A stretch of 64,000 nucleotides of DNA. It comes from an uncultured bacterium. GTDB lineage: Bacteria; Patescibacteriota; Minisyncoccia; Moranbacterales; GWC2-37-73. Under the pieces are notes generated by a model that searched no databases, had not been told where the DNA came from, and was given only the letters and a program-made list of their open reading frames with translations. Made by a program: the position numbers and the translations under genes. Positions 1 to 64,000 of this stretch are shown here, in pieces (positions within the stretch are counted from its first letter, which is position 1; every line of letters starts with the position of its first letter). The stretch is from positions 13,136 to 77,135 of the forward strand of contig CAINNK010000008.1 in the NCBI GenBank assembly GCA_903851135.1, written 5' to 3'.

Positions 1-2
1 TT

Positions 3-1379
3 TCTTCATATTTTAGAGGTTATAAAACCGATGCGAATATACGAATTGATGCGAATCTGCGAATAAAACATTTAGAACAAGTTGAACATTTACAACACCT
101 AGAACATAATTTCGTGCCTGGGCGGAGTGAGTGGATTGGGTCGATGATGCCGTTGGTGGAAGAGGTTGAATTTGAGCAAACGGATTCAGTGCTGGAAGCT
201 TTGATCTTAGAAAGCAATCTCATCAAAAAACATCAGCCAAAATATAACACCCTGGAAAAAGATGACAAAAGTTTTGCCTATTTTGTGATCACCAAAGAAG
301 AATTCCCAAAGGTGTTGATAATGCGCAAGACGGATATTGAAAAAGTTCACAATTCACAGTTGTTGGTTCATAGAAAAAAAGCAATCAAAAAAAGGCCTGT
401 TGACGGTGAACTAGTAACTAAGAACATTTACGGGCCTTATACGAGCAAGCAGCAGATGCAGATTGCGCTGAAAATCATGCGGCGGATTTTTCCGTTCCAC
501 GGCGGCAAGCAGAAAACCGAGAAGGGCTGTTTGGATTTTCAATTGGGATTGTGTCCGGGGCCGTATGCTGGTGCAATCTCCAAAGAAGACTACAAGAAAA
601 ATATTGATGGCATCAAGCTGATTTTGAGCGGCAAGAAAAAAAGACTGCTTTCCGGCTTAGAAAAAGAAATGAAAATTTTGGCCAAGCAAAATGAATTTGA
701 AAAAGCGGCGCAGGTTCGGAACAAGATTTTTGCCTTGCAGCACATTCGCGATGTGGCACTCATCACACGTGATATGGAATCATCGTCAACAGTTCACAGT
801 TCACATTTCACAGATGCGAACGAATTATCGAGGGGGATAGGAACTGTGAACCGTGAACCAAGAACTATCCGAATCGAGGCGTATGACATTTCGAATATTT
901 CCGGCACTGATGCAGTGGGTTCGATGGTGGTTTTTGAAAATGGTGAGTCGAATAAAAGTCAGTATCGCAAGTTTAAAATCAAAACCGTTGATGGTAGCAA
1001 TGACGTGGCTATGATGAAAGAAGTTTTACTCAGGCGTTTCAAAAATGATTGGGCGATGCCGGATTTGATTTTGCTTGATGGTGGAATTGGTCACGTTAAT
1101 ATGGCTGAAAAATTGTTGCGTCAAGAGCTGGGCTTGGACGTTGCGATTGTTGGGGTGGCAAAAGGACCAACGAGGAAAAATCTCAAATTACAAATGGCAA
1201 ATTCTCACCCAAAGGGTGATCAGCCTTTGGCTGACAATAAAGTTCCAATGACTCAATTTCCAAAACAGTTGCAGAATTTTTTGAATGATAAGAATTTGGT
1301 CAAAAGTATTATGGATGAGGCGCATCGTTTTGCGATTACGTTTCACAGGAAACTGAGAGGGAAGAATGCACTAAAATAA
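3..1379 (+). CDS. uvrC: Excinuclease ABC subunit C (UvrC), 5'-partial; reading frame is open from nt 3, so the N-terminus lies upstream of the window
   Basis: End of the GIY-YIG domain (ALILESNLIKKHQPKYN), UVR-domain-like FEKAAQVRNKIFALQHI, UvrC endonuclease domain motifs RIEAYDISNISG...VGSMVVF, DLILLDGGIGHV, EAHRFAITFHR. No C-terminal HhH region before the stop. Frame 3 has no stop between nt 3 and the annotated ATG at 114. Confidence 0.8.
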   Translation, partial: SSYFRGYKTDANIRIDANLRIKHLEQVEHLQHLEHNFVPGRSEWIGSMMPLVEEVEFEQTDSVLEALILESNLIKKHQPKYNTLEKDDKSFAYFVITKEEFPKVLIMRKTDIEKVHNSQLLVHRKKAIKKRPVDGELVTKNIYGPYTSKQQMQIALKIMRRIFPFHGGKQKTEKGCLDFQLGLCPGPYAGAISKEDYKKNIDGIKLILSGKKKRLLSGLEKEMKILAKQNEFEKAAQVRNKIFALQHIRDVALITRDMESSSTVHSSHFTDANELSRGIGTVNREPRTIRIEAYDISNISGTDAVGSMVVFENGESNKSQYRKFKIKTVDGSNDVAMMKEVLLRRFKNDWAMPDLILLDGGIGHVNMAEKLLRQELGLDVAIVGVAKGPTRKNLKLQMANSHPKGDQPLADNKVPMTQFPKQLQNFLNDKNLVKSIMDEAHRFAITFHRKLRGKNALK

Positions 1380-1424
1380 TATATGATACTTTGCGTATTT
1401 AGAGAGTGAGGGTATAATTAAATT

Positions 1425-1817
1425 ATGCGAAAAATATTGAGAAAATATTTAACGGGTTTAATGCTGGCGGCCATCGTCTTGGTGGTTGGTGGTTTTTGCA
1501 GTGCGCCGATGGCGGGCGCTTCTTCGTCTGAGATGAACGGAATGACTGAGATTAGTGATGTTCATTGTGGGTCGGCTGACCACCTTGCGAAACATAAGGC
1601 TCCGATTAGCGACGCAATGATGCCGTGCTGCGTGGAAAAACATGACAATTCGTCAGTTTTCACGCCAGTTGCGCCAAATGAAAAAATCAGATTCGAGCAA
1701 GTTTCGATTGCTGAGCAATCGGTTTTGCTAGTTCAAACGATAAATCAAAAAACTTATGCTTCTTCGTCGTCTCCTCCGGAGCCTGACCTTCTTTTTTCTA
1801 GCGTGCGACTAGAATGA
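1425..1817 (+). CDS. Secreted Cys/His/Met-rich small protein, putative metal-binding (adjacent to copper-transport genes)
   Basis: N-terminal signal/TM segment (LMLAAIVLVVGGFCSAPMAGA). Motifs HCGSADHLAKHK and MMPCCVEKHD. Lies immediately upstream of the HMA/CopA genes. No specific family recognised. Confidence 0.45.
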   Translation: MRKILRKYLTGLMLAAIVLVVGGFCSAPMAGASSSEMNGMTEISDVHCGSADHLAKHKAPISDAMMPCCVEKHDNSSVFTPVAPNEKIRFEQVSIAEQSVLLVQTINQKTYASSSSPPEPDLLFSSVRLE

Positions 1818-2026
1818 AAAAATCTTTAACCTTGTTTTGAGGCAAGGTTGTTTGTGGTGGGCGATACATTGCAACACTTCGCTCGCATACGTTTTTGTTT
1901 TTATCCTAGTGAAAGTTTTTTTTGACTATTGGAAATTTTGACGCCAAGGTAAATCACTTTCAAACGAAAAAACAAAAAGTATGTTCGCTCGCTTCGTATG
2001 GTTCAGAGAAAAATGCAGAAGTGTGA

Positions 2027-2067
2027 AATTCTAAAATCTAGAATCTAAAATCTAGAATCTAAAATCT
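2027..2067. repeat. Heptamer tandem repeat (AATCTAA/AATCTAG)n
   Basis: Directly visible: ttctaaaatctagaatctaaaatctagaatctaaaatctg. The same family recurs at 18764-18794, 44796-44825, 58624-58660, 60007-60040 and 61670-61696, and inside rlmN near 40316-40352. Confidence 0.9.
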
Positions 2068-2114
2068 GCTCTCGTGTATTCGTAGGTTTATTAAAAATAT
2101 AAAAAATTATAGAT

Positions 2115-3569
2115 ATGAATAATAAAATAATTGTTCCGATTGCCGGCATGCATTGCCGCAGCTGCGAACTTTTGGTTGAGGACAGTTTGTCAGAAGTTAC
2201 AGGCGTTCGGCGCAGTGTGGTTAATTTCAAAAAGGGCACGGCTGAAATTAATTTTGACGGGCAAAAACCTAATGAGGTTGAAATTGAAAAAGCAATTCGC
2301 GGTGCTGGGTATAGCCTTGGCAGTGACAAACCAAAAACTTGGCTGAGCAAAAATCCCGAGGATTATAAAGATTTGGCAGTGGCTGGAATTTTTTTGGTTG
2401 GTTTGTTTATTGTTGCGAAAAATCTCGGGCTGACAAATGTCAATCTTGGTGGCGTTTCAAATCCATCTAGTTTGGGCGTGGTTTTTTTGGTGGGAATTAC
2501 GGCTGGGCTTTCAACTTGCATGGCCTTGGTGGGTGGGCTGATTTTGGGAATTGCGGCCAGGCATAATGAGAAACATCCTGAGGCGAGCGCAATGCAAAAA
2601 TTCAGGCCGCATTTGTTTTTTAATCTCGGAAGAATTGGTGGCTATGCATTTTTCGGAGCAATTCTTGGCTCACTTGGCTCAGCCTTGCAAATGTCAGGTC
2701 TAGTTTTGGGAATTTTGACTATTGCAGTTGGGCTGGTGATGTTGGCGCTGGGAGTTAAATTGTTGGGAATTTTTCCGCGTTTGGAAAATGCTGCCATTTC
2801 TTTGCCAACAAGTGTGGCTAAATTCTTTGGAATCAAAAAAGAAGTTAAAGAATATAGTCATTGCGGTTCAATGCTCACGGGCGCCCTGACATTTTTTCTG
2901 CCTTGCGGTTTCACCCAGGCGATGCAACTTTTTGCAGTGAGCTCTGGCAGTCCTGTTCAAGGGGGTTTGATTATGGGCATTTTTGCTCTTGGAACGGCGC
3001 CAGGTTTGCTTGGGGTGGGCGCTATCACTTCAGTTGTGAAAGGAATTTTTGCTAAACGTTTTTTCAAGTTTGCAGGAGTCCTGGTGATCATCTTGGCATT
3101 CTTCAATATTGCCAATGGCTTTAATTTGGCAGGCTGGCAGAATCCAACAGTTAACAGTTCACAGTCAACAGTTCATAGTCAAAGTGTTGATCCGAATGTG
3201 AAGATGGAAAATGGGGCGCAGGTAGTTAGTATGGTTGAGGCTGGCAGTGGATATTCACCGAACAAGTTTACTATCAAAAAAGGTGTGCCAGTGCGCTGGG
3301 TGATTGATGCTCAAGCTCCAAATTCTTGTGCTAGCAGTATTTTGGTTTCAAGTTTGAATATTCGAAAAACTTTAACAGCAGGACAAAACGTGATTGAATT
3401 TACGCCAAAGGAGGTTGGCAAAATTCCATTTTCTTGCGGCATGGGGATGTATACTGGTGTTTTCAATGTGGTGGATGACCAAGGCAATGGCGCTGGCGCA
3501 GTTGATGAAAAAGCTCCGGGCGCTAATATTCCTAGTGGAGTCTGCACTGTTAACGGATGTGGGAATTAA
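2115..3569 (+). CDS. Heavy-metal-associated (HMA) domain membrane protein (DsbD_2/TauE-like polytopic core) with C-terminal cupredoxin-like domain
   Basis: N-terminal HMA fold with GMHCRSCE (CxxC). About 8 hydrophobic helices including LPCGFTQAM. C-terminal soluble domain with FSCGMGMY, reminiscent of cupredoxin_1/EfeO-like copper sites. Contains an in-frame low-complexity insert NPTVNSSQSTVHSQSV (3141-3180). Confidence 0.7.
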   Translation: MNNKIIVPIAGMHCRSCELLVEDSLSEVTGVRRSVVNFKKGTAEINFDGQKPNEVEIEKAIRGAGYSLGSDKPKTWLSKNPEDYKDLAVAGIFLVGLFIVAKNLGLTNVNLGGVSNPSSLGVVFLVGITAGLSTCMALVGGLILGIAARHNEKHPEASAMQKFRPHLFFNLGRIGGYAFFGAILGSLGSALQMSGLVLGILTIAVGLVMLALGVKLLGIFPRLENAAISLPTSVAKFFGIKKEVKEYSHCGSMLTGALTFFLPCGFTQAMQLFAVSSGSPVQGGLIMGIFALGTAPGLLGVGAITSVVKGIFAKRFFKFAGVLVIILAFFNIANGFNLAGWQNPTVNSSQSTVHSQSVDPNVKMENGAQVVSMVEAGSGYSPNKFTIKKGVPVRWVIDAQAPNSCASSILVSSLNIRKTLTAGQNVIEFTPKEVGKIPFSCGMGMYTGVFNVVDDQGNGAGAVDEKAPGANIPSGVCTVNGCGN

Positions 3570-3718
3570 GTTTTTAAAACCGATACGAAACTACGAAACA
3601 AATCCGAATCTACGAACAGGTTTTGATGAATAGAAATGTTTTTGTATATTAGTATATTCGTAAGAGATTAGTAATTTAGTGGGGCAAGGGTAGTTTTAAA
3701 TTCTAAAACTTAGTTATT

Positions 3719-6139
3719 ATGAAAAGAATAAATTTATCCCTTTCTGGCATGCATTGCACTTCGTGCGCAATGTTGGTCGAGAGAACGCTTGGAAAAACGC
3801 CTGGCGTCCAAAAAGCTAGTGTGAATTTTCCGGCTGAAAAAGTTTTGGTTGATTTTGATGAGCAGATAACTGATGTGCAAAAAATCATCGCAGCCATTGG
3901 GCGGGGTGGTTATGGTGCGCAAGAAGTTGATGCTAAAGATAGTGAGTTTGAAGGCAAGAAAATAGCCAAAGAAGTTTCTGATTATTTCAGTAGGTTTATT
4001 TTCAGTGCAATTTTGAGCTCTCCAATGCTGTATTTCATGCTGCTGGATTTTTTCAAGTGGCTGCCTGGTGAAAAAGGCCTGGCACCATACGTGGGAATTT
4101 TCTCGCTGCTGCTGACGATTCCGGTGCAGTTTGTGGTTGGCAAAGATTTTTATAAAGGCATGTGGGCGGCACTGAAAATGAAAACTTTCAACATGGATAG
4201 CTTGATTGCAATTGGGACTTCGACGGCTTTTTTCTATAGTTCGTATAATTTTGCAACTTATGCAATTGCCAACAAGTCTGTGATTGGAGCGGGCGGAGCG
4301 AAAATTCCAGATCTCTATTTCGAAACCGCTGCCTATTTGATAACCTTCGTTATTTTGGGAAAGTGGTTGGAAATTCGCACTAAGGGAAAAACTTCTGATG
4401 CTATCAAAAAGTTGATGGGAATGCAGGCTAAGACTGCACGTGTCCTTCGGCAGGCTCAAGATAAAATTATCGAGATTGATATTCCGATTGAAGAAGTTGT
4501 GCATGGTGACATTATTCTTGTGCGTCCGGGAGAAAAAGTTCCAGTGGATGGAAAAATGACCAAAGGCGCATCTTCAGTGGATGAGTCCATGCTTACTGGG
4601 GAAAGTTTACCGGTAGAAAAAAGTGTCGGTAGCTTCGTGGTTGGAGGAACAATCAACAAGACTGGAAGTTTTGAATTTGAGGCCACAAAAATTGGCTCAG
4701 AAACGACGTTGGCTCAGATTATCCGCCTGATTGAAGAGGCTCAGGGATCAAAAGCACCGATTCAAAATTTTGCTGACAAAATTGCAGCTTGGTTTGTGCC
4801 AGCTGTAATTGGGCTTGCAATACTAACGTTTCTTGCTTGGTTCTTCGTGCTTGGCGGAACTTTGGCATTTTCACTTATGGCTTTCACTTCAGTGATTGTG
4901 ATTGCCTGCCCTTGTGCGTTGGGATTGGCCACGCCAACTTCCTTAATGGTGGGAACTGGCAAGGGTGCTGAGTATGGAGTGCTCGTGAAAGGTGGAGAAG
5001 CGCTTGAAGCAGCCAGTAATATTTCAGCGGTAATCTTTGACAAAACTGGAACACTTACTCATGGGAAACCGCAGGTGACGGATATCATGTCAATTGGCGA
5101 CATGGACGAGGATGAGATATTGGCAGTTTCCGCAAGTCTGGAAAAGCTTTCTGAACATCCCTTGGCGGAAGCGATTTATACGCATGCTCAAGAAAAAAAT
5201 ATCAACTTAAAAAATGTTGATGATTTCAATTCGATTCCTGGCCATGGTGTCAAAGGTAGTATTGGCGGAGTTGTTTATCATTTTGGCAATCGCAAGTTGG
5301 CGAGTGATTTGAGAATTAGTTTTGAGCATGTTAATGCTGAGCTGGAAAAGTTGGAGAATGAAGGCAAGACAGCGATGATTTTGACCGATGAAAAAAATGT
5401 TTTGGCCATCATTGCAGTGGCGGACACTGTGAAAGAAACTTCGCGCGAAGCTGTGGCAAAATTAAAAATGATGGGCATTGAAGTTTTCATGATTACTGGT
5501 GATAATTTGCGAACTGCTAAAGCGATTGCAAAACTTGTTGGCATTGACGAGCAGCATGTTTTGGCTGAGGTTTTACCTGAGGACAAAGCTAATGTGGTTA
5601 AGGCCTTGCAAGAAAATAATGTAAAAAAGCTTTCCGAATTATTTGGAAATTGGAAATTGGAAATTGGAAATTCTCGCCAAAGGCGAGCTGTGGCTATGGT
5701 TGGTGATGGCATTAATGATGCTCCGGCTTTAGCACAGGCTAATGTGGGCATTGCGATGGGCACAGGAACTGACGTGGCGATGGAGGCAGGCGATATTGTG
5801 ATTATGAAAAGTGATTTGAATGATGTGGTGACTTCACTGCAACTTTCCAAAGAAACCATGGGCAAGATTCGGCAGAATATGTTCTTTGCTTTGTTTTATA
5901 ACGTGATTGGCATTCCGATTGCGGCTCGGGTTTTCTTTGCGTTTGGATTGATTTTAAAACCGGAATTAGCAGGCTTGGCGATGGCGATGAGTTCGATTTC
6001 GGTGGTAGGAAATTCCTTGTTGCTGCGATTATTCAAACCTGGCAAAAAGAATTATATTTCAATGATTGCTCCAGTATTCATGGTCGTTGTTTTCACTTTT
6101 GGATTTGTGTTGTTTGCCAAGTTGAGTAGTGGTATGTAG
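3719..6139 (+). CDS. copA: Copper-translocating P1B-type ATPase (CopA family)
   Basis: N-terminal HMA with [13 protein letters not shown] motif ([11 protein letters not shown]). Phosphorylation site DKTGTLT. Motifs TGDN and [11 protein letters not shown]. 806 aa. In-frame repeat insert [20 protein letters not shown] (about 5630-5690) encoded by ttggaaattggaaattggaaatt. Confidence 0.92.
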
Positions 6140-6184
6140 TGAAATATTCTTGCAAAATTGACGTATTAATTAACGCCTTAATTT

Positions 6185-6289
6185 GTCATCCTAAATTTAT
6201 TTCAGGATCTTGGTTGGAGGAGGTTTTGTGAGGTGGAGAAAGCAGATTCTGAAACCCTCCAGAGGCGGACAGGCAAGTTCAGAATGACA
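6185..6289. promoter_or_regulatory. Paired hairpin motif (GTCATCCTAAATTTATTTCAGGATC ... GATTCTGAAAC-N19-AAGTTCAGAATGACA), the same family as at 46265-46349; candidate operator of a metalloregulator
   Basis: Each arm is an internal palindrome (ATCCT..AGGAT and ATTCTGAA..TTCAGAAT). Both variants recur upstream of the CsoR-family gene at 46265-46349. Located between the copA stop and the SHOCT gene. Confidence 0.35.
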
Positions 6290-6302
6290 GGAGTGTATTA
6301 CT

Positions 6303-6338
6303 ATTTGTAGATTTGTAGCAGATTTGTATATTTGTAGG
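6303..6338. repeat. Tandem repeat (ATTTGTAG)n
   Basis: atttgtagatttgtagcagatttgtatatttgtagg. The same family occurs at 18721-18755 and 29041-29068 (directly upstream of the leuS start) and 25800-25815 (start of the ABC permease gene). Confidence 0.85.
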
Positions 6339-6367
6339 GTGTAATTTTTAATTAATTCAAAAAACAT

Positions 6368-6640
6368 ATGATGTATGGATATGGCGTAAGTCATGGCGTG
6401 GGTTTGTTTGGGGAAATTTTTTCGTTGATTTTCTGGGCGGCGATAATTTGGCTTATTATAACCCTGGTGCGCGGCGGTCATCAACATGGCAAAAGTTGTT
6501 GTGGCGGGCATGGCGACGAGCAAAGGCCTGATAACGCCACGGAAATTTTGCGCCAGCGCTTTGCCAAAGGTGAAATTTCCAAGGAAGAATTTGAAAGCAG
6601 AAGCGCCGTGCTTGAAGGCAAAAAAGTGGAGGAAAAATAA
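6368..6640 (+). CDS. SHOCT-domain small membrane protein, His/Cys-rich
   Basis: N-terminal TM helix. HGGHQHGKSCCGGHGDEQ segment. C-terminal LRQRFAKGEISKEEFESRSAVLEG matches the SHOCT (short C-terminal) domain pattern. Follows the copper ATPase. Confidence 0.6.
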   Translation: MMYGYGVSHGVGLFGEIFSLIFWAAIIWLIITLVRGGHQHGKSCCGGHGDEQRPDNATEILRQRFAKGEISKEEFESRSAVLEGKKVEEK

Positions 6641-6659
6641 GGTTTATCTGAAAAGAAAA

Positions 6660-6687
6660 ATCAGAGTCTAGGCTCTGATTTTTTTAA
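6660..6687 (+). terminator. Rho-independent terminator
   Basis: atcagag-tctagg-ctctgat hairpin followed by an 8-T run, immediately after the SHOCT gene stop. Confidence 0.7.
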
Positions 6688-6717
6688 TGTCTCAAGTTTT
6701 ATACCCTACATTCAATA

Positions 6718-6746
6718 TTGACAGAAAAATAATTTATTGATAGCAT
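6718..6746 (+). promoter_or_regulatory. Sigma70-like promoter TTGACA-17-TAGCAT
   Basis: TTGACA at 6718-6723, 17-nt spacer, TAGCAT at 6741-6746. A good SD (AAGGGAG) lies 9 nt before the ATG at 6824. Confidence 0.35.
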
Positions 6747-6823
6747 CATATATCCACCTTAATAAACAATCATAACTATGATTTATAACTTTAACTGAAG
6801 ACTAACTAAGGGAGATACAAGCC

Positions 6824-7228
6824 ATGCTGGAAAATGCAAGAGAAATCGCCGTTGAGCGATGTGTTACGCAGCTCATTGAAGATAGTTTTTACAAGGGCTA
6901 CTTGAAAATTGGTGGTATGCAAATTGATTATGAGGCGACGTTCTTGATACCAGTTTCCAAACTCCATACTTCTGGCTGGAAATCTCTCAAGTGTATCGCA
7001 GAGGTTCGCAAGATTTTCCAGCTAACCTTGAGCAGTAAAGATAGTAATTTTATTGAAATGAGTGATGACGAAGCTGGTTTTTTCATTGGCATGCTCTTCT
7101 CTTTTATCATTGAAAACTTTAGTGAATCAGTATTTACTGTTAGTATAATTCACAATAGCAAAATTTACGTTAAGGATGATAAACTGATCAACATTTTGAG
7201 TGACAAAAAATATGGCTGTAAATTTTAA
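6824..7228 (+). CDS. Hypothetical protein (134 aa), orphan, with own promoter and SD
   Basis: Clean ORF with strong RBS. No recognisable motif. Flanked by AT-rich non-coding DNA (6688-6823 and 7229-7537). Confidence 0.5.
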   Translation: MLENAREIAVERCVTQLIEDSFYKGYLKIGGMQIDYEATFLIPVSKLHTSGWKSLKCIAEVRKIFQLTLSSKDSNFIEMSDDEAGFFIGMLFSFIIENFSESVFTVSIIHNSKIYVKDDKLINILSDKKYGCKF

Positions 7229-7537
7229 GAAAGAATGCAGCCGCAATTGACCGTTCAAGAGAAGGCTTCCCTTGGGCGGTCTTCTTTTATTTATTTTTAA
7301 GTTAATAGTGAAATTTAATAGTTGCTGTTTAATTCAACCCTTTACATATTCCCATTTTTCTGATACCATTTTTAATTAGCAAATACTTGAACTGTAGAAT
7401 GTATTTTGTATTAGGTATAATGTATTTGGTATGAAATATTACATCATATAGCAGGTGATTTTGCGAAACAAATTTATACATTATACATCATACCTGCCTA
7501 TCGGACAGGCAGGCAAGATACTAAATACATAAATACT

Positions 7538-10330
7538 ATGGCTTCCAAAAAAACAACTTCAAACAATGTGCGGGACATTGTTATTAAGGGTGCGCGGGTG
7601 AACAATTTGAAAAACATTGATGTCACAATTCCGCGCGACAAATTTGTGGTCATCACTGGGCTTTCTGGGTCTGGAAAATCCTCACTGGCTTTTGATACGA
7701 TTTATGCTGAAGGAAATCGCAGGTATATGGAAGGACTTTCTTCTTATGCACGCAATTTCTTGGATCCTTCAGTCAAGCCCGACGTCGATAAAATTGAAAA
7801 TCTTTCGCCGCCGATTTCGATTGACCAAAAAAGCATCTCACGCTCTCCACGTTCAACTGTGGGAACACTGACGGAAGTGTATGATTATTTGCGCATTTTG
7901 TATGCCAAAGTTGGCATCATTCATTGTCCGGAGTGTGGCACTTCCATGCAAAAAAGAAGCAATCGTGAAATTTTGGATGAGATTTTGACTTTTTCTCATC
8001 ACACGCAAATTGCTATCTTGGCCAAACCGAAAGATGCTTCAACTGGCAAAGAACTTTTGCGCCACATTCAACGGTTGGGTTATGCACGGGTGCGCTTTGG
8101 CGAGAAAATGTACACCATCACGGATGCACTTTCTTTGGATGAAACTGAAATTATCGGTGAAATTGAAATGGTGATTGATCGTGTGGTGTTGGACAAGAAA
8201 AACCCTGACAATGAACGGATGTTAGATTCAATCGAAACGGCCATGAAAATGGGCAACAATTCGATGAAAATTTTGTTTGATAATGTGGAGGAACGCAGTT
8301 ATAATCAAGATTTTTTTTGCAGCAAATGCGGAATCAAAATTAAGGAAGTGACGCCGCGTCATTTTTCTTTCAACTCTCCAGAAGGAGCTTGTGACACTTG
8401 TAGTGGTCTGGGGTATACCTTGAAAGTCAATCAAGAGTTGGTGGTTCCAAACAAAAATCTTTCTATTTTAGAGGGAGCAATTCTTCCTTGGAGCAAGTCA
8501 GGCGGAAAAATCAATGGACAAAATAGTCAACTGCTTTTACTTAAAGAAGTTGCCAAAAAACACAAATTTTCTTTGAGTGTGCCGATGAAAAAACTTTCCA
8601 AGAAACAATGGGACGTGGTTCTTTTTGGTGGTGAAGGTTTTGAGGGCGTGATTCCAGCCTTGGAGAAAAAATATTTTGAAACAAAATCGGAATATTTGCG
8701 CAGTGAAATTGAGAAATATATGACCGGCCGTACTTGCGAGACTTGTCAGGGAAAAAGACTCAAGAAAGAATTTTTGGCCGTTGAAATCAATGGGAAAACT
8801 ATTGATGATTTGGTTTGTTTGAGCATCACTCATCTGCGAGAATTTTTTGAAAAGGCTGGCATCTGGAGTCAGACAACTCAAGAAAAAGAAATTGAGCGAC
8901 CGGTTTTTCGAGAAATTTTGCAGCGTCTCAAGGCATTGGAAAATGTTGGTTTGGAATATTTGAATTTGGGGCGCAGTGCGCAAACAATTTCTGGCGGCGA
9001 AGCGCAGCGTATTCGTTTGGCGGCGCAACTTAATTCTCAACTAATGGGAATTGTCTATGTTTTGGATGAGCCTTCTATTGGCCTGCATAGTCGCGATACG
9101 GAAAAATTGATTGCCACGATGCGTCAGCTGCAAAATGTGGGTAATTCTTTGATCGTGGTTGAACATGACGAAAGTATTATTAGGGCGGCTGATTGGATTG
9201 TGGACATGGGACCTGGCGCCGGAGAAGAAGGCGGCATCGTGGTTTTTGAGGGTGACTACAAGAAACTCATCAAAAGCAAAAATCTGACGGCGCAATATAT
9301 TTCCAAAAAGAAAAAAGTTTCTGACAAGAAAAAATATCGAACTGGTAATGGCAAGCAAATTGAAATCATCGGTGCCACGGAGCACAACCTTAAAAACATT
9401 GATGTGGCTATTCCATTGCACAAGTTCGTGGCTATTTGCGGCGTGTCCGGCTCTGGGAAATCAACTTTGGTCAAGGACATTTTGTCCAAAGCTTTGTCAC
9501 GACATTTTTATGGCAACAAAGATTTGCCAGGCAAACACAAAAAAATCAAAGGTTTTGAAAACGTCAAAAAAGTCATTAGCATTAATCAAAATCCAATCGG
9601 ACGCACACCGCGTTCTAATGCCGCGACCTATACGGGCGTGTTCTCGCACATTCGTGATCTTTTTGCTAGCGTGGAAGAAGCCAAGGCTCGCAACTATACG
9701 GCTAGTCGTTTTAGTTTTAACATGAAAGGCGGACGCTGCGAAGTTTGTCAGGGAGATGGTTCGCGAAAAATTGAAATGCATTTACTGCCGGATGTGTATG
9801 TGAAATGTGAAGCTTGTGACGGTACGCGTTTTTCCAAAAAGACTTTGGAAATTGAATATAAAGGATTTAACATCGCGCAAATTTTGGATATGGATGTGCG
9901 CTTGGCGCTACGATTTTTTGCCAGGCACCCGCTGATTGCCGAGAAACTTAAAACTATGGAAGATGTAGGTCTGGGCTATTTGAAACTCGGGCAAAGTGCC
10001 ACCAATCTTTCCGGCGGCGAAGCGCAGCGCATCAAATTAGCCACAGAGCTTGCTCGCAAATCAACTGGCAATACTTTGTATATTTTGGATGAACCGACAG
10101 CAGGACTTCATTTCGATGACATTCGCAAATTGCTCACTGTGCTTAACGCCTTAGTAGACAAGGGTAACACTGTCATCGTGGTTGAACATAATCTCGACGT
10201 AGTCAGGGATGCTGATTGGGTGATTGAGCTTGGTCCGGATGGTGGAGATTTGGGAGGCTTTCTTAATTTTGAAGGCACGCCGGAGAAATTAAAGAAGGAT
10301 AAGAAGAGTTGGACCGCGAAATATTTATGA
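7538..10330 (+). CDS. uvrA: Excinuclease ABC subunit A (UvrA)
   Basis: Two ABC ATPase modules: Walker [20 protein letters not shown] and [10 protein letters not shown], signature LSGGEAQRI twice, zinc-finger Cys clusters. 930 aa. Confidence 0.95.
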
Positions 10331-10467
10331 TTTTTTTGAGAAAAAACATAAATATTTCTAAATTGAAAAATCAAAAATCAAAATGGAAAATGGTATTTTC
10401 AAAATAGAATTCTAAATTATTTTGAATTTTTAATTGTCATTTTAATTTTTGAGATTTGCATTTTGCA

Positions 10468-10974
10468 TTAAAAAAGCAGCAAGATGATTATTGCTATTAT
10501 TGAGAAAATAATGTCATTCAGGTTGTTTCGCAGGTTCCAATCATAACGTTTGTCACCTTTGGGATAGGGATGGACCCAGCCGTGGAAATCGTAGATTTTT
10601 TTGAGAAAGTTGAAATTAAGTTTCCAATACAAGACAGTTAGTAAATCTGGGAGTAGGGAGAAAAAAGTTCCAGTGAAAATATTTTTTGCAGTTTCAATTG
10701 AAGCGTGTGAGAACTTTAGGTAAACAATGATGATAGCAAGGCCCGCAAAAAGATCAAGCGCTACTTTCCAGGCTGTATTTTTGAAAGTTGATCGGCGATT
10801 AAGATATTCTCCATGACGAAAAGTGTCGAGACAATAATGCAGCGCAATAGCCAGGGGTGCTATAATAAAAGGGTTTCTGATTTGTTTGCCCAGGGCGGCA
10901 CCGACCAGGGCGTGAGTGATTAGAATCATAAAACAATTTGAAATTTTTAATTTGAAATTTGAAATGAAATCCAA
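10468..10974 (-). CDS. Polytopic membrane protein, possibly DUF457/YdjM-like metal-dependent hydrolase; true start may be the internal Met at 10929 (MILITHALVG)
   Basis: Hydrophobic helices with conserved His/Asp (ITHALVGAALG, HYCLDTFRHGEY, LLPDLL, FHGWVH). The first 15 codons overlap a ttcaaat tandem repeat and are probably not coding. Confidence 0.4.
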   Translation of the reverse strand: MDFISNFKLKISNCFMILITHALVGAALGKQIRNPFIIAPLAIALHYCLDTFRHGEYLNRRSTFKNTAWKVALDLFAGLAIIIVYLKFSHASIETAKNIFTGTFFSLLPDLLTVLYWKLNFNFLKKIYDFHGWVHPYPKGDKRYDWNLRNNLNDIIFSIIAIIILLLF

Positions 10975-11069
10975 ATGACAAAATGTTTTTAGAGTTTAAG
11001 TTATTTGGAAATTAAAAATTGAGAGTTAATTTTATTTCAGAAATTTATATTTTAACTTAAATTTTCTAT

Positions 11070-11768
11070 ATGGAAAAAAACGGAACCCTTTTTATTATTG
11101 CTACGCCGATTGGAAATTTGGAGGACATTACTTTGCGGGCATTGCGCGTCTTGAAAGAAGTTGAGGCGATTGCTTGCGAGGACACGCGGGTGACTAGCAG
11201 GCTGCTTTCACATTATAACATATCCAAACCGCTACTTTCTCTGCACCAGCATAGTGGCGAGATTCAATTTGGAAAAATTCTGACTTTGTTGGCTGATGGC
11301 AAAAGCGTGGCGTATGCCAGCGATGCTGGCACGCCAGGAGTTTCTGATCCTGGAAACAAATTGGTTGCCCAAGCTCTTGCTCAGGATTTTGCGGTAGTTC
11401 CGATTCCAGGTGCGTCCGCCTTGGCAACCTTGATCAGTGTCAGCGGGATTGATATGCAGGTTTTTTCTTTTCTGGGTTTTCCGCCCCACAAAAAGGGACG
11501 TGAAACTTTTTTCAAAAATGTTTTAGCAAACAAAATTCCAATTGTTTACTATGATTCTCCGCATCGGGTAATCAAAAATTTGAAATTATTGGAATCATTG
11601 GAGAAGTTGGAATCAGACGCTGATGTTTCAATAAAGCAAATTATCATCGGCCGCGAACTGACTAAAATGTTTGAAGAAGTTGTTCGTGGAGATATTGCAG
11701 AAATTGAAACTTATTTTTCACAGCATCCGGAAAAGATGAAAGGCGAATTTTCGGTTATTGTTTTTTAG
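11070..11768 (+). CDS. rsmI: 16S rRNA (cytidine1402-2'-O)-methyltransferase RsmI (tetrapyrrole-methylase fold)
   Basis: N-terminus GTLFIIATPIGNLEDITLRALRVLKEVEAIACEDTR is diagnostic for RsmI. Confidence 0.85.
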   Translation: MEKNGTLFIIATPIGNLEDITLRALRVLKEVEAIACEDTRVTSRLLSHYNISKPLLSLHQHSGEIQFGKILTLLADGKSVAYASDAGTPGVSDPGNKLVAQALAQDFAVVPIPGASALATLISVSGIDMQVFSFLGFPPHKKGRETFFKNVLANKIPIVYYDSPHRVIKNLKLLESLEKLESDADVSIKQIIIGRELTKMFEEVVRGDIAEIETYFSQHPEKMKGEFSVIVF

Positions 11769-11904
11769 TTGATAAAATAGTTATGATGTGGGTATAATAA
11801 GGATATGAATCCAGTAGCGATAATTTGAAAAAAGATTACACTGATAGCTATTGGATTAATGAGATGATACTTTACGTAATTTTATTGAGAAATAGAGGTT
11901 TAAT

Positions 11905-13650
11905 TTGGGCAAAGCCCATTCAAATTTCTGCTACTGGATGAAAAAACAAATTCAAAAAATTATCGAAGATGCCTTGTTTAAGGTAAAAAATACCAATAAA
12001 TGGGTGGATTTTGAGATGCCTGAAATCATCATTGATTATCCAAAAAGTGAGCAATTTGGGGACTATTCTTCAAATATCGCCATGGTGTTGGCCAAAAAAA
12101 TTGGGAAAAGTCCAATGGAAATTGCAAGCCAAATTGTTATATTGTTAAATTGCTACATTGCTGAAAGGGAATTGAGTAAAACTTTTAAAAAGGTAGAGGT
12201 TGCAGCGCCAGGCTATTTGAATTTTTATTTGTCGAAAAAATATTTGCAGGATTTAGTTTTAAAAATAAATACTGAGAATGATAGTTTTGGAAACGGTGGA
12301 AAGAAAAAAGAAAAAGTGATGGTGGAATTTTCTCAACCAAACACACACAAAGAATTTCACATTGGTCATTTGCGCAATGTTTTTGTTGGTGATTCGCTCG
12401 TTAAGGTTATTAGAAAAGCTGGTAGCCAAGTGATTGGCGCAAACTACATTGGTGATACTGGATCTCACATTGCAAAATGTTTGTGGGGTATCACCAAATT
12501 TCACAGCCAAGAGAACCTTGATGAAATTTCAAATAAGGCTGAATTTTTGGGAAAGGTTTACACTCAAGCTGTGCAAGCGATTGCGGAAAATGCTGAATTT
12601 GAAAATGAATTTAAAAACATTCAAAATGAATTTGAAAATGGCGATCCAAAGTTGGTTGATTTGTGGCAAAAAACCAAGCAATGGTCTTTGGATGATTTTC
12701 AAAAAATTTATGATCAGTTGAGTGTGTTTTTTGACGTGTATTTTTGGGAAAGTGAAGAGGAACTTGAAGGCAAGAAAATGCTCAAGGAATTGCTGAAAGT
12801 TTCTTGCATCAAAGAAAGTCAGGGCGCTATTGTGGCTGATTTGGAAGAATACGGATTGGGCGTGCTTGTTTTGGTCAGAAAAGATGGGAGCGCGCTTTAT
12901 GGACTCAAGGACATTTCCTTGGCGGTGAAAAAATTCAGAGAATTTGAAATTGACCGAAGCGTGATTGTGGTTGATTTGCGTCAGAGTTTGTATTTCAAGC
13001 AATTGTTCAAAGTGCTTGAGTGTATGGGTTTTCACAAGAATATGCAGCATGTCGGCTATGAATTTGTTTCCTTGAAGGGAAGTGAGATGATGTCTTCCAG
13101 AAAAGGAAATATTATTCCGGCAACCTATTTGATTCAAGAAACTATTAAGAGAGTGAAGGAAAAATTTCCAGAAACTGATGTGGCTGAGCAAATTGCAATC
13201 GGGGCTTTGAAATTCTATATGCTGAAATATTCTTCGCAATCAAAAATTGAATATGACATTGAAGAATCTGTGAAGCTAGATGGAGCAACCGGACCGTATG
13301 TGCAATACGCACATGCCAGAATCTGTAGTATTTTAAAGAAGGCAGAAGACTTAAAGTATGACGAAAATTTGGCATTACTGGTGAATGAAAAAGAGTTAAG
13401 TTTAATCAAAGAACTTAATAATTTTCCACAACTAGTGGAGTTGGTGGCTGAAACTTATGAGGTTAATAAGCTTGCTCATTATGCTATTAAATTGGCGGAT
13501 AAATTTCATTCTTTTTATGGTGCTTACAAGGTTATTGATGAGCAAAATCCGCAGCTTTCGGGCGCTAGACTTGCTTTGATAAATGCGGTTAAAATTGTGC
13601 TAGCCGAGACGTTGGCCCTGATTGGAGTTGAAGCGCCAGAGAAAATGTAA
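11905..13650 (+). CDS. argS: Arginyl-tRNA synthetase
   Basis: Class I HIGH variant (EFHIGHLRN). C-terminal DALR anticodon-binding-like region. The protein ends ...GVEAPEKM, the terminal-Met signature of ArgRS. TTG start with AGAGG SD. 581 aa. Confidence 0.85.
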   Translation: MGKAHSNFCYWMKKQIQKIIEDALFKVKNTNKWVDFEMPEIIIDYPKSEQFGDYSSNIAMVLAKKIGKSPMEIASQIVILLNCYIAERELSKTFKKVEVAAPGYLNFYLSKKYLQDLVLKINTENDSFGNGGKKKEKVMVEFSQPNTHKEFHIGHLRNVFVGDSLVKVIRKAGSQVIGANYIGDTGSHIAKCLWGITKFHSQENLDEISNKAEFLGKVYTQAVQAIAENAEFENEFKNIQNEFENGDPKLVDLWQKTKQWSLDDFQKIYDQLSVFFDVYFWESEEELEGKKMLKELLKVSCIKESQGAIVADLEEYGLGVLVLVRKDGSALYGLKDISLAVKKFREFEIDRSVIVVDLRQSLYFKQLFKVLECMGFHKNMQHVGYEFVSLKGSEMMSSRKGNIIPATYLIQETIKRVKEKFPETDVAEQIAIGALKFYMLKYSSQSKIEYDIEESVKLDGATGPYVQYAHARICSILKKAEDLKYDENLALLVNEKELSLIKELNNFPQLVELVAETYEVNKLAHYAIKLADKFHSFYGAYKVIDEQNPQLSGARLALINAVKIVLAETLALIGVEAPEKM

Positions 13651-13720
13651 AAACCTATGAAATTATTATAAAAAAATCGATTTATATACAAATTAGGGTT
13701 TTGAGAAACTAAGTTAGGAA

Positions 13721-13835
13721 TTTTTACTTCCCTTGTTTACTTTTTAGGACACGCTCTTGGTCAGGAATTATAACCAATCGCTCAGAATTCGCTGTCGCTC
13801 ATAATGGTCTAAAAAGTAAACAAGGGAAGTAAAAA
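13721..13835. repeat. Long inverted repeat (27-bp perfect arms, about 61-nt spacer) in the argS-glycosyltransferase intergenic region
   Basis: TTTTTACTTCCCTTGTTTACTTTTTAG ... CTAAAAAGTAAACAAGGGAAGTAAAAA, a perfect reverse complement. Confidence 0.9.
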
Positions 13836-13889
13836 TCTAGAGATAATTTTTAGTTGGAATCATGAATTACTTATGATTCAAAAAATCAT

Positions 13890-15053
13890 ATGAAAATTGG
13901 AATTGATGCGAGATCTATTTTAAACCCAGCTAAGGGCGATGCAATTGGAGTGGGTCACTACACCTATCAGCTTATTCGACACTTGCTGGAAATCGACACA
14001 GAAAATGAATATGTACTTTTCTTTGATTTTCGAGTGCGGGAAAAAGATGTGAAGAAATTTTCCAAGCCGAATGTTCAAATCAGGTTTTATCCTTTTTCGG
14101 ATTACAAAAAATATTTGCCGGGAGCTTATAGCGAAATTTTGGGAACGGCCACTTTGCAAAAAGAAAACTTGGATGTGCTGCATTCAACTTCAGCGCTCAA
14201 TCGCATTCCAATGGGCTATCAAGGCAAAACCATTGTGACTTTTCATGACATGGCGGCTTTTGAGATTCCTCAGTATTTGCCAGCTGTTGGCCGAACCAGG
14301 GACAAAGCAATTTCCAATATCATGGCCGCCAAGGCAGTTAAAATCATTGCCGTTTCAAATTCGGTCAAAGCGGAACTCAAAAAACATTTGAAAATTGTCG
14401 AGGAAAAAATGGAAGTTATTTATAGTGGTCTGGACGGACGATTTTTTCAAGAGCCGGAAACGAGTGGGGCCAAAATTTTGAGCAAATATGATATCAGCAA
14501 GAAATACATTTTGTTTTTGGGAACCTTGGAACCGTCAAAAAATATTGCGCAACTTTTGGAAGCTTTTGCAAAATTCAAAAATCTGCAGAAAAAACAAAAC
14601 GGTGGCAAATTTGATTTTCAATTGGTGTTGGCTGGTAAGCGTGGTTGGATGTCAAAAGCTTATCCTCAAATTATCAAGGATTTGGGTTTGATTAAGGATG
14701 TGATTTTCACGGGCTATATCATTGGCGACGAGCTGGTGCCACTGTTTCGTGGGGCTGAGTTTTTCGTGATGCCATCTTTTCATGAAGGTTTTGGGATGAC
14801 GGTGTTGGAAGCATTTGCCACGCAGACCCCGGCGATTGTTTCCAATGTGGCATCATTGCCAGAAATTGCTGGCGATGCAGCACTGTTTGTTGATCCGATG
14901 AGCGTTGAAGAAATTACCAAAGCAATGAGCACGCTGGCTAACGACCCAGCTCTTTGCGCTGAGCTTCGCAACAAAGGTTTGGAGCAAGCCAAAAAATTTG
15001 ATTGGAAAAAAACCGCCCAGCAGACGTTGGAGATTTACAAAAGTTTAAAATAG
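13890..15053 (+). CDS. Glycosyltransferase family 4 (GT-B fold)
   Basis: C-terminal E-x7-E region PSFHEGFGMTVLEAFATQTPAIVSNVASLPEIAGDAALFVDP typical of GT4 glycosyl transferases. Confidence 0.85.
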   Translation: MKIGIDARSILNPAKGDAIGVGHYTYQLIRHLLEIDTENEYVLFFDFRVREKDVKKFSKPNVQIRFYPFSDYKKYLPGAYSEILGTATLQKENLDVLHSTSALNRIPMGYQGKTIVTFHDMAAFEIPQYLPAVGRTRDKAISNIMAAKAVKIIAVSNSVKAELKKHLKIVEEKMEVIYSGLDGRFFQEPETSGAKILSKYDISKKYILFLGTLEPSKNIAQLLEAFAKFKNLQKKQNGGKFDFQLVLAGKRGWMSKAYPQIIKDLGLIKDVIFTGYIIGDELVPLFRGAEFFVMPSFHEGFGMTVLEAFATQTPAIVSNVASLPEIAGDAALFVDPMSVEEITKAMSTLANDPALCAELRNKGLEQAKKFDWKKTAQQTLEIYKSLK

Positions 15054-15059
15054 GAATAA

Positions 15060-15340
15060 AATAGATTTAAAGGCAATGAGGGAGCTATCACTCTCTCGCC
15101 CAGGTGAAATTTTCGCTTTGCGAATTTCACTGGGCAGGCCATGCGAAGAAAATCGCCAAGGAGGCGGAAAGTAGAACGCGTCGGGTAGGCCCGTAACAGC
15201 TTGAAAAGAGGGCTTTAGCTTCATTAGCTTCGTTAGTTTTTAGGAAAATGAATTTTTTCTATAAGCTATAAGCTATAAGCTATAAGCTAAACTAAGGTGG
15301 TACCACGAATCATTTCGTCCTTATGCATTTTTTGCGTAGG
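15060..15340 (+). promoter_or_regulatory. T-box riboswitch-like leader of ileS (GC-rich structured 5' region with antiterminator T-box sequence)
   Basis: AAGGUGGUACCACG at 15294-15307 matches the T-box consensus AGGGUGGNACCGCG. Helix A1 AAGG/CCUU, 7-nt bulge UGGUACC (UGGU matches the tRNA-Ile NCCA end with discriminator A) and helix A2 ACG/CGU are all present. The GC-rich island 15085-15200 contains an AUCA triplet in a hairpin loop. ileS is a classic T-box-regulated gene. Confidence 0.45.
15262..15287. repeat. Heptamer tandem repeat (ATAAGCT)4
   Basis: ctataagctataagctataagctataagcta, directly 5' of the T-box motif. Confidence 0.9.
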
Positions 15341-15546
15341 GATTTTTGTTTATTCTCTACGAATTACGAATTTTTACGAATGTACGAAAAATTTAACTCC
15401 TCCCTTTAGAAAAGGGAGGTTGGGAGGGATTTGAAAAATTTTCTTTGCAAATATAGTTTTTCAAATCCACCTTAATCCTCTTTTTCTAAAGGAGGAAAAA
15501 ATAAATTTGTAGGATTTAAGATATTAATAATTTTAGATAAAAACAT

Positions 15547-18500
15547 ATGAATTTTAAGAAGGTTGATGTCAAACAAAGTTTTCCGAAGATGGAGGAAGAG
15601 ATTTTGAAATTTTGGGAAACTGAAAAAATTTTTGAAAAATCTTTGGAAAAAACCAAGGGTGGGAAGCCCTACACTTTTTTTGATGGGCCACCTTTTGCGA
15701 CGGGCACGCCTCATCATGGGCATATTGTGGGCAGTGTGATGAAAGATGTGGTGCCGAGATTTTGGACAATGAAAGGACGACATGTGGAAAGAAAATGGGG
15801 TTGGGATTGCCATGGGCTGCCGATTGAAAACATTGCTGAAAAAGAATTGGGTTTCAAGCACAAGAAAGATATCGAGGAATATGGTGTTGATAAGTTCAAC
15901 GAGTTTTGTCGCAGCAAAGTTTTGGGTTATGTGGATGATTGGAAAAAAGTAATCAACCGATTGGGCCGCTGGGCTGACATGGAAAATGCCTACAAGACCA
16001 TGGATTTGAAGTATATGGAATCAGTTTGGTGGGTTTTCAAAGAATTGTGGGACAAAGGCTTGATTTATGAAGGTTATCGTTCCATGCACATTTGCACTCG
16101 CTGCGAAACCACCCTTTCTCAACAGGAAGTTTCGGAAGGATACAAGGATATCAAGGATTTATCAGTGGTTGCAAAGTTTGAGTTGCTCTCTACGAATTAC
16201 CTGCCTACCGGACAGGCAGGCGAATCTGATACGAATGTACGAAAAGAAGACGAAGCCAAGACTTATATTTTGGCGTGGACAACGACGCCTTGGACTTTGA
16301 TTGGAAATGTGGCGCTGGCAGTGGGGAAGGATATTGAATATGAATATTTACAAATAGATGCTAGTGATAGCGCTAAATTCAATAAGGGCGATATTTATAT
16401 TGTAGGTTTGGAAAAAATTAAAAATGTATCAGGAGGAACTTTAGCTGTTTATGATTGGGGATACAATGTTAATTTTGCAAATGAGGGTAACGTTTCTTTT
16501 AAGCGAATAAAGACCATAAAGGGTTCTGATCTGATTGGTAAAACCTACAAGCCGCTTTTTGATTATTATCAGACTCCGGATTTGGAAAATGCAGAAAATG
16601 GCTGGAAAATTTATGCGGGTGATTTTGTGACGACGGAAGATGGAGTGGGTGTGGTGCATATCGCGCCGGCTTTTGGGGAGGATGATATGAATTTGGGAAA
16701 GGAAAACAATTTGCCTTTCATTCAGCATGTGAAAATGGATGGAACCATTAAAGAGCAAGCGACTGACTTTGCTGGGATGAATGTAAAATCCTTGGAAGAT
16801 CATATGCAGACTGACATTGAAATTATCAAATATCTGGCAAAGCATGGCACGCTTTTTTCCAAAGAAAAATATGAGCACAGTTATCCGCATTGTTGGCGCT
16901 GCGATACACCGTTAATCAACTACGCAACCACTTCTTGGTTTGTCAGTGTTGGCAAAGTGAAGCAGCGAGCGCTTGAGCTAGCCAAGGAAATCACTTGGTT
17001 TCCGGCGCATATCAAAGATGGACGTTTCGGAAAATGGTTGGAAGGCGCTCGTGATTGGTCAATTTCCCGTCAGCGTTTTTGGGCGTCAGTGATGCCGATT
17101 TGGCGCTGTGAATGCGGCGAGATGAAAGTTTTTGGCTCAGTAGCTGACTTGGAAAAAGTTTCAGGTGAAAAAATATCAGACTTGCATAAACACATTGTCG
17201 ACAAAATAACTGTGCCATGTGAAAAGTGTGGAAAACAAATGCACCGCGTGCCGGATGTTTTGGACACTTGGTTTGACTCTGGTTCGATGCCATATGCTCA
17301 GCAGCACTATCCATTTGAAAATCAAGAAAAATTTGAAGACGGTTTTCCAGCTGAATTCATCGCAGAGGGCGTGGATCAAACTCGCGCTTGGTTTTATTAT
17401 TTGCATTTGATTGCCACGGCCATCAAAGATAAAAATGCTTTCAACAATGTCATCGTTAATGGAATCGTGTTGGCGGAAGATGGCAAGAAAATGTCCAAGC
17501 GGCTGCAGAATTATCCAGATCCGACTTATCTTTTTGACAAATATGGAGCTGATGCTCTCAGATTTTATTTGATGTCTTCGCCAGTGGTGGCTGCGGACAA
17601 TTTGAATTTCAAAGAAAGCGATGTTTCTGATTTGGTGCGCGGAATGTTTCGCATGCTTTGGAATTCGTATTCGTTTTTTGCACTTTACGCCAACATTGAT
17701 GGCTTTGATTCAAAAAAGAAAAATGAAAAATCCGAAAATCTTTTGGACAAATGGATTTTGTCAGAACTGCATATTCTCATCAAAGAAGTCAATGAAAATA
17801 TGGAAAAATATGATTTGGCACGCACAGCCAGACTGTTTCCAAAATTTATCGACAATCTTTCCAATTGGTACATTCGCCGCTCTCGCAAAAGATTTTGGAA
17901 ATCTGAAAATGATGCTGACAAGGATTTTGCTTATCAAACTCTGCACACCGTGTTGGTTGAACTTTCAAAATTGATGGCACCATTCACGCCGTTCATGTCG
18001 GAAGAAATTTACAGGAATTTGGTTAGCAGTTCACAGTCAACAGTTCACGGCGAAGAGAGTGTTCATCTTGCTGATTTTCCAGTGGCGGATGAGAGTTTGA
18101 TTGATGAAAAGTTGAATGAAGACATGGAATTGGTAAGATTTATTGTTACGGAGGGGCTTAGAAGTCGTGCTGAGCATAAAATAAAAGTAAGGCAACCATT
18201 GAAATCTGTAACTGCAAGACCAATAAGAATTGAATTGCAAGAAATGGTAAAAGAAGAACTTAATGTTAAAGAATATAATAGTGATGGTTTTAAAGATGGC
18301 GAAGAAGGATTTTTTAATATGTTAGATCTTTCTATTACTCCCGAACTTAAACTCGAAGGTCAAGCTCGTGAAATTGTGCGTTTCATTCAGGAAATGCGTA
18401 AGCAGGCAGGTTATGAAGTTGAAAATCATATCAGCGTTCAATTCGAAGGTCTTGATGAAGTTTTTGAAAAGTTTTCAGATTTGATTGCCAAGGAAACTTT

Positions 18501-18597
18501 ATCGGATTCAATTGAAAAAGGTGCTGGCGAAGATTTTGATTTGAAGAAGGAATTGGAGGTGGATGGAAAAAAAATATTAATAGCTGTGAAGAAATAG
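15547..18597 (+). CDS. ileS: Isoleucyl-tRNA synthetase
   Basis: HIGH motif PPFATGTPHHGHIVGS, KMSKS motif KMSKRLQN, editing-domain sequences. 1016 aa. In-frame repeat inserts at about 16190-16240 (YLPTGQAGESDTNVRKED from ctacgaat/cctgcctaccggacaggcagg/tacgaatgtacgaa modules) and 18028-18055 (SSSQSTVHGEES). Confidence 0.95.
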   Translation: MNFKKVDVKQSFPKMEEEILKFWETEKIFEKSLEKTKGGKPYTFFDGPPFATGTPHHGHIVGSVMKDVVPRFWTMKGRHVERKWGWDCHGLPIENIAEKELGFKHKKDIEEYGVDKFNEFCRSKVLGYVDDWKKVINRLGRWADMENAYKTMDLKYMESVWWVFKELWDKGLIYEGYRSMHICTRCETTLSQQEVSEGYKDIKDLSVVAKFELLSTNYLPTGQAGESDTNVRKEDEAKTYILAWTTTPWTLIGNVALAVGKDIEYEYLQIDASDSAKFNKGDIYIVGLEKIKNVSGGTLAVYDWGYNVNFANEGNVSFKRIKTIKGSDLIGKTYKPLFDYYQTPDLENAENGWKIYAGDFVTTEDGVGVVHIAPAFGEDDMNLGKENNLPFIQHVKMDGTIKEQATDFAGMNVKSLEDHMQTDIEIIKYLAKHGTLFSKEKYEHSYPHCWRCDTPLINYATTSWFVSVGKVKQRALELAKEITWFPAHIKDGRFGKWLEGARDWSISRQRFWASVMPIWRCECGEMKVFGSVADLEKVSGEKISDLHKHIVDKITVPCEKCGKQMHRVPDVLDTWFDSGSMPYAQQHYPFENQEKFEDGFPAEFIAEGVDQTRAWFYYLHLIATAIKDKNAFNNVIVNGIVLAEDGKKMSKRLQNYPDPTYLFDKYGADALRFYLMSSPVVAADNLNFKESDVSDLVRGMFRMLWNSYSFFALYANIDGFDSKKKNEKSENLLDKWILSELHILIKEVNENMEKYDLARTARLFPKFIDNLSNWYIRRSRKRFWKSENDADKDFAYQTLHTVLVELSKLMAPFTPFMSEEIYRNLVSSSQSTVHGEESVHLADFPVADESLIDEKLNEDMELVRFIVTEGLRSRAEHKIKVRQPLKSVTARPIRIELQEMVKEELNVKEYNSDGFKDGEEGFFNMLDLSITPELKLEGQAREIVRFIQEMRKQAGYEVENHISVQFEGLDEVFEKFSDLIAKETLSDSIEKGAGEDFDLKKELEVDGKKILIAVKK

Positions 18598-18803
18598 TAT
18601 TCTTCAATGAAGTCTTTGCGAGCATGTAATCATGCGAAGTAATCCAGGGCTCTGTAAAATCCTGGATCGCCACAGATTTCGAGTACAAAATCTTCGCGAT
18701 GATGAGGGGGAATAAAATTTATTTGTAGATTTGTAGCTGATTTGCAGATTTGTGGGTCTTTTTCTAAAATCCAGAATCAAGAATCTAAAATCTGTCCCAA
18801 AAA

Positions 18804-19520
18804 ATGGAATACAAATACACTGCAATCATTTTAAACAAACGCAATGTGGGGGAAACGGATCGCATTTGCACGATGTACTCTCTTGAAGGTGGCAAAATAA
18901 AGTCAGTGGCCAAGGGCGTGCGCAAACCGCAGGCGAAGTTGGCGGCTTCCTTGGAAAGTATCACCTTGGCGGATGTCACGATTGTGCGCAGTCGCGGGCT
19001 GGGAAAAATCACTGGTTCAATTGTGGAGAACAATTTTACGGCCATCAAAAAAGATGAGCAAGCCTTGCTGAATGTTTTTGCGGTTTTTCATTTGTTCGAC
19101 AAACTGGTTGATTTTGAAAATCCAGATCAAGGTGTTTTCGAGTTGCTGCAAAAATATCTCGAGAGCATGGAGAAAGCTGTCGGTGGTGGCGACGAGCAAA
19201 AATATCTGATTTTTCGTTATGGTTTTATAGTGAAACTGCTGGATGCGCTTGGTTATGCCATTGGGGTTGATGTTTGCGCTGCCTGTGGCTGCGAGCTGAC
19301 TCCGGCTAAGATTTGTTTTTCTTCGCAGCAAGGTGGAGTTTTGTGCGAGCAGTGTGCCAAACAAGACAAGGATGCAATTTTGGTCAGTGTTAATGCGGTC
19401 AAAATGCTGCGACTTTTTTTGAAAAATGACCTGCCAACTTTTGCAAAGATCCAAGCCTTCCGACAAGATTTTGACAGCATGCGGCTGGCGGTGGATGATT
19501 TTTTGAGATGGAACCTATAG
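18804..19520 (+). CDS. recO: DNA repair protein RecO
   Basis: N-terminal OB-fold pattern (AIILNKRNVGETDRICTMYSLEGGKIKSVAKGVRK) and C-terminal Cys4 zinc motif (CAACGCE...CEQC). 238 aa. Confidence 0.8.
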   Translation: MEYKYTAIILNKRNVGETDRICTMYSLEGGKIKSVAKGVRKPQAKLAASLESITLADVTIVRSRGLGKITGSIVENNFTAIKKDEQALLNVFAVFHLFDKLVDFENPDQGVFELLQKYLESMEKAVGGGDEQKYLIFRYGFIVKLLDALGYAIGVDVCAACGCELTPAKICFSSQQGGVLCEQCAKQDKDAILVSVNAVKMLRLFLKNDLPTFAKIQAFRQDFDSMRLAVDDFLRWNL

Positions 19521-19613
19521 GGTTCAAATTGTTATATTGTTACATTGCTAAATTGTTGAAAATTTTTAAAAGATTTACTTTTCCTTTGAGTTTTTTTACT
19601 CTATAATATCCAT

Positions 19614-20915
19614 ATGCGTACAAACATTGTGCATGAGGGGGCTGACGAACTGACTTATGAAATTCGGGGAATCGTTCGGGTGGCTCAGCAATTGCAAAAA
19701 CTAGGCGTGGAGATCGTGTGGGAAAATATTGGCGACCCAATTGCCAAAGGAGAAACAGTTCCGCAGTGGATCAAAGACATTGTCGCCGCCACAATGCGTG
19801 AGGATAAGTCTTTTGGCTATTCGCCGACCAAAGGGGTTGTCAGCGCAAGAGAATTTATTGCAGCCGAGCGTTTGCGCCAGTCGAATATCATTCTTAATCC
19901 GGAAGACATTCTTTTTTTCAACGGTTTGGGGGATGCGATTTCCAAGGTTTACACCTATCTGCGTCACAGTGCTCGCATTATAGGACCATGTCCAGCTTAT
20001 CCAACTCATTCTTCAGCTGAAGCCGCACATGCTGGGGCTCCACATATCACCTATACACTTGATCATCACAAAAATTGGTATCCGAATTTGGAAGATATTC
20101 GCAATAAAGTAAAATATAATCCACTGGTGGCTGGAATTTTGATTATCAACCCTGACAATCCGACGGGGATGGTTTATCCAAAAAGAGTTTTGGAGGAGAT
20201 CGTTTCAATTGCCAGGCAGTATGGACTTTTTTTGATTGCTGATGAAACTTATGCGCAGCTTTCCTATGGCCGCGAAAAAATGACGCCGCTTTATGAAGTG
20301 CTTGGCAATGATGTGCCGGCGATTGTGATGCGCGGACTTTCCAAGGAAATACCTTGGCCTGGTTCACGTTGCGGCTGGATTGAAATATACAACAAGGATA
20401 ACGACCCGATGTTTGCTCGTTATGCCAAGACCTTGGTGGATGCCAAGATGTTGGAAGTTTGCTCGACGACTTTGCCGCAATTGGCTTTGCCAAAAATTAT
20501 GAGCGACCAGCGTTTTGTTGGGCATGTGCAAGCGCGGGCTGAAAATTATCGCAAAAAAGCGGACATTGCAAGAGCTATTTTTTCTAGCCTTGGTGAAGTG
20601 ATTGCGCCATGTCCGGAAAGTTCTTTTTATTATTCCGTCGTTTTTGAAGAGGGCGTTTTGAATGGTGAGCAATCTTTGCTGATTGCTGATCAGGCAGTTC
20701 GAGAATATATTGAAACTGAAGTTGAAGGCGTTGCTCCAGACAAAAGATTTGTGTTGTATTTAATGGCTGCCACGGGAGTTTGTGTGGTGCCACTTTCTGG
20801 CTTTAACACTGATTTGCCAGGCTTCCGCATGACCTTGCTTGAAACTGACGAAGAAAAATTCAAGCAAACAGTGGAAAAAATTGCCCAGGCGATTCGAACT
20901 TACGTGAAAGCATAA
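19614..20915 (+). CDS. Class I/II PLP aminotransferase, AlaA (glutamate-pyruvate aminotransferase)-like
   Basis: N-terminus YEIRGIVRVAQQLQKLGVEIVWENIGDPIAKG parallels the AlaA YDIRGPV...LNIGNPA region. SKE..WPGSRCGW PLP-lysine region. 433 aa. Confidence 0.7.
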   Translation: MRTNIVHEGADELTYEIRGIVRVAQQLQKLGVEIVWENIGDPIAKGETVPQWIKDIVAATMREDKSFGYSPTKGVVSAREFIAAERLRQSNIILNPEDILFFNGLGDAISKVYTYLRHSARIIGPCPAYPTHSSAEAAHAGAPHITYTLDHHKNWYPNLEDIRNKVKYNPLVAGILIINPDNPTGMVYPKRVLEEIVSIARQYGLFLIADETYAQLSYGREKMTPLYEVLGNDVPAIVMRGLSKEIPWPGSRCGWIEIYNKDNDPMFARYAKTLVDAKMLEVCSTTLPQLALPKIMSDQRFVGHVQARAENYRKKADIARAIFSSLGEVIAPCPESSFYYSVVFEEGVLNGEQSLLIADQAVREYIETEVEGVAPDKRFVLYLMAATGVCVVPLSGFNTDLPGFRMTLLETDEEKFKQTVEKIAQAIRTYVKA

Positions 20916-20999
20916 CATTTCTGTTTTTTTACTTTTATTGGTATAATAAAATTAATGTAGTAATTGGAAAAAATAAGCGTAATATAAAAATAAAAAAAT

Positions 21000-22907
21000 A
21001 TGCCACTTGAAGATTTAAATAAAGATTTGCATAGTTTTAGTGACGGGAGCAATTCTTTTCATGCTCATGAAAAAAGTCAGTATGATCCTGTGCTAGGCGC
21101 CTCGGCGGTTAGTCCTTTTGATGAAAAATTGGAATGGGAGAAGGCTCGCAGGGAACTTAATCCTTTTCAAAAGAGAGTTTTGAAAATTTCTTTGGGAGTT
21201 TTGTTTTTGGTTGTTTTAGCCGTAGGCTGGTTCGTTTATTCAGCTTGGTGGCAAAAAAATGCTTTCCATCAGGACAGAGTTGCAATTTCTTTTGAGGGTC
21301 CAAGTGCTGCTGATAGCACAAAAGTAGTGAAGTATATCATTCATTACAAGAATGACAATCAAGTGACGCTGAAAAATTCTGAAATTGCCTTGAGTTATTC
21401 GGAAAATTTTCAACCGACTGACAATGTAAATGTGAAATATATCAGCCCAACCTCTAGTCGGATTTTTGTTGGTGACATTAAACCTCGAAGTGAAGGCTCG
21501 GTTGAAGTCAAGGGTATTTTTTACGCGCCCAAAGATGCGCCGGTTTATTTGCATGGAACGATAAATTTCACGCCTTCCAATGGACAGACGCAACTTTCGA
21601 TGGAAACGCAAATCAGTGTGAACATTACAACTGCGCCCGTTCTCTTGGATGTTAGTGCTCCTACTCAGGTGATGGATGGAGACAAAGTCGAATATGTTAT
21701 TGATTATAAAAATTTGGATGTTAGGATTTTAAACAATGTGCAAATTCGAGTTGAATTTCCCAATGGTTTTCAGTTTAGTGATTCGCAGCCTACTCCTTCA
21801 CAAAATGGCTCTTATTGGACTGTTGGTAATCTTGATTCTAATCAGGGTGGCAAAATCAGGATTAGTGGTATCATGCACGGCACTGACAATGAGAGCAAGA
21901 ATATTCTTGTTTCTCTGGGGCAACTTGGAAATGATGGACAGTTGGCTGTTTTCAACAAGCGAGAAATGAGCATGAGAATTATTGCTCCAGTTTTGACGGT
22001 TTCTCAAAGTCTTGATAATGCCACTAGTGATATCGTTAATGCTGGAGATGTGCTAAAATATACCGTTACTTATCACAATGGTAGCACAAATGGTCTGCGT
22101 GATGCGGTTGTTACAGTCGAACTACAAGGAAAAATACTGGATTTTTCAAAAATTGCAGTCGAAAACGGTTTCTTCGATGGAGTCAAAAATATTATCACCT
22201 GGAAAGCTTCCGATGTGCCAGCTTTGGCTAACATCAATCCTAATGATGGTGGTAAGTTTCGCTTTTCAATTCCTGTGAAGGAAATTATCCCGGTTGAAAA
22301 TAAAAATGACAAAAATTTTATGGTCACAACAGTTGCTAAAATAGACAGTCCGGATATTCCAACCCCGATAAATTCAAATAAAATAATCGGCAGCAATACG
22401 CTTCAGTTGAAGCTCGCCTCAAAGGTCTTGTTAAACACTTTGGGTTATAATGCAGATGTTCAAATCCACAATTCTGGTCCGATTCCGATGCAGGTTGGCA
22501 AGGAAACACTGTTTGCTATTCATTGGTCATTGGTTAATATTTCAAATGATTTGGTTAACGGAAAAATTGTTTCCTCTCTCCCGGCCGGGCTGCGTTGGAC
22601 TGGTATGACGTATCCTAATAACGAAAAGATTTCATATAGTACTCAGTCTAACCAATTAATTTGGGATATTGGAAACGTGGCTGCCGGAGCAGGAACAATT
22701 TTGCCTGTTAGAGAGGTAGAATTTCAGGTTGGAATAACTCCGCAAATAAACCAAGTTGATCAGCCGCTTAAATTACTTAATGGTTCAATTTTCACCGGCA
22801 GTGATGCTTTTACAGGAAAGGACATAACTGTCACAAATCCTGAAAAAACCACGCAGTTGCGTGAGGATCCAACTGTTGGATATGTAAATGGAAAGGTTGC
22901 GAAATAG
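21000..22907 (+). CDS. Membrane-anchored cell-surface protein with DUF11-like beta-sandwich repeats
   Basis: About 60-aa cytoplasmic N-terminus, one TM (ISLGVLFLVVLAVGWFVYSAW), then 4-5 repeats of the DUF11 pattern (VKYIIHYKNDN..., VEYVIDYKNLD..., LKYTVTYHNGSTNGLRDAVVTVEL...). Confidence 0.5.
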   Translation: MPLEDLNKDLHSFSDGSNSFHAHEKSQYDPVLGASAVSPFDEKLEWEKARRELNPFQKRVLKISLGVLFLVVLAVGWFVYSAWWQKNAFHQDRVAISFEGPSAADSTKVVKYIIHYKNDNQVTLKNSEIALSYSENFQPTDNVNVKYISPTSSRIFVGDIKPRSEGSVEVKGIFYAPKDAPVYLHGTINFTPSNGQTQLSMETQISVNITTAPVLLDVSAPTQVMDGDKVEYVIDYKNLDVRILNNVQIRVEFPNGFQFSDSQPTPSQNGSYWTVGNLDSNQGGKIRISGIMHGTDNESKNILVSLGQLGNDGQLAVFNKREMSMRIIAPVLTVSQSLDNATSDIVNAGDVLKYTVTYHNGSTNGLRDAVVTVELQGKILDFSKIAVENGFFDGVKNIITWKASDVPALANINPNDGGKFRFSIPVKEIIPVENKNDKNFMVTTVAKIDSPDIPTPINSNKIIGSNTLQLKLASKVLLNTLGYNADVQIHNSGPIPMQVGKETLFAIHWSLVNISNDLVNGKIVSSLPAGLRWTGMTYPNNEKISYSTQSNQLIWDIGNVAAGAGTILPVREVEFQVGITPQINQVDQPLKLLNGSIFTGSDAFTGKDITVTNPEKTTQLREDPTVGYVNGKVAK

Positions 22908-22970
22908 GCAATTCAAGAGGAAGCCTTCTTGGTATTACTTGCCTAAATAGCTGGGTGAAGGTATGCTTTT

Positions 22971-24155
22971 ATGACCTTTGAATTGCTCAAAAAACAAAAT
23001 AATTGGCGTGTGGGTAAACTTCACACAAAAAGCGGAGAAATAAACACTCCGTTTTTTATGCCTATTGCAACAAAAGGCGCTGTAAAAAATATCTCGCCGG
23101 AGGATCTTGAAAAAATAGGTGCGGAAATAATCTTGGGCAATACCTATCATCTTTGGCTCAGACCAGGGGATGAACTTATTGCGCGCGCTGGAGGATTGCA
23201 TGAATTTATGCACTGGCCAAAAGCTATCTTGACCGATTCTGGGGGTTATCAAGTTTTTTCACTTGGCGCCCGGGCCAAGGAAAAATTTGGTACCAGTGGG
23301 GTTAAAATCTCAGAAGAAGGGGTTAAATTCACGGACCCGGTTGATGGCAGTAATTACTTTATGTCTCCCGAAAAATCAATTGAGATTCAACTCAATCTTG
23401 GTTCTGATATTATTATGGTTTTTGATGAATGTCCGCCTTTTCCGTGTTCTCATGTGCAGGCCCAAAAATCTATGGAGTTGACTCTGCGTTGGGCTAAGCG
23501 CTGCTTTGAATATTTTCATGCAAGAGTCGAGCAGGACTTGCAAAAATATAAAAACGGTAGACCACTTTTGTTTTGCATTGTGCAAGGTAGTGTTTATGAG
23601 GACTTGCGCAAAGAGTGTACTGAAAAACTGATTGAAATTGGGCTTACTGCTAAGGGAGGAGAAAATTGCGGTTGGGATGGTTATGCGATTGGCGGAGTTG
23701 CGGTCGGTGAGCCGCGCAAGCACTTATATGAAATTTTGGAGTGGGTGGTGCCACTTTTGCCAGCTGAGAAACCGCGTTATTTGATGGGGTTAGGTAAACC
23801 TGAAGAATTGGTTAGGGCTGTTTCTGGCGGTATGGATATGTTTGATTGTGTTATCCCAACCAGAGAGGGCAGACATGGTCGGCTTTTTGTGATGAAAAAA
23901 AATGAAAGTCTTGAAAAATATCTTGAAAATTTTGATAACTTGTTTTATGAAACAATCAACATTGGCAATGAAAAATTCAAAGAAGACTTCACGCCGATTG
24001 ACGCTGATTGCCGATGTGAAACTTGTCAGAATTTCACGCGAGCTTATCTTAATCACTTACTCAGAACTAATGAACCGCTTTACCTGAAGCTGGCTTCGGT
24101 TCACAATTTGCATTTCTATCTTTCCTTGATGAAAAAGATGCGAGAAAGTTTTTAG
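22971..24155 (+). CDS. tgt: Queuine tRNA-ribosyltransferase (tRNA-guanine transglycosylase)
   Basis: N-terminus FELLKKQNNWRVGKLHTKSGEINTPFFMPIATKGAVKN, catalytic Asp region, zinc site CRCETC...H. 394 aa. Confidence 0.9.
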   Translation: MTFELLKKQNNWRVGKLHTKSGEINTPFFMPIATKGAVKNISPEDLEKIGAEIILGNTYHLWLRPGDELIARAGGLHEFMHWPKAILTDSGGYQVFSLGARAKEKFGTSGVKISEEGVKFTDPVDGSNYFMSPEKSIEIQLNLGSDIIMVFDECPPFPCSHVQAQKSMELTLRWAKRCFEYFHARVEQDLQKYKNGRPLLFCIVQGSVYEDLRKECTEKLIEIGLTAKGGENCGWDGYAIGGVAVGEPRKHLYEILEWVVPLLPAEKPRYLMGLGKPEELVRAVSGGMDMFDCVIPTREGRHGRLFVMKKNESLEKYLENFDNLFYETINIGNEKFKEDFTPIDADCRCETCQNFTRAYLNHLLRTNEPLYLKLASVHNLHFYLSLMKKMRESF

Positions 24156-24354
24156 GCCAATTGATGCTTCTTGGAAGCCAGAGAAGATATTTTTTCATTG
24201 GTTTGCGAAAAAAGTTAAAACCCAAAATTTTCGCTTGAGTTTCATTTTATGCAATATTGAAAAATATATGCTATAATAAAAATAATTATTGGGTTTCTTG
24301 AGAAAAAAGGCAAAAGAAAAATAAAAGGGTAATTGTTTTTAAAGAAAATAAAAA

Positions 24355-25746
24355 ATGTCGCAAGCATTGATCAGTGTAGATCAACTTAGGGTTATCTACA
24401 ACCAGGGAAAATCCAATGAAGTTCGTTCTCTTGATGGAGTTAGCGTTGAGATATATGCCGAAGAATATGTCATTATCTATGGACCTTCCGGCTGTGGCAA
24501 GTCAACGCTGCTTTATGGTATTTCCGGACTGCAAGCTCCGACCTATGGGGATGTTTTTGTCGATGGAAAAAATCTTGCCAAGATGACAAAGAGAGAAAAG
24601 GTGCAATTTCATCAGACCAGTATCGGCATGGTTTTTCAAGCTTTTTACCTTATCGACACTTTGACAGTTCTCGACAATGTCTGTTTGCCGAAAGTTTTTC
24701 GCGGAGAAAGTTTGGTGCAGCGTCAAGAAGCGGCTATGCGATTGTTGCAACGTTTTGGAATTAGCACTCAAGCTGACAGATTTCCAAGTCAACTTTCTGG
24801 TGGTCAAAAACAAAGAGTCTCAATTGCGCGGGCACTTGTTAATAACCCCAAAATAATCTTGGCCGATGAGCCAACTGGTGCTTTAGACAGTGAATCTGCT
24901 CAGAATGTGTTGGATATTTTCAAAGACATTAATAGTACAGACAAAAAGACTTTAATAATGGTGACGCATAATCCTGAGCATCTTGTTTACGCTGATAGGG
25001 TTATTCATATGAAAGATGGCAAGAAAGTCAGAGAAGACATTAACAAGGACAAGCGTCCGATGGAGATTTTGAAAAAGGAAGGTGATAAGGCGGGAAATAA
25101 AGAAGGCTTACAAGAAGGCGTTGCGGGTGCGCTTGAAACAAGTAGTCCAAAAGGTGAACTCACAGACGCTCCAGAAAAAATTTCAACCGAGCTGCGCTTG
25201 TTGATGCGAACTTTCAAAGATCTTTCTTTGAAGCAGGTTGGTGTATTGCTTATTCCGTTTAAGGCTAAACAGTTGTTGATGCACATTCTTTCTGAATTGA
25301 CAGAGGAACAAACTTCTTCTGCTGAAAGTCTATTGAAGGAATTTTTGTTCAAAAATATTGATAATAACATCTTGAAGACAAAACTTGATTTGGATATGGA
25401 AAAAGGCGGAGCCGGCTGGAACAAGTTAAGAGCTATTTCTTTTGCTGATAGGGCTCAAGAAATTATCAAACATGCTGAGGGTGTTGGTAAAAATGATGAA
25501 GCTTCCTTGCTCTCAGTTACAAATTATCTTATCAGGATATACCATTTGAAGCTGGAAGATGATGAGACCTTGCTGCGTTTTCGTGCCTTTGTGAAATTGC
25601 GAATGGAAAATAAGATTGATCGGTTCGGTCTTCAACAGCGGCTTGATGTTCCGCGGCAACTTGGCGGAGTTGGTCTTTATAAGGGAACGGCTGAAAAAGT
25701 GGTTCGTGAAATGGAAATGATAATGTTGCTCAGCTATTCGGCCTAA
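24355..25746 (+). CDS. ABC transporter ATP-binding protein (MacB/LolD-type) with about 230-aa C-terminal extension of unknown function
   Basis: Walker A GPSGCGKST, signature LSGGQKQRVSIARAL, Walker B ILADEPTGALD in the first about 230 aa. Remaining about 230 aa (EDINKDKRP...MLLSYSA) has no recognisable domain. Confidence 0.85.
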   Translation: MSQALISVDQLRVIYNQGKSNEVRSLDGVSVEIYAEEYVIIYGPSGCGKSTLLYGISGLQAPTYGDVFVDGKNLAKMTKREKVQFHQTSIGMVFQAFYLIDTLTVLDNVCLPKVFRGESLVQRQEAAMRLLQRFGISTQADRFPSQLSGGQKQRVSIARALVNNPKIILADEPTGALDSESAQNVLDIFKDINSTDKKTLIMVTHNPEHLVYADRVIHMKDGKKVREDINKDKRPMEILKKEGDKAGNKEGLQEGVAGALETSSPKGELTDAPEKISTELRLLMRTFKDLSLKQVGVLLIPFKAKQLLMHILSELTEEQTSSAESLLKEFLFKNIDNNILKTKLDLDMEKGGAGWNKLRAISFADRAQEIIKHAEGVGKNDEASLLSVTNYLIRIYHLKLEDDETLLRFRAFVKLRMENKIDRFGLQQRLDVPRQLGGVGLYKGTAEKVVREMEMIMLLSYSA

Positions 25747-25793
25747 AATTAACATAAAATATTTGTTGTATAAAAAGTTTTTAAAGAAATAAC

Positions 25794-27017
25794 ATGAGAT
25801 TTGTAGATTTATTCAGTTTATCCACTAGAATGTTTAAGGCGAGAACTTCTCGTACGCTTTTGACGGTGCTTGGTATGAGTATTGGTATTGGGGCTATTTT
25901 GTTTTTGGTTTCACTGGGCTATGGTTTGCAAAAAACTTTACTGGAACGTATTACTACTTCTGATTCTCTTTTGACTCTGGATGTTTCTGAAGCAAAATCC
26001 GGAGTGGTAACGCTTAATCGAGACATGGTTAAGAAAATTAGTGAAATGCCAGGCGTAGATGATGTCAGTCCAGCTTTTCAGATAACAACACAGGGCCATA
26101 TTGATGATTTGTCTGCCGATTTGGTGACAATGGGTTCCAAAGCTTCATTCTTGAAGTTAGGTGGCGTTAAGCCAATGTTAGGAACGCTGCTTTCTGATAA
26201 TAATGAAAACGGGGTTGTGATTAGTTCTGCAATTGCTCAAGTTTTTGGCAAATCGGTTGATGAGATGATGGGCAAAGAAATATCCTTTTCATTTTTCATT
26301 CCAGTGCCTGTTGATCCTGATGAACCCGCACCTTCAAATCAAGCTCAACAAGCAGAGCTCAAAAGAGTTGATAGTGATCGTAAGTTTACAATTATCGGAG
26401 TTATCGACGGACCGGATAATGTTGTTTATCTAAATTCCTTGTCTTTGGAAAGTCTTAATATTGATAGGTATGGACAAGCTAAGGTTAAGTGTCGAACAAA
26501 TGCTGAGATGGGAGTTGTGCGTGATAAAATTTTGGAATTTGGGTTGCTAGTTTCTTCACTTTCTGAAACTGTTGATCAAGCTAATCAAATTTTTCGAGTG
26601 GTTCAGTTGGTGTTGATGCTTTTTGGAATCATCGCCTTGTTTGTTTCGGCAATCGGGATGTTTAATACTATGACAATTACTTTGCTTGAAAGAACAGAGG
26701 AAATTGGAATTATGAAATCAATTGGCGCTTCGGACATGGGAATTTCAGTAATGTTTTTCATGGAGTCGGCGATCATGGGTTTTTTGGGAGGAGTTTCTGG
26801 GGTTTCCATTGGATGGCTGGGTGGAGCTTTGTTTAATACGGTTATTAATATGGTAGCGGTACGTTTTGGCGGTCAAAAAGTCAGTTTGTTTTATAGCCCG
26901 CTCTGGTTTGTGATTTCAATTATCATTTTTTCAACGGTAGTTGGATTTTTCACTGGGCTGGTTCCGGCTCGCCGAGCTAGCAAGATTGACCCGCTGGACG
27001 CTTTAAGATACAAGTAG
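25794..27017 (+). CDS. ABC transporter permease, FtsX/MacB family
   Basis: N-terminal TM then large periplasmic domain. C-terminal FtsX-like 3-TM bundle (TITLLERTEEIGIMKSIGAS...LVPARRASKIDPLDALRYK). Confidence 0.8.
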   Translation: MRFVDLFSLSTRMFKARTSRTLLTVLGMSIGIGAILFLVSLGYGLQKTLLERITTSDSLLTLDVSEAKSGVVTLNRDMVKKISEMPGVDDVSPAFQITTQGHIDDLSADLVTMGSKASFLKLGGVKPMLGTLLSDNNENGVVISSAIAQVFGKSVDEMMGKEISFSFFIPVPVDPDEPAPSNQAQQAELKRVDSDRKFTIIGVIDGPDNVVYLNSLSLESLNIDRYGQAKVKCRTNAEMGVVRDKILEFGLLVSSLSETVDQANQIFRVVQLVLMLFGIIALFVSAIGMFNTMTITLLERTEEIGIMKSIGASDMGISVMFFMESAIMGFLGGVSGVSIGWLGGALFNTVINMVAVRFGGQKVSLFYSPLWFVISIIIFSTVVGFFTGLVPARRASKIDPLDALRYK

Positions 27018-27140
27018 AATGTAGAATGTATTATGTAGAATGTATGATACAAAATACAAAATACAAGTAGAATGTAGAAATGCTTTATACATAATACATA
27101 CCACATACTACATCATACTTAATACTTAATACTTAATACA
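27011..27140. repeat. Composite heptamer tandem repeats (GTAGAAT)n, (ATACAAA)n, (CTTAATA)n
   Basis: gtagaatgtagaatgta...atacaaaatacaaaatacaagtagaatgtagaa...cttaatacttaatacttaatac. A related gtattttgtat family lies inside miaB (61020-61090) and upstream of uvrA (7395-7415). Confidence 0.9.
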
Positions 27141-27208
27141 GGGCATCATGGGTTGCTCTTTTTTGTTTTTCATGGCTATAATATGAAAAGAATCTAAATT
27201 AGAAAAAT

Positions 27209-28042
27209 ATGAAATTACTTCACGGTGGACCTATCGCAGAAAAAATTTTAGCCGCTCTCAAAGCGGAAATTTCGATTAGCGAAGAAAAACCAGGCTTGGC
27301 GGTGGTTTTAATTGGCGCAAATAAAGCTTCGCAAATATACGTAGCCCTTAAAGAAAAGAAAGCCAAAGAAATTGGGATGAATTTTTTTCTTTTTAATTTC
27401 GTTGAAAGTTCTTCCGAAGAGGAAATTCTGAAATGCATTGAGCGGCTGAATAATGATAAAAAAATAAATGGAATTATCGTGCAACTTCCTTTGCCAAAAG
27501 GTTTTGACACAGAAAAAATAATCACTGCAATTGACGCAAAAAAAGATGTAGACGGCTTTCATAGTGAAAATGCGAAAAAGTTTTTGCAAGGCACAGGTGA
27601 GATTTATCCAGTTTTTCCGCACGCGATTGTGAAATTGCTCGAAAGCGCTGGCGAAAATTTGGAAGGCAAAAAGGCTGTGGTGCTTGGAAATTCTCAAGAA
27701 TTTAGTCAACTTATGCAGCTGGCACTTGAACAAAAAGGACTTTTGACAGATTTTGTCTTGGCCGGGCAGCTTTCTTTGAATCTTGGGAAAATCAAAGAAG
27801 CGGACGTTGTGGTGAGCGCTGTGGGCCTCCCTGGGCTACTGAAGGGTCAAATGTTCAAAGACGGCGCTATCATTATTGATGGCGGGATTGAAAAGGTGGG
27901 CGAAAAGGTTTTCGGCGACGTCGACTTTGGCTCAACCAAGGATTTAAATGGTTTTATCACTCCAGTTCCCGGCGGCGTCGGCCCCGTGACAATTGCGTGT
28001 TTGCTGGAAAACACCTATTTGGCTTTTAGGGCTCAAAAGTAG
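27209..28042 (+). CDS. folD: Bifunctional 5,10-methylenetetrahydrofolate dehydrogenase/cyclohydrolase
   Basis: Motifs GANKASQIYVALKEK and GIIVQLPLP, Rossmann motif in the C-terminal half. 277 aa. Confidence 0.9.
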   Translation: MKLLHGGPIAEKILAALKAEISISEEKPGLAVVLIGANKASQIYVALKEKKAKEIGMNFFLFNFVESSSEEEILKCIERLNNDKKINGIIVQLPLPKGFDTEKIITAIDAKKDVDGFHSENAKKFLQGTGEIYPVFPHAIVKLLESAGENLEGKKAVVLGNSQEFSQLMQLALEQKGLLTDFVLAGQLSLNLGKIKEADVVVSAVGLPGLLKGQMFKDGAIIIDGGIEKVGEKVFGDVDFGSTKDLNGFITPVPGGVGPVTIACLLENTYLAFRAQK

Positions 28043-28239
28043 CTCAAAATTGTTATATTGCTGCATTGTTAAACTGTCGCCTAAGAGCGACTTTTTTGCT
28101 TGACAAAACCCAGTTTAGGTATATGATATTAAATTAGTTCGTTAATATTTATAGTTGTTAGGAAATTTTAAAAGTGTTTTTTAGCTATGGTCATATATCC
28201 CAAATATTTATAACAATAACAGTATTTCAAGGAGTTATC

Positions 28240-28779
28240 ATGAATAAATCGAACACGATTCAACCAGAGCAGGAAGCGTTTATATATTGCAAGCGGCTTC
28301 CGCCAACCGATGGCACAACTGGAGTTCAGTGGGTTGAGCGCCTTGAAGGAAAGGGGGTTAGGCTAGCTCCTCATGTTGTAAAGCTTTTAAACTCTCAAGA
28401 ATTTGTTCCAACAACGGGCGTTATATATGAAGTCGCCCTTTTTAGGGGAAATTTTTGGGAAAATGACTTTCACAGAACTGTAGAAAATGCCCTAATAGAG
28501 GGTAAGTTGAGAGGTCTTGATGAAATAAATATTGAGGCTACTTGCCTCAGTCTCGAAAATCTTTTTCTTAATGATATGTTGGGTTGCATGTGGATTATTG
28601 TTATGCAGAAGCCATTCGAAGGATATAGTCTCTTTTGCTATGCTATTGATGATAGTAAATGTTTCAAGCAACATCAAAAAACGAATTTCGAAAAGTACAC
28701 AGCATTAAATGCTAACCTTTCTTTTTCGAAGCTGAAAAAGAACGATGGATTTTTATTTTTAAAGAATAAGAATCCATGA
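28240..28779 (+). CDS. Hypothetical protein (179 aa from the SD-preceded ATG; the ORF-track start at 28174 is probably too early)
   Basis: Candidate TTGACA-like promoter at about 28101 and AAGGAG SD 7 nt before ATG 28240. No recognisable domain. GC appears somewhat higher than the neighbours. Own terminator. Confidence 0.45.
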   Translation: MNKSNTIQPEQEAFIYCKRLPPTDGTTGVQWVERLEGKGVRLAPHVVKLLNSQEFVPTTGVIYEVALFRGNFWENDFHRTVENALIEGKLRGLDEINIEATCLSLENLFLNDMLGCMWIIVMQKPFEGYSLFCYAIDDSKCFKQHQKTNFEKYTALNANLSFSKLKKNDGFLFLKNKNP

Positions 28780-28786
28780 AAAATAA

Positions 28787-28823
28787 AGAGTCCCTCGCTA
28801 AATTTTCGTGCGGGACTCTTTTA
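28787..28823 (+). terminator. Rho-independent terminator
   Basis: agagtccctcgc ... gcgggactct hairpin followed by TTTT. Confidence 0.55.
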
Positions 28824-29070
28824 ATTTAAGTCTCTTTTGGGCTCAAAAATAAGGAATTTTCTATTGCCAGAATGCCCAAATGCCACTAAAATGAAGATAG
28901 TGGCTTTTTTGTTATTCAGAATTGGATAGAAGTTGTCATCGCGAAGATTTTTGTACTCGAAAATCTGTGGCGATCCAGGGATTGGTAACACGCTGGATTG
29001 CTTCGGATGAGTACATCCTCGCAAAGACAAAATAGAAAGAATTTTTGTAAATTTGTATATTTGTAGGTTT

Positions 29071-31653
29071 ATGGAAAAATATCAGCCAAAAGAAATTGAA
29101 AAAAAATGGCAGGAACGCTGGGAAAGTGCCGGTCTGTATAAAGATTACAGTCGAGCAAAGAAATTCTATGCGCTGGATATGTTTCCGTATCCTTCAGGCG
29201 CAGGCCTTCATGTGGGACATCCGAAGGGCTATATTGCCACGGATGTGTTTAGTCGTTTCAAAATGTTGCAAGGATACAGCGTGCTTCATCCAATGGGTTG
29301 GGATGCTTTTGGGTTGCCGGCGGAAAATTATGCGATCAAAAACAAAGTGCATCCAAGCGTAGCCACTGAAAAAAATATTGCCACTTTCAAAAAACAATTG
29401 GAGGCTTTTGGTTTCACCTATGATTGGGATCGCGAAATCAACACGACTGATCCGGTTTATTACAAATGGACCCAGTGGATTTTTTTGAAGATGTTCGAAA
29501 AAGGTTTAGCATATGAATCCAATGAACCGGTCAATTGGTGTCCAAGTTGCAAAACGGTGCTTTCCAATGAAGATTTGGAGGGCGGTCTTTGTGAACGCTG
29601 CGGCACACAAGTGGTGCAAAAAAGATTGCGTCAATGGGTTTTGAGAATGACCGACTATGCCGACCGCTTGCTGGCTGATTTGGATAGTCCAGAAATAAAT
29701 TGGGAAGAATCAATCAAAGAGCAACAAAGAAATTGGATTGGTAAAAGCCAGGGCGCTCAATTTAAAATGTCGGTGGTGATAAATGGAGGCTCGACCTCCA
29801 TAATGGAGGTCGAGCCTCCAACGCTGGCTGAGGGAAATTATATTGAGGTTTATACAACTAGACTTGATACAGTTTTCGGTATGACTTATGCAGTGGTGGC
29901 GCCGGAACATAAAGTCATTGAACAATTAAAAGCTCAAATTTCAAATTACGACGAAGTTGAAAAATATGTAATTGCTTCGCAAAACAAAACCATTCTGGAG
30001 CGCACGGAATTGCAAAAAGAAAAAACGGGCGTGAAGTTGGAAGGAGTTGAAGTTGTAAATCCCTTTAATAATGAATCTGTGCCGCTTTTTGTGGCGGACT
30101 ATGTTTTGGGCGGTTACGGAACTGGCGCCGTGATGGCCGTGCCAGCGCATGACGAGAGAGATTTTGAATTTGCCAAGAAATATGACTTGCCGATCAGAAT
30201 TGTGATTGTAAAATCAATGGGAAGTACAGCTATTGATACAAGCGCACTACCAGAAGATGAATATATAGCATATCGTATAAATGAAATTCAAGAAATGCTC
30301 GATAATAAGGAAGCTTTTGCAGATTATGGAAATATTGTAAATTCAACGTCTGAATATAATCGCTTAACTTCACAGCAGGCGCGCGAAAAAATGACGGCGT
30401 GGTTGGAAGAAAATAAACTCGGCCAGAAAAAAATAAATTTCAAAATGCGGGATTGGATTTTTTCAAGGCAACGTTATTGGGGTGAACCGATTCCGATTGT
30501 GCATTGCGAAAAATGCGGAGCGGTCGGAGTGCCGGAAGAGCAATTGCCAGTGCGTCTTCCAGAGGTTGAAAAATATGAGCCGACTGGCACGGGCGAATCT
30601 CCTTTGGCTAATATTGCTGATTGGGTCAATACTACTTGTCCAAAATGCGGTGGACCAGCCAAAAGAGAAACCAACACGATGCCCCAGTGGGCTGGTTCGT
30701 CTTGGTATTATTTGCGTTATATCGATCCAAAAAATGAGAAATTTCTTATTGATCAGCAATTAGAAAAGGATTGGATGCCAGTTGACTTATACGTTGGTGG
30801 AGCAGAACACGCCACAAGGCATTTACTATACGCACGTTTTTGGCACAAATTTCTGTTTGACATCGGAGTGGTTACCACCATTGAGCCTTTCAAGAAGTTG
30901 ATGCATGTTGGACTTATCCTAGCAGAAGATGGACGCAAAATGAGCAAGCGTTGGAATAATGTGATCAATCCCGATGAGGTGATTGGTCAGTTTGGAGCAG
31001 ATTCGATGCGACTTTATGAAATGTTTATGGGACCGTTTTCTCAGAGCATTTCTTGGAACACTAATGGCGTCGTCGGAATGCGAAAGTTTTTGGAAAAAGT
31101 TTGGAAATTATCGGCACAGATAAACACAGAAGAAGGACGGATAAACACGGAAACACAGAACAATAAAAAAATCCAAACTTTATTGCATAAGACGATTAAA
31201 AAAGTTACTGAAGATATTGAAAATTTCAGATTTAACACGGCACTTTCACAGTTGATGATTTTGGTTAATGCCATGGAGAAAGAGTATGCGAAAAGCGCAA
31301 CTACGAAAGCGCACATGCGAAAAGAAGATTATGAAAAATTACTTTTGATTCTCTCACCTTTCGCGCCACATCTTGCCGAAGAGCTTTGGCAGAAATTGGG
31401 AAATGAGAATTCAATCTTTTTGCAAACGTGGCCAGTTGCTGATGAAAAATATCTGAAGGACGAAGAAATTGAAATGGTGGTGCAAGTCAATGGAAAAGTT
31501 CGTGAGCGTTTGTTGGTGGCGATTGATGTGACGGAAGATGAAGTCAAGGAAACTGCTTTAGAGAACGAAAAGGTTAAGATTTTTACGGATGGAAAAGAGA
31601 TTAAAAAAATTATTTTTGTGCCAGAAAAATTGATTAATATCGTGGTAAACTAA
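29071..31653 (+). CDS. leuS: Leucyl-tRNA synthetase
   Basis: HIGH motif PYPSGAGLHVGHPKGY, KMSKS motif KMSKRWNN, CP1 editing domain. About 860 aa. Start taken at MEKYQPKEIEKKW (ATG 29071). The upstream ATG at 29053 lies in an (ATTTGTAG)n repeat. Confidence 0.93.
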   Translation: MEKYQPKEIEKKWQERWESAGLYKDYSRAKKFYALDMFPYPSGAGLHVGHPKGYIATDVFSRFKMLQGYSVLHPMGWDAFGLPAENYAIKNKVHPSVATEKNIATFKKQLEAFGFTYDWDREINTTDPVYYKWTQWIFLKMFEKGLAYESNEPVNWCPSCKTVLSNEDLEGGLCERCGTQVVQKRLRQWVLRMTDYADRLLADLDSPEINWEESIKEQQRNWIGKSQGAQFKMSVVINGGSTSIMEVEPPTLAEGNYIEVYTTRLDTVFGMTYAVVAPEHKVIEQLKAQISNYDEVEKYVIASQNKTILERTELQKEKTGVKLEGVEVVNPFNNESVPLFVADYVLGGYGTGAVMAVPAHDERDFEFAKKYDLPIRIVIVKSMGSTAIDTSALPEDEYIAYRINEIQEMLDNKEAFADYGNIVNSTSEYNRLTSQQAREKMTAWLEENKLGQKKINFKMRDWIFSRQRYWGEPIPIVHCEKCGAVGVPEEQLPVRLPEVEKYEPTGTGESPLANIADWVNTTCPKCGGPAKRETNTMPQWAGSSWYYLRYIDPKNEKFLIDQQLEKDWMPVDLYVGGAEHATRHLLYARFWHKFLFDIGVVTTIEPFKKLMHVGLILAEDGRKMSKRWNNVINPDEVIGQFGADSMRLYEMFMGPFSQSISWNTNGVVGMRKFLEKVWKLSAQINTEEGRINTETQNNKKIQTLLHKTIKKVTEDIENFRFNTALSQLMILVNAMEKEYAKSATTKAHMRKEDYEKLLLILSPFAPHLAEELWQKLGNENSIFLQTWPVADEKYLKDEEIEMVVQVNGKVRERLLVAIDVTEDEVKETALENEKVKIFTDGKEIKKIIFVPEKLINIVVN
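29785..29819. repeat. Perfect 15-bp inverted repeat with 5-nt loop embedded in-frame in leuS (GGAGGCTCGACCTCC-ataat-GGAGGTCGAGCCTCC)
   Basis: The arms are exact reverse complements. Translated in leuS as GGSTSIMEVEPP within a LeuRS insertion region. Confidence 0.9.
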
Positions 31654-31658
31654 ATAAT

Positions 31659-32342
31659 ATGCAAATCGTGATACCTACTGCCGGAAGAGGAACTCGGATG
31701 AAGAATTTGACAGACAATGTTCCGAAAAATATGCTTCTGATAAAAGGCAAACCGATTTTAGCATGGAAACTGGAAGCATTGCCGACTGAAATTGATGAAG
31801 TGATTTTCATTATTGGTTATTTGGGTCAGCAGATTAAAGATTATTTTGGAAATTCTTACGATGGCAAAAAAATTTCTTATTCAGTGCAAGAGAAATTGAA
31901 TGGTTCTGGCGGGGCTCTTCATTTGGTTAAAGGCTTGGTTGAGAATGATTTTTTGGTGATGAATGGTGATGATTTATATTTGAAAAAAGATGTTGAAAAT
32001 ATTTTGAAATACGACTTAGCAATGTTAGGCTTAGAAATAAATGCCTCGGACAAATTTGGAGTTATTAGCTTTGATGAAAATGGAAACCTGAAAGAAATAA
32101 TTGAAAAAGGAAAAGTTGTTGGCTCCGCGCTTGCTAATGTTGGACTTTATAAATTAAATAAAAAGTTTTTTGATTATCCTTTAGTCCCGATTGGAAATGA
32201 AGAGTTTGGCCTGCCGCAAACTTTGGTTTTGATGGCTAAGGAATTTCCGGTTCATGTTGAAAAAGCCACTGACTGGTTTGCGATTGGAGACCCGGAGCAG
32301 TTGGAAAAAGCCCAGGAAATTATTGATAAGTTTACTAACTAA
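31659..32342 (+). CDS. Sugar-phosphate nucleotidyltransferase (NTP_transferase family)
   Basis: N-terminus MQIVIPTAGRGTRMKNLTDNVPKNMLLIKGKPIL (GxGxR signature), GDDLY region. 227 aa. Confidence 0.75.
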   Translation: MQIVIPTAGRGTRMKNLTDNVPKNMLLIKGKPILAWKLEALPTEIDEVIFIIGYLGQQIKDYFGNSYDGKKISYSVQEKLNGSGGALHLVKGLVENDFLVMNGDDLYLKKDVENILKYDLAMLGLEINASDKFGVISFDENGNLKEIIEKGKVVGSALANVGLYKLNKKFFDYPLVPIGNEEFGLPQTLVLMAKEFPVHVEKATDWFAIGDPEQLEKAQEIIDKFTN

Positions 32343-32477
32343 TAAACACGGATTTATAACGGATTCATGCGGATCACGGATTAAAAAAAGGAATAAATTT
32401 GTGATTAGTAAAAATCTGTAATTGATTAGTGATTAGTGAAAATCCGTAAATAATCCGTATAAATTAGTTTTATTGCT

Positions 32478-33506
32478 ATGGAGAGAAAAAAAATTGTGAC
32501 AATTGGTGGTGGAAATGGGAGCTTCACTCTATTGAATGGATTGAAAAAATATTCCGTGGATTTGACAGCGATTGTTTCAATGACTGATAACGGTGGGGCA
32601 AGTGGAGTTTTGCGAGATGAGTTGGGTGTGCTTCCACCAGGAGATGTGAGACAATGCTTGGTGGCGCTTAGTGATTCTTCTGAAATGCTACGAAAATTGA
32701 TGAATTATCGTTTTGAAGAAGGCGGGCTCAAGGGTCATAGTTTTGGCAACTTGCTTCTTTCGGCGTTGGAAAAAATCAATGGAAGTTTTGCCAAAGGTGT
32801 TGAAGAGGCAGTTAATATCTTGAATGTGAAAGGCGAGGTGGTTCCAGTGCTGGAGCGAGACACAAACATTTTGTTTGAACTTAAAAATGGTGAAAAAATA
32901 TCAGGCGTGGTTAATGTGGATCATAGCTTTGATTTGACTAAGGTTGGGCTTAAGAAAGCTTCTCTTTTTCCAAAAGCAAAAGCCAGCAAGAAAGCGATTG
33001 AAAGACTTTTGGAGGCGGATATGATTGTGATTGGTCCAGGGCATCATTATTGCAGCATTATTCCGAATTTACTGGCAGATGGAATTCCGCAGGCAATTAG
33101 GGATTCAAAAGCAGTGGTGGTTTATAATTGCAATTTGGTGAACAAGCAAGGCCATACAGATGGTTTTTCTTTGGATGATTATGTGGCTGATATTAATAAA
33201 TATCTGGGAGGAGAGAGGATAAATTTCGTTACCTTCAACAGTCAAAAACCAGCCGCTTATTTGATTAAAAAATATGCAGACCAAAAAGAATTGTTGGTGA
33301 ATTTTGCAAAAGAAGAAAAAACTGACAGGAATTATAAAATTGTGAAAGCTGATTTGGTTAGTGGAGAAAAACCAAATTATAGTAAAGTTGATGTGTTTGC
33401 AAGTCGTCGAGCTTTCATCCGCCATGACAGCAATAAATTAGCCAAAGTTTTAATGATGATTCTGGAAATGGGCGATCGTGAAAATATCATTAAAGAAATT
33501 ATTTAA
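32478..33506 (+). CDS. YvcK/CofD-family protein (UPF0052, gluconeogenesis factor-like)
   Basis: IGGGNGSFTLLNGLKK...TAIVSMTDNGGASGVLRDELGVLPPGDVRQCLVAL matches the YvcK/CofD core. Confidence 0.85.
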   Translation: MERKKIVTIGGGNGSFTLLNGLKKYSVDLTAIVSMTDNGGASGVLRDELGVLPPGDVRQCLVALSDSSEMLRKLMNYRFEEGGLKGHSFGNLLLSALEKINGSFAKGVEEAVNILNVKGEVVPVLERDTNILFELKNGEKISGVVNVDHSFDLTKVGLKKASLFPKAKASKKAIERLLEADMIVIGPGHHYCSIIPNLLADGIPQAIRDSKAVVVYNCNLVNKQGHTDGFSLDDYVADINKYLGGERINFVTFNSQKPAAYLIKKYADQKELLVNFAKEEKTDRNYKIVKADLVSGEKPNYSKVDVFASRRAFIRHDSNKLAKVLMMILEMGDRENIIKEII

Positions 33507-33615
33507 ATAACGAATAAGGGCAGATTAATAACAGATTAAAACGGATCACGGATTAGTAGTTGATTAATAATTAGTATGAGCGATTAAACAAAAAATTCGT
33601 GATTAGTGAAAATTC

Positions 33616-35091
33616 GTGAAAATTTGTAATTCTATGGAAAAACAAAATCAAACAAATCAAAATGATTCTCAGGTGAAATTGCTTTCGCTTTCGCAGTTTC
33701 GGCGCGAGTTGGGGATCCCTCTTATTTTGGCAAAAAAATTGATTGTTTGGGGTGAGATTGAGTCAGTGAAAGCGCTGGATGGAACGCTGCGAATTGCTGC
33801 GCCAGAAATTGCGGTGGCAAAAAAACTCATTGGCACGCCAATCGGCAAGGCAAGGCTTTTTATTAAAGCGCTTGGGCCGGGTTTAATCACGGGCGCTTCA
33901 GATGACGATCCTTCTGGAATTGGAACTTATTCAGCCGTTGGTGCTACATTTGGTCTTTCAATTTTGTGGATGGCAGTTTGGCTTCTGCCAATTGTTACAG
34001 CTATCCAAGAAGCTTGCGCTCGAATTGGAGTAGTTACTAATAAGGGTTTGGCTGAGGTAATCAAGCAACATTACAGTCGCAAAATTTTGCTTGGGGCAAT
34101 CAGCTTGTTAATCATTGCCAATGTAGTTAATATTGGGGCCGATCTTGGGGCGATGGCGGCGGCAATTGGAATGTTTAGCAATCTTAATACTTATCTGGTT
34201 ATTATCTTACTGACTGTTGGTATAACGTTGTTGGAGATTTTTGTGCAGTATCATTTCTATGTGAAGTTTTTGAAGTTCCTGGCTCTTTCAGTGGTGGCCT
34301 ACGTTATTACTGGCTTTTTGATTCATCCGGATTGGCTGAATGTTTTCAAGAATTCTTTCATTCCAAACATACAATTTAGCAGCCAGTATTTGTTTGCAAT
34401 GGTGGCGGTCTTTGGCACGACAATCACACCTTATCTTTTTTTCTGGCAAGCTTCAGAAGAAGTTGAGGAAGGTAAGCTGCTTGAATATAAATATAAGACA
34501 AAAAAAAGACTGATCGATCGGATGGCTCACATGCGAATGGATGTTTATACGGGTATGCTTTTGGCAAATGTAGTTTTTTATTTTATCGTTCTGACAACAG
34601 CTCAAGTGCTTTTTTCGCATGGAGTCACTAGTATCAATACCGCAGCTGATGCGGCCAAAGCCTTGGCTCCACTGGCTGGAAAAAATGCGGCGGCGCTTTT
34701 TGCTTTTGGTATTATTGGGACTGGGCTGCTGGCAATCCCGGTGCTGGCTGGCAGTGGAGCATATGCGCTCTCGGAAGTTTTGAGTTGGAATGAAGGATTG
34801 GAGTTTAAATTTTTACAAGCTAAAGGCTTTTATTTAATCATCATTCTTTCGATTGTCTTTGGCGCTTTGTTTAATTTTCTGCAAATCAACCCGATTACGG
34901 CGCTCTATTACGCTGCCTTTTTGAATGGGATTATCGCTATTCCACTTTTGTATTTGATTATGAAAATTGGAGATAGGCAGGATATTATGGGAGATGAACG
35001 TCATCCAAAATGGGTGAAATTTTTCGGTTGGTTTGCAGTTGTAGCCATGACTATTGCAATTGTGGTGATGATTGTGATGAATTTTGTTTAG
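33616..35091 (+). CDS. Nramp-family divalent metal transporter with N-terminal HTH_17 (excisionase-like) extension; likely start at Met 33631
   Basis: Nramp consensus region LGPGLITGASDDDPSGIGTYSAVGATFGLSILW plus about 11 TM helices. The preceding 65 aa (LLSLSQFRRELGIPLILAKKLIVWGEIESVKALDGTLRI) look like an excisionase/MerR-type HTH. Confidence 0.7.
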   Translation: MKICNSMEKQNQTNQNDSQVKLLSLSQFRRELGIPLILAKKLIVWGEIESVKALDGTLRIAAPEIAVAKKLIGTPIGKARLFIKALGPGLITGASDDDPSGIGTYSAVGATFGLSILWMAVWLLPIVTAIQEACARIGVVTNKGLAEVIKQHYSRKILLGAISLLIIANVVNIGADLGAMAAAIGMFSNLNTYLVIILLTVGITLLEIFVQYHFYVKFLKFLALSVVAYVITGFLIHPDWLNVFKNSFIPNIQFSSQYLFAMVAVFGTTITPYLFFWQASEEVEEGKLLEYKYKTKKRLIDRMAHMRMDVYTGMLLANVVFYFIVLTTAQVLFSHGVTSINTAADAAKALAPLAGKNAAALFAFGIIGTGLLAIPVLAGSGAYALSEVLSWNEGLEFKFLQAKGFYLIIILSIVFGALFNFLQINPITALYYAAFLNGIIAIPLLYLIMKIGDRQDIMGDERHPKWVKFFGWFAVVAMTIAIVVMIVMNFV

Positions 35092-35100
35092 GGAGATTTT

Positions 35101-35248
35101 TTAACATAAGTATAATTTTTCTGCGAATTAAACTCAAAACTTTTTATTGTAGCTAAAATTTTCCCTCAATCAACGCGGCCAATGGAAAATTTTAGACAAT
35201 AAAAAGTTTTTCAAACAGTAATTCTTAGAAAAATTATACTTATATCAA
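35101..35248. repeat. Long nested imperfect palindrome (about 150 bp) between the Nramp and PAP2 genes
   Basis: Outer arms ATAAGTATAATTTTTCT / AGAAAAATTATACTTAT (17-bp perfect). Inner arms AAACTTTTTATTGTAGCTAAAATTTTCC / GGAAAATTTTAGACAATAAAAAGTTTTT (one 2-nt indel). Confidence 0.85.
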
Positions 35249-35329
35249 AAAATGAATTTATCTGAACCTAACATTGGATATTAAGCATTGAAAATTAAGT
35301 ATTTTTTCATGTTCAATGTAGTATGATTT

Positions 35330-35890
35330 GTGCTGTATGATAACCCTATGGATAAATTTGAAATTAAAATTGTAAAATATTTCAATCAAATCGGTTCAAA
35401 AAAAATTGATAAATTTTTGGGCGCAGTTAATGCGGTCAGCTTCTTGGCCTTCTTTTGGGTGACGCTTACGGTTATAGCTGTCACAACCCATCCAACTATT
35501 ACGCAAAAATTTGTAGTGGCCGTGCTGATTGTTTGTGTGCTTCATTTTAGTATTACGGAAGGAATCATCAAGCATTTTTTGACTCGTTTTTTTCCCAAGC
35601 GCAAGCGCCCCTATGTCGCTTATCCGGACTCGATAAAATCAGTCGGCAAAAAATTCAGTGATTCATCTTTTCCTTCCAGTCATATGGCTACAACTGTAGC
35701 GATGTTGGTGGTGATTGTTAGTTTTTATCCATCCCTGCTTGCTTTGTCAATCTTGATGATTGTTTTGATGGCTTTTTCCCGCTTGCATAACGGCATGCAT
35801 TATCCCAGTGATGTGCTTGTTGGAATTTGTTTGGGTTTTAGTTATGGTTGGGTGGCGATGCAAATTGTGAGAACATTTTTTTTAATTTAA
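35330..35890 (+). CDS. PAP2-family phosphatase (phosphatidic acid phosphatase type 2 / undecaprenyl-PP phosphatase-like)
   Basis: PAP2 motifs KR-x6-P, PSSH (SFPSSHMATT) and SRLHNGMHYPSDV. Membrane helices. Confidence 0.8.
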   Translation: MLYDNPMDKFEIKIVKYFNQIGSKKIDKFLGAVNAVSFLAFFWVTLTVIAVTTHPTITQKFVVAVLIVCVLHFSITEGIIKHFLTRFFPKRKRPYVAYPDSIKSVGKKFSDSSFPSSHMATTVAMLVVIVSFYPSLLALSILMIVLMAFSRLHNGMHYPSDVLVGICLGFSYGWVAMQIVRTFFLI

Positions 35891-36044
35891 TTATTGTGAT
35901 TTACCCCGTTAAATAATTTTAAATTTTAGTAAAAATTTAAAATTAAGATTTGAGAGTATGGGGATAAATCTTAGAAAAATATTTAAGAATTATTAATATC
36001 AAGGTTTTTTCTTTCATAGAAAGACTCAAATCTTATTTAACAGG

Positions 36045-36683
36045 GTGAAAATTTTTATCGATTTTGACGACGTGCTTTTTAATACGAAAGATTTCAGTGC
36101 CTATTTGCGAGAGTTTTATGCGGCCAACGGCATCAGTCAAGAACTTGTGCAAAAATATTATTATAATCCAGGCACCGAAAGTCAGCTGAAATTATTTGAC
36201 CCAGAGGGCTTGTTTTCGCGGCTGGAAGAACATGAAAAAATCGATGTCAGCAAATTACGTGAAGGCTTTGTAGCGCAATTAAAAAATCTTTCCAGATTCG
36301 TTTTTGGAGATGTGGAGGATTTTTTGACTCAAATTGGCAAAAAAAATGTGTATTTGGTTTCTTTTGGCTTGCCATCTTTTCAGAACGAAAAAATTATTGG
36401 AAGCGGGATAAACAACTTGGTCAGTGGCTGCGTAGTGACCAAGAATTTGAAAGCGCAAGCAATTGGCCAGGTGATGGAAAAAATGCAAATTAGTCGTGAA
36501 GAAAAAATATTTTTTATTGACGATCGCGTCCAGCAAATTGAGGATGTTAAAAAAGTTTTTCCGCAGGTGCTCACAATCTTTCTTTGTCGCCAAGAAGGAC
36601 GTTACTGTGATCAGAAAAATGAATTTTGCGATTTTGAAATTCATAATTTGCAGGAAGCCCAGGAAATAATTTCTAAATTATAG
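36045..36683 (+). CDS. HAD-superfamily hydrolase-like protein
   Basis: N-terminal FIDFDDVLFNT (DxD motif I) and FFIDDR (motif IV-like). 212 aa. Weak assignment. Confidence 0.4.
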   Translation: MKIFIDFDDVLFNTKDFSAYLREFYAANGISQELVQKYYYNPGTESQLKLFDPEGLFSRLEEHEKIDVSKLREGFVAQLKNLSRFVFGDVEDFLTQIGKKNVYLVSFGLPSFQNEKIIGSGINNLVSGCVVTKNLKAQAIGQVMEKMQISREEKIFFIDDRVQQIEDVKKVFPQVLTIFLCRQEGRYCDQKNEFCDFEIHNLQEAQEIISKL

Positions 36684-36687
36684 TAAT

Positions 36688-37794
36688 ATGGCAAGTAATA
36701 AAATCAGGGTCGGGCTTATTTTTGGTGGTAGAAGTGGCGAGCATGAGGTTTCACTCATTTCAGCTTGGAACATTTTTCATGGTTTGGATAGGAAGAAATA
36801 TGAAGTTTCATTGCTGGGCATTGATAGACAGGGAACTTGGCATTTTGGAAAAAAACAAAATTTTTGGGTGAATCCCGAGGATTCAAAAAAAGTTAGGCTA
36901 AATTCTGATGCTTTGGCAGTTACAATTGTGCGCAAAAGAAGTGAAATCTGTGTCATTGACTTGAAAGATGGAAAAAATGTTGCCAAAATCGATGTTTTTT
37001 TCCCAATCACCCATGGAACTTTTGGCGAAGATGGCTGCTTGCAGGGAATGTTGGAAATGTTGGATGCGCCTTTTGTTGGACCAGGCGTGCTTGGTAGTGC
37101 TGTTGGCATGGATAAGGATGTGGCCAAGAAGCTTTTACTTCAAGCTGGACTTAGTATTTCAAAATTTCACACTTTGCGCCTTGGGCAGGACACTGCTAGA
37201 AAAATATCAGAAATTATTGCTGATTTAAAATTTCCAATTTTTGTAAAACCAGCAAATCTTGGTTCTTCAGTTGGAATTTCAAAGGCGGAAAACAAAAAGC
37301 AGTTGCTGTCGGCAATTAAATTGGCTTTTCAATATGATACCAAAATTGTGCTTGAGCAGACAGTGGTTGGCAGAGAAATTGAATGTAGTGTATTGGGCAA
37401 TGAAAGACCGCTAGCCTCAACTCCGGGTGAAATCAAACTCGCAAAAGGTTTTTATTCTTATGCGGCTAAATATTTCGAAGTTGATGTTGCTATGCCGATT
37501 GTGAAAGCGCAGTTATCGAAAGCAACTGTAAAAAAAATTCAAAAATTGGCTGTGGAAGTTTTCCAAGTTCTGCAATGTGAAGGCATGGGACGCGTTGATT
37601 TTTTTCTGACCAAGGAAGACAAAATTTTCGTCAACGAGATTAACACCTTGCCAGGCTTTACTGGTATCAGTATGTATCCAAAAATGCTGGAACAAACCGG
37701 CATCAAATATCAAGACTTGCTTGATAGGTTAATTAGCTTAGCTTTGAAAAGAAAGGAGAATCAGAGAAAATTAAAGCGCGATTTTAAAGCTTAG
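36688..37794 (+). CDS. ddl: D-alanine--D-alanine ligase
   Basis: N-terminus KIRVGLIFGGRSGEHEVSL, ATP-grasp motifs (FVKPANLGSSVGISKA, EIECSVLG, GMGRVDFFL...VNEINTLPGFT). 368 aa. Confidence 0.85.
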   Translation: MASNKIRVGLIFGGRSGEHEVSLISAWNIFHGLDRKKYEVSLLGIDRQGTWHFGKKQNFWVNPEDSKKVRLNSDALAVTIVRKRSEICVIDLKDGKNVAKIDVFFPITHGTFGEDGCLQGMLEMLDAPFVGPGVLGSAVGMDKDVAKKLLLQAGLSISKFHTLRLGQDTARKISEIIADLKFPIFVKPANLGSSVGISKAENKKQLLSAIKLAFQYDTKIVLEQTVVGREIECSVLGNERPLASTPGEIKLAKGFYSYAAKYFEVDVAMPIVKAQLSKATVKKIQKLAVEVFQVLQCEGMGRVDFFLTKEDKIFVNEINTLPGFTGISMYPKMLEQTGIKYQDLLDRLISLALKRKENQRKLKRDFKA

Positions 37795-37947
37795 TTGAGC
37801 CTCTTTAGGCGGGATTATGCAGAAGTTTATAAATAGGAGAATATGAAACTGTTGACATTTATTCAAAAGATGTTAAGCTTTTTTGTTGTCCTTTTGATTT
37901 TAAATAGTTTTTTCGTTAACCACAATTCATAAAAAAGTGAGGATATT

Positions 37948-38391
37948 ATGCAGGAAAAAGGGAATAAAGTAATTGCCACATTAATTTTTATTTTAGTGGC
38001 AGGCTTTTTGTTGGTAAGTGGAAACACTTACCATAGAATAAAAGTGGAGAAATCCATTTTCCTTAACAAGGAATATCTTAAAATAAGAAAAGAGTTTAAA
38101 GAAACGTCTTTCTGGGATACCCCAGGGGGATACATACAAGACTATAAAGGTGGCGTTCAAAGAGCTGTAGACAAGAGGCGAGCTTTTATGAAAAAAAATT
38201 TCCCAAAAGTTAAAGAAGAAACTTATTGGGAGGTGAGGGCGGTTCGCAACACCATCTATGGAGACCGCGATGAGCATAACTGCCATGAAGCAGTGGTGAT
38301 CCAGTTTGGTTGGGAATTCCCACCTTTCCCATGGGAGAAGGGGAAGTGGAAATCGTATAAGGAGTATCCTCCGTACTCCGAAGAAAAGTAA
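37948..38391 (+). CDS. Hypothetical membrane-anchored protein
   Basis: SD (AAGTGAGGA) then ATG. One N-terminal TM (VIATLIFILVAGFLLV). No domain recognised. Confidence 0.5.
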   Translation: MQEKGNKVIATLIFILVAGFLLVSGNTYHRIKVEKSIFLNKEYLKIRKEFKETSFWDTPGGYIQDYKGGVQRAVDKRRAFMKKNFPKVKEETYWEVRAVRNTIYGDRDEHNCHEAVVIQFGWEFPPFPWEKGKWKSYKEYPPYSEEK

Positions 38392-38462
38392 GTGCTATTT
38401 GCCTTGGACTAGCTGACAGTTTAACTAACTTGTCAGTTGCTCCAAGGCTTTTTTCATTTGCC

Positions 38463-38491
38463 TTGACTTTTTACTTTTGGTCGACTATATT
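38463..38491 (+). promoter_or_regulatory. Near-consensus sigma70 promoter TTGACT-17-TATATT
   Basis: TTGACT at 38463-38468, 17-nt spacer, TATATT at 38486-38491. The downstream gene-poor region has strong hairpins. Confidence 0.45.
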
Positions 38492-38588
38492 TTTAAGCAG
38501 AATGAAAGACCTCTTGCTACTCCTTTTTTCAGGCCAAAGTGGTCGTCCAACTTTATTGCGAAAGCATGAAGTTGAATTAAAGGAGTAT

Positions 38589-38693
38589 ATGAAACCCCGT
38601 CTTTCCTTTTCCGTGCCATCCAGTAATCGCTGGTTGCTGGTTTCTTTTCTCTGTTCTTTGTTAATCTTAGAAAGTAGGTGTAGTGCATGGTAA
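38589..38693 (+). CDS. Possible small hydrophobic peptide (34 aa: MKPRLSFSVPSSNRWLLVSFLCSLLILESRCSAW)
   Basis: AAAGGAG SD 5 nt upstream of the ATG, about 100 nt downstream of the consensus promoter. Speculative. Confidence 0.25.
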   Translation: MKPRLSFSVPSSNRWLLVSFLCSLLILESRCSAW

Positions 38694-38872
38694 GTTAGGG
38701 AGGCTGTAAAACTTCAAACCCACAACATGTACGGGGTGAAGCAAACTTCAAACCTTAAGTGTGGCACTGAAAAGTGCCTCGTGTTTCAAAAAATGCGCAA
38801 TATGCCTATTTTATGCCCCCAACTTTCAGCAGACTATCTGCGAATAAGAAGCTTGGGGGCATTTTATTTAGC

Positions 38873-38902
38873 TTGACTTTTCTTGCCAAAATAGGGTATA
38901 TT
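38873..38902 (+). promoter_or_regulatory. Sigma70-like promoter TTGACT-17/18-(G)TATATT upstream of the IMP cyclohydrolase gene
   Basis: TTGACT at 38873-38878. Same -35/-10 pattern as the promoter at 38463. Confidence 0.4.
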
Positions 38903-39001
38903 GGAGCCAAATGTTAAAGGCTTTTTAGTTTTGAGTCTTTATGTTTTTGTTGCTCCTTAAATCAATCTTTCAAATGCTTTTTAAACAAAAGGACTACTGC
39001 T

Positions 39002-39673
39002 ATGAATCCTACCATTAAGCGGGCGCTGGTTTCTGTTTCTGACAAGACCGGTGTTGTTGATTTTTGTCGTCAACTGAGTTCAATGGGCGTTATTATTTAT
39101 TCAACTGGTGGAACTTTGAAAACATTACAGGATGAAGAAATTGAGGTCCGTTCAGTTTCTGAAATTACTGGATTCCCTGAGATTATGGATGGTCGAGTCA
39201 AAACTCTCCACCCAAAAATTCATGGTGGATTGCTGGCTGACAGGAATAAACCTAATCACATTGAACAAGCAAGGGCGAATCAGATTGAATTGATTGACCT
39301 GGTAGTGGTGAATCTTTATCCTTTTAAGAAGACAGTTGCCAAGCGGGGAGTTTCATTTGATGAGGCCATTGAGAACATTGATATCGGTGGACCCTCGATG
39401 CTTCGTAGCGCTGCCAAGAATCATAATTCAGTAACAGTAATAACTGATCGTGCTGACTATGCGCTTGTCTTAGAAGAGATGCGAGCAAATAATGGCGCTA
39501 CGGAAAATTCTACTCGCTTTAAACTTGCGCTGAAAGTTTTTGACCTTACTGCTCGTTACGACCGCACTATTACAACCTATCTCAAAAAGATAGAGAAAGC
39601 TAGAGAAAATACCGACGTAAAAACCTTTATGGGACGGTATGAACAACATGAGTTAGATGAGTTGGGTATTTAA
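39002..39673 (+). CDS. Standalone IMP cyclohydrolase domain (PurH N-terminal MGS-like domain) without the AICAR transformylase domain
   Basis: [20 protein letters not shown]...STGGT...[29 protein letters not shown] matches the PurH IMPCH domain. The ORF ends at 223 aa. Confidence 0.8.
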
Positions 39674-39688
39674 ACTAATCAGATAGAG

Positions 39689-39736
39689 ACAGGAGGATTC
39701 ATTGCATTTGCAATGACCTCCTGTTTTATTTTTTTA
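39689..39736 (+). terminator. Rho-independent terminator
   Basis: acaggaggattcattgca-ttt-gcaatgacctcctgt hairpin followed by a T-rich run. Confidence 0.7.
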
Positions 39737-39785
39737 TTGATTTTTTATTTGCCTTAAAAAACTTTTTACGTTAAGGTAAAGATAT

Positions 39786-41006
39786 ATGAACAATCAAAAA
39801 TTGGAACAATTTTTGCAAGATAATAATTTGCCCAAGTTTCGCTTGGGACAAATTCAAAAAGCCATCTTTCAAGACGGAGCTACTTCGTTTGGGGAAATTA
39901 CAACCCTTTCAAAAGATTTGCGAGAAAAAATGGAAAAGGAAATGAGAATCCTTTCTTTTGAGGTTGAAAAAGTTTTGGTGGCCGGTCCTGCCCGCAATGC
40001 TACGCGTAATGTTGCGAATGGCTTTGCTAATAATAACATTTCTTTGTCTCAACAATCTGAAGATAATAACGAGCATAGCGTTGCAGGCGGGGACGGTCAA
40101 TCAATTAAGGCGCTTTTGAAACTTGTTGATGGAAACCTGATTGAAACCGTCCTGATTTCACCCAAGCCGGGCACTTGGTCAGCATGCATTTCTTGCCAGG
40201 TTGGTTGCGCGATGGGTTGCCGCTTTTGCGCCACTGGCAAAATGGGTTTCAAGCGAAATCTGACCGCCGAAGAAATCACCGATCAGATTCTTTTTTGGAA
40301 ACAATACCTTTCTAAAAATCTAAAATCTAAAATCCTAAATCCTAAAACGGATGTTGCTGAAAATAATAAAAAAAATAATTCTGAGCCTTTTGGAATTTGT
40401 AATTTAGAATTTGGAAATTACAATATTGTAAACAATATTGTCTATATGGGTATGGGTGAGCCTTTTAATAATTGGGAAAATGTTTCCCAAAGCATCAATG
40501 ATTTGACAAATGAAAAATTGTTTGGCTTTGGATCGCGCAGTCTTTCGGTTTCAACTTCCGGGATTGCTAGTGGCATTGAAAAAATGTCCAAAGAGTTTCC
40601 GCAAGTAAATCTGGCCATTTCTCTGCATTTTGCCAGTGACGAAAAACGTGACCGTTATATGCCGGTCAACAAAGTTGACAATCTGGAGAATCTAAAAAAA
40701 GCTTTGCAAGAATATTTTCAGGTGACAAAACGAAAAGTTTTTTTGGAATATATTATGCTCGATGGAGTCAATGACACCGCCTTGGATGCCAAAATGCTGG
40801 CGCAGTATTTGCACAGTGTTGGCAATGCACATCTTTTGCATGTGAATTTAATTCGCTATAATGCGACCAGTGTAGATCTGAAACCTTCCTCAAAAAACAG
40901 AACGCAACTTTTCAAAAAAGAATTGGAAAAATATTTCATCAACGCCACCATCCGCAAAAGTTTAGGTGAGGAGATCAAAGGAGCTTGCGGGCAATTGGCC
41001 TCTTAA
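39786..41006 (+). CDS. rlmN: 23S rRNA (A2503-C2)/tRNA methyltransferase RlmN (radical SAM)
   Basis: N-terminus LPKFRLGQIQKAIFQDGATSFGEITTLSKDLREKM. Radical-SAM CQVGCAMGCRFC. C-terminal GACGQL. Contains an about 45-aa in-frame low-complexity insert (NLKSKILNPKTDVAENNKKNNSEPFGICNLEFGNYNIVNN) encoded by (CTAAAAT)n and tttggaatttg repeats at 40316-40440. Confidence 0.9.
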   Translation: MNNQKLEQFLQDNNLPKFRLGQIQKAIFQDGATSFGEITTLSKDLREKMEKEMRILSFEVEKVLVAGPARNATRNVANGFANNNISLSQQSEDNNEHSVAGGDGQSIKALLKLVDGNLIETVLISPKPGTWSACISCQVGCAMGCRFCATGKMGFKRNLTAEEITDQILFWKQYLSKNLKSKILNPKTDVAENNKKNNSEPFGICNLEFGNYNIVNNIVYMGMGEPFNNWENVSQSINDLTNEKLFGFGSRSLSVSTSGIASGIEKMSKEFPQVNLAISLHFASDEKRDRYMPVNKVDNLENLKKALQEYFQVTKRKVFLEYIMLDGVNDTALDAKMLAQYLHSVGNAHLLHVNLIRYNATSVDLKPSSKNRTQLFKKELEKYFINATIRKSLGEEIKGACGQLAS

Positions 41007-41049
41007 ATACAAAATGTTTATTATTCGATAATTTTTTAAAAAATAATAA

Positions 41050-41374
41050 AATGGGAAAACAAGAATTGCTGCCTCAATATAACAAAAAGGAATCAAGTCC
41101 TGTAATTAGAATAAAAACAATAGAACAAATAAATAAAGAAATTTTATGGGGAGAGGACACCAAAAATGTGGTAGGCTTTGGGGTAACGTTGTCAATTAAG
41201 GCTAGAAAGGTGATGGTTGCATTTCCTGATAAATATTCTTGGCAATATGGTGTATTTTATCCGGATGGTTCTGTCAATGTAGGCCCTGCTAAATATAAAG
41301 ATAAAGAGGAGGCATTGAATGATGGTGTCGATATTGCAGAGATAGAGATTAGAACTTTGCTACAAGAAGATTAG
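41050..41374 (+). CDS. Hypothetical protein (about 108 aa)
   Basis: ORF with ATG at 41050. No motif recognised. Confidence 0.4.
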
Positions 41375-41379
41375 TTCTT

Positions 41380-41778
41380 TTATTTCAAGAATCTAAAATG
41401 TTTCAAAGTTGGAAGAATATTGGGTGCCAAATCTTCGCTAGAAAGTTCTTCAATCGGAATCCATTTCCATTGTTTGATTTCAGCGCCAGGGGAAACTTCA
41501 CCAATTCTTTTAGCGAGATAGTGCACCAAAATGACATCGCAGTCGCCGTCTTCATTTTGCTTGAAAGTGTGCATGAGAAAAGGAGTTGAATTCAAAATTT
41601 CAATTTCAATTCCCATTTCTTCTTTGGCTTTTCTTTTGGCAGTTTCAACAAGAGTTGTTTCTTTGTTTTCAACTCTGCCGCCGCAAAATTTCCAGAAAGG
41701 CGTGTCACCGTGCTGATCAAGCAAAACTTTGCCGTTTTCAACAATAACTGGTCCCGAGGCGATAATTATTTTTGGCAT
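41380..41778 (-). CDS. NUDIX hydrolase
   Basis: Nudix box GGRVENKETTLVETAKRKAKEEMGI (GX5EX7REUXEEXGU pattern). 132 aa. Confidence 0.8.
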   Translation of the reverse strand: MPKIIIASGPVIVENGKVLLDQHGDTPFWKFCGGRVENKETTLVETAKRKAKEEMGIEIEILNSTPFLMHTFKQNEDGDCDVILVHYLAKRIGEVSPGAEIKQWKWIPIEELSSEDLAPNILPTLKHFRFLK

Positions 41779-41839
41779 ATATTTTTCATTTAAACATTTA
41801 AGTCTTTAAATATTCAAACAATTAGAACAATTATAACAT

Positions 41840-43480
41840 CTATAACTTTTTCACTAAATACGTGTCCTTTAATTTGTATCCAGCTTTTCGATAATAATTT
41901 CGCACGCCGATGCCGGAGATGACGACAATTTTTTTCAGGCCATATTCTTCTTTGGCGATACGCTCAGCTTCGAGCAGCAGTTTTTTCCCCAGGCCGATAT
42001 GCTGTGGCGATTTGGAATCCTTTTCATCAATTTGGGTCATTTTACCATAGGTGTGAACTTCGCGGATGATAGCTGCGTTTTGAAGAACAGGCAACATTTT
42101 ATACATTTTGTCATTCCCACAGGAACTTGGAATTCGCAAACGCAAAAGGGCAAAAAGTTTTTTCTTGTCTGGGCTGACATATTGCAGAAAAATTTCGCGG
42201 CCATCGGAAGCAGTGTAGTCAATTCGATCCAAAACAATTGATTCTTTGATGGTGTAACCTTCGCGGACTTCACGGCAACGAATGCAGGGACAATTTGACT
42301 GGGGAATAATGATCTGACGTAGATTAGAAACTGTCGGACCAGCGATGATTGAGCAGGTCGGCACATCTCGAATCAGACGAGCAATGCGAACATAGGGAAC
42401 AATCGCCTCATTTTTGATTTTCAAAACCAATTTTTCAAAAATCTTATTCGTCAGTGGTTTGTAGTTTCCATTTTTCCAGATTTTATAGAGTAAGCTGTTT
42501 TTTAAAACGACAGTTGGATAAATTTTGAGCATGTCGGGTTGAAATTGTTGATTTTCAAAGAGGGTCTTAAACATCTCAAAATCCCGCTTGGGGGTTGATC
42601 CTGGCAGTCCTGGCATCATGTGATAGTTGATCTTGAAACCGGCATCCTTGAGCAATTTGGTTGCTTGGATTGTGCTTTGGATAAGATGTCCGCGTTTATT
42701 GAAAACCAAAACATCGTCATAAATGCTTTGCACGCCAAGTTCCACTCGGGTGCAGCCAAGCTCTCGAAAATTGAGAATTTCTTTTTCATTGATATAGTCC
42801 GGCCTGGTTTCCAAAGTTAGCCCAATAATCCGATGTTTAGTCTTCTCATTTTTCTTCTGCTGGATTTCCATTTTATCATTTGCACTTAGCGTTCCACGTT
42901 CCACGTTTTGCATTTTACGTTCACGTTCCACGTTCCACGTTCCACGCTTCGCGTATTCATTGCACGCCTGAAAACACCTCGTGATAAATTTTTTCTGATA
43001 AGCTTTGGGCAGATAGGAAAAAGTTCCGCCCATCACAATCAATTCGATTTTGTCGGTTTTGTGACCATTAAGTTCCAGTGAGCGCAAGCGACTTTGGACT
43101 TGCAAATATGGGTCGAAATGCGAATCAATGGCCCGCATCACGGCCGGCTCATTGGAGAGATAGCTTTTCGGCATTTCTTTTTCACTGGGGCAATAAATGC
43201 ATTTGCCTGGACAAGGATATGATTTGGTTAGCACTGCCACCACAGCCACGCCTGATTGGGTGCGGATGCGACGACTGAGCAGAATTTTTTCGAAAGCGGG
43301 GTTGGGCTTGACGATGTTTTCCAAAACCAAATCATTGTAGCGATCGCGCAAGTCAGCATTGGTTGGAATTGGAAGTTTGTATTGTTTGGAAAGTTTTTTC
43401 TTGAGCTGCAAAAACTCCTCCTGGGTTTCAGGAAGCTCTTCAATTGCCGAGATGATGAAATTGTCGTAAGCTGAATTCAT
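41840..43480 (-). CDS. Elp3-family radical SAM / GNAT acetyltransferase (tRNA U34 carboxymethyl-type modification enzyme homolog)
   Basis: Elp3 hallmarks SYPCPGKCIYCP (radical SAM cluster) and a C-terminal GNAT region (HIGLGKKLLLEAERIAKEEYGLKKIVVISGIGVRNYYRKAGY). 546 aa. Carries an in-frame (GTTCCAC)n-derived insert AKRGTWNVERERKMQNVERGTL (plus-strand 42884-42950). Confidence 0.85.
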   Translation of the reverse strand: MNSAYDNFIISAIEELPETQEEFLQLKKKLSKQYKLPIPTNADLRDRYNDLVLENIVKPNPAFEKILLSRRIRTQSGVAVVAVLTKSYPCPGKCIYCPSEKEMPKSYLSNEPAVMRAIDSHFDPYLQVQSRLRSLELNGHKTDKIELIVMGGTFSYLPKAYQKKFITRCFQACNEYAKRGTWNVERERKMQNVERGTLSANDKMEIQQKKNEKTKHRIIGLTLETRPDYINEKEILNFRELGCTRVELGVQSIYDDVLVFNKRGHLIQSTIQATKLLKDAGFKINYHMMPGLPGSTPKRDFEMFKTLFENQQFQPDMLKIYPTVVLKNSLLYKIWKNGNYKPLTNKIFEKLVLKIKNEAIVPYVRIARLIRDVPTCSIIAGPTVSNLRQIIIPQSNCPCIRCREVREGYTIKESIVLDRIDYTASDGREIFLQYVSPDKKKLFALLRLRIPSSCGNDKMYKMLPVLQNAAIIREVHTYGKMTQIDEKDSKSPQHIGLGKKLLLEAERIAKEEYGLKKIVVISGIGVRNYYRKAGYKLKDTYLVKKL

Positions 43481-44185
43481 ATGAAAAAAGAAATTGCAGA
43501 AAAAATATTAAAGGAAACTGAGATTGGCTATGACTTGATCTCTCAGAAATTTTCTCAAACCAGAAAACATTTTTGGCGCGGTTTGGAGTTCATAAAGGAT
43601 TATACGCACGAAGGCGATAAAGTTTTGGATTTTGGCTGTGGCAACGGGCGTTTGCTTGAATTGCTTGGAGAAAATAGTGCTGAATATTATGGCGTTGATG
43701 TCTCCCAGGCTTTGATTGATTTTGCCAAGCAAAAATATCCCAAAGCTTACTTTTTCAAGATGAACCCCAGTCAAACAAGCTTAGCATTCGAAGCTGAATT
43801 TTTCAATACCATTTATAGTATTGCGGTTTTTCATCATTTTCCTTCTCAAAAATATCGTCAGGATGTCGTAAAGGAACTTTACAATAAAACGAAAAATGGT
43901 GGTCGAATTATTGTCACCGTCTGGTATCTTTTTCAAGAGAGGTACTTCAAAAATATTTTGCAAAATTGGTTTGCAAAATTGCAAGGCAACAGCCAGTTGG
44001 ATTGGAATGATTGCGAAATTTCTTTCACAGATAATCAAGGCAAACGTTTTTGGCGTTTTCACCACGCTTTCACCAAAAGAGAACTGCAGAAACTTTTCCA
44101 AGAGGCTGGCTTTGAAATTGAAAAATGTGAGATTGTGGGCGGGCGAAACATATTGCTGATTGGTAGAAGGGCAGATTCTGGATGA
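43481..44185 (+). CDS. Class I SAM-dependent methyltransferase, Trm9-like (tRNA U34 carboxymethyl methyl-esterifying family)
   Basis: ISQKFSQTRKHFW...FI and VLDFGCGNGRLL parallel Trm9 IAPHFSQTRYKPW...FL and IDVGCGNGKYL. YSIAVFHHFPS...GGRIIVTVWYLFQ parallels Trm9 ISIAVVHHWST...GGQALIYCWALEQ. Start codon abuts the elp3 start (CATATG). Confidence 0.7.
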   Translation: MKKEIAEKILKETEIGYDLISQKFSQTRKHFWRGLEFIKDYTHEGDKVLDFGCGNGRLLELLGENSAEYYGVDVSQALIDFAKQKYPKAYFFKMNPSQTSLAFEAEFFNTIYSIAVFHHFPSQKYRQDVVKELYNKTKNGGRIIVTVWYLFQERYFKNILQNWFAKLQGNSQLDWNDCEISFTDNQGKRFWRFHHAFTKRELQKLFQEAGFEIEKCEIVGGRNILLIGRRADSG

Positions 44186-44395
44186 TAGATTTTAGATTTT
44201 AGAATAAATACGGGTAAGTAGATTCTGGATGATAGATTTTAGATTTTAGAATAAATACGGGTAAGTAGATTCTGGATGATAGATTTTAGATTTTAGAATA
44301 AATACGGGTAAGTAGATTCTGGATTTTAGATTTTAGAATAAATACGGGTAAGTAGATTCTAGATGATAGATTTTAGATTTTAGAAATGATATTAT
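44173..44395. repeat. Tandem repeat array, about 47-bp unit x about 4.5 copies
   Basis: Unit AGATTCTGGATGATAGATTTTAGATTTTAGAATAAATACGGGTAAGT repeated head-to-tail. The 4th copy lacks 7 nt and the 5th is partial. Overlaps the 3' end of the methyltransferase gene. No unique spacers. Confidence 0.85.
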
Positions 44396-44401
44396 AAAAG
44401 C

Positions 44402-44788
44402 ATGGAAAAAATAAAAAAATTTACAGATTTAGTTGTTTGGCAAGAAGGTCATAAATTGGTTATTCTTATCTATGATATAACTAAAAAATTTCCCAAGGAA
44501 GAGTGATATTCTTTAACTGATCAAATGCGAAGAGCTGCAACCTCTGTTACTTCAAATATAGCCGAAGGTTTTGGTAGGCAAGGTTATAAGGAAAAGATTC
44601 AATTTTATCACTTAGCACTCGGATCTTTGACTGAATTAGAAAATCAGATTTTTATCGCAAGGGATGTCACGTATTTAAATTCTTCTGATTTTGAAATTTT
44701 AATGAATAAAGCCAGTGATGCTCATAGATTATTAAATGGAATCATAAAAAAATCTAAAGAGTATCTTAATTTAAAATCTAAGTTATAG
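44402..44788 (+). pseudogene. Four-helix-bundle protein (23S rRNA intervening-sequence protein family) interrupted by an in-frame TGA at 44504-44506
   Basis: MEKIKKFTDLVVWQEGHKLVILIYDITKKFPKEE-[TGA]-YSLTDQMRRAATSVTSNIAEGFGRQ matches the family consensus (FPKEEK/RYGLTSQLRRAAVSI). The stop replaces an expected AAR/AGA codon. The downstream 87-aa ORF (44525-44788) is in the same frame. Confidence 0.6.
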
Positions 44789-44831
44789 AAATATATTCTA
44801 AAATCTAGAATCTAAAATCTATATTCTATTA

Positions 44832-45647
44832 ATGAACATTTTTCAATCAATCATACTTGGTATCTTGCAGGGTTTGGGTGAGTTTTTGCCGATTTCGTCG
44901 ACGGCGCATTTGATTTTGGCGCCGTGGTTTTTTGGTTGGAGTGATCCAGGCCTTTCTTTTGACGTGGCGCTTCATCTGGGAACCCTGATTGCTGTGGTTG
45001 GATTTTTTTGGCGAGATTGGCTTATTATTTTTCAGCTTGCGCTTCAAAAAATTTCAAATTTCAAATTTCAAATTTCAAATTCTGCGGAGAAGTATCCTTC
45101 ACAGCTGCTTTGGCTCTTGGTCATCGCTTCTGTTCCGGGCGCAATTTTCGGAATGCTTTTTGACAGCAAGGCGGAAGCGACTTTTCGCAATCCGCTTTTG
45201 ATTGCTTTTACTTTGAGTGTGGTCGGGTTGATTTTGTTTTTGGTAGATAAATATGCCGCCCATCGCAAGGAGCTTGGCAAGCTGACAAAACTGGACGCAT
45301 TTTGGATTGGTCTTTCTCAGGCCGTGGCCATTATTCCGGGCGTATCACGCTCTGGGGCCACAATGACCACGGGACTTTTCTTGGGACTCTCACGCCAGCA
45401 AGCAGCCCGTTTTTCTTTTTTGCTTTCTACCCCAATCATTTTTGGGGCGGCCATTGTGAAAGTCCCGCATCTCTTGAAAGATGGAATCAGTATGGCAATT
45501 CTTTTTGGCATTTTAGCCTCGGCCATTACTGGTTATTTGGCCATCAAATTCATGCTTCGCTTCATTCAAAAAGTTGGCTACGCCCCATTTTTTTGGTATC
45601 GCTTGGCCTTGGCTGCGGTTGTGGTGATGGTATATTTTTTGAGGTAA
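44832..45647 (+). CDS. uppP: Undecaprenyl-diphosphatase (UppP/BacA)
   Basis: N-terminus ILGILQGLGEFLPISSTAHLILAPWFFGWSDPG...FDVALHLGT. Second conserved block GVSRSGATMTTGLFLG. In-frame (TTCAAAT)3 insert KISNFKFQISNS at 45050-45080. Confidence 0.9.
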   Translation: MNIFQSIILGILQGLGEFLPISSTAHLILAPWFFGWSDPGLSFDVALHLGTLIAVVGFFWRDWLIIFQLALQKISNFKFQISNSAEKYPSQLLWLLVIASVPGAIFGMLFDSKAEATFRNPLLIAFTLSVVGLILFLVDKYAAHRKELGKLTKLDAFWIGLSQAVAIIPGVSRSGATMTTGLFLGLSRQQAARFSFLLSTPIIFGAAIVKVPHLLKDGISMAILFGILASAITGYLAIKFMLRFIQKVGYAPFFWYRLALAAVVVMVYFLR

Positions 45648-45772
45648 CTGAGCTAGTAGTTGAGATTCTTTTAAGTATGCCTATTGCACCTTTTATTTAT
45701 TTATGATTAGATAGTGTGCAATAGAATAGTGAATAGTTTTTTTGTCAAACTTTTTTATCAAGGGAGGAGTTT

Positions 45773-46150
45773 ATGTGTTCGAAAGATTTTTGTTATGTGC
45801 TTATCGGAAAAGATAACAAATACATGATCCTTTGTCGTCAAGAGGATTATGATTTGAATTTGATCCGTGAAGCCATCAGGCATGCGTTTCCCGCACTACC
45901 AAATGATGTGGAGATCTTGGTTCGCGATTGTCATAAGATGTTCTCCAGTCAATTCGAATGCCAAGTTAGGCCCCTGGAAGCAAGTAATTGGGGCAGTATC
46001 CGTTTTATTGCTCTCCAGATAGTTGAGAAAGATAACGTAACTTATTGCTGCAGGGCAAAGTTTTTTGGAAATTTCAGTATTCTTCCTAAAAGGAAATTAA
46101 AATTATTAGGTTTTCTTCATACTAAACCCAAAATTTTACAGAAAGATTAG
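45773..46150 (+). CDS. Hypothetical Cys-rich protein (125 aa)
   Basis: Strong SD GGGAGGAG 4-5 nt before the ATG. 7 Cys. No family recognised. Confidence 0.5.
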   Translation: MCSKDFCYVLIGKDNKYMILCRQEDYDLNLIREAIRHAFPALPNDVEILVRDCHKMFSSQFECQVRPLEASNWGSIRFIALQIVEKDNVTYCCRAKFFGNFSILPKRKLKLLGFLHTKPKILQKD

Positions 46151-46264
46151 TTTGGTGAGGTTAAAAACTGGTGGTACCAATGGGTAGCCAGTTTTTTTAT
46201 TTTCAAAATTTGACGCATTTCATTTTTATGTTAAAATACCCCTAGGAGGTATACAAATAAAAAT

Positions 46265-46349
46265 GTCATTCTGAACTTGTTTCAGAATCTACTTTCTTTA
46301 TTTAACAATACTGCCTGTAATCGAGATCCTGAAACAAGTTCAGGATGAC
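46265..46349. promoter_or_regulatory. Paired hairpin motif (GTCATTCTGAACTTGTTTCAGAATC ... GATCCTGAAACAAGTTCAGGATGAC) upstream of csoR; same family as 6185-6289
   Basis: Two 25-bp internally palindromic arms in inverted orientation, about 35 bp apart, 45-130 bp upstream of the CsoR-family gene. Confidence 0.35.
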
Positions 46350-46392
46350 ACAAAAGAATATTCCTAATTCTTAAAGGATAACTCCTAAACAT

Positions 46393-46680
46393 ATGGCGAC
46401 TAAAAAAATAGTTTCTCAAAAAGACAAAGAAATTGTCAAAGAAAAAATTCTCAATCGGATTTCGAGAGTGGAAGGACAACTCAAGGGAATTCGCAGGATG
46501 GTCCAGGAGCAAAAAGAATGTATCGACATTATCACGCAAATCACAGCCATCCGGGAGGCGGTTTCAATGTTGGGCATTGAGTTGCTGAAGAATGATTTTG
46601 TTTGCAATTGGGAAGGTGGCAAGAAAAAAATTGACGAAAAATATTTGAAGAGTTTGTTTAAGATGTCAGCCGGAGGCTGA
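46393..46680 (+). CDS. CsoR/RcnR/FrmR-family metal-sensing transcriptional repressor
   Basis: LNRISRVEGQLKGIRRMVQEQKECIDIITQITAIREAVSMLGIELL matches the DUF156/CsoR helix-bundle pattern (R-x-EGQ-x-G, the C in ECIDI, the H/C ligand positions). 95 aa. Confidence 0.8.
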   Translation: MATKKIVSQKDKEIVKEKILNRISRVEGQLKGIRRMVQEQKECIDIITQITAIREAVSMLGIELLKNDFVCNWEGGKKKIDEKYLKSLFKMSAGG

Positions 46681-46745
46681 TCAGCCTTTGGCTGAAAATT
46701 TTAAAGAACTTTATAATTTTATAACTTTAAAAACTTTATAACTTT

Positions 46746-47663
46746 ATGACCTTATTTGATTTAGCTATTATCGGTTCAGGCCCGGCTGGACTTTCAGCTT
46801 CGGTGTATGCTTCGCGTTATGGAATTAAGAATGTGGTGATTGGTGGGATTGCTGGAGGACTCACTACTCAGACACATGAAATTGGCAATTGGCTTGGCAC
46901 AGAAAAAATTACCGGTTTTGAGTTTGCGATGAAAGCCAGTGCTCATGCGGAAAGCTATGGCACCAAGAACATTGTGGCTTTGGTGGATGCAATTGAAAGC
47001 AAGGATGAAAAATATATTCTGCTATTGAGTAACGGTGAAAAATTGGAGGCTAAAGCAATTTTGCTAGCCATGGGAACCAAGCATCGACGTCTTGGAGTCG
47101 TTGGCGAAAAAGAATTTACTGGTAAAGGTGTTTCATATTGCGCGACTTGCGATGGATTTTTTTATCGCGGCAAAACGGTGGCGGTGGTGGGTGGCAATGA
47201 TAGCGCAGCGGGCGCAGCGGTTTATCTTGGGGATATTGCAGAGAAGGTTTTCGTAATTTATCGTGGAGAAAAAATACGTTGCGAATCTTTTTGGGCCACG
47301 GCTTTGGAAAAAAATCCAAAGATTGAAATTTTGTATAACACTAATGTTAAAGAAATCAAAGGCGAAGGCAAAGTGCAGGAACTTTTGCTGGATAGTCCTT
47401 TTAATAATTCAGACACTTTGAAAGTCGACGGTGTGTTCGTGGAAATTGGCTCTGACCCAAATGTGGAATTGGTCAAAAATTTGGAAATTGAAACTGATGA
47501 GAATGGATATCTTAAAATTGATCCTAGTGGCAAGACCAGCCGCAAAGGCATCTGGGCCGCTGGCGACATCACGACCGGCTCTGATAAATTCAAACAAATT
47601 GTGACAGCTGCTGCTGAAGGTGCTGTTGCTGCGCATAGTATCCATGGGTATTTGAAGAGATAA
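46746..47663 (+). CDS. trxB: Thioredoxin-disulfide reductase
   Basis: FAD motif AIIGSGPAG, redox-active CATCDG, NADPH motif VVGGNDSA. 305 aa. Confidence 0.9.
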   Translation: MTLFDLAIIGSGPAGLSASVYASRYGIKNVVIGGIAGGLTTQTHEIGNWLGTEKITGFEFAMKASAHAESYGTKNIVALVDAIESKDEKYILLLSNGEKLEAKAILLAMGTKHRRLGVVGEKEFTGKGVSYCATCDGFFYRGKTVAVVGGNDSAAGAAVYLGDIAEKVFVIYRGEKIRCESFWATALEKNPKIEILYNTNVKEIKGEGKVQELLLDSPFNNSDTLKVDGVFVEIGSDPNVELVKNLEIETDENGYLKIDPSGKTSRKGIWAAGDITTGSDKFKQIVTAAAEGAVAAHSIHGYLKR

Positions 47664-47676
47664 AACCTTTTTAAAA

Positions 47677-47720
47677 GTGTGACAGAAGTCTGCGACCGCA
47701 GACTTCTGTCACACTTTTTT
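47677..47720. terminator. Bidirectional Rho-independent terminator (18-bp perfect stem)
   Basis: gtgtgacagaagtctgcg-accg-cgcagacttctgtcacac followed by TTTTTT. Sits between convergent trxB and the minus-strand two-gene operon. Confidence 0.85.
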
Positions 47721-47777
47721 GGGTAAGTAAAAACCTACAAGAGCAGATTTTTACTTGTAGGTTTTATTTTGTAGTTT

Positions 47778-48146
47778 CTATTGTCTGGGAAGAGCAAGTG
47801 CTTTCTCTTTGTCCCAAAGTGGAGCAAAAGAAGACATGATAGATAAGCCCCTTGCGGCCTCCTTATCTTTCGGATATAAAGCGTCGAGCACGATTTGAAA
47901 AGCATCAGGATCTTCACAGGGCGTGCATATTCCAGGACTGAAACTCTCTTTATCCAAGTGGATGTCGTTTATTTTAAAGGTTCTATGAACGCCTAAGGCG
48001 TTCATTATCACAACTGCTGTCGCTGCAACTTTTTTGGCGCCTGCATCGTTTTCTGCAGGAAGAAAGCAATGTCCACAGGAACTTTCACCCTTGCTGAGAT
48101 TTTCTCCCGCCCCAAGCTTGTTAAAGCAAAACTTGTAATCAGGCAT
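47778..48146 (-). CDS. Hypothetical Cys-rich protein with two CxxC motifs (SCGHC, CTPC)
   Basis: Strong SD AAGGAGG 6 nt upstream of the ATG. 122 aa. No family assigned. Confidence 0.55.
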   Translation of the reverse strand: MPDYKFCFNKLGAGENLSKGESSCGHCFLPAENDAGAKKVAATAVVIMNALGVHRTFKINDIHLDKESFSPGICTPCEDPDAFQIVLDALYPKDKEAARGLSIMSSFAPLWDKEKALALPRQ

Positions 48147-48170
48147 GGTGCCCTCCTTTTTTTGGGATTA

Positions 48171-48428
48171 TTAGGTAATTTCTGGTTGAAGTTGATTTTC
48201 AGTGAGAAAATTTTCAAACTTTCTTTCAATCCTCTCAAGTGCCAAACGAAACTCCTCGGTAATCATTTCTTCGAGTGCGCTTACTTGGTCTTCTGACAAA
48301 ACTATGCGTTTAGTCTTTTTATTTTTCTTAAACCAAGCACTGTTCGCACGATGAAGTACTTTTATTTCTAATTTATGAGTAGGCGTTTCGATAGAAGTCA
48401 GCGTGCTAGTATTCCCGTTGGTAGTCAT
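48171..48428 (-). CDS. Small protein (85 aa), possible ribbon-helix-helix-type regulator
   Basis: SD AGGAG 7 nt upstream of the ATG. KRIVLSEDQVSALEEMITEEFRLALERIER resembles RHH/CopG-like segments. Weak assignment. First gene of a two-gene minus-strand operon. Confidence 0.45.
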   Translation of the reverse strand: MTTNGNTSTLTSIETPTHKLEIKVLHRANSAWFKKNKKTKRIVLSEDQVSALEEMITEEFRLALERIERKFENFLTENQLQPEIT

Positions 48429-48522
48429 TGTATACTCCTGATTCAGGGTTAGTTTTTTCTTTTCTAAAATTTTTAAAAAACAAAAAATCCATGAGAGGAT
48501 TTTTGATCTTTTGGTTTTTGGG

Positions 48523-48597
48523 GTGGGCGTGCCTAGATTCGAACTGGGGACCTCGTCATTATCAGTGACGCGCTCTAACCAACTGAGCTACACGCCC
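48523..48597 (-). tRNA. tRNA-Ile (anticodon GAU)
   Basis: Minus-strand sequence GGGCGTGTAGCTCAGTTGGTTAGAGCGCGTCACTGATAATGACGAGGTCCCCAGTTCGAATCTAGGCACGCCCA gives a cloverleaf with a 7-bp acceptor stem and anticodon loop CUGAUAA. One C-A mismatch in the T-stem. Confidence 0.8.
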
Positions 48598-48726
48598 GTA
48601 TGTGGACCGGACAGGACATTTTACGTCGCTTTCGTTCCTTGGAAACCCATGGTTTCCAAAACCTTCCTCCAACGGAAAACTCCCGTTTTCCGACCCTTTC
48701 CCGTTCAAGTTGAAAAAAGAGTTTTG

Positions 48727-48799
48727 TGGACCGGACAGGACTTGAACCCGCTACCTCCTCAGTGCAAATGAGGCGCTCTACCAGGTGAGCTACCGGCCC
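48727..48799 (-). tRNA. tRNA-Ala (anticodon UGC)
   Basis: GGGCCGGTAGCTCACCTGGTAGAGCGCCTCATTTGCACTGAGGAGGTAGCGGGTTCAAGTCCTGTCCGGTCCA. Canonical cloverleaf, G3:U70-type Ala acceptor, anticodon loop UUUGCAC. Confidence 0.9.
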
Positions 48800-48804
48800 A
48801 TATA

Positions 48805-48895
48805 TATAATGGGGACTTATGAACCAGCACCTCCTCAGTGTAAGAGATTGAGAGAAAGCGAGCAATCTCCGCTCTCAGGTGAGCTACCGGCCCAT
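48805..48895 (-). other. Degenerate tRNA-Ala-like fragment (5' half and T-loop remnants, extra about 30 nt in the anticodon region, no acceptor 3' strand)
   Basis: Shares GGGCCGGTAGCTCACCTG, CACTGAGGAGGT and GGTTCA-AAGTCC blocks with the adjacent tRNA-Ala but cannot fold into a complete tRNA. Confidence 0.4.
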
Positions 48896-49045
48896 ATTTT
48901 GCTTTTTAAAGCATAAAATTAACAACTAGATTTCATTATACAGAAAAGAAAATATTTGTCCATAGCTGTTGTTGACAGAAAACCCGAGATAGTGTACATT
49001 AGATATATAAGAAAGCCCCAAGGGCTTTTTAAAAAACCCAAAAAT

Positions 49046-49231
49046 ATGAATAAGGCTGTACAATTTTTTCAGGAAGCAAAAGTTGAACTTATCAAGGTGA
49101 ATTGGCCGACCAAAAAGCAGACTATTAACTACACCGCTTTGGTGGTTGCAGTCAGCATTGCAGTTGCTCTTTTCCTTGGTGGACTCGACTCTGTTTTTAG
49201 TTATATTTTGAAGACATATATTATTAAGTAA
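49046..49231 (+). CDS. secE: Preprotein translocase subunit SecE
   Basis: 61-aa protein MNKAVQFFQEAKVELIKVNWPTKKQTINYTALVVAVSIAVALFLGGLD with a single C-terminal TM helix. Immediately upstream of nusG. Confidence 0.8.
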   Translation: MNKAVQFFQEAKVELIKVNWPTKKQTINYTALVVAVSIAVALFLGGLDSVFSYILKTYIIK

Positions 49232-49334
49232 CATACAGATAAACACTGATGAAAAACTGATCAGCGCAGATCACGGATAATCTGTGATTAGTGAAAATCC
49301 GTTATTCATCCGTGAGAATCAGTAATTAACAAAA

Positions 49335-49880
49335 ATGGCGAAGCAGACACAACATCATGGATTAGCCTGGTATGTGATCCACACATATTCGGGATACGAA
49401 GACAATGTGGCGCGAAATCTCAAACAGCGCATCGAATCAATGGATATGCAAGACTTGATTTTTGATGTGATGGTTCCAACAGAAAACAAGATTAAGATTA
49501 AAAACGGAAAGCGAACAGTGGTGGAGGAGAGAATCTATCCTGGCTATGTGTTGGTGCAGATGATGGTGACTGATGCTTCATGGTATGTGGTTCGCAACAC
49601 GCCGAATGTGACTGGCTTTATCGGCCTTGGCACAACGCCAACCCCAGTTGATCCTCGCGAAATTGAAATGCTCAAAAAGCGTATGGGTGTCTCTGAACCG
49701 AAATACAAAATGGATATCAAAGCCGGAGATGCAATCAAAATCAATGACGGACCATTCAAGGATTTTGATGGCAAGGTTCAAGAGTTTGATGAAGAAAAAG
49801 GAAAAGTTAAGGTGTTGGTTTCAATGTTTGGACGCGAAACTCCAGTAGAATTGGACTTTTTGCAAATTAAGAAAATCTAA
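49335..49880 (+). CDS. nusG: Transcription termination/antitermination factor NusG
   Basis: NGN domain WYVIHTYSGYEDNVARNLKQRIE and C-terminal KOW (GDAIKINDGPFKDFDGKVQEFD). Confidence 0.9.
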   Translation: MAKQTQHHGLAWYVIHTYSGYEDNVARNLKQRIESMDMQDLIFDVMVPTENKIKIKNGKRTVVEERIYPGYVLVQMMVTDASWYVVRNTPNVTGFIGLGTTPTPVDPREIEMLKKRMGVSEPKYKMDIKAGDAIKINDGPFKDFDGKVQEFDEEKGKVKVLVSMFGRETPVELDFLQIKKI

Positions 49881-49956
49881 AGTAAAAACTTTTAATTTTC
49901 CTGTGTCTTTGACAGCTTCTCTGGAAGATTAAAATTTAGGAGAAATTTTATAGATA

Positions 49957-50031
49957 TTGTTATATTGCTAAATTGTTATATTGCTAAAATGCATGATTAA
50001 CAATATAGCAATATGGCAATATAACAATTTA
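49957..50031. promoter_or_regulatory. Palindromic TTGTTATATTGCTAAA module (tandem and inverted copies) forming the rplK upstream region; near-identical copy upstream of the gene at 52099
   Basis: ttgttatattgctaaattgttatattgctaaaatgcatgattaacaatatagcaatatggcaatataacaatttaaatttATGG. The 52018-52098 copy ends caatttaaattATGG. Single arms lie at 19527-19563 and 28047-28075. Confidence 0.5.
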
Positions 50032-50036
50032 AATTT

Positions 50037-50462
50037 ATGGCAAAGAAAATCAAGACAGTTATCAAGCTCCAAATTGTTGGAGGCAAGGCAAATCCAGCGC
50101 CGCCAGTCGGACCGGTTTTGGGACAGCATGGTGTGGCAATTCAGGAATTTTGTATGCGCTTTAATGATGCAACCAAAGATAAGATGGGAGAGGTTGTGCC
50201 AGTTGAAATCACAATCTTTGAAGACCGAACTTTTGATTTCATCATGAAGACTGCTCCAGCTGCAGAACTTTTGAAAAAAGCTGCTGGTGCTGCCAAAGGT
50301 GCAGCTAATCCGCTTAAGGAAAAAGTTGGTACAGTGACCAAGGCTCAGCTCGAAGAAATTGCCAAGGCTAAAATGGTTGATTTGAATGCTAATGACGTAG
50401 AAGGTGCAATGCAAATCGTAGCAGGTTCAGCCAGATCAATGGGAATTAAGATAGAAGGATAA
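50037..50462 (+). CDS. rplK: 50S ribosomal protein L11
   Basis: [38 protein letters not shown] is the canonical L11 N-terminus. 141 aa. Confidence 0.95.
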
Positions 50463-50625
50463 CTAATCAATGCGGATTGATAACGGATTAGCACAGATCG
50501 CAGATTAGAATAAAAAATTCGTGATTAGTGAAAATCCGTAATTAATTAGTGTAAATCAGTTTTATTTAAATATGTGGGAGGACTGAGCAACTATTGCGTA
50601 GTCTGTTATTACCACAACAAACGTT

Positions 50626-51303
50626 ATGAAACACGGAAAAAAGTATCGCGCAGTGGTTGAGACCATGGACTTGAAAAAAGTTTATGCTATCGAAGAGGCA
50701 CTCAAGCTTGTGCACGCTGGCAAAGTTGCAAAATTTGATGAATCTGTTGAGGTGCATGTGAAACTTAATATTGACCCAAAAAAAGGTGATGAACAGGTTC
50801 GCGCAGCAGTTGTACTGCCGCATGGAACTGGAAAAACTTTGAAAATTGCGGTGGTGACTTCTACCAAGACCAAAGATGCTCAGGAAGCTGGGGCTGATTT
50901 GGTTGGGGGAGAAGAATTGATTGAAAAAATCAAAATTGGCAAAGCTGAAGCCTTTGATGTTTTGTTAGCGACACCTGAAATGATGCCAAAATTGGCAGCT
51001 GTGGCTAAAATCCTTGGACCCCGTGGGCTTATGCCAAGTCCAAAGACTGAAACTGTGACTGACAAAATCAAAGAAGCGGTGGAAATGCTGAAAAAAGGAA
51101 AAGCATCATTCAAAAATGACAACACCGGAAATGTGCATCAAGTGATTGGAAAACTTTCTTTCGATGAAATTAAATTGAAAGAAAATTACGAAGCTTTTAT
51201 TGATGCTATTGCTAAAGCGCGACCAACTGGAGTGAAAGGAAAATATCTGATTTCAATCTCAATTTGTTCAACTATGGGACCGGGACTGAAAATTAGCTTA
51301 TAG
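50626..51303 (+). CDS. rplA: 50S ribosomal protein L1
   Basis: MKHGKKYRAVVE...FDESVEVHVKLNIDPKKGDEQVRAAVVLPHGTGK canonical L1. 225 aa. Confidence 0.95.
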   Translation: MKHGKKYRAVVETMDLKKVYAIEEALKLVHAGKVAKFDESVEVHVKLNIDPKKGDEQVRAAVVLPHGTGKTLKIAVVTSTKTKDAQEAGADLVGGEELIEKIKIGKAEAFDVLLATPEMMPKLAAVAKILGPRGLMPSPKTETVTDKIKEAVEMLKKGKASFKNDNTGNVHQVIGKLSFDEIKLKENYEAFIDAIAKARPTGVKGKYLISISICSTMGPGLKISL

Positions 51304-51344
51304 CTTCATTAGCTTTTAGCTTTTAGGGAAATGCAAATACTTAA

Positions 51345-51372
51345 AAAAGGCACCTGCGGGTGCCTTTTTTTG
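51345..51372 (+). terminator. Rho-independent terminator
   Basis: aggcacc-tgcg-ggtgcct hairpin followed by TTTTTTT, 40 nt after the rplA stop. Confidence 0.85.
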
Positions 51373-51455
51373 TGGTGTAGTATACTCTTTACGAGAGCCA
51401 ATTTAATGTATACAATAAAGAAACAGAGGTTAAATTTTAATGCCATATTCATTAT

Positions 51456-51950
51456 ATGACAGAGGAAAAAAAATACGTGCGGCCGTCCTGGGATCAATAC
51501 TTTTTGGATATTATTAAAGTTATTGGTGAACGTGGTTCTTGCGACCGGGGTAGGTCTGGTTGCGTGATTGCCAAAGAAAAAAGAATTCTTTCAACTGGTT
51601 ATGTTGGTTCTCCAATTGGTACGGCTCATTGCGATGAAGTTGGTCACGAAATGCACACAGTTAAACATGAGGATGGACATGAGAGTCGCCATTGCATTCG
51701 TACGGCGCATGCTGAACAAAATGCCATCGTAGCCGCCGCTCGTTTTGGAGTGGCCCTGGAAGGTTCAACGCTTTATTGCCATATGACGCCATGTTACGCT
51801 TGCGCAAAAATGATTATTAACGCCGGCATTAAAAAGGTTGTTTGTCAGTTTGATTATCATGCCGGTGAGCGTAGTAAAGAAATTTTCAAAGAAGCAAGAG
51901 TAGCATATGAATTGGTGCAAGACCAAATGCAGAAATATGCAGATATGTAG
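51456..51950 (+). CDS. dCMP deaminase (ComEB/CMP-dCMP deaminase zinc-binding family)
   Basis: HAEQNAI...(zinc His/Glu) and TPCYACAKMIINAGIKKV (PCxxC) motifs. 164 aa. Confidence 0.85.
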   Translation: MTEEKKYVRPSWDQYFLDIIKVIGERGSCDRGRSGCVIAKEKRILSTGYVGSPIGTAHCDEVGHEMHTVKHEDGHESRHCIRTAHAEQNAIVAAARFGVALEGSTLYCHMTPCYACAKMIINAGIKKVVCQFDYHAGERSKEIFKEARVAYELVQDQMQKYADM

Positions 51951-52098
51951 GTTTAGAGTTTCCTTGTTTACTTGTAATTTCTCTAGAAAATTAAAATTTA
52001 AGTAGAACTTTTATAGAAATTGTTATATTGCTAAATTGTTATATTGCTAGAATGCATTATTAACAATATGACAATATAACAATGTAGCAATTTAAATT

Positions 52099-52650
52099 AT
52101 GGCGAAACTAATTTTGGGTGTGACAGGGGAAATGGGCTCTGGAAAAGGAACTGTGGCAAAACATGTGATTGCTGAGCGGGGTGGCAGCGCGCATCGGTTT
52201 TCTACAATTTTAAGGGACGTTTTGGATCGCTTGTATTTGGATCAATCACGCGACAATATTCAAGTTCTTTCGATGATTTTGAGAAAAAATTTCGGGGAAG
52301 ATATTATGGCTAAAGGCATGTATCATGATGTTCAAAATGACGAGCATGATATTGTGATTGTCGATGGTGTGCGTAGAATGGCTGATATTATGTATTTGCG
52401 CGAACTGCCTCATTTTAAGTTGGTTTATGTTGAAGCTGAAATGCAAAATAGGTATGAAAGAATTTTGAAGAGAGGTGAAAACACTGATGATGCAAACAAA
52501 ACCTTTGAGCAGTTTAAAGCTGAACATGAGGCTGATTCAGAATTGCAGATTCGTGATTTGAAAAACTATGCCAATTATGTGATGAATAACGATGGCACTT
52601 ATGTTGATTTGTACAAACAATTAGACGAGATAATCACTCAGAATCTTTAA
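52099..52650 (+). CDS. P-loop NTPase, putative (deoxy)nucleotide kinase
   Basis: Walker A LGVTGEMGSGKGT at the N-terminus. Size 183 aa. Embedded in the thymidylate-metabolism cluster. Family not resolved (CoaE/dNMP-kinase-like). Confidence 0.5.
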   Translation: MAKLILGVTGEMGSGKGTVAKHVIAERGGSAHRFSTILRDVLDRLYLDQSRDNIQVLSMILRKNFGEDIMAKGMYHDVQNDEHDIVIVDGVRRMADIMYLRELPHFKLVYVEAEMQNRYERILKRGENTDDANKTFEQFKAEHEADSELQIRDLKNYANYVMNNDGTYVDLYKQLDEIITQNL

Positions 52651-52688
52651 TAATTGCAATTTTAATATTAATTTAATATTTTATCTTT

Positions 52689-53600
52689 ATGAAACAATAT
52701 CTTGATTTATTGCAACACATTATGGATAATGGTGTTCAGAAAGATGATCGTACCGGCGTAGGAACAAAAAGTGTTTTTGGTTATCAGATGAGATTTGACC
52801 TACAAAAAGGATTTCCATTGCTGACAACTAAAAAAGTTTTTCTCAAAGGAATTATCCATGAACTGATCTGGTTTCTGAAGGGTGATTCGAATATTAAATA
52901 CTTGGTTGATAATGATGTGCATATTTGGAATGATTGGCCATTTCAAAAATATCTTGAAGAAAATGGATTAGCTGAGGAGTTCCCAAAATATTCCGAGCAA
53001 TGGCATGGGAAAATGAAGGAATATATTGAAAATATAAAGACTGATGATGAATTTGCAAAAAAATGGGGAGATCTTGGTCCTGTTTATGGTGTCCAATGGC
53101 GAAAATGGAAGACTATTGATGGCAGAGAAATTGATCAAATTTCTCAAATTATTGATACCATAAAAAACAATCCTGATTCAAGAAGAATTATTTTGTCTGC
53201 TTGGAATGTTGGAGAAATTGAGAAAATGGCTATTCCTCCCTGTCATTTACTTTTTCAATTTAATGTTGCTAATGGAAAACTTTCTTGTCAGCTTTATCAG
53301 AGAAGTGCCGATACTCTCTTGGGTGTGCCGTTTAATATAGCGTCATACGCGCTTTTGACCATGATGATTGCTCAGGCTTGCGGTCTTGAGGCTGGGGAGT
53401 TTGTGCATACCTTGGGAGATACGCATATTTATAATTTTCATTTTGAACAAGTCGCTGAGCAGCTCTCTCGCACTCCAAGACAGCTCCCGATAATGAAAAT
53501 AAATTCCCAGGTGAAAAATATTTTTGATTTCAAATATGAAGATTTTACTTTAGAGAATTATAATCCGTATCCAGCCATCAAGGCACCAATTGCAGTGTAA
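52689..53600 (+). CDS. thyA: Thymidylate synthase (long ThyA form, about 303 aa)
   Basis: N-terminus [38 protein letters not shown]. Catalytic PPCH ([11 protein letters not shown]). Motifs [11 protein letters not shown] and Q...[19 protein letters not shown]. Confidence 0.95.
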
Positions 53601-54087
53601 AATGAATAATCCAAAAATTAGTCTCATTTGTGCCATAGCAGAAAATAGGGCGATTGGAAAAAACAATCAGCTGCTTTGGCATATCCCAGAAGATTTCAAA
53701 TATTTTAAGGAAAAAACCATTGGTCATGTAATTATAATGGGACAAAAAACTTATGAATCAATTGGTAAACCTTTGCCAAATCGGACAACTGTTGTTTTGT
53801 CTAATGATCAAAATTTTAATGAGGATGGAGTTGTTCTGGCGAGAACATTTGAGGAAGTTTTTCAGAAAGCTCGTGAACTCGAAAAGGATGAAGTGTTTAT
53901 TTGTGGGGGTGGTAGCGTGTATGCGCAGACGATTGACCTGGCCGACAAGCTATATTTGACCGTGGTTGAGGGGAATTTCGAGGCTGATGTTTTCTTTCCT
54001 GAATATGAAGAATTTACAAAGATTGTTTCGCAGAGAAAAAGTAGCGATGAAAATTTTAAATATACTTTTTTGGAATTGGAGAAATAG
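53590..54087 (+). CDS. folA: Dihydrofolate reductase
   Basis: [50 protein letters not shown]. Overlaps the thyA end by 11 nt. Confidence 0.9.
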
Positions 54088-54089
54088 TT

Positions 54090-54455
54090 ATGAAAAAAAT
54101 CTACGTTATTCATGGCACGAATTTTGATTTTGAGAGAGAATTGTATGCTCCACTGAAAAAGATTGTTGAATTTGAATTTATTTTTCCGCATGTTGGAGAA
54201 AATGAAGTAATTGATTCGAAAGAGTTGATAAAGAATGCCAATCTTGTTTTGGCGGAAGTCAGCTATCCCAGCACGGGGTCTGGCATAGAACTTGGCAGGG
54301 CAGAGTGTGTCAGTGTCCCAATTGTGGCAATCTTCAAAAAAGGCAGCAATGTTTCATCTTCGATAAAATTTTTAACGAATGATATTATTGAGTATAAAAA
54401 TCTCAGTGACGATTTAGAAATAATTAAAGAATGCATAATTGAGAAGATGAAATAA
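54090..54455 (+). CDS. Nucleoside 2-deoxyribosyltransferase-like / dNMP N-glycosidase-like protein
   Basis: EVSYPSTGSGIELGRAE resembles the D/E-x-S-x-G-T-x-F-E-x-G-Y-A catalytic region of the NDT/Rcl family. 121 aa. Start 3 nt after the folA stop. Confidence 0.5.
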   Translation: MKKIYVIHGTNFDFERELYAPLKKIVEFEFIFPHVGENEVIDSKELIKNANLVLAEVSYPSTGSGIELGRAECVSVPIVAIFKKGSNVSSSIKFLTNDIIEYKNLSDDLEIIKECIIEKMK

Positions 54456-54456
54456 T

Positions 54457-55053
54457 ATGTCAAAGGGAAAATTTATTGCTATTTATGGGATCAACGGAAT
54501 TGGGAAAACAACCCAGGTTGATTTGCTAGTGGAATATCTAAAAGGCAAAGGCAAAAATGCTTCGCGGTTAAAGTATCCGGTCTATGATTTGGAGCCAGAA
54601 GGTCCTTTTATCTATAAATATTTACGAGACCCGCAGTTTCGGAGTAAAAATGAACTTTCCACTCATAAGCTGCAAAAAAAATATGCAGAAAACAGAAGGC
54701 GATATGAACCAACTTTGAGAGAAAGGTTAGCGAAGGGTGAGTGGATTGTGGCTGAGGATTATAAGGGAACAGGAATTTCGTGGGGATTGACTTGGGGTGG
54801 AGAACTTGATTATTTGGAAGATATTAATGAAGATTTGCTCAAGCCTGATTTGGAAATTTTGATGCACGGCAGTCGATTCTTATCGGCCATTGAAAAAGAT
54901 CATCGTAATGAAATGGATGGCGAGCGCATTACAATTTGCAAAAACTTTCATGAATTATTGGCTGATCGTTATAGTTGGATAAAAATTGACGCAAATCAAA
55001 AAATCGAGAAAGTTGAAACTGATATTGTTGAGAAAATTTCTGTTTTGATGTAA
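54457..55053 (+). CDS. Thymidylate kinase-like P-loop kinase
   Basis: GKFIAIYGINGIGKTTQVDLLVEYLKGKG parallels the Tmk N-terminus (GxFIxxEGxxGxGKxTQ). 198 aa. Start overlaps the preceding stop. Confidence 0.65.
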   Translation: MSKGKFIAIYGINGIGKTTQVDLLVEYLKGKGKNASRLKYPVYDLEPEGPFIYKYLRDPQFRSKNELSTHKLQKKYAENRRRYEPTLRERLAKGEWIVAEDYKGTGISWGLTWGGELDYLEDINEDLLKPDLEILMHGSRFLSAIEKDHRNEMDGERITICKNFHELLADRYSWIKIDANQKIEKVETDIVEKISVLM

Positions 55054-55084
55054 TGGTTTCTTTATCTATTAAGAATTAAAAATT

Positions 55085-55906
55085 ATGAGTTCAAGTTCGC
55101 TTTTATATTTGAATAAAAAAACAATCGCTAGTAATGAAATTAAAAATGACGTTGATTTTTTGCTGGACTTGCTTTATCAAGAAGGGTCAAAAAGAAAACG
55201 TTGGGAAATATATTTGAGTGAAAATGACGCTAACTTCGAAGATGAAAATGTCCACTCGCATTCCTTGTTGCTGGAATATTTGGCTTATCGGGAGGCAATG
55301 ATTGAGGGACTAAATGAAGAAAAGGCTCTTTTGCTGATGTGGACAGCTCGTTTTCACAAGCTTGGAGAAATCGAAAATGGCGATATTTTGTATAATTTAA
55401 AAAAGGAAAATGACAGACTTGAAAAATCAAGTTATGCCAGGAAACATATTTACAGTAAGCTTCGGAGTGATTATGCTAAAAACATGCTTGAGAAAGTGTT
55501 AACCATATCATTGGATAGGAGAAATCTGACTGATGAAGAATTTGATTTTGTGAGTTTTTTTGATTCCTTGAAGGGCCGAGGGCATATCAATACGGCGCTT
55601 AAAATGATTGAAAAAAAATCAATCTCACAATGGGAAGTGTTGGCAGCTAATGTGCTTTTCAATCAACTTGTTCCACTTGTTGAGCATGGAAAAAAATATC
55701 GCAGCGTGCGAGTTTATTTGCAAAAAAATGCCAAAAAAATATCCCATGCTTTGGAAAATCACCTAACTCAAGAGCAGCTTATTCGAGGTTTTGAAAAAAT
55801 TTATGGACAGAATAATTTCGAAGAAAAGAAAAAGTTTTTGGATATTTCTCCGGAAAAAGTGGCGCAAATAAAGAGTGTCTGGCTAACTTTTGTAGATGAA
55901 AATTAA
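55085..55906 (+). CDS. Hypothetical protein, possibly divergent YfbR-like HD-domain (5'-deoxynucleotidase) family with HD->HK
   Basis: RKRW...ENVHSHSLLLEYLA and ARFHKLGEIENGDI resemble the YfbR motifs (RW...ESVAEHS; HDLGEA.TGD) but the HD Asp is Lys. Weak. Confidence 0.35.
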   Translation: MSSSSLLYLNKKTIASNEIKNDVDFLLDLLYQEGSKRKRWEIYLSENDANFEDENVHSHSLLLEYLAYREAMIEGLNEEKALLLMWTARFHKLGEIENGDILYNLKKENDRLEKSSYARKHIYSKLRSDYAKNMLEKVLTISLDRRNLTDEEFDFVSFFDSLKGRGHINTALKMIEKKSISQWEVLAANVLFNQLVPLVEHGKKYRSVRVYLQKNAKKISHALENHLTQEQLIRGFEKIYGQNNFEEKKKFLDISPEKVAQIKSVWLTFVDEN

Positions 55907-55925
55907 AAATATTTTTTAAAAAATA

Positions 55926-56351
55926 ATGAAAATTCAAATCAAGAAAATTCATCCAGATGCAAAAATCCCACACTTTTCTTTGGAGGGTGATGTGGGCATG
56001 GATTTGTATTCAGTGCAGGATATTGTCATGAAAGCTGGTGAAAGAATTTCTTGTAAAACTGGAATTGCGATTAAAATTCCAAGAGGTTATGCGGGTTTAA
56101 TTTGGGACAAAAGTGGACCTTCGCACAAATTTGGCATAAAAACATTAGGAGGTGTTATGGATAGTAATTATGTCGGAGAATATTTGATAGGCCTGGTAAA
56201 TCTAGGGCAAGAAGATTTCATGATTGAAAAAGGTCAGAAGATTGCACAGGTTATTTTTCAAAAAATTGAAATTCCGGAAATTGAGGAAGTGGATGAGTTG
56301 GAAGAAACAAACCGAGGTGACGGAGGTTTCGGAAGTACGGGCTTAAACTAA
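55926..56351 (+). CDS. dut: dUTP diphosphatase
   Basis: Motifs GDVGMDLYS, RSG-like IKIPRGYAGLIWDKSG and GVMDSNYVGE. 141 aa. Confidence 0.9.
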   Translation: MKIQIKKIHPDAKIPHFSLEGDVGMDLYSVQDIVMKAGERISCKTGIAIKIPRGYAGLIWDKSGPSHKFGIKTLGGVMDSNYVGEYLIGLVNLGQEDFMIEKGQKIAQVIFQKIEIPEIEEVDELEETNRGDGGFGSTGLN

Positions 56352-56453
56352 AAGAGTTGCTACTCTTTTGCTATCGTCGCTCGCTCGGAAATGAAAGAGC
56401 ACTTTCATTTCTCTCGCTTCGCTAGATAATAAATTTTTATTTTTTAATATACT

Positions 56454-56993
56454 ATGAAACAGAAAAATATTGAAGCAGAAATTAGAAGTTTTGTTTCGGA
56501 AGATCAGTATAAAAAACTTTTAAGATTTTTTAAAAAAGAAGGAAAGTTTTTGGGAGTGGAGAATCAAATCTCTTATTATTTTTCTGGGGATCGAGATTTG
56601 AGAATTCAAAAAAGCGATAAAAGTGCTAAGATTTGGCTCAAAAAAGGTGAAATGCATGCTGACTCACGAGAAGAAATTGAAGTCAAGTTTGATGTCAGTC
56701 AATTTGAAAATGCTGAGAATTTGTTTAAGGTGCTTGGTTACGAAGTTAAGATTAAATGGTTTCGCAAGCGCAGCACTTTTTCTTGGAAAGGTATTAGTGT
56801 AATGTTGGATGATACGAAAGGGTATGGTCGTATTATTGAATTGGAAAAAATGTGCAAAGAAAATGAAAAAGAAAAAATAATTGGAATGTTGAAAAATAAG
56901 CTAGCATTGTTAAAAATAGCTGAAACTCAGAAATCTGAATTTGGTGAAAAATTTGAGTATTACAAAAAGAATTGGAAAAAATTAACAAAATAA
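56454..56993 (+). CDS. CYTH-domain protein (class IV adenylyl cyclase / triphosphatase fold)
   Basis: EIE-x-K N-terminus (EAEIRSF), DRDLRIQK, REEIEVKF and GRIIELE glutamate/arginine pattern typical of the CYTH triphosphate tunnel. Confidence 0.6.
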   Translation: MKQKNIEAEIRSFVSEDQYKKLLRFFKKEGKFLGVENQISYYFSGDRDLRIQKSDKSAKIWLKKGEMHADSREEIEVKFDVSQFENAENLFKVLGYEVKIKWFRKRSTFSWKGISVMLDDTKGYGRIIELEKMCKENEKEKIIGMLKNKLALLKIAETQKSEFGEKFEYYKKNWKKLTK

Positions 56994-57127
56994 AAAATTT
57001 ATTTTGTTAGGGTATTTTTGAGAATTTAAAAATCATTGGAAATTAGGATTTGGAAATTTGAGCGCTAAAATAGCATTGAAAATATCGCTTAAAGGTGAGG
57101 CATAATAAGTATAAAAAATATAATTTT

Positions 57128-58621
57128 ATGACTAAATATATTCCCGTCATCGGCATGGAGGTTCATGTGGAATTGAAGACCAAATCAAAGATGTTTTGTG
57201 GTTGCAAAAATGGACTTGGACAAGAAAGTGCGCCAAACATCCATGTTTGCCCAGTTTGCACTGGTCAACCTGGCACTTTGCCAGTGCCGAATCAGCAGGC
57301 GATTGAATTTGTGCAGTTGGCTGGTTTGGCGCTCAATTGTGAGCTTAATTTGAAGTCAAAATTTGACCGAAAAAATTATTTTTATCCTGATTTGCCGAAG
57401 GGTTATCAAATCTCACAATATGATCAACCGCTTTGTGGACTGGGCAAAATGAATGTTGTCATCAGCAATAACCAAGAAACAATAACCAAGTCAATAGGAA
57501 TCACGCGAATTCATCTTGAAGAGGACACTGGTAAGCTTGTGCATCCAACCGGGGCTAGCTATACCCTGGTTGATTTTAATCGTGCTTGCGTGCCATTGAT
57601 GGAACTGGTGACTGAGCCGGATATTGAAAATGGTGAGCAGGCTCGCTTGTTTTGCACCAAATTGCAGCAAATTTGTCGTTACCTTGGAATCTCAGATGCA
57701 GACATGGAGAAAGGCAATATGCGCTGTGAAGTCAATTTGTCGCTGCACAAAGAAAATGAAGAAAAACTTTCTGGCACTAAGGTTGAAGTGAAAAACATCA
57801 ATTCTTTTCGCTATGTGGAAAAAGCCATCAACTATGAAATTGAAAGGCAAACAAAACTCTTGGATGAGGGTGAGAAGATTGTGCAAGAAACGCGAGGTTG
57901 GGACAGTGTGAAAAACGTGACGGTTTCGCAACGCAAAAAAGAATCTGCGCATGATTATCGCTATTTTCCAGAGCCAGATATTCCACCGATGGAATTTTCT
58001 CAAAGCTATGTTGATCAATTGCGCTTGAAATTGCCAGAACTTCCTGCTGCTAAGGAAAAAAGATTTGCCGGTGAGTATGGTTTAAAAGCGGATGATATTG
58101 CCGTGCTTACTGCTGCTCAAGATTTGGCGCAGTATTTTGAAAATATCATGAGCGAACTTCGGGAAAAAATTACTTCCCATGAAATTCAAGCTTCAGAGGA
58201 AAAGGCAACAAAATTGGCTGTTAATTATCTTATTTCCGAACTGCGAAAACACTTGGCTGAAAACAAACATGATGTGAGGGATTTGAAAATCAGTTCCGAA
58301 AATTATGCGGAACTGATTGGGATTGTGGCAGATGGGAAAATAAACTCTAGTGCTGCTCAGATCGTACTTAAAGAGATGTATCATACGGGTGGCGATCCAT
58401 CTCAGATTATTGCCGAAAAAAATCTTGGGCAAATGGAGGACGCCGGCGAGTTGGAAAGCGCGGTGGAAAAAGTGCTAGCTGACAATCAAAAATCGGTGGA
58501 TGATTTTAAAGCTGGTAAAGAAAATGCCCTCAAGTTTTTGATGGGACAGGTGATGAAGGAGACTGGCGGCAAAGCGAATCCGCAAGTGGTGCTGGAGATG
58601 TTGAAAAAGAAAATAAGCTAA
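57128..58621 (+). CDS. gatB: Asp-tRNA(Asn)/Glu-tRNA(Gln) amidotransferase subunit B
   Basis: MTKYIPVIGMEVHVELKTKSKMFCGC canonical GatB start. C-terminal GatB/YqeY domain. Start chosen at ATG 57128 rather than the ORF-track 57095. Confidence 0.9.
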   Translation: MTKYIPVIGMEVHVELKTKSKMFCGCKNGLGQESAPNIHVCPVCTGQPGTLPVPNQQAIEFVQLAGLALNCELNLKSKFDRKNYFYPDLPKGYQISQYDQPLCGLGKMNVVISNNQETITKSIGITRIHLEEDTGKLVHPTGASYTLVDFNRACVPLMELVTEPDIENGEQARLFCTKLQQICRYLGISDADMEKGNMRCEVNLSLHKENEEKLSGTKVEVKNINSFRYVEKAINYEIERQTKLLDEGEKIVQETRGWDSVKNVTVSQRKKESAHDYRYFPEPDIPPMEFSQSYVDQLRLKLPELPAAKEKRFAGEYGLKADDIAVLTAAQDLAQYFENIMSELREKITSHEIQASEEKATKLAVNYLISELRKHLAENKHDVRDLKISSENYAELIGIVADGKINSSAAQIVLKEMYHTGGDPSQIIAEKNLGQMEDAGELESAVEKVLADNQKSVDDFKAGKENALKFLMGQVMKETGGKANPQVVLEMLKKKIS

Positions 58622-58666
58622 ACAGATTCTAGAATCTGGATTCTTGATTTTAGTATCTGCGGAAAG

Positions 58667-59659
58667 TTATTCAAGAAATTTTTGCACTTCTTTTCGGATA
58701 CTCTTATAATCACTGCACCAAATGATGTTCGGATTTCTTTGAAGCCAAGTCATTTGTCTCTTGGCGTAGTGAATGATGGCAAAATATAGTTTTTCGCGTG
58801 CACCCGAGGCGCATCCGCCTTGGGCGGACATTTCTCCTAATTCTATTTTTCCTTGCAAGAATCTGGAAATCCAGCGATATTCCAAGCCGATTCTTTCTAG
58901 CCATTCCCATGAAACTCCCTGTTTATGCAGTTTTTCCACTTCGGCAGTCATACCTTCTTTGAATCGCTCATCTAGGCGGATTTGGATTTTTTCATTTAAA
59001 ATTTCCCTTGAAACCCTGATCCCAATTTCCAAGAAATTGTATTTTACTGTGAACTGTGAACTAGTAACAGTGAACTGTGCTGGCACCTTTCCAATCGCTT
59101 GGCAAATTTCAATGGCTCTGATTAGGCGCACTTTATTTTGACTATCGATATTTTTGGCGCGCTCGGGATCAAGTTTTTCAAGTTTTGCAAACAATTCTTC
59201 TGTGGTTTCCAGGGCAAGTTGCCCGCGCAGAATTTCATCTGGCGGAACTTCCGGCAGGTTCAAATCTTTGGTTAGCGCATCAATCCAAAAAGCCGTTCCG
59301 CCGCAAATAATGGGAATTTTTTTGCGACTGAGAATCTCCTTGATTTTCTCTTCGGCCATTTTTTTGAAATGCGAAACGTTGAAATCTTCTTGGGGTTTGG
59401 CTACGTCAATCAAATGATGTCGGATGCCTTTGGAAAAGAAACCTTCCCTTGGTTGGAAAATTGAAAATTTGAAATTGAAAAATCCCGTGAAATCTTTTCT
59501 GACTTTACCGGTTCCGATGTTTAGACCTTTGTATATTTGTCGGCTGTCAGCCGAAATGATTTCGCCACCGAATTTCTTGGCAAGCTTAATAGCCACATCT
59601 GATTTTCCAGAGGCTGTGGGGCCCATGATGACTATTATTTTCGGCTTATCTTTCGACAT
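58667..59659 (-). CDS. miaA: tRNA dimethylallyltransferase
   Basis: P-loop IIVIMGPTASGKS and ISADSRQIYKGLNIGTGK. Two in-frame repeat-derived inserts (KDFTGFFNFKFSIFQPREGFFSKG from the ttggaaa repeat at 59455-59480; QFTVTSSQFTV from the cagttcacagt repeat at 59037-59075). Confidence 0.9.
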   Translation of the reverse strand: MSKDKPKIIVIMGPTASGKSDVAIKLAKKFGGEIISADSRQIYKGLNIGTGKVRKDFTGFFNFKFSIFQPREGFFSKGIRHHLIDVAKPQEDFNVSHFKKMAEEKIKEILSRKKIPIICGGTAFWIDALTKDLNLPEVPPDEILRGQLALETTEELFAKLEKLDPERAKNIDSQNKVRLIRAIEICQAIGKVPAQFTVTSSQFTVKYNFLEIGIRVSREILNEKIQIRLDERFKEGMTAEVEKLHKQGVSWEWLERIGLEYRWISRFLQGKIELGEMSAQGGCASGAREKLYFAIIHYAKRQMTWLQRNPNIIWCSDYKSIRKEVQKFLE

Positions 59660-60037
59660 ATATTTTTTGAATTCAGGGTTAACCTCTCTTTAGGAAATAA
59701 AAATTACAAAAAGGAAAAACTTTTATTTCCACATTTCTTTTTTCCGCAAAAAGAAACCTGGAGGAAAGAAAAACTCGCACCGGATGAAGATACTGGGGCA
59801 AAAACTGCGCTCTTCGCTAGCACCCTCCAGGTATATATTGTCTGGACAAAATTATAGATTTTGAAAGCCAATTGATTTTACACTTCGCTCCTACGTCTGC
59901 TGACGGTCGCTACGTTTCAAAATTTTTTAACGCTCATCGTTTGTTTTTTGCCTACGTACTTCATATGGTGTAGGAGAAATACAAGATGCAAATACAAAAT
60001 GCGAAAATTCTAAAATCTGAAATCAAGAATCTAAAAT

Positions 60038-61441
60038 CTATTTTAATATCATGCCTTCTAAATTCCAAACGTTGGCCTTGGTGATTTTGACTTTCAAAAT
60101 TTTTCCGAGCAAATCTTTTTTGGTGCTACTGATCTTTACGTTTTTGAGCGTTCGAGTTTTGCCGAAATAAAAATCACCTTTCTTCTGATCTACTAAAACT
60201 TCAATAATTTTGCCAAGATATTTTTGATTATTTTCAAATGCGGTTTTCTTGAGAATTTCATTTAGATATTGTTCGCGGCGAGCTTTTTCTTTTTGGGAAA
60301 CGTTGTCTTTCATTTTCCAAGCGGCAGTTTCTGGTCGGGGTGAAAATTGTCCGAAGAACACCATATCAAATTTTGATTTTTCCATCAAGAATGCGGATTG
60401 CAAAAATTGTTTGCGAGTTTCGCCAGGAAAACCAACGATGATGTCGGAAGAAATGGAAAAAAGTTTTTCAGGTTTGTTTCTTTTGAAAGCAAGGTTTATT
60501 TTTTTAATGAGATCTAAATAATGCTTCTGAGTATAGCGACGATTCATGCGTCTGAGAATTTCGTCGTCGCCAGCTTGAACTGGCAAGTGCACATTTTCGC
60601 AAACTTTTTGGCATTTGGTCATCGTTTCAATCAGCTGCTCACTCATGTCTTTTGGGTGTGAAGAAACAAATTGAATCCAAAATTTCCCCGGAATAGCGTT
60701 TATTTTTTTCAGTAATTCTGGAAAAGTTACAATTTTTTCTTTAGCTTTTGCATTTAACGCTCCACGCTCCACGCTCCACGTTCCACGATATGAATTTACA
60801 TTCTGGCCGAGCAAAATGATGTTTTTATAGCCCCTGACAACAAGGTCTTTGACTTCAGCAATGATTTCCTTGGCTGGACGCGAAACTTCACGGCCGCGAG
60901 CGTTTGGCACCACGCAATAGGCGCAAAAATTATTGCAACCAGTCATGATGGGAACATAAGCTTCGAAAGAGTTTCTGTATTTTGGTTGAATGCTTAAATA
61001 ATCTAAATCTTCTTTATTATATGGATTTTTTGTAGGATGTATTTTGTATGATGTATTTTGTATTTTTGAATTTATACAAGATACATTATACAAAATACCT
61101 GCTACAGCTTCTGGGAAGTTTTTGATTTCGCAAAATAAATCAACTTTTGTCTTCATTCTTTTTTGCACATCTGAACGATTGGCCAGGCATCCAGTTAAAA
61201 CTATTGCTATTGACTGTGAACCAGAGGTTGTTAACTCTTTTTTTCGCAGATTATTAATCAGGCTATAGGCTCGATTCTCGGCGGTTTGTTTGATGCCGCA
61301 GGTATTGAAAATAATCAAATTGGCAGTTTCGATTTCATTGCTCGGCGAAAAACCTTGCTGCTCTAAAAAAGCTGAAATACGCTCGCTGTCGCTAACGTTC
61401 ATTTGACAACCGAAAGTCTTAATAAAATATGTTTTTGGCAT
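60038..61441 (-). CDS. miaB: tRNA methylthiotransferase MiaB family (UPF0004 + radical SAM + TRAM)
   Basis: N-terminus YFIKTFGCQMNVSDSE. Radical SAM CNNFCAYC. C-terminal TRAM. Adjacent to miaA. In-frame inserts from (CGCTCCA/GTTCCAC)n at 60757-60790 and from the gtattttgtat family at 61020-61090. Confidence 0.85.
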   Translation of the reverse strand: MPKTYFIKTFGCQMNVSDSERISAFLEQQGFSPSNEIETANLIIFNTCGIKQTAENRAYSLINNLRKKELTTSGSQSIAIVLTGCLANRSDVQKRMKTKVDLFCEIKNFPEAVAGILYNVSCINSKIQNTSYKIHPTKNPYNKEDLDYLSIQPKYRNSFEAYVPIMTGCNNFCAYCVVPNARGREVSRPAKEIIAEVKDLVVRGYKNIILLGQNVNSYRGTWSVERGALNAKAKEKIVTFPELLKKINAIPGKFWIQFVSSHPKDMSEQLIETMTKCQKVCENVHLPVQAGDDEILRRMNRRYTQKHYLDLIKKINLAFKRNKPEKLFSISSDIIVGFPGETRKQFLQSAFLMEKSKFDMVFFGQFSPRPETAAWKMKDNVSQKEKARREQYLNEILKKTAFENNQKYLGKIIEVLVDQKKGDFYFGKTRTLKNVKISSTKKDLLGKILKVKITKANVWNLEGMILK

Positions 61442-61711
61442 ATTCTTGGATAGCTTTTTAGTTTTTTAAATTCAGGATTAACTTTTCTTTTTAGGAAAGA
61501 AAAGTTACAAAAGAAAATCGCGCCTACCTCGCGCTGTCAAAATTCTAGCACTTCTTCGCTAAAATTTACACGCAGCTTTTTCTACTGAAAAAGCTGCGTT
61601 TCAAAATTTTTTAACGCTCATCCGTTTGAATTTTGAAACGCGCTTCGTAATGGCGCACCAAAGAAATGCGGGATGAAGATTTTAGAATCTAGAATCTTAA
61701 ATCTGCCCAAC

Positions 61712-63472
61712 CTATTTCTTCTCTTTTATTTCCTTGATAATTTTTTCAATAAATTCATCCAGTGGCAAAGTTTGTTGCTCTTTGACTCCGCGGGTGCGGA
61801 TGGCGACGGTTTTGTCGGCAACTTCTTTTTCGCCAACTACGATGATATAGGGCGCTTTCTGTTTTTCAGTTTCAGAGATTCTTTTTCCAAGGGATTCAGC
61901 CTTGTCATTCATTTCGACGCGGATGTCATTTGCTAAAAGTTTACGTTTAACTTCATCGGCATACTGCGCAAATTTTTCTGAGATTGGCAAAATAGCAACT
62001 TGCACGGGTGAAAGCCAAAGGGGAAAAGCGCCGGCAAAATGTTCAATCAAAAGCATGATGAATCTTTCATATGAACCAAGGATAGCGCGATGCACCATCA
62101 CTGGATGAGATTTGCCACCTTCATTGTTGGTGTATTCCAATTCAAATCTTTTTGGAGTGGCGAAATCAAGTTGCACGGTTGGAATTTGAATTTCCTTGCC
62201 AAGGGCGTCGCAAAACATGAAATCCAATTTTGGACCATAGAGAGCTGCTTCACCTTCGTGTTTGATGGCTTGCAGGCCCATTTCATCGGAAATGTCCTGA
62301 AGCATTTTTTCGCAAAGATCCCAATCTTCTGGTTGACCAATATATTTTTCCGGGTGCTCATAATCCCTGACTGAAAGGGAAACGGTGTGATTGTCCCACA
62401 TGCCCAGTGAAGTATAAAAATTTTGAATAATTTCCACCATGTTTTTCACCTCTTGTTTGACTTGATCAACGGTGCAAAAAGAGTGACCATCTTCAACGGT
62501 GATGGCAATCACACGCTGCAAACCTCCGATTTCGCCTGGCTTTTCATCGCGATATTGTTTTTCTGATTCCATGTAGCGAATCGGCAGGTCGCGATAAGAG
62601 CGAGCCTTGGAAGCGAAAATTTGAGTTTGATGAGGACACTGCACGGGTTTCAGAACGTAGTTTTGTTTGTAGTGAGAAGTCACTTGAAAAAGTTCTTCGC
62701 CGAATTTTTGGGCGTGACCAGATTTTTCATAGAGCTCGATTTTGGCCAGATGGGGAGTGGAAACTTTTTGAAAACCATAGCTGCGGCAAACTTTTTCAAT
62801 ATGTTTTTGCAGTTCATCTTTGATGATGGTTCCATTGGGAGTGAAAAGTGGCAGACCTGGTCCGACCAAATCTGAAAAGCAAAATAAATCCAATTCTTTG
62901 CCAAGTTTGCGGTGGTCTCTTTTGGCAGCTTCTTCAATCAAGTTAAAATAATTTTTTAGTCCTTCTTTATCCTCAAAAACCACGCCATAAATTCTTTGCA
63001 GTTGTTGATTTTTTTCGTCGCCTTTCCAATAGGCGCCGGAAATTTTGGTTAGGGCAAAAGCTTTGAAATTGATTTCGCCAGTCGAAGTCAGATGCGGGCC
63101 GGCGCAAAGATCAACCAAATTACCTGATTTATAAATCGTGACTGTTTCGTTGCCAGCTTTTTGCAGGTCACTGATAAGTTCCAGTTTAAGCGGCTGACTA
63201 ACTTTTCCAAAATGCTCAAGCGCTTCTTTGATTGAAATTTCAGCTTTTTCAAATGGATGTTTAGCCTTGATAATTTCTCGCATTTTTTCTTCCAGTAGTG
63301 GCAAATCCTCAGGGATCAAAGTGCGTGGCAGTTCAAAATCATAATAGAAACCATTTTCAATGGCCGGCCCAATGCCAAGTTTGGCTTCTGGAAACATTTC
63401 TAAAACAGCGCCAGCCAGGACGTGAGCGGTGGAATGACGAAGTGTTTCAATTTTATTAGTTTCATTTTTCAT
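61712..63472 (-). CDS. thrS: Threonyl-tRNA synthetase (lacking the N-terminal TGS domain)
   Basis: Begins in the N2 domain (RHSTAHVLAGAV...GFYYDFE). Class II motifs and C-terminal anticodon-binding domain. 586 aa. Confidence 0.9.
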   Translation of the reverse strand: MKNETNKIETLRHSTAHVLAGAVLEMFPEAKLGIGPAIENGFYYDFELPRTLIPEDLPLLEEKMREIIKAKHPFEKAEISIKEALEHFGKVSQPLKLELISDLQKAGNETVTIYKSGNLVDLCAGPHLTSTGEINFKAFALTKISGAYWKGDEKNQQLQRIYGVVFEDKEGLKNYFNLIEEAAKRDHRKLGKELDLFCFSDLVGPGLPLFTPNGTIIKDELQKHIEKVCRSYGFQKVSTPHLAKIELYEKSGHAQKFGEELFQVTSHYKQNYVLKPVQCPHQTQIFASKARSYRDLPIRYMESEKQYRDEKPGEIGGLQRVIAITVEDGHSFCTVDQVKQEVKNMVEIIQNFYTSLGMWDNHTVSLSVRDYEHPEKYIGQPEDWDLCEKMLQDISDEMGLQAIKHEGEAALYGPKLDFMFCDALGKEIQIPTVQLDFATPKRFELEYTNNEGGKSHPVMVHRAILGSYERFIMLLIEHFAGAFPLWLSPVQVAILPISEKFAQYADEVKRKLLANDIRVEMNDKAESLGKRISETEKQKAPYIIVVGEKEVADKTVAIRTRGVKEQQTLPLDEFIEKIIKEIKEKK

Positions 63473-63898
63473 ATAATTTTTTTAGATAAAATAATTAGAA
63501 TAAAAACATTAAATAAATCCTAATTTCTAAATCCCAATTTCTCACTCAGAGGGTGATCAGCCTCTGGCTGACAATTTCCAGTAAAACTTTAAATCCTAAT
63601 TTTTGACATTTGGACTTAAGATTTTATTAGTCATTGGAAATTTAGATTTTGGATTTCTGAGTTATTTATAAATAAAAGCCTCAAACAAAATAGGATAGGA
63701 AATAGTCTTTCCTGCATCGAGTCCACGACTTTCGTCAAGGAGGTTCCACTCGATTTCCCGGATTATTTGGGCACTTTGGGCGCTTGTTCGCAAGCTGCTG
63801 AAGCGGAGATTTTGTCTTAAGACTTTGCCAGTTGGTGGCCGGCAATCTCATTAAATTGTCTTTCTAATATAAGCCTATTTGGATTATATGGCAAGATT

Positions 63899-63931
63899 GA
63901 CAATTTTGCAATTTGGGTGTTAAATGTCTTA
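63899..63931 (+). promoter_or_regulatory. Sigma70-like promoter TTGACA-17-TTAAAT reading toward the window end
   Basis: ttgacaattttgcaatttgggtgttaaat. Preceded by a GC-rich structured region (63690-63870). Confidence 0.3.
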
Positions 63932-64000
63932 TTGGTTGTAATTCAATCAATGATTGAAATTTTTAAGCAGTACATTGAAAAACTAAAAAAGAAAAAGGAA

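Follow-up and report, generated by a model that had tools for sequence, protein, structure and literature searches.

It is upstream of the isoleucyl-tRNA synthetase gene ileS, in the 64,000-nucleotide stretch of DNA that we analysed and call the window, that a complete T-box leader lies (15069-15351, plus strand). The gene, on the same strand (15547-18597), encodes a 1016-residue enzyme with its ATG at 15547 and is the predicted regulated gene, and the homologues of this IleRS assign the window to Candidatus Moranbacteria, within the CPR/Patescibacteria. Upstream, a promoter-like site identified purely by its match to the consensus (TTTACA-17 nt-TAAAAT, 15034-15062, plus strand) puts the predicted transcript start near 15069, a few bases ahead of the first helix; the same arrangement, TTTACA..TAGAAT, stands upstream of the leader in the relative L005, and L093 carries at this place a sequence identical to that of the window. 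The two small ORFs that overlap the leader (15045-15224 on the minus strand and 15297-15434 on the plus strand) have no Pfam match.

The predicted ligand is also present in the window: a tRNA-Ile with anticodon GAU and discriminator A73, and with its CCA not encoded, lies at 48524-48597 on the minus strand. It adjoins a tRNA-Ala(UGC), the two occupying 48522-48800 (minus strand), and this adjacency is typical of the spacers of rRNA operons; no rRNA was detected within the window.

The initial annotation had described a T-box-like leader upstream of ileS, and all of its statements about the letters themselves hold, position for position. The motif AAGGUGGUACCACG is present at 15294-15307 with its UGGUACC bulge flanked by AAGG/CCUU and ACG/CGU helices, the UGGU matches the NCCA end of the tRNA-Ile of the window by way of its discriminator A73, and the start of ileS, placed about 200 nt farther on, is the ATG at 15547, 196 nt past the U tract. 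The claim of a T-box itself is borne out by modules that are intact and by the occurrence of the same element at ileS in related genomes.

Decoding domain and its relatives

The 5' half of the leader, all of it on the plus strand, opens with a three-way junction (15072-15140), deduced from folding and from comparison with relatives, in which a basal helix P0, a short Stem I, and an extra hairpin, X, meet in place of a K-turn. P0 (GGC/GCC, 15072-74 / 15138-40) covaries in 31 leaders (AU 14, GC 10, GU 4), and it was on the grounds of this covariation with the 15138-40 strand that we rejected the pairing of GGC 15072-74 with 15199-15201 proposed by RNAalifold from four sequences. Stem I, obtained by folding, has 7 bp (GAGGGAG/CUCUCUC, 15078-84 / 15091-97; whole hairpin 15078-15097) and a 6-nt apical loop, CUAUCA, in which the specifier AUC (15087-89), followed by the purine A15090, is complementary to the anticodon GAU of tRNA-Ile. 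The AUCA hairpin loop had been offered as a candidate Ile specifier, and the assignment gains weight from the finding that all related leaders inspected, including those misaligned by our covariance model CM R1 (see below), have an unvarying AUC in the Stem I loop.

Stem II follows at 15141-15181, with a basal helix (AUGCG/CGCGU, 15141-45 / 15177-81) and an upper helix (15153-57 / 15163-67) that both covary, and with two S-turn strands, AAGAAA (15146-51) and AAAGUAGAA (15168-76), that are almost invariant across the 31 leaders. Next to it comes a 21-nt Stem IIA/B pseudoknot (15182-15202), supported by conservation and covariation, whose helix IIA (CGG/CCG, 15182-84 / 15191-93) is invariant or covarying, and which contains the F-box-like CCGUAA (15191-96). 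Its helix IIB (AGGC/GCUU, 15187-90 / 15199-15202) lies outside CM R1 and still covaries in relatives, being AAUGU/ACAUU in L007, GAUGU/ACAUC in L001, CGGAA/UUCCG in L054, and AGCAU/AUGCU in L025. The Rfam model places its Stem I on 15155-15219, with AAG (Lys) as specifier; we reject this placement, since relatives that lack hairpin X align correctly with the Rfam model and, together with covariation, identify this segment as Stem II with its S-turn.

The relatives were collected by a scan of one genome per species, which yielded 80 CPR ileS loci, and in about a quarter of these a GGUGGUACC-type core stands directly upstream of ileS. The leaders follow a common plan: a basal helix with the K-turn consensus GGC-GAU-GA ... 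GA-GCC; a Stem I of 4-6 bp whose loop always carries AUC, usually as AUCA; the Stem II S-turn strands AAGAAA and AAGUAGAA; CGGGUARGCCCGUAAYAGC, which is the 21-nt IIA/B pseudoknot with the F-box-like CCGUAA; a variable Stem III; the AAGG-UGGUACC-ACG... antiterminator; and finally a hairpin into which GUCCUU enters again, with a U tract behind it. CM R1, a covariance model of the decoding half that we built from six compact CPR leaders, matches the window at 15069-15209 (56.3 bits, E 7.4e-10). The comparison with ileS leaders of related genomes also came out in favour of the element: CM R1 matches 26 of the 80 other CPR species' ileS loci, as well as close metagenomic relatives, and each match lies upstream of ileS and on its strand. 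In the resulting alignment, 95.4% of the cells are standard pairs, a proportion somewhat inflated by the fitting of the alignment to the model itself, and 18 of the 19 pairs have changes on both sides. None of 500 shuffled controls reached any of the observed measures, and sliding the partners brought the pairing to 31-47%.

Rfam, on its part, supports the identification to a degree. At gathering thresholds, the window contains two tRNAs and nothing else, and at permissive thresholds the T-box family RF00230 is the sole non-tRNA family at E<0.01. Its match (15149-15325) is significant over the whole window and both strands (E 3.9e-5), so that this part of the T-box assignment stands, but at 39 bits it falls short of the gathering score of 93. 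The same model gives 32-70 bits on the relatives, always below 93, and on relatives that lack the insertion it aligns all modules correctly, with 74 Stem I positions deleted in L021. The low Rfam score is therefore explained by the missing distal part of Stem I and not by decay.

Hairpin X (about 16 bp, 15098-15135) separates the 3' strand of Stem I from P0 as an insertion, and it is limited to the window, L082/83, L084/85, and L093, among which it shows compensatory changes, for example GCCCAG/CUGGGC vs. GUCUCG/CGGGAC. In leaders with X, the GA of the K-turn pairs with UC, which makes a 7-bp Stem I, while the 3' GA is absent and X sits on the non-bulged strand; in the window, GA 15078-79 is Watson-Crick paired with UC 15096-97, and there is accordingly no K-turn at the base of Stem I. 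X is absent from L081, L086, and L087, which have the K-turn consensus instead, as do other relatives without X such as L005 and L021. The IleRS proteins of L081 and L086 are 82-88% identical to that of the window, yet their leaders have kept the K-turn consensus and have no X. Given that the K-turn is held to be essential for T-boxes with a short Stem I and a Stem II (PMC7583486), its loss counts against a working switch in the window; we infer that the three-way junction of P0, Stem I, and X replaces the K-turn in orienting Stem II.

Two of the close relatives deserve a separate description. L088, with an IleRS that is 77% identical, entirely lacks a T-box (1400-1530), and its RNase J gene ends 53 nt before ileS; the element is thus patchily distributed even within Moranbacteria. 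A pattern scan of metagenomes added one new close relative, L093, plus one duplicate and three chance matches. In L093 (reverse strand, ~2000-2590), a window-type promoter and hairpin X are combined with an L086-type Stem III, an L084-type A2 insertion, and an L087-type spacer, which suggests that leader modules reassort among close relatives through recombination within the leader.

Stem III, antiterminator, terminator, and spacer

Stem III (15211-15288, plus strand; dG -28.7 on folding) is flanked by the purines AAGAG (15206-10) and AA (15289-90) directly 5' of the antiterminator, which corresponds to the RRRxG ... AA motif described for T-boxes (PMC7583486). Its arms are made of tandem repeats, TTAGCTTCA x2.4 and CTATAAG x4.4, the latter with 100% matches at 15259-15289. 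The initial annotation had seen such repeats as invading the leader, a reading that does not hold for the CTATAAG array, because it is the 3' arm of Stem III and pairs with the TTAGCTT-type repeats at 15215-36. Close relatives have equally long Stem IIIs built from other repeat units: CTATAAG x4.4 in the window corresponds to TGATTAC x5 in L082 (~790-875), to CTAAGAAG x4 in L084 (~1195-1270), and to a TACATAAT-like unit in L086 (~1175-1245). The hairpin is thus preserved despite the turnover of its unit, with the 3' arm as a perfect array and the 5' arm as a degenerate complement.

The antiterminator (15294-15322, plus strand; dG -4.2 to -6.3) consists of helix A1 (AAGG/CCUU, 15294-97 / 15319-22), the 7-nt T-box bulge UGGUACC (15298-15304), and helix A2 (ACGAA/UUCGU, 15305-09 / 15314-18). 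The bulge conforms to UGGNACC, with its variable base complementary to discriminator A73. At the base of A2, the window has A15305-U15318 in place of the usual G-U wobble, the uridine being kept, and among 13 relatives this position beside the bulge has A-U in 11, G-U in one, and G-C in one. The wobble has been described as a steric sensor of the aminoacyl group, and its replacement counts against a working switch.

Overlapping it at its 3' side, folding gives an 11-bp intrinsic terminator (arms 15317-27 / 15333-43, plus strand; dG -14.4 to -15.0) followed by the U tract UUUUGUUU (15344-51). Terminator and antiterminator share 15317-22 and are mutually exclusive, as in class I T-boxes. When 13 Moranbacteria-type leaders were folded, the terminator exceeded the antiterminator in stability every time (-6.7 to -16.9 vs. 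-2.7 to -13.1 kcal/mol), its 5' arm started at GUCCUU (GCCCUU in L008) or at most 3 bases from it, and the pairs distal to the shared CCUUA covaried, with UG, UA, CG, AU, and GC at one step. A hairpin with the CCUU strand running up to a U tract was found in 19 of 19 Moranbacteria-type (group A) leaders, a count in which the script chose another hairpin for the window, whose own terminator rests on separate folding. From the U tract to the ATG there are 196 nt in the window and from 20 to more than 1200 nt in the relatives, sometimes with another gene in between, and no Shine-Dalgarno sequence precedes the ileS ATG either in the window or in the relatives. The arrangement is consequently not that of the class II sequestrator that masks a Shine-Dalgarno sequence: the hairpin is followed by a U tract, with no such sequence to mask and the ATG 196 nt off.

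A naive terminator scan of the 36-56 kb region gave no enrichment (19 found, 16.6 expected), and it therefore lends no independent support to the use of intrinsic terminators by this organism. The 9-mer GGTGGTACC has a second exact copy at 46170 (46165-46200), where a CTGG...CCAG hairpin with a T run behind it holds the copy in its loop, shortly past the stop of the ORF at 45773-46150. We rejected this copy as a T-box, as it is an ordinary terminator loop, and the 9-mer alone is thus not diagnostic of a T-box.

In ten more distant CPR leaders, from Magasanikbacteria and others (L009, L045, L054, L061, L065, L071, L072, L074, L076, and L080), the decoding domain is kept about 150-250 nt upstream of ileS and Stem III is short or absent. 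The bases that lead up to their U tract find a partner in the 5' strand of either Stem III or helix A1, for instance CCAC ... GUGG ... GUGG-U7 in L054 and CCGAG ... CUCGG-U7 in L009, and the terminator's 5' arm accordingly precedes the T-box bulge. These leaders may have a different switching topology.

Between the terminator and ileS lies a structured 5'UTR spacer that is not part of the T-box (15352-15546, plus strand; dG -61, z -6.5 on folding). It contains TACGAAT x2.1 at 15358-15372 and a long inverted-repeat hairpin at ~15356-15513, of which there is no further copy elsewhere in the window; the matches of the spacer to microRNA families are artefacts of this long hairpin and were discarded. 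The spacer is nearly identical in L081 and L086, and other relatives have different inverted-repeat structures, other elements, or genes in its place. The interval between terminator and ileS is an insertion hot spot, as seen in the window and in L081/L086, L082, L087, L089, L093, L002, L006, L014, L019, and L021. L082 has here a PDDEXK_3 gene flanked by GTACAAAA-type inverted repeats, and other relatives have a HIT gene (L006), a NUDIX gene (L019), a Trp-repressor-like gene (L002), or genes of unassigned function (L014 and L021). The inserted NUDIX protein of L019 begins with MSFKKVDAK, a copy of the IleRS N-terminus, and L014 retains 13 codons of the ileS start as a remnant ahead of the insertion. 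Adenylylated nucleotides are what HIT and NUDIX enzymes act on, and for this reason their co-transcription with the synthetase may be meaningful.

Comparison with known T-boxes

The decoding half of the leader has its closest likeness, compared by description, in the class II translational T-boxes of actinobacterial ileS, known from Mycobacterium tuberculosis, M. smegmatis, and Nocardia farcinica (PDB 6UFG and 6UFM, cited in PMC7583486). Both stand before the same gene and share AUC plus a purine as an apical-loop specifier, a short Stem I without the distal platform, an S-turn in Stem II, and a compact IIA/B pseudoknot of 21 nt, so that the window possesses the class II decoder as that class is described (PMC7583486). 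The F-box is CCGUAA in the window vs. CCGUCA in N. farcinica, and insertions in Stem III and helix A2 have been reported for the actinobacterial ileS class as well. In contrast to the actinobacterial leaders, that of the window ends in an intrinsic terminator with a U tract and not in a Shine-Dalgarno sequestrator, it has in place of the K-turn a three-way junction that includes an extra hairpin, and its host belongs to the CPR/Patescibacteria.

The other half resembles the canonical transcriptional T-box (RF00230; Bacillus subtilis tyrS and ileS), with which it shares the UGGNACC bulge, helices A1 and A2, a terminator formed with the antiterminator's 3' strand, the order of Stem II, IIA/B, and Stem III, and the position upstream of an aminoacyl-tRNA synthetase gene. 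The long Stem I of class I, with its internal-loop specifier and its platform of interdigitated T-loops, is represented here by a hairpin of 7 bp closed by a 6-nt loop. What is missing from the Stem I of the model amounts to about 74 positions, namely the specifier internal loop, the AG bulge, and the distal loop, and this accounts for the 32-70 bits against the cut-off of 93, and the A2 pair at the bulge is A-U instead of G-U. The glyQS T-box of Bacillus subtilis and Geobacillus is likewise transcriptional and minimal and reads the discriminator by the same logic, but it has kept the long Stem I and dropped Stem II and IIA/B, whereas the leader of the window did the opposite. What the window has is a class-II-like decoder on a class-I platform, in a new host group, and no new principle is involved.

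This combination departs from the published generalisations. A short Stem I is presented as a trait of translational T-boxes, and transcriptional T-boxes are said to "generally require" a long Stem I, given that tRNA capture must precede the arrival of the polymerase at the terminator (PMC7583486, PMC11297988). They are also said to need the elbow-binding platform for fast tRNA capture (PMC7583486), and the lack of this platform in the leader of the window counts against a working switch. The class II model of TBDB had been searched only in Actinobacteria and in Rfam-detected sequences. In the part of the literature covered by our search, T-boxes were not mentioned together with CPR, Patescibacteria, or their phyla, and an earlier description is possible.

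Proposed mechanism, alternatives, and significance

Most likely, the leader is a functional tRNA-Ile-specific T-box that controls ileS by transcription attenuation, a conclusion reached by analysis from its modules, their covariation across CPR genomes, the cognate tRNA, the mutually exclusive helices, and the promoter-like site. For tRNA binding, charge sensing, and termination we rely on established T-box biology (PMC7583486). Transcription would start near 15069, and the apical loop of Stem I would offer AUC-A, with the S-turn of Stem II and the IIA/B pseudoknot docking alongside Stem I to form an anticodon groove for tRNA-Ile(GAU), an arrangement known from the solved structures of actinobacterial ileS T-boxes. 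The tRNA would then be decoded by AUC and latched by the Stem II S-turn, with no distal Stem I platform available for its elbow. The polymerase would next transcribe the 78-nt Stem III, and after it the T-box bulge. A bound tRNA that is uncharged would pair through its ACCA-3' end with UGGU 15298-15301 and stabilise the weak antiterminator (about -5 kcal/mol), allowing read-through into ileS; with a charged tRNA, or with none, the shared strand 15317-22 would go into the stronger terminator (about -15 kcal/mol) and transcription would stop at the U tract 15344-51.

The initial annotation had wondered whether the switch was rewired, perhaps to translation, or decaying, and neither reading fares well. 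An actinobacterial-like translational T-box, with the hairpin at 15317-43 as the sequestrator of a ribosome-binding site, might be expected from the fact that an apical-loop specifier, a Stem II S-turn, and the pseudoknot have been described only for translational T-boxes (PMC7583486, PMC11297988), and the 3' arm of this hairpin does contain a purine-rich UAGGGA. The hairpin, however, is an 11-bp terminator that overlaps the antiterminator and has its U tract directly behind it, as in all 19 group A leaders, and the ATG, which no Shine-Dalgarno sequence precedes, is found 196 nt farther on in the window and anywhere from 20 to beyond 1200 nt in the relatives, at times past another gene; we hold translational control to be very improbable. 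That repeats have disrupted everything except the T-box core, leaving a decaying or rewired relic with ileS expressed constitutively or permanently attenuated, would agree with the sub-threshold Rfam score, the tandem repeats inside the leader, the lost K-turn consensus, and the long insertion before the ATG. Against this, every functional module is intact, correctly paired, and covarying, the repeats themselves form Stem III, and hairpin X and the terminator carry compensatory changes among close relatives; moreover, the essential ileS behind a terminator of -15 kcal/mol calls for a working antiterminator, and L088, truly without the element, lost all of it and kept no remnant. A relic is hence hardly to be believed.

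One could also suppose that ileS is controlled chiefly by the spacer, by way of mRNA stability or RNase III processing for instance, with the T-box as an accessory, considering that the spacer folds far better than its shuffled versions (z -6.5) and is conserved almost base for base in L081 and L086. In other close relatives, unrelated sequences or genes take its place while the T-box stays, which is the behaviour of an insertion hot spot, and a leading role of the spacer is in our opinion highly unlikely.

T-boxes are the textbook case of one structured RNA reading another. Reviews associate the short Stem I with the slow, reversible translational control of Actinobacteria and the long Stem I with the kinetically demanding transcriptional mode, and here a short-stem decoder stands before a terminator, conserved with covariation in many CPR lineages and missed by Rfam-based annotation. 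With it, one can ask of a natural example whether co-transcriptional sensing really depends on the elbow contact and on the K-turn. Tentatively, and with somewhat less than even confidence, we propose that the CPR ileS leaders are a distinct and so far unannotated T-box class that joins a platform-less, apical-loop Stem I to an intrinsic terminator. If this is true, they would be a natural counter-example to the need for the elbow contact in fast co-transcriptional tRNA capture, and lineage-specific additions would compensate for its absence: a Stem III of 80-100 nt built from repeats would make the decision window longer, and the three-way junction, with its hairpin X, would stand in for the K-turn or contribute a further tRNA contact. 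The spread of the class across Patescibacteria would then fit an origin of the T-box in the common ancestor of Terrabacteria, with the short-stem ileS T-box as an early form. Should these leaders already be described in other literature, the result would still be the clean annotation of a real riboswitch. The element is one of the few recognisable cis-regulatory RNAs in the reduced genomes of the CPR, and it adds a new data point for the evolution of T-boxes.

Follow-up and report, generated by a model that had tools for sequence, protein, structure and literature searches.

A Trm9-family methyltransferase head to head with Elp3 in Patescibacteria: a candidate bacterial mcm5U-type wobble-uridine module

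In textbooks and reviews, mcm5U-type modification of the wobble uridine is a eukaryotic trait that has, since 2018, also been assigned to some archaea, whereas bacteria use the MnmE/MnmG route. The standard bacterial systems (MnmE-MnmG with MnmC, and MnmL (YtqA)/MnmM) act on the same tRNA position and serve the same general purpose as the gene pair described here, but they build aminomethyl-type side chains from glycine or ammonium and employ other methyltransferases, whereas the Elp3 route installs a carboxymethyl group derived from acetyl-CoA. In eukaryotes, Elongator (Elp1-6) and then Trm9-Trm112 or ALKBH8-TRMT112 produce mcm5U34 and mcm5s2U34. Archaea (Haloferax volcanii HVO_1032; Sulfolobus solfataricus) have Elp3 together with Trm9-Trm112, and their Elp3 stands alone; prokaryotic Elp3s are reported to lack Elp1, 2, 4, 5, and 6 (PMC6367351). 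An Elp3 and Trm9 gene cluster has already been noted in S. solfataricus (PMC2584109), and mcm5U has been demonstrated in H. volcanii (PMC6144793). Because both are documented in archaea, the novelty of a bacterial counterpart would be an mcm5U-type pathway outside eukaryotes and archaea.

The one bacterial Elp3 that has been studied is DmcElp3 of Dehalococcoides mccartyi (PDB 5l7j). A 2020 review presents bacterial Elp3 as a curiosity of Dehalococcoides: DmcElp3 is a rare case with weak activity in vitro, bacterial xcm5U is without evidence, and a Trm9 partner goes unmentioned (PMC7663514). A 2017 review reported no bacterial gene resembling the Trm112-dependent methyltransferases (PMC5372719). 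Our literature search found no paper on an Elp3 plus Trm9 pathway in bacteria, and some automated annotations use the names TRM9 or ALKBH8. Here, we analyzed a 64,000-nucleotide stretch of DNA (the window) from a CPR bacterium, in which an Elp3 and a relative of Trm9, that is, the same two catalytic families as in eukaryotes and acting in the same predicted order, sit head to head. Because of this arrangement, the mcm5U pathway probably exists in bacteria as well.

The Elp3 homolog

The minus strand of the window encodes an Elp3 homolog of 546 aa (41840..43480) with an N-terminal extension, a radical SAM domain, a zinc-cysteine linker, and a GNAT/KAT domain. The plus strand encodes a class I SAM-dependent methyltransferase of 234 aa (43481..44185), assigned to the Trm9 family on homology and an AlphaFold2 model. 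Both open reading frames were found where an earlier note, made from the sequence, had placed a divergent pair. Its description of the first gene as a full-length Elp3 with radical SAM and GNAT domains also held: the protein scored 546.8 bits against TIGR01211 (cut-off 350), residues 18-546 aligned to model positions 12-522, and the cysteines and the acetyl-CoA motif are intact. Pfam matches were Radical_SAM and Radical_SAM_C. Solved archaeal, bacterial, and eukaryotic Elp3s matched at E = 1e-99 to 1e-117, the closest being M. infernus Elp3 (6ia8; E = 7.5e-117, residues 65-546), which likewise has an N-terminal extension. DmcElp3 (5l7j; E = 1.3e-111) has the same domains and motifs but lacks the ~65-residue N-terminal extension of the window protein (PMC6367351).

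Three motifs could be aligned to the solved Elp3s, all on the minus strand. First, the radical SAM iron-sulfur cluster motif CPGKCIYC (Cys90/Cys94/Cys97, CxxxCxxC; 43190..43213) aligns with CPHGKCIFC in M. infernus Elp3 and CPGKCIYC in D. mccartyi Elp3. Second, CPCIRC (Cys397/Cys399/Cys402; 42275..42292) is the counterpart of CRCIRC in both solved prokaryotic Elp3s and represents the zinc-binding motif of bacterial and archaeal Elp3, a three-cysteine motif described in PMC6367351. Third, the acetyl-CoA-binding motif of the KAT domain, QHIGLG (residues 493-498; 41987..42004), aligns with QHMGYG and QHRGLG, and the KAT-domain alignment to 6ia8 and 5l7j reaches the last residue. By homology, which also underlies its predicted activity, this 546-aa product belongs to the stand-alone Elp3s.

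We also considered MnmL (YtqA), a radical SAM enzyme related to the catalytic domain of Elp3, as the identity of this protein. TIGR01212, the MnmL/YtqA model, matched at 73.1 bits, below its cut-off of 180, while a KAT domain is present and the Elp3 model was passed; this candidate was rejected.

One segment of Elp3 is without counterpart in the solved structures: residues 178-202 (KRGTWNVERERKMQNVERGT...; 42875..42949, minus strand) form a hypervariable linker insertion that is a gap in the 6ia8 alignment and is mostly encoded by a CGTTCCA heptamer repeat (TRF: period 7, 8.3 copies, 42890-42946). The methyltransferase gene ends in five codons and a stop codon that derive from copy one of a 47-bp tandem repeat. 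Taken together, a 25-residue repeat-encoded insertion disrupting Elp3 and a repeat replacing the tail of the methyltransferase could mark the genes as relics, with one or both products inactive. We regard this as extremely unlikely. Both frames are intact and full length with all catalytic motifs in place, the linker differs in length and sequence in every Moranbacteria relative and lies outside the conserved blocks, the C-terminal extension of the methyltransferase begins beyond the last conserved strand, and about 24 contigs, obtained from several samples, carry an identical protein.

The methyltransferase and its Trm9 residues

Because Pfam and NCBIfam contain no Trm9-specific model, the methyltransferase has only generic matches there, or matches below threshold. 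Its best sequence match in the PDB is Yarrowia Trm9 (1.8e-9 with the single protein and 3e-13 with the family profile). In the reverse direction, a profile of named Trm9 proteins, for which fungal sequences served as the reference, gave 76.4 bits for the window protein and 41.6 bits for the highest-scoring non-Trm9 methyltransferase, with the PDB as the comparison set. Hence, the reciprocal search that had been proposed to separate Trm9 from other methyltransferases pointed to Trm9 both ways. Against the fungal profile, the family scored 61-124 bits, a range that holds for the window protein, for the 120 close homologs, and, with two exceptions, for the 83 locus ORFs that match the profile; 4 of 150 representatives at 50% identity, mostly fragments, scored 22-54 bits. 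Alignment of the bacterial family to fungal Trm9 by hhalign spanned 204 columns, beginning in the N-terminal helix and running through to the C-terminus, with probability 100 and E = 1.2e-40; the window protein is about 21% identical to fungal Trm9. The AlphaFold2 model has a mean pLDDT of 96.4 and a Rossmann-like strand order. RPA2492 (PDB 3e23), an uncharacterized class I methyltransferase, resembles the protein at the level of fold only (18% identity) and was absent among the sequence and profile matches listed for the window protein, its family, and the Trm9 profile. IMG automated annotation labels several homologs TRM9 or 'alkB homolog 8' (ALKBH8).

Under a competing explanation, the protein belongs with the generic UbiE/UbiG/Methyltransf_11-type enzymes that act on small molecules, and it neighbors Elp3 without sharing a functional pathway; grouping with such enzymes had been named beforehand as an outcome against the Trm9 proposal. 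The protein grouped with Trm9 instead (the profile and hhalign results above), and models of quinone methyltransferases failed: TIGR01934 scored 40.4 against a cut-off of 158, TIGR01983 37.3 against 103, and PRK00216 40.7 against 216. Pfam Ubie_methyltran was slightly above its cut-off (27.9 bits versus 20.1) and ranked seventh among the Pfam families matched. The family's scores against the Trm9 profile are about double those of any other methyltransferase of solved structure. Trm9-specific residues beyond the SAM core (FSxTR, HH, RYxH, and the C-terminal Asn) are also kept. With the linkage to Elp3 described below, these results largely refute the generic-enzyme explanation, which we consider very unlikely.

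To define the conserved positions, we used two sets of sequences, namely 60 diverse family members and an alignment of CPR, Dehalococcoidia-type, and fungal Trm9 sequences. All motifs previously quoted from the protein were recovered: FSQTR (24-28), W32, LDFGCGNG (49-56), SIAVFHH (113-119), GG (140-141), and W148. FSQTR (43550..43564; this and the following features lie on the plus strand) aligns to the TR of Yarrowia Trm9, so that Arg28, invariant in both sets, is the equivalent of yeast Arg29, whose role in yeast Trm9 has been described (PMC4678810). LDFGCGNG (43625..43648) is SAM-binding motif I, with G52, C53, and G54 invariant. Asp73 (in GVD at the end of strand 2; 43697-43699) is invariant and corresponds to yeast Asp72; the D72A variant does not bind SAM (PMC4678810). 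After strand 4, His118-His119 (43832..43837) align to the HH of Yarrowia Trm9 and are the equivalents of yeast His115 and His116, which are proposed to recognize the carboxylate and uracil, H116A being inactive (PMC4678810). Both histidines are at least 90% conserved among the 60 diverse members, and His119 is invariant in the CPR, Dehalococcoidia-type, and fungal alignment. Trp148, again invariant, and Gln152 (WYLFQ; 43922..43936) correspond to yeast Trp145, whose alanine variant is inactive (PMC4678810), and Gln149; Gln152 aligns with Gln160 in Yarrowia numbering.

The beta-hairpin insertion (44009..44065) was placed by hhalign column mapping and by the strands of the model (177-183 and 189-195). 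Asp177...Phe182 represents the DVxVPW segment, which includes yeast Trp168, and Arg192-Phe-His-His195 represents RYYH, which includes yeast Arg241 and Tyr243. Arg192, the equivalent of Arg241, is invariant across the CPR, Dehalococcoidia-type, and fungal alignment. At the Trp168 position, the window protein has Phe182 and its relatives mostly Phe or Trp; at the Tyr243 position, it has His194, and the residue varies across the CPR family. Near the C-terminus, Asn223 (44147..44149) is invariant in both sets and aligns to Asn222 (Yarrowia numbering), itself invariant in the fungal alignment; it is the equivalent of yeast Asn271, which is proposed to recognize uracil O2/N3 and whose alanine variant is impaired (PMC4678810). 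Overall, 8 of the 9 residues that affect function in yeast Trm9, and Gln149 in addition, are kept or conservatively replaced, the exception being Tyr243, and six (Arg28, Asp73, His119, Trp148, Arg192, and Asn223) are invariant in CPR, Dehalococcoidia-type, and fungal sequences. Like eukaryotic Trm9, the protein has the FSxTR N-terminal helix, HH, the Trp/Gln pair that follows strand 5, and the C-terminal Asn; it also keeps an RYxH-type hairpin, with Phe and His at the Trp168 and Tyr243 positions. We assign it to the Trm9 family as a bacterial member, with an activity predicted from homology and from its linkage to Elp3.

Haloferax and eukaryotic Trm9 require Trm112 and are inactive without it (PMC6144793). 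In a further difference from the eukaryotic system, the pair shows no linkage to Trm112: none was seen among the conserved neighbors of the methyltransferase, and a zinc-knuckle pattern search of the 64-kb window and 85 loci found no Trm112-like gene. Since no such partner is conserved beside the pair, the methyltransferase may work alone, which would set it apart, together with its bacterial host, from archaeal Trm9, for which Trm112 is needed in vivo. It would also offer structural work a possibly Trm112-independent Trm9.

Linkage to Elp3 and the proposed pathway

The conservation of the gene neighborhood was surveyed from the methyltransferase side, by fetching its flanks in the 80 best-matching species-level CPR genomes that carry it. 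In 68 of these 80 genomes the fetched flank contained Elp3, which was divergently oriented and upstream of the methyltransferase in 63; the flanks of the other 12 loci showed no Elp3. At one of the latter (L006), a close relative whose BacA is 94% identical, the methyltransferase follows a flavoprotein gene. Elp3 is the sole conserved neighbor (61 of 81 loci, whereas the next most frequent cluster is found at 13 of 81), and the gene order of NUDIX, RlmN, CsoR, TrxR, and BacA is lost outside Moranbacteria. While this other synteny disappears, adjacency to Elp3 holds down to 31% methyltransferase identity, across numerous lineages of Patescibacteria and on Dehalococcoidia-like contigs, which argues further against a generic enzyme that merely neighbors Elp3.

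In the reverse search, from Dehalococcoides-type Elp3, 52 metagenome contigs were testable; 45 of them carry the methyltransferase, adjacent and divergent in 38. On such contigs, where Elp3 is 60-92% identical to DmcElp3, the same Trm9-like gene lies divergently upstream; in its Dehalococcoidia-type form, the methyltransferase has WYSFR and GCG(C/H)G at the positions of FSxTR and GCGNG in the CPR type. The earlier note had named lack of co-occurrence with Elp3 as evidence against a shared pathway, and co-occurrence was found in both directions. Its remark that Elp3 is rare in bacteria stands for cultured bacteria and the literature but not for uncultivated Patescibacteria and Dehalococcoidia-like lineages, in which the pair is common. 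As a conserved cassette, the module extends beyond the window genome: it is found in diverse Patescibacteria and also beside Dehalococcoides-type Elp3.

We suggest that the two genes probably form a module that modifies tRNA wobble uridine U34, a chemistry proposed from the sequences. Elp3, like the archaeal enzyme, would use its radical SAM cluster and acetyl-CoA to place a carboxymethyl group onto C5 of U34, giving cm5U34. The methyltransferase would then use SAM to methyl-esterify the carboxyl of cm5U34, giving mcm5U34, possibly en route to mcm5s2U, and may do so without a Trm112 partner. The kept Trm9 residues Arg28, His118/His119, Trp148, Arg192, and Asn223 would position the carboxylate and the uracil ring.

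Alternatively, the pair might modify U34 with a methyltransferase step or an end product that differs from eukaryotic mcm5U. The methyl ester could be transient on the way to an amide or another derivative, the side chain could be another Elp3-dependent one, or the pair could resemble Bacillus MnmL (YtqA)/MnmM and finish mnm5U. The sub-cut-off match of the window Elp3 to TIGR01212 is in line with this, as it indicates that bacteria use radical SAM enzymes resembling Elp3 in other routes to xm5U, and so are the two changed Trm9 positions (Tyr243 to His and Trp168 to Phe). In addition, cm5U does not build up in Haloferax trm9 mutants, so the downstream chemistry in prokaryotes is incompletely understood (PMC6144793). 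Against this stand the full KAT domain and the passing of the Elp3 model but not the MnmL model, the invariance of Arg28, His119, and Arg192, which would position the carboxylate, and the PDB sequence matches of the methyltransferase, among which there is no MnmM-like structure. We think a different product unlikely. The favored mcm5U34 pathway can be addressed directly: D. mccartyi is cultivable, its Elp3 has already been purified, and Trm9 assays on yeast mutant tRNA exist.

The shared start junction

The abutting start codons of the pair form CATATG (43478..43483, without strand) within GAATTCATATGAAAAAA, with CAT at 43478-43480 as the Elp3 start and ATG at 43481-43483 as the methyltransferase start. 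Read directly in the window, this is the single palindrome with zero intergenic bases that the earlier note had described. Relatives back both starts: the Elp3 N-terminus is kept (MNSAYDNFIISAIEEL in the window versus MSQSYDNYIISAINEL and MNKAYDNFIISAIEEL), and M1 of the methyltransferase is invariant in an alignment of relatives.

The head-to-head junction is a conserved feature of the pair, with CATG at 18 loci and CATATG at 4 (22 of 64 pairs). The methyltransferase is separated from its divergent upstream neighbor, mostly Elp3, by a median of 4 bp, with 25 of 55 gaps ≤0. For the remaining divergent pairs at these loci, taken as a control, the median is 134.5 bp, with 5 of 60 gaps ≤0 (Fisher p = 5e-6). 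Start-to-start abutment thus exceeds chance, and the pair is an unusually clear example of divergent genes kept start to start; this physical coupling also distinguishes it from the eukaryotic system. Because the start codons very often abut or overlap, the promoter and 5' end of each gene must lie within the other gene, and promoters so placed would couple the expression of Elp3 and the methyltransferase.

A wider reading joins these observations, and we offer it tentatively, as a possibility that we rather doubt. Elp3 followed by Trm9 would be the main or only xm5U34 route in Patescibacteria and Dehalococcoidia, replacing MnmE/MnmG; the Trm9 would be free of Trm112; and the start-codon overlap (CATG or CATATG) would be a selected regulatory device that balances both enzymes, for example, through back-to-back promoters within each other's coding sequence or through leaderless transcripts. 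If so, mcm5U-type wobble modification would be a trait of all three domains, either very old or moved as a two-gene cassette.

Some gene callers place the Elp3 start 69 nt further downstream, at a TTG codon, which yields a protein of 523 aa; against this shorter call, the TIGR01211 alignment is already underway at residue 18 of the 546-aa protein.

Homology of the window methyltransferase to Trm9

The earlier note, a reading from sequence alone, had described two divergent ORFs at 41840-44185 as a possible bacterial mcm5U-type module of Elp3 and Trm9. Both ORFs are present exactly where it placed them: Elp3 at 41840-43480 on the minus strand (546 aa) and a class I methyltransferase at 43481-44185 on the plus strand (234 aa). 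The 546-aa protein scored 546.8 bits against the NCBIfam Elp3 model TIGR01211 (cut-off 350) and matched every solved Elp3, with E = 7.5e-117 for the Methanocaldococcus infernus enzyme, E = 1.3e-111 for that of Dehalococcoides mccartyi (DmcElp3), and E of about 1e-100 for Elongator subunit 3 of mouse, human, and yeast. Its radical SAM cysteines (Cys90, Cys94, and Cys97), the three-cysteine zinc motif of prokaryotic Elp3 (CPCIRC, residues 397-402), and the acetyl-CoA motif (QHIGLG, residues 493-498) are intact. An N-terminal extension of ~65 residues is shared with archaeal Elp3 but is missing from the Dehalococcoides enzyme. Residues 178-202, whose coding sequence is mostly the heptamer CGTTCCA repeated eight times, have no counterpart in the solved structures. 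Because every Moranbacteria relative examined has a linker of different length and sequence here, we read the segment as a tolerated variable loop rather than as damage.

Pfam and NCBIfam could not decide whether the methyltransferase is a Trm9, since the former returned only generic methyltransferase domains and all matches to the latter fell far below cut-off. Among solved structures, the best sequence match was the Trm9 chain of the Yarrowia lipolytica Trm9-Trm112 complex (E = 1.8e-9 with the single protein and 3e-13 with the family profile). For the reciprocal search that the earlier note had called for, named fungal Trm9 sequences were recovered with the Yarrowia chain as query, and sixteen of them were aligned into a profile. 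This profile gave 76.4 bits to the window protein, and no PDB methyltransferase other than Trm9 exceeded 41.6 bits; the window methyltransferase family (close homologs and locus copies) scored 61-124 bits, with four outlying representatives at 22-54. When 60 diverse members of the family were compared, profile against profile, with the fungal Trm9 alignment, the result was a probability of 100 and E = 1.2e-40 over 204 columns, from the N-terminal helix through the C-terminus.

Mutagenesis of yeast Trm9 has pinpointed residues important for activity (PMC4678810), and every one of them has a counterpart position in the window protein. Yeast Arg29, Asp72, Trp145, Arg241, and Asn271 correspond to window Arg28, Asp73, Trp148, Arg192, and Asn223, all invariant, and yeast His115 and His116 correspond to His118 (at least 90% conserved) and His119 (invariant across all groups). 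Yeast Gln149 aligns with Gln152. Two positions are substituted, which counts against the Trm9 reading: Trp168 is replaced by Phe182, still an aromatic residue, and Tyr243 by His194, which is not conserved. An AlphaFold2 model of the methyltransferase is confident (pLDDT 96.4) and contains a two-stranded hairpin bearing Arg192. Several homologs already carry the name "TRM9" or "alkB homolog 8" from automated annotation in IMG, and in other sources they appear as UbiE or plain methyltransferase.

Genomic linkage of the methyltransferase to Elp3

The methyltransferase family is large, with 187 clusters at 50% identity reaching E <= 1e-30. We scanned one genome per species, which yielded 80 loci with methyltransferase identities from 68% down to 31%. 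By record title, most of these loci come from many different Patescibacteria lineages; about a dozen titles conflict with this assignment (Bdellovibrionales or Gammaproteobacteria). The gene-neighbourhood check proposed in the earlier note also came out in favor of a linked pair, as the fetched flank contains Elp3 in 68 of the 80 species loci. Elp3 is divergent from and upstream of the methyltransferase in 63 and arranged with it in a same-strand, operon-like manner in one. When all neighbouring ORFs were clustered, Elp3 was the only conserved neighbour (within 5 kb in 61/81 loci; next cluster, 13/81), and no conserved third partner, whether Trm112 or a thiolation enzyme, was found among them. 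Outside Moranbacteria, the pair has lost the neighbours that it has in the window (NUDIX, RlmN, CsoR, thioredoxin reductase, and UppP).

The remaining 12 of 80 loci have no Elp3 in the flank, which counts against the pathway reading, and they include one close relative of the window organism. In this relative (L006, 6724-8741), the downstream UppP, CsoR, and TrxR are 91-98% identical to those of the window, the methyltransferase is only 68% identical and lies downstream, on the same strand, of genes for a 417-aa flavoprotein and an Obg GTPase, and there is no Elp3 within 8 kb of the methyltransferase. This configuration suggests a recent rearrangement or replacement at the locus. The single same-strand case is a locus titled Gracilibacteria (L065, 444-2643), with the two genes 13 bp apart. 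Several pair-holding records (L055, L008, L012, L013, L015, L037, L050, L063, and L069) carry titles ("Pacearchaeota archaeon", "uncultured Bdellovibrionales", or "uncultured Gammaproteobacteria") at odds with their Patescibacteria-like gene content; they may be mislabelled bins or true cases outside Patescibacteria.

We also searched in the reverse direction from another lineage, running the D. mccartyi Elp3 sequence (taken from a PDB alignment) against metagenome contigs. This gave 80 loci with a mean of 50% G+C and Elp3 proteins 60-92% identical to DmcElp3. Fifty-two of these loci extend 750 bp or more upstream of Elp3; 45 of the 52 contain a methyltransferase of the same family, which in 38 of the 45 is adjacent and divergent to the Dehalococcoides-type Elp3. 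At the closest locus, where Elp3 is 92% identical to DmcElp3 and has the short N-terminus of that enzyme, ~45 bp separate the two genes. The Dehalococcoidia-type methyltransferases have the catalytic residues of the window family but carry the N-terminal motif WYSFR instead of FSxTR.

The start-to-start junction

The two genes abut in the sequence GAATTCATATGAAAAAA, where CAT (43478-43480) is the complement of the Elp3 start codon and directly adjoins the ATG (43481-43483) of the methyltransferase, forming the CATATG with zero intergenic bases that had been seen in the first reading. Some gene callers use a TTG start for Elp3 69 nt further in (523 aa), which would leave a 69-bp spacer. We rejected this start because the N-terminal 23 residues are kept in relatives, which have the peptide MNSAYDNFIISAIEEL in common; the alignment to the Elp3 family model, which begins already at residue 18 of the 546-aa protein, also counts against it. 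On the other side, all close homologs of the methyltransferase share its Met1.

A junction of this kind recurs across species, and CATATG is one of its forms. In a survey of 64 divergent pairs from different species, the junction was CATG, with two bases common to both start codons, in 18, CATATG as in the window in 4, another overlap in 4, and a gap of 1-20 nt in 12. As a control, one simple ORF caller was run on every divergent pair of the same loci. The median gap was 4 bp for the pairs upstream of the methyltransferase (n = 55; Elp3 in most loci) versus 134.5 bp for other divergent pairs (n = 60). Gaps of <= 0 occurred in 25/55 versus 5/60 pairs (Fisher's exact test, p = 5e-6), and gaps of <= 20 nt in 37/55 versus 8/60 (p = 3e-9).

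A start-to-start junction leaves no intergenic space, and therefore the promoter and 5' end of each gene must lie within the other gene. We infer that such buried promoters couple the expression of Elp3 and the methyltransferase. A promoter and terminator scan of the window junction gave background-level signals, and promoter elements were not found there. The junction also has no Shine-Dalgarno motif, which we rejected as evidence for leaderless mRNAs because only 8 of the 50 gene starts in the whole window are preceded by such a motif within 18 nt. This organism seems to initiate translation largely without it.

Proposed function and surrounding sequence

The mcm5U pathway is well known in eukaryotes. 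Trm9 elsewhere depends on Trm112, and the failure to find a Trm112-like gene here counts against the proposed function, although weakly, with 64 kb of the genome visible. A zinc-knuckle pattern search of the window and 85 loci returned three unconvincing small ORFs, none in the window. We suggest that Elp3 alone, as in archaea, would form cm5U34 on a set of U34 tRNAs by means of SAM-derived radicals and acetyl-CoA, and that the Trm9-family enzyme would then methylate the carboxylate with SAM as donor to yield mcm5U. The Trm9 model in PMC4678810 suggests by analogy that Arg28, His119, and Arg192 would hold the carboxylate in place, that His118 and Asn223 would recognize the uracil, and that Trp148 would stack on it. 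The analysis establishes homology, conservation of the catalytic residues, and genomic linkage; we infer the two reactions, the tRNAs they act on, and a Trm9 that works without Trm112. D. mccartyi is culturable, so the proposed role of the pair is directly testable.

mcm5U and its dependence on Trm9-Trm112 have been demonstrated in Haloferax volcanii (PMC6144793), and clustering of Elp3 and Trm9 genes has been reported in Sulfolobus (PMC2584109). For bacteria, a 2017 review found homologs of Trm112-partner methyltransferases undetectable in the genomes (PMC5372719), a 2020 review placed Elp3 in one bacterial clade without evidence for xcm5U (PMC7663514), and a 2026 paper states merely that "numerous bacteria" have Elp3 (PMC13315578). 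Our literature search, whose scope did not extend to the 2016 DmcElp3 study, found no paper on the candidate phyla radiation (CPR) that mentions Elp3 or Trm9 in it, and nothing relevant on MnmG in CPR/Patescibacteria. The enzymes and the pathway are already known; the conserved bacterial cassette appears not to have been described before, apart from unremarked automated labels.

By the names that close homologs carry, the host belongs to the Moranbacteria, within the CPR (Patescibacteria). The window has 39% G+C, and its content other than the pair is housekeeping in character: four aminoacyl-tRNA synthetases, GatB, UvrA, ribosomal proteins, a copper ATPase, and an Nramp transporter. The genes for tRNA-Ile(GAT) and tRNA-Ala(TGC) lie together at 48522-48799 on the minus strand. 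This pair usually sits within the rRNA operon spacer; no rRNA gene is present in the 64-kb window. A 47-bp tandem repeat (44173-44385; 4.7 copies, 91% matches) overlaps the last 13 nt of the methyltransferase gene and provides its final codons (ADSG) and stop; homologs stop a few residues sooner, at GRK or GKK. Similar heptamer runs, TAGATTT and TCTAAAA, recur at 44792-44829. A 23S_rRNA_IVP (four-helix-bundle) family gene (44403-44788) is interrupted by an in-frame TGA near 44505 (...FPKEE*YSLTDQMRRAATSV...) and is also called as 34-aa and 87-aa pieces in other assemblies; a pseudogene, a sequencing error, or read-through may account for this.

Conserved proteins of these genomes carry in-frame insertions resembling translated repeat elements. 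The heptamer-repeat insertion in the window Elp3 (42875-42949) occupies the same linker site as a "HPEFISGS...MLKQVQHD" insertion in the Elp3 of two other loci (L004 and L012). Five methyltransferase homologs (P0023, P0053, P0056, P0065, and P0113) have insertions, for example "CHSGLDPES...RFHGNDT" and "SFRSAGSR", and a "CHPELVSGS" peptide occurs in a minus-strand ORF in the intergenic gap 46151-46392 of the window. RlmN (39786-41006) is likewise ~54 aa longer than in a relative.
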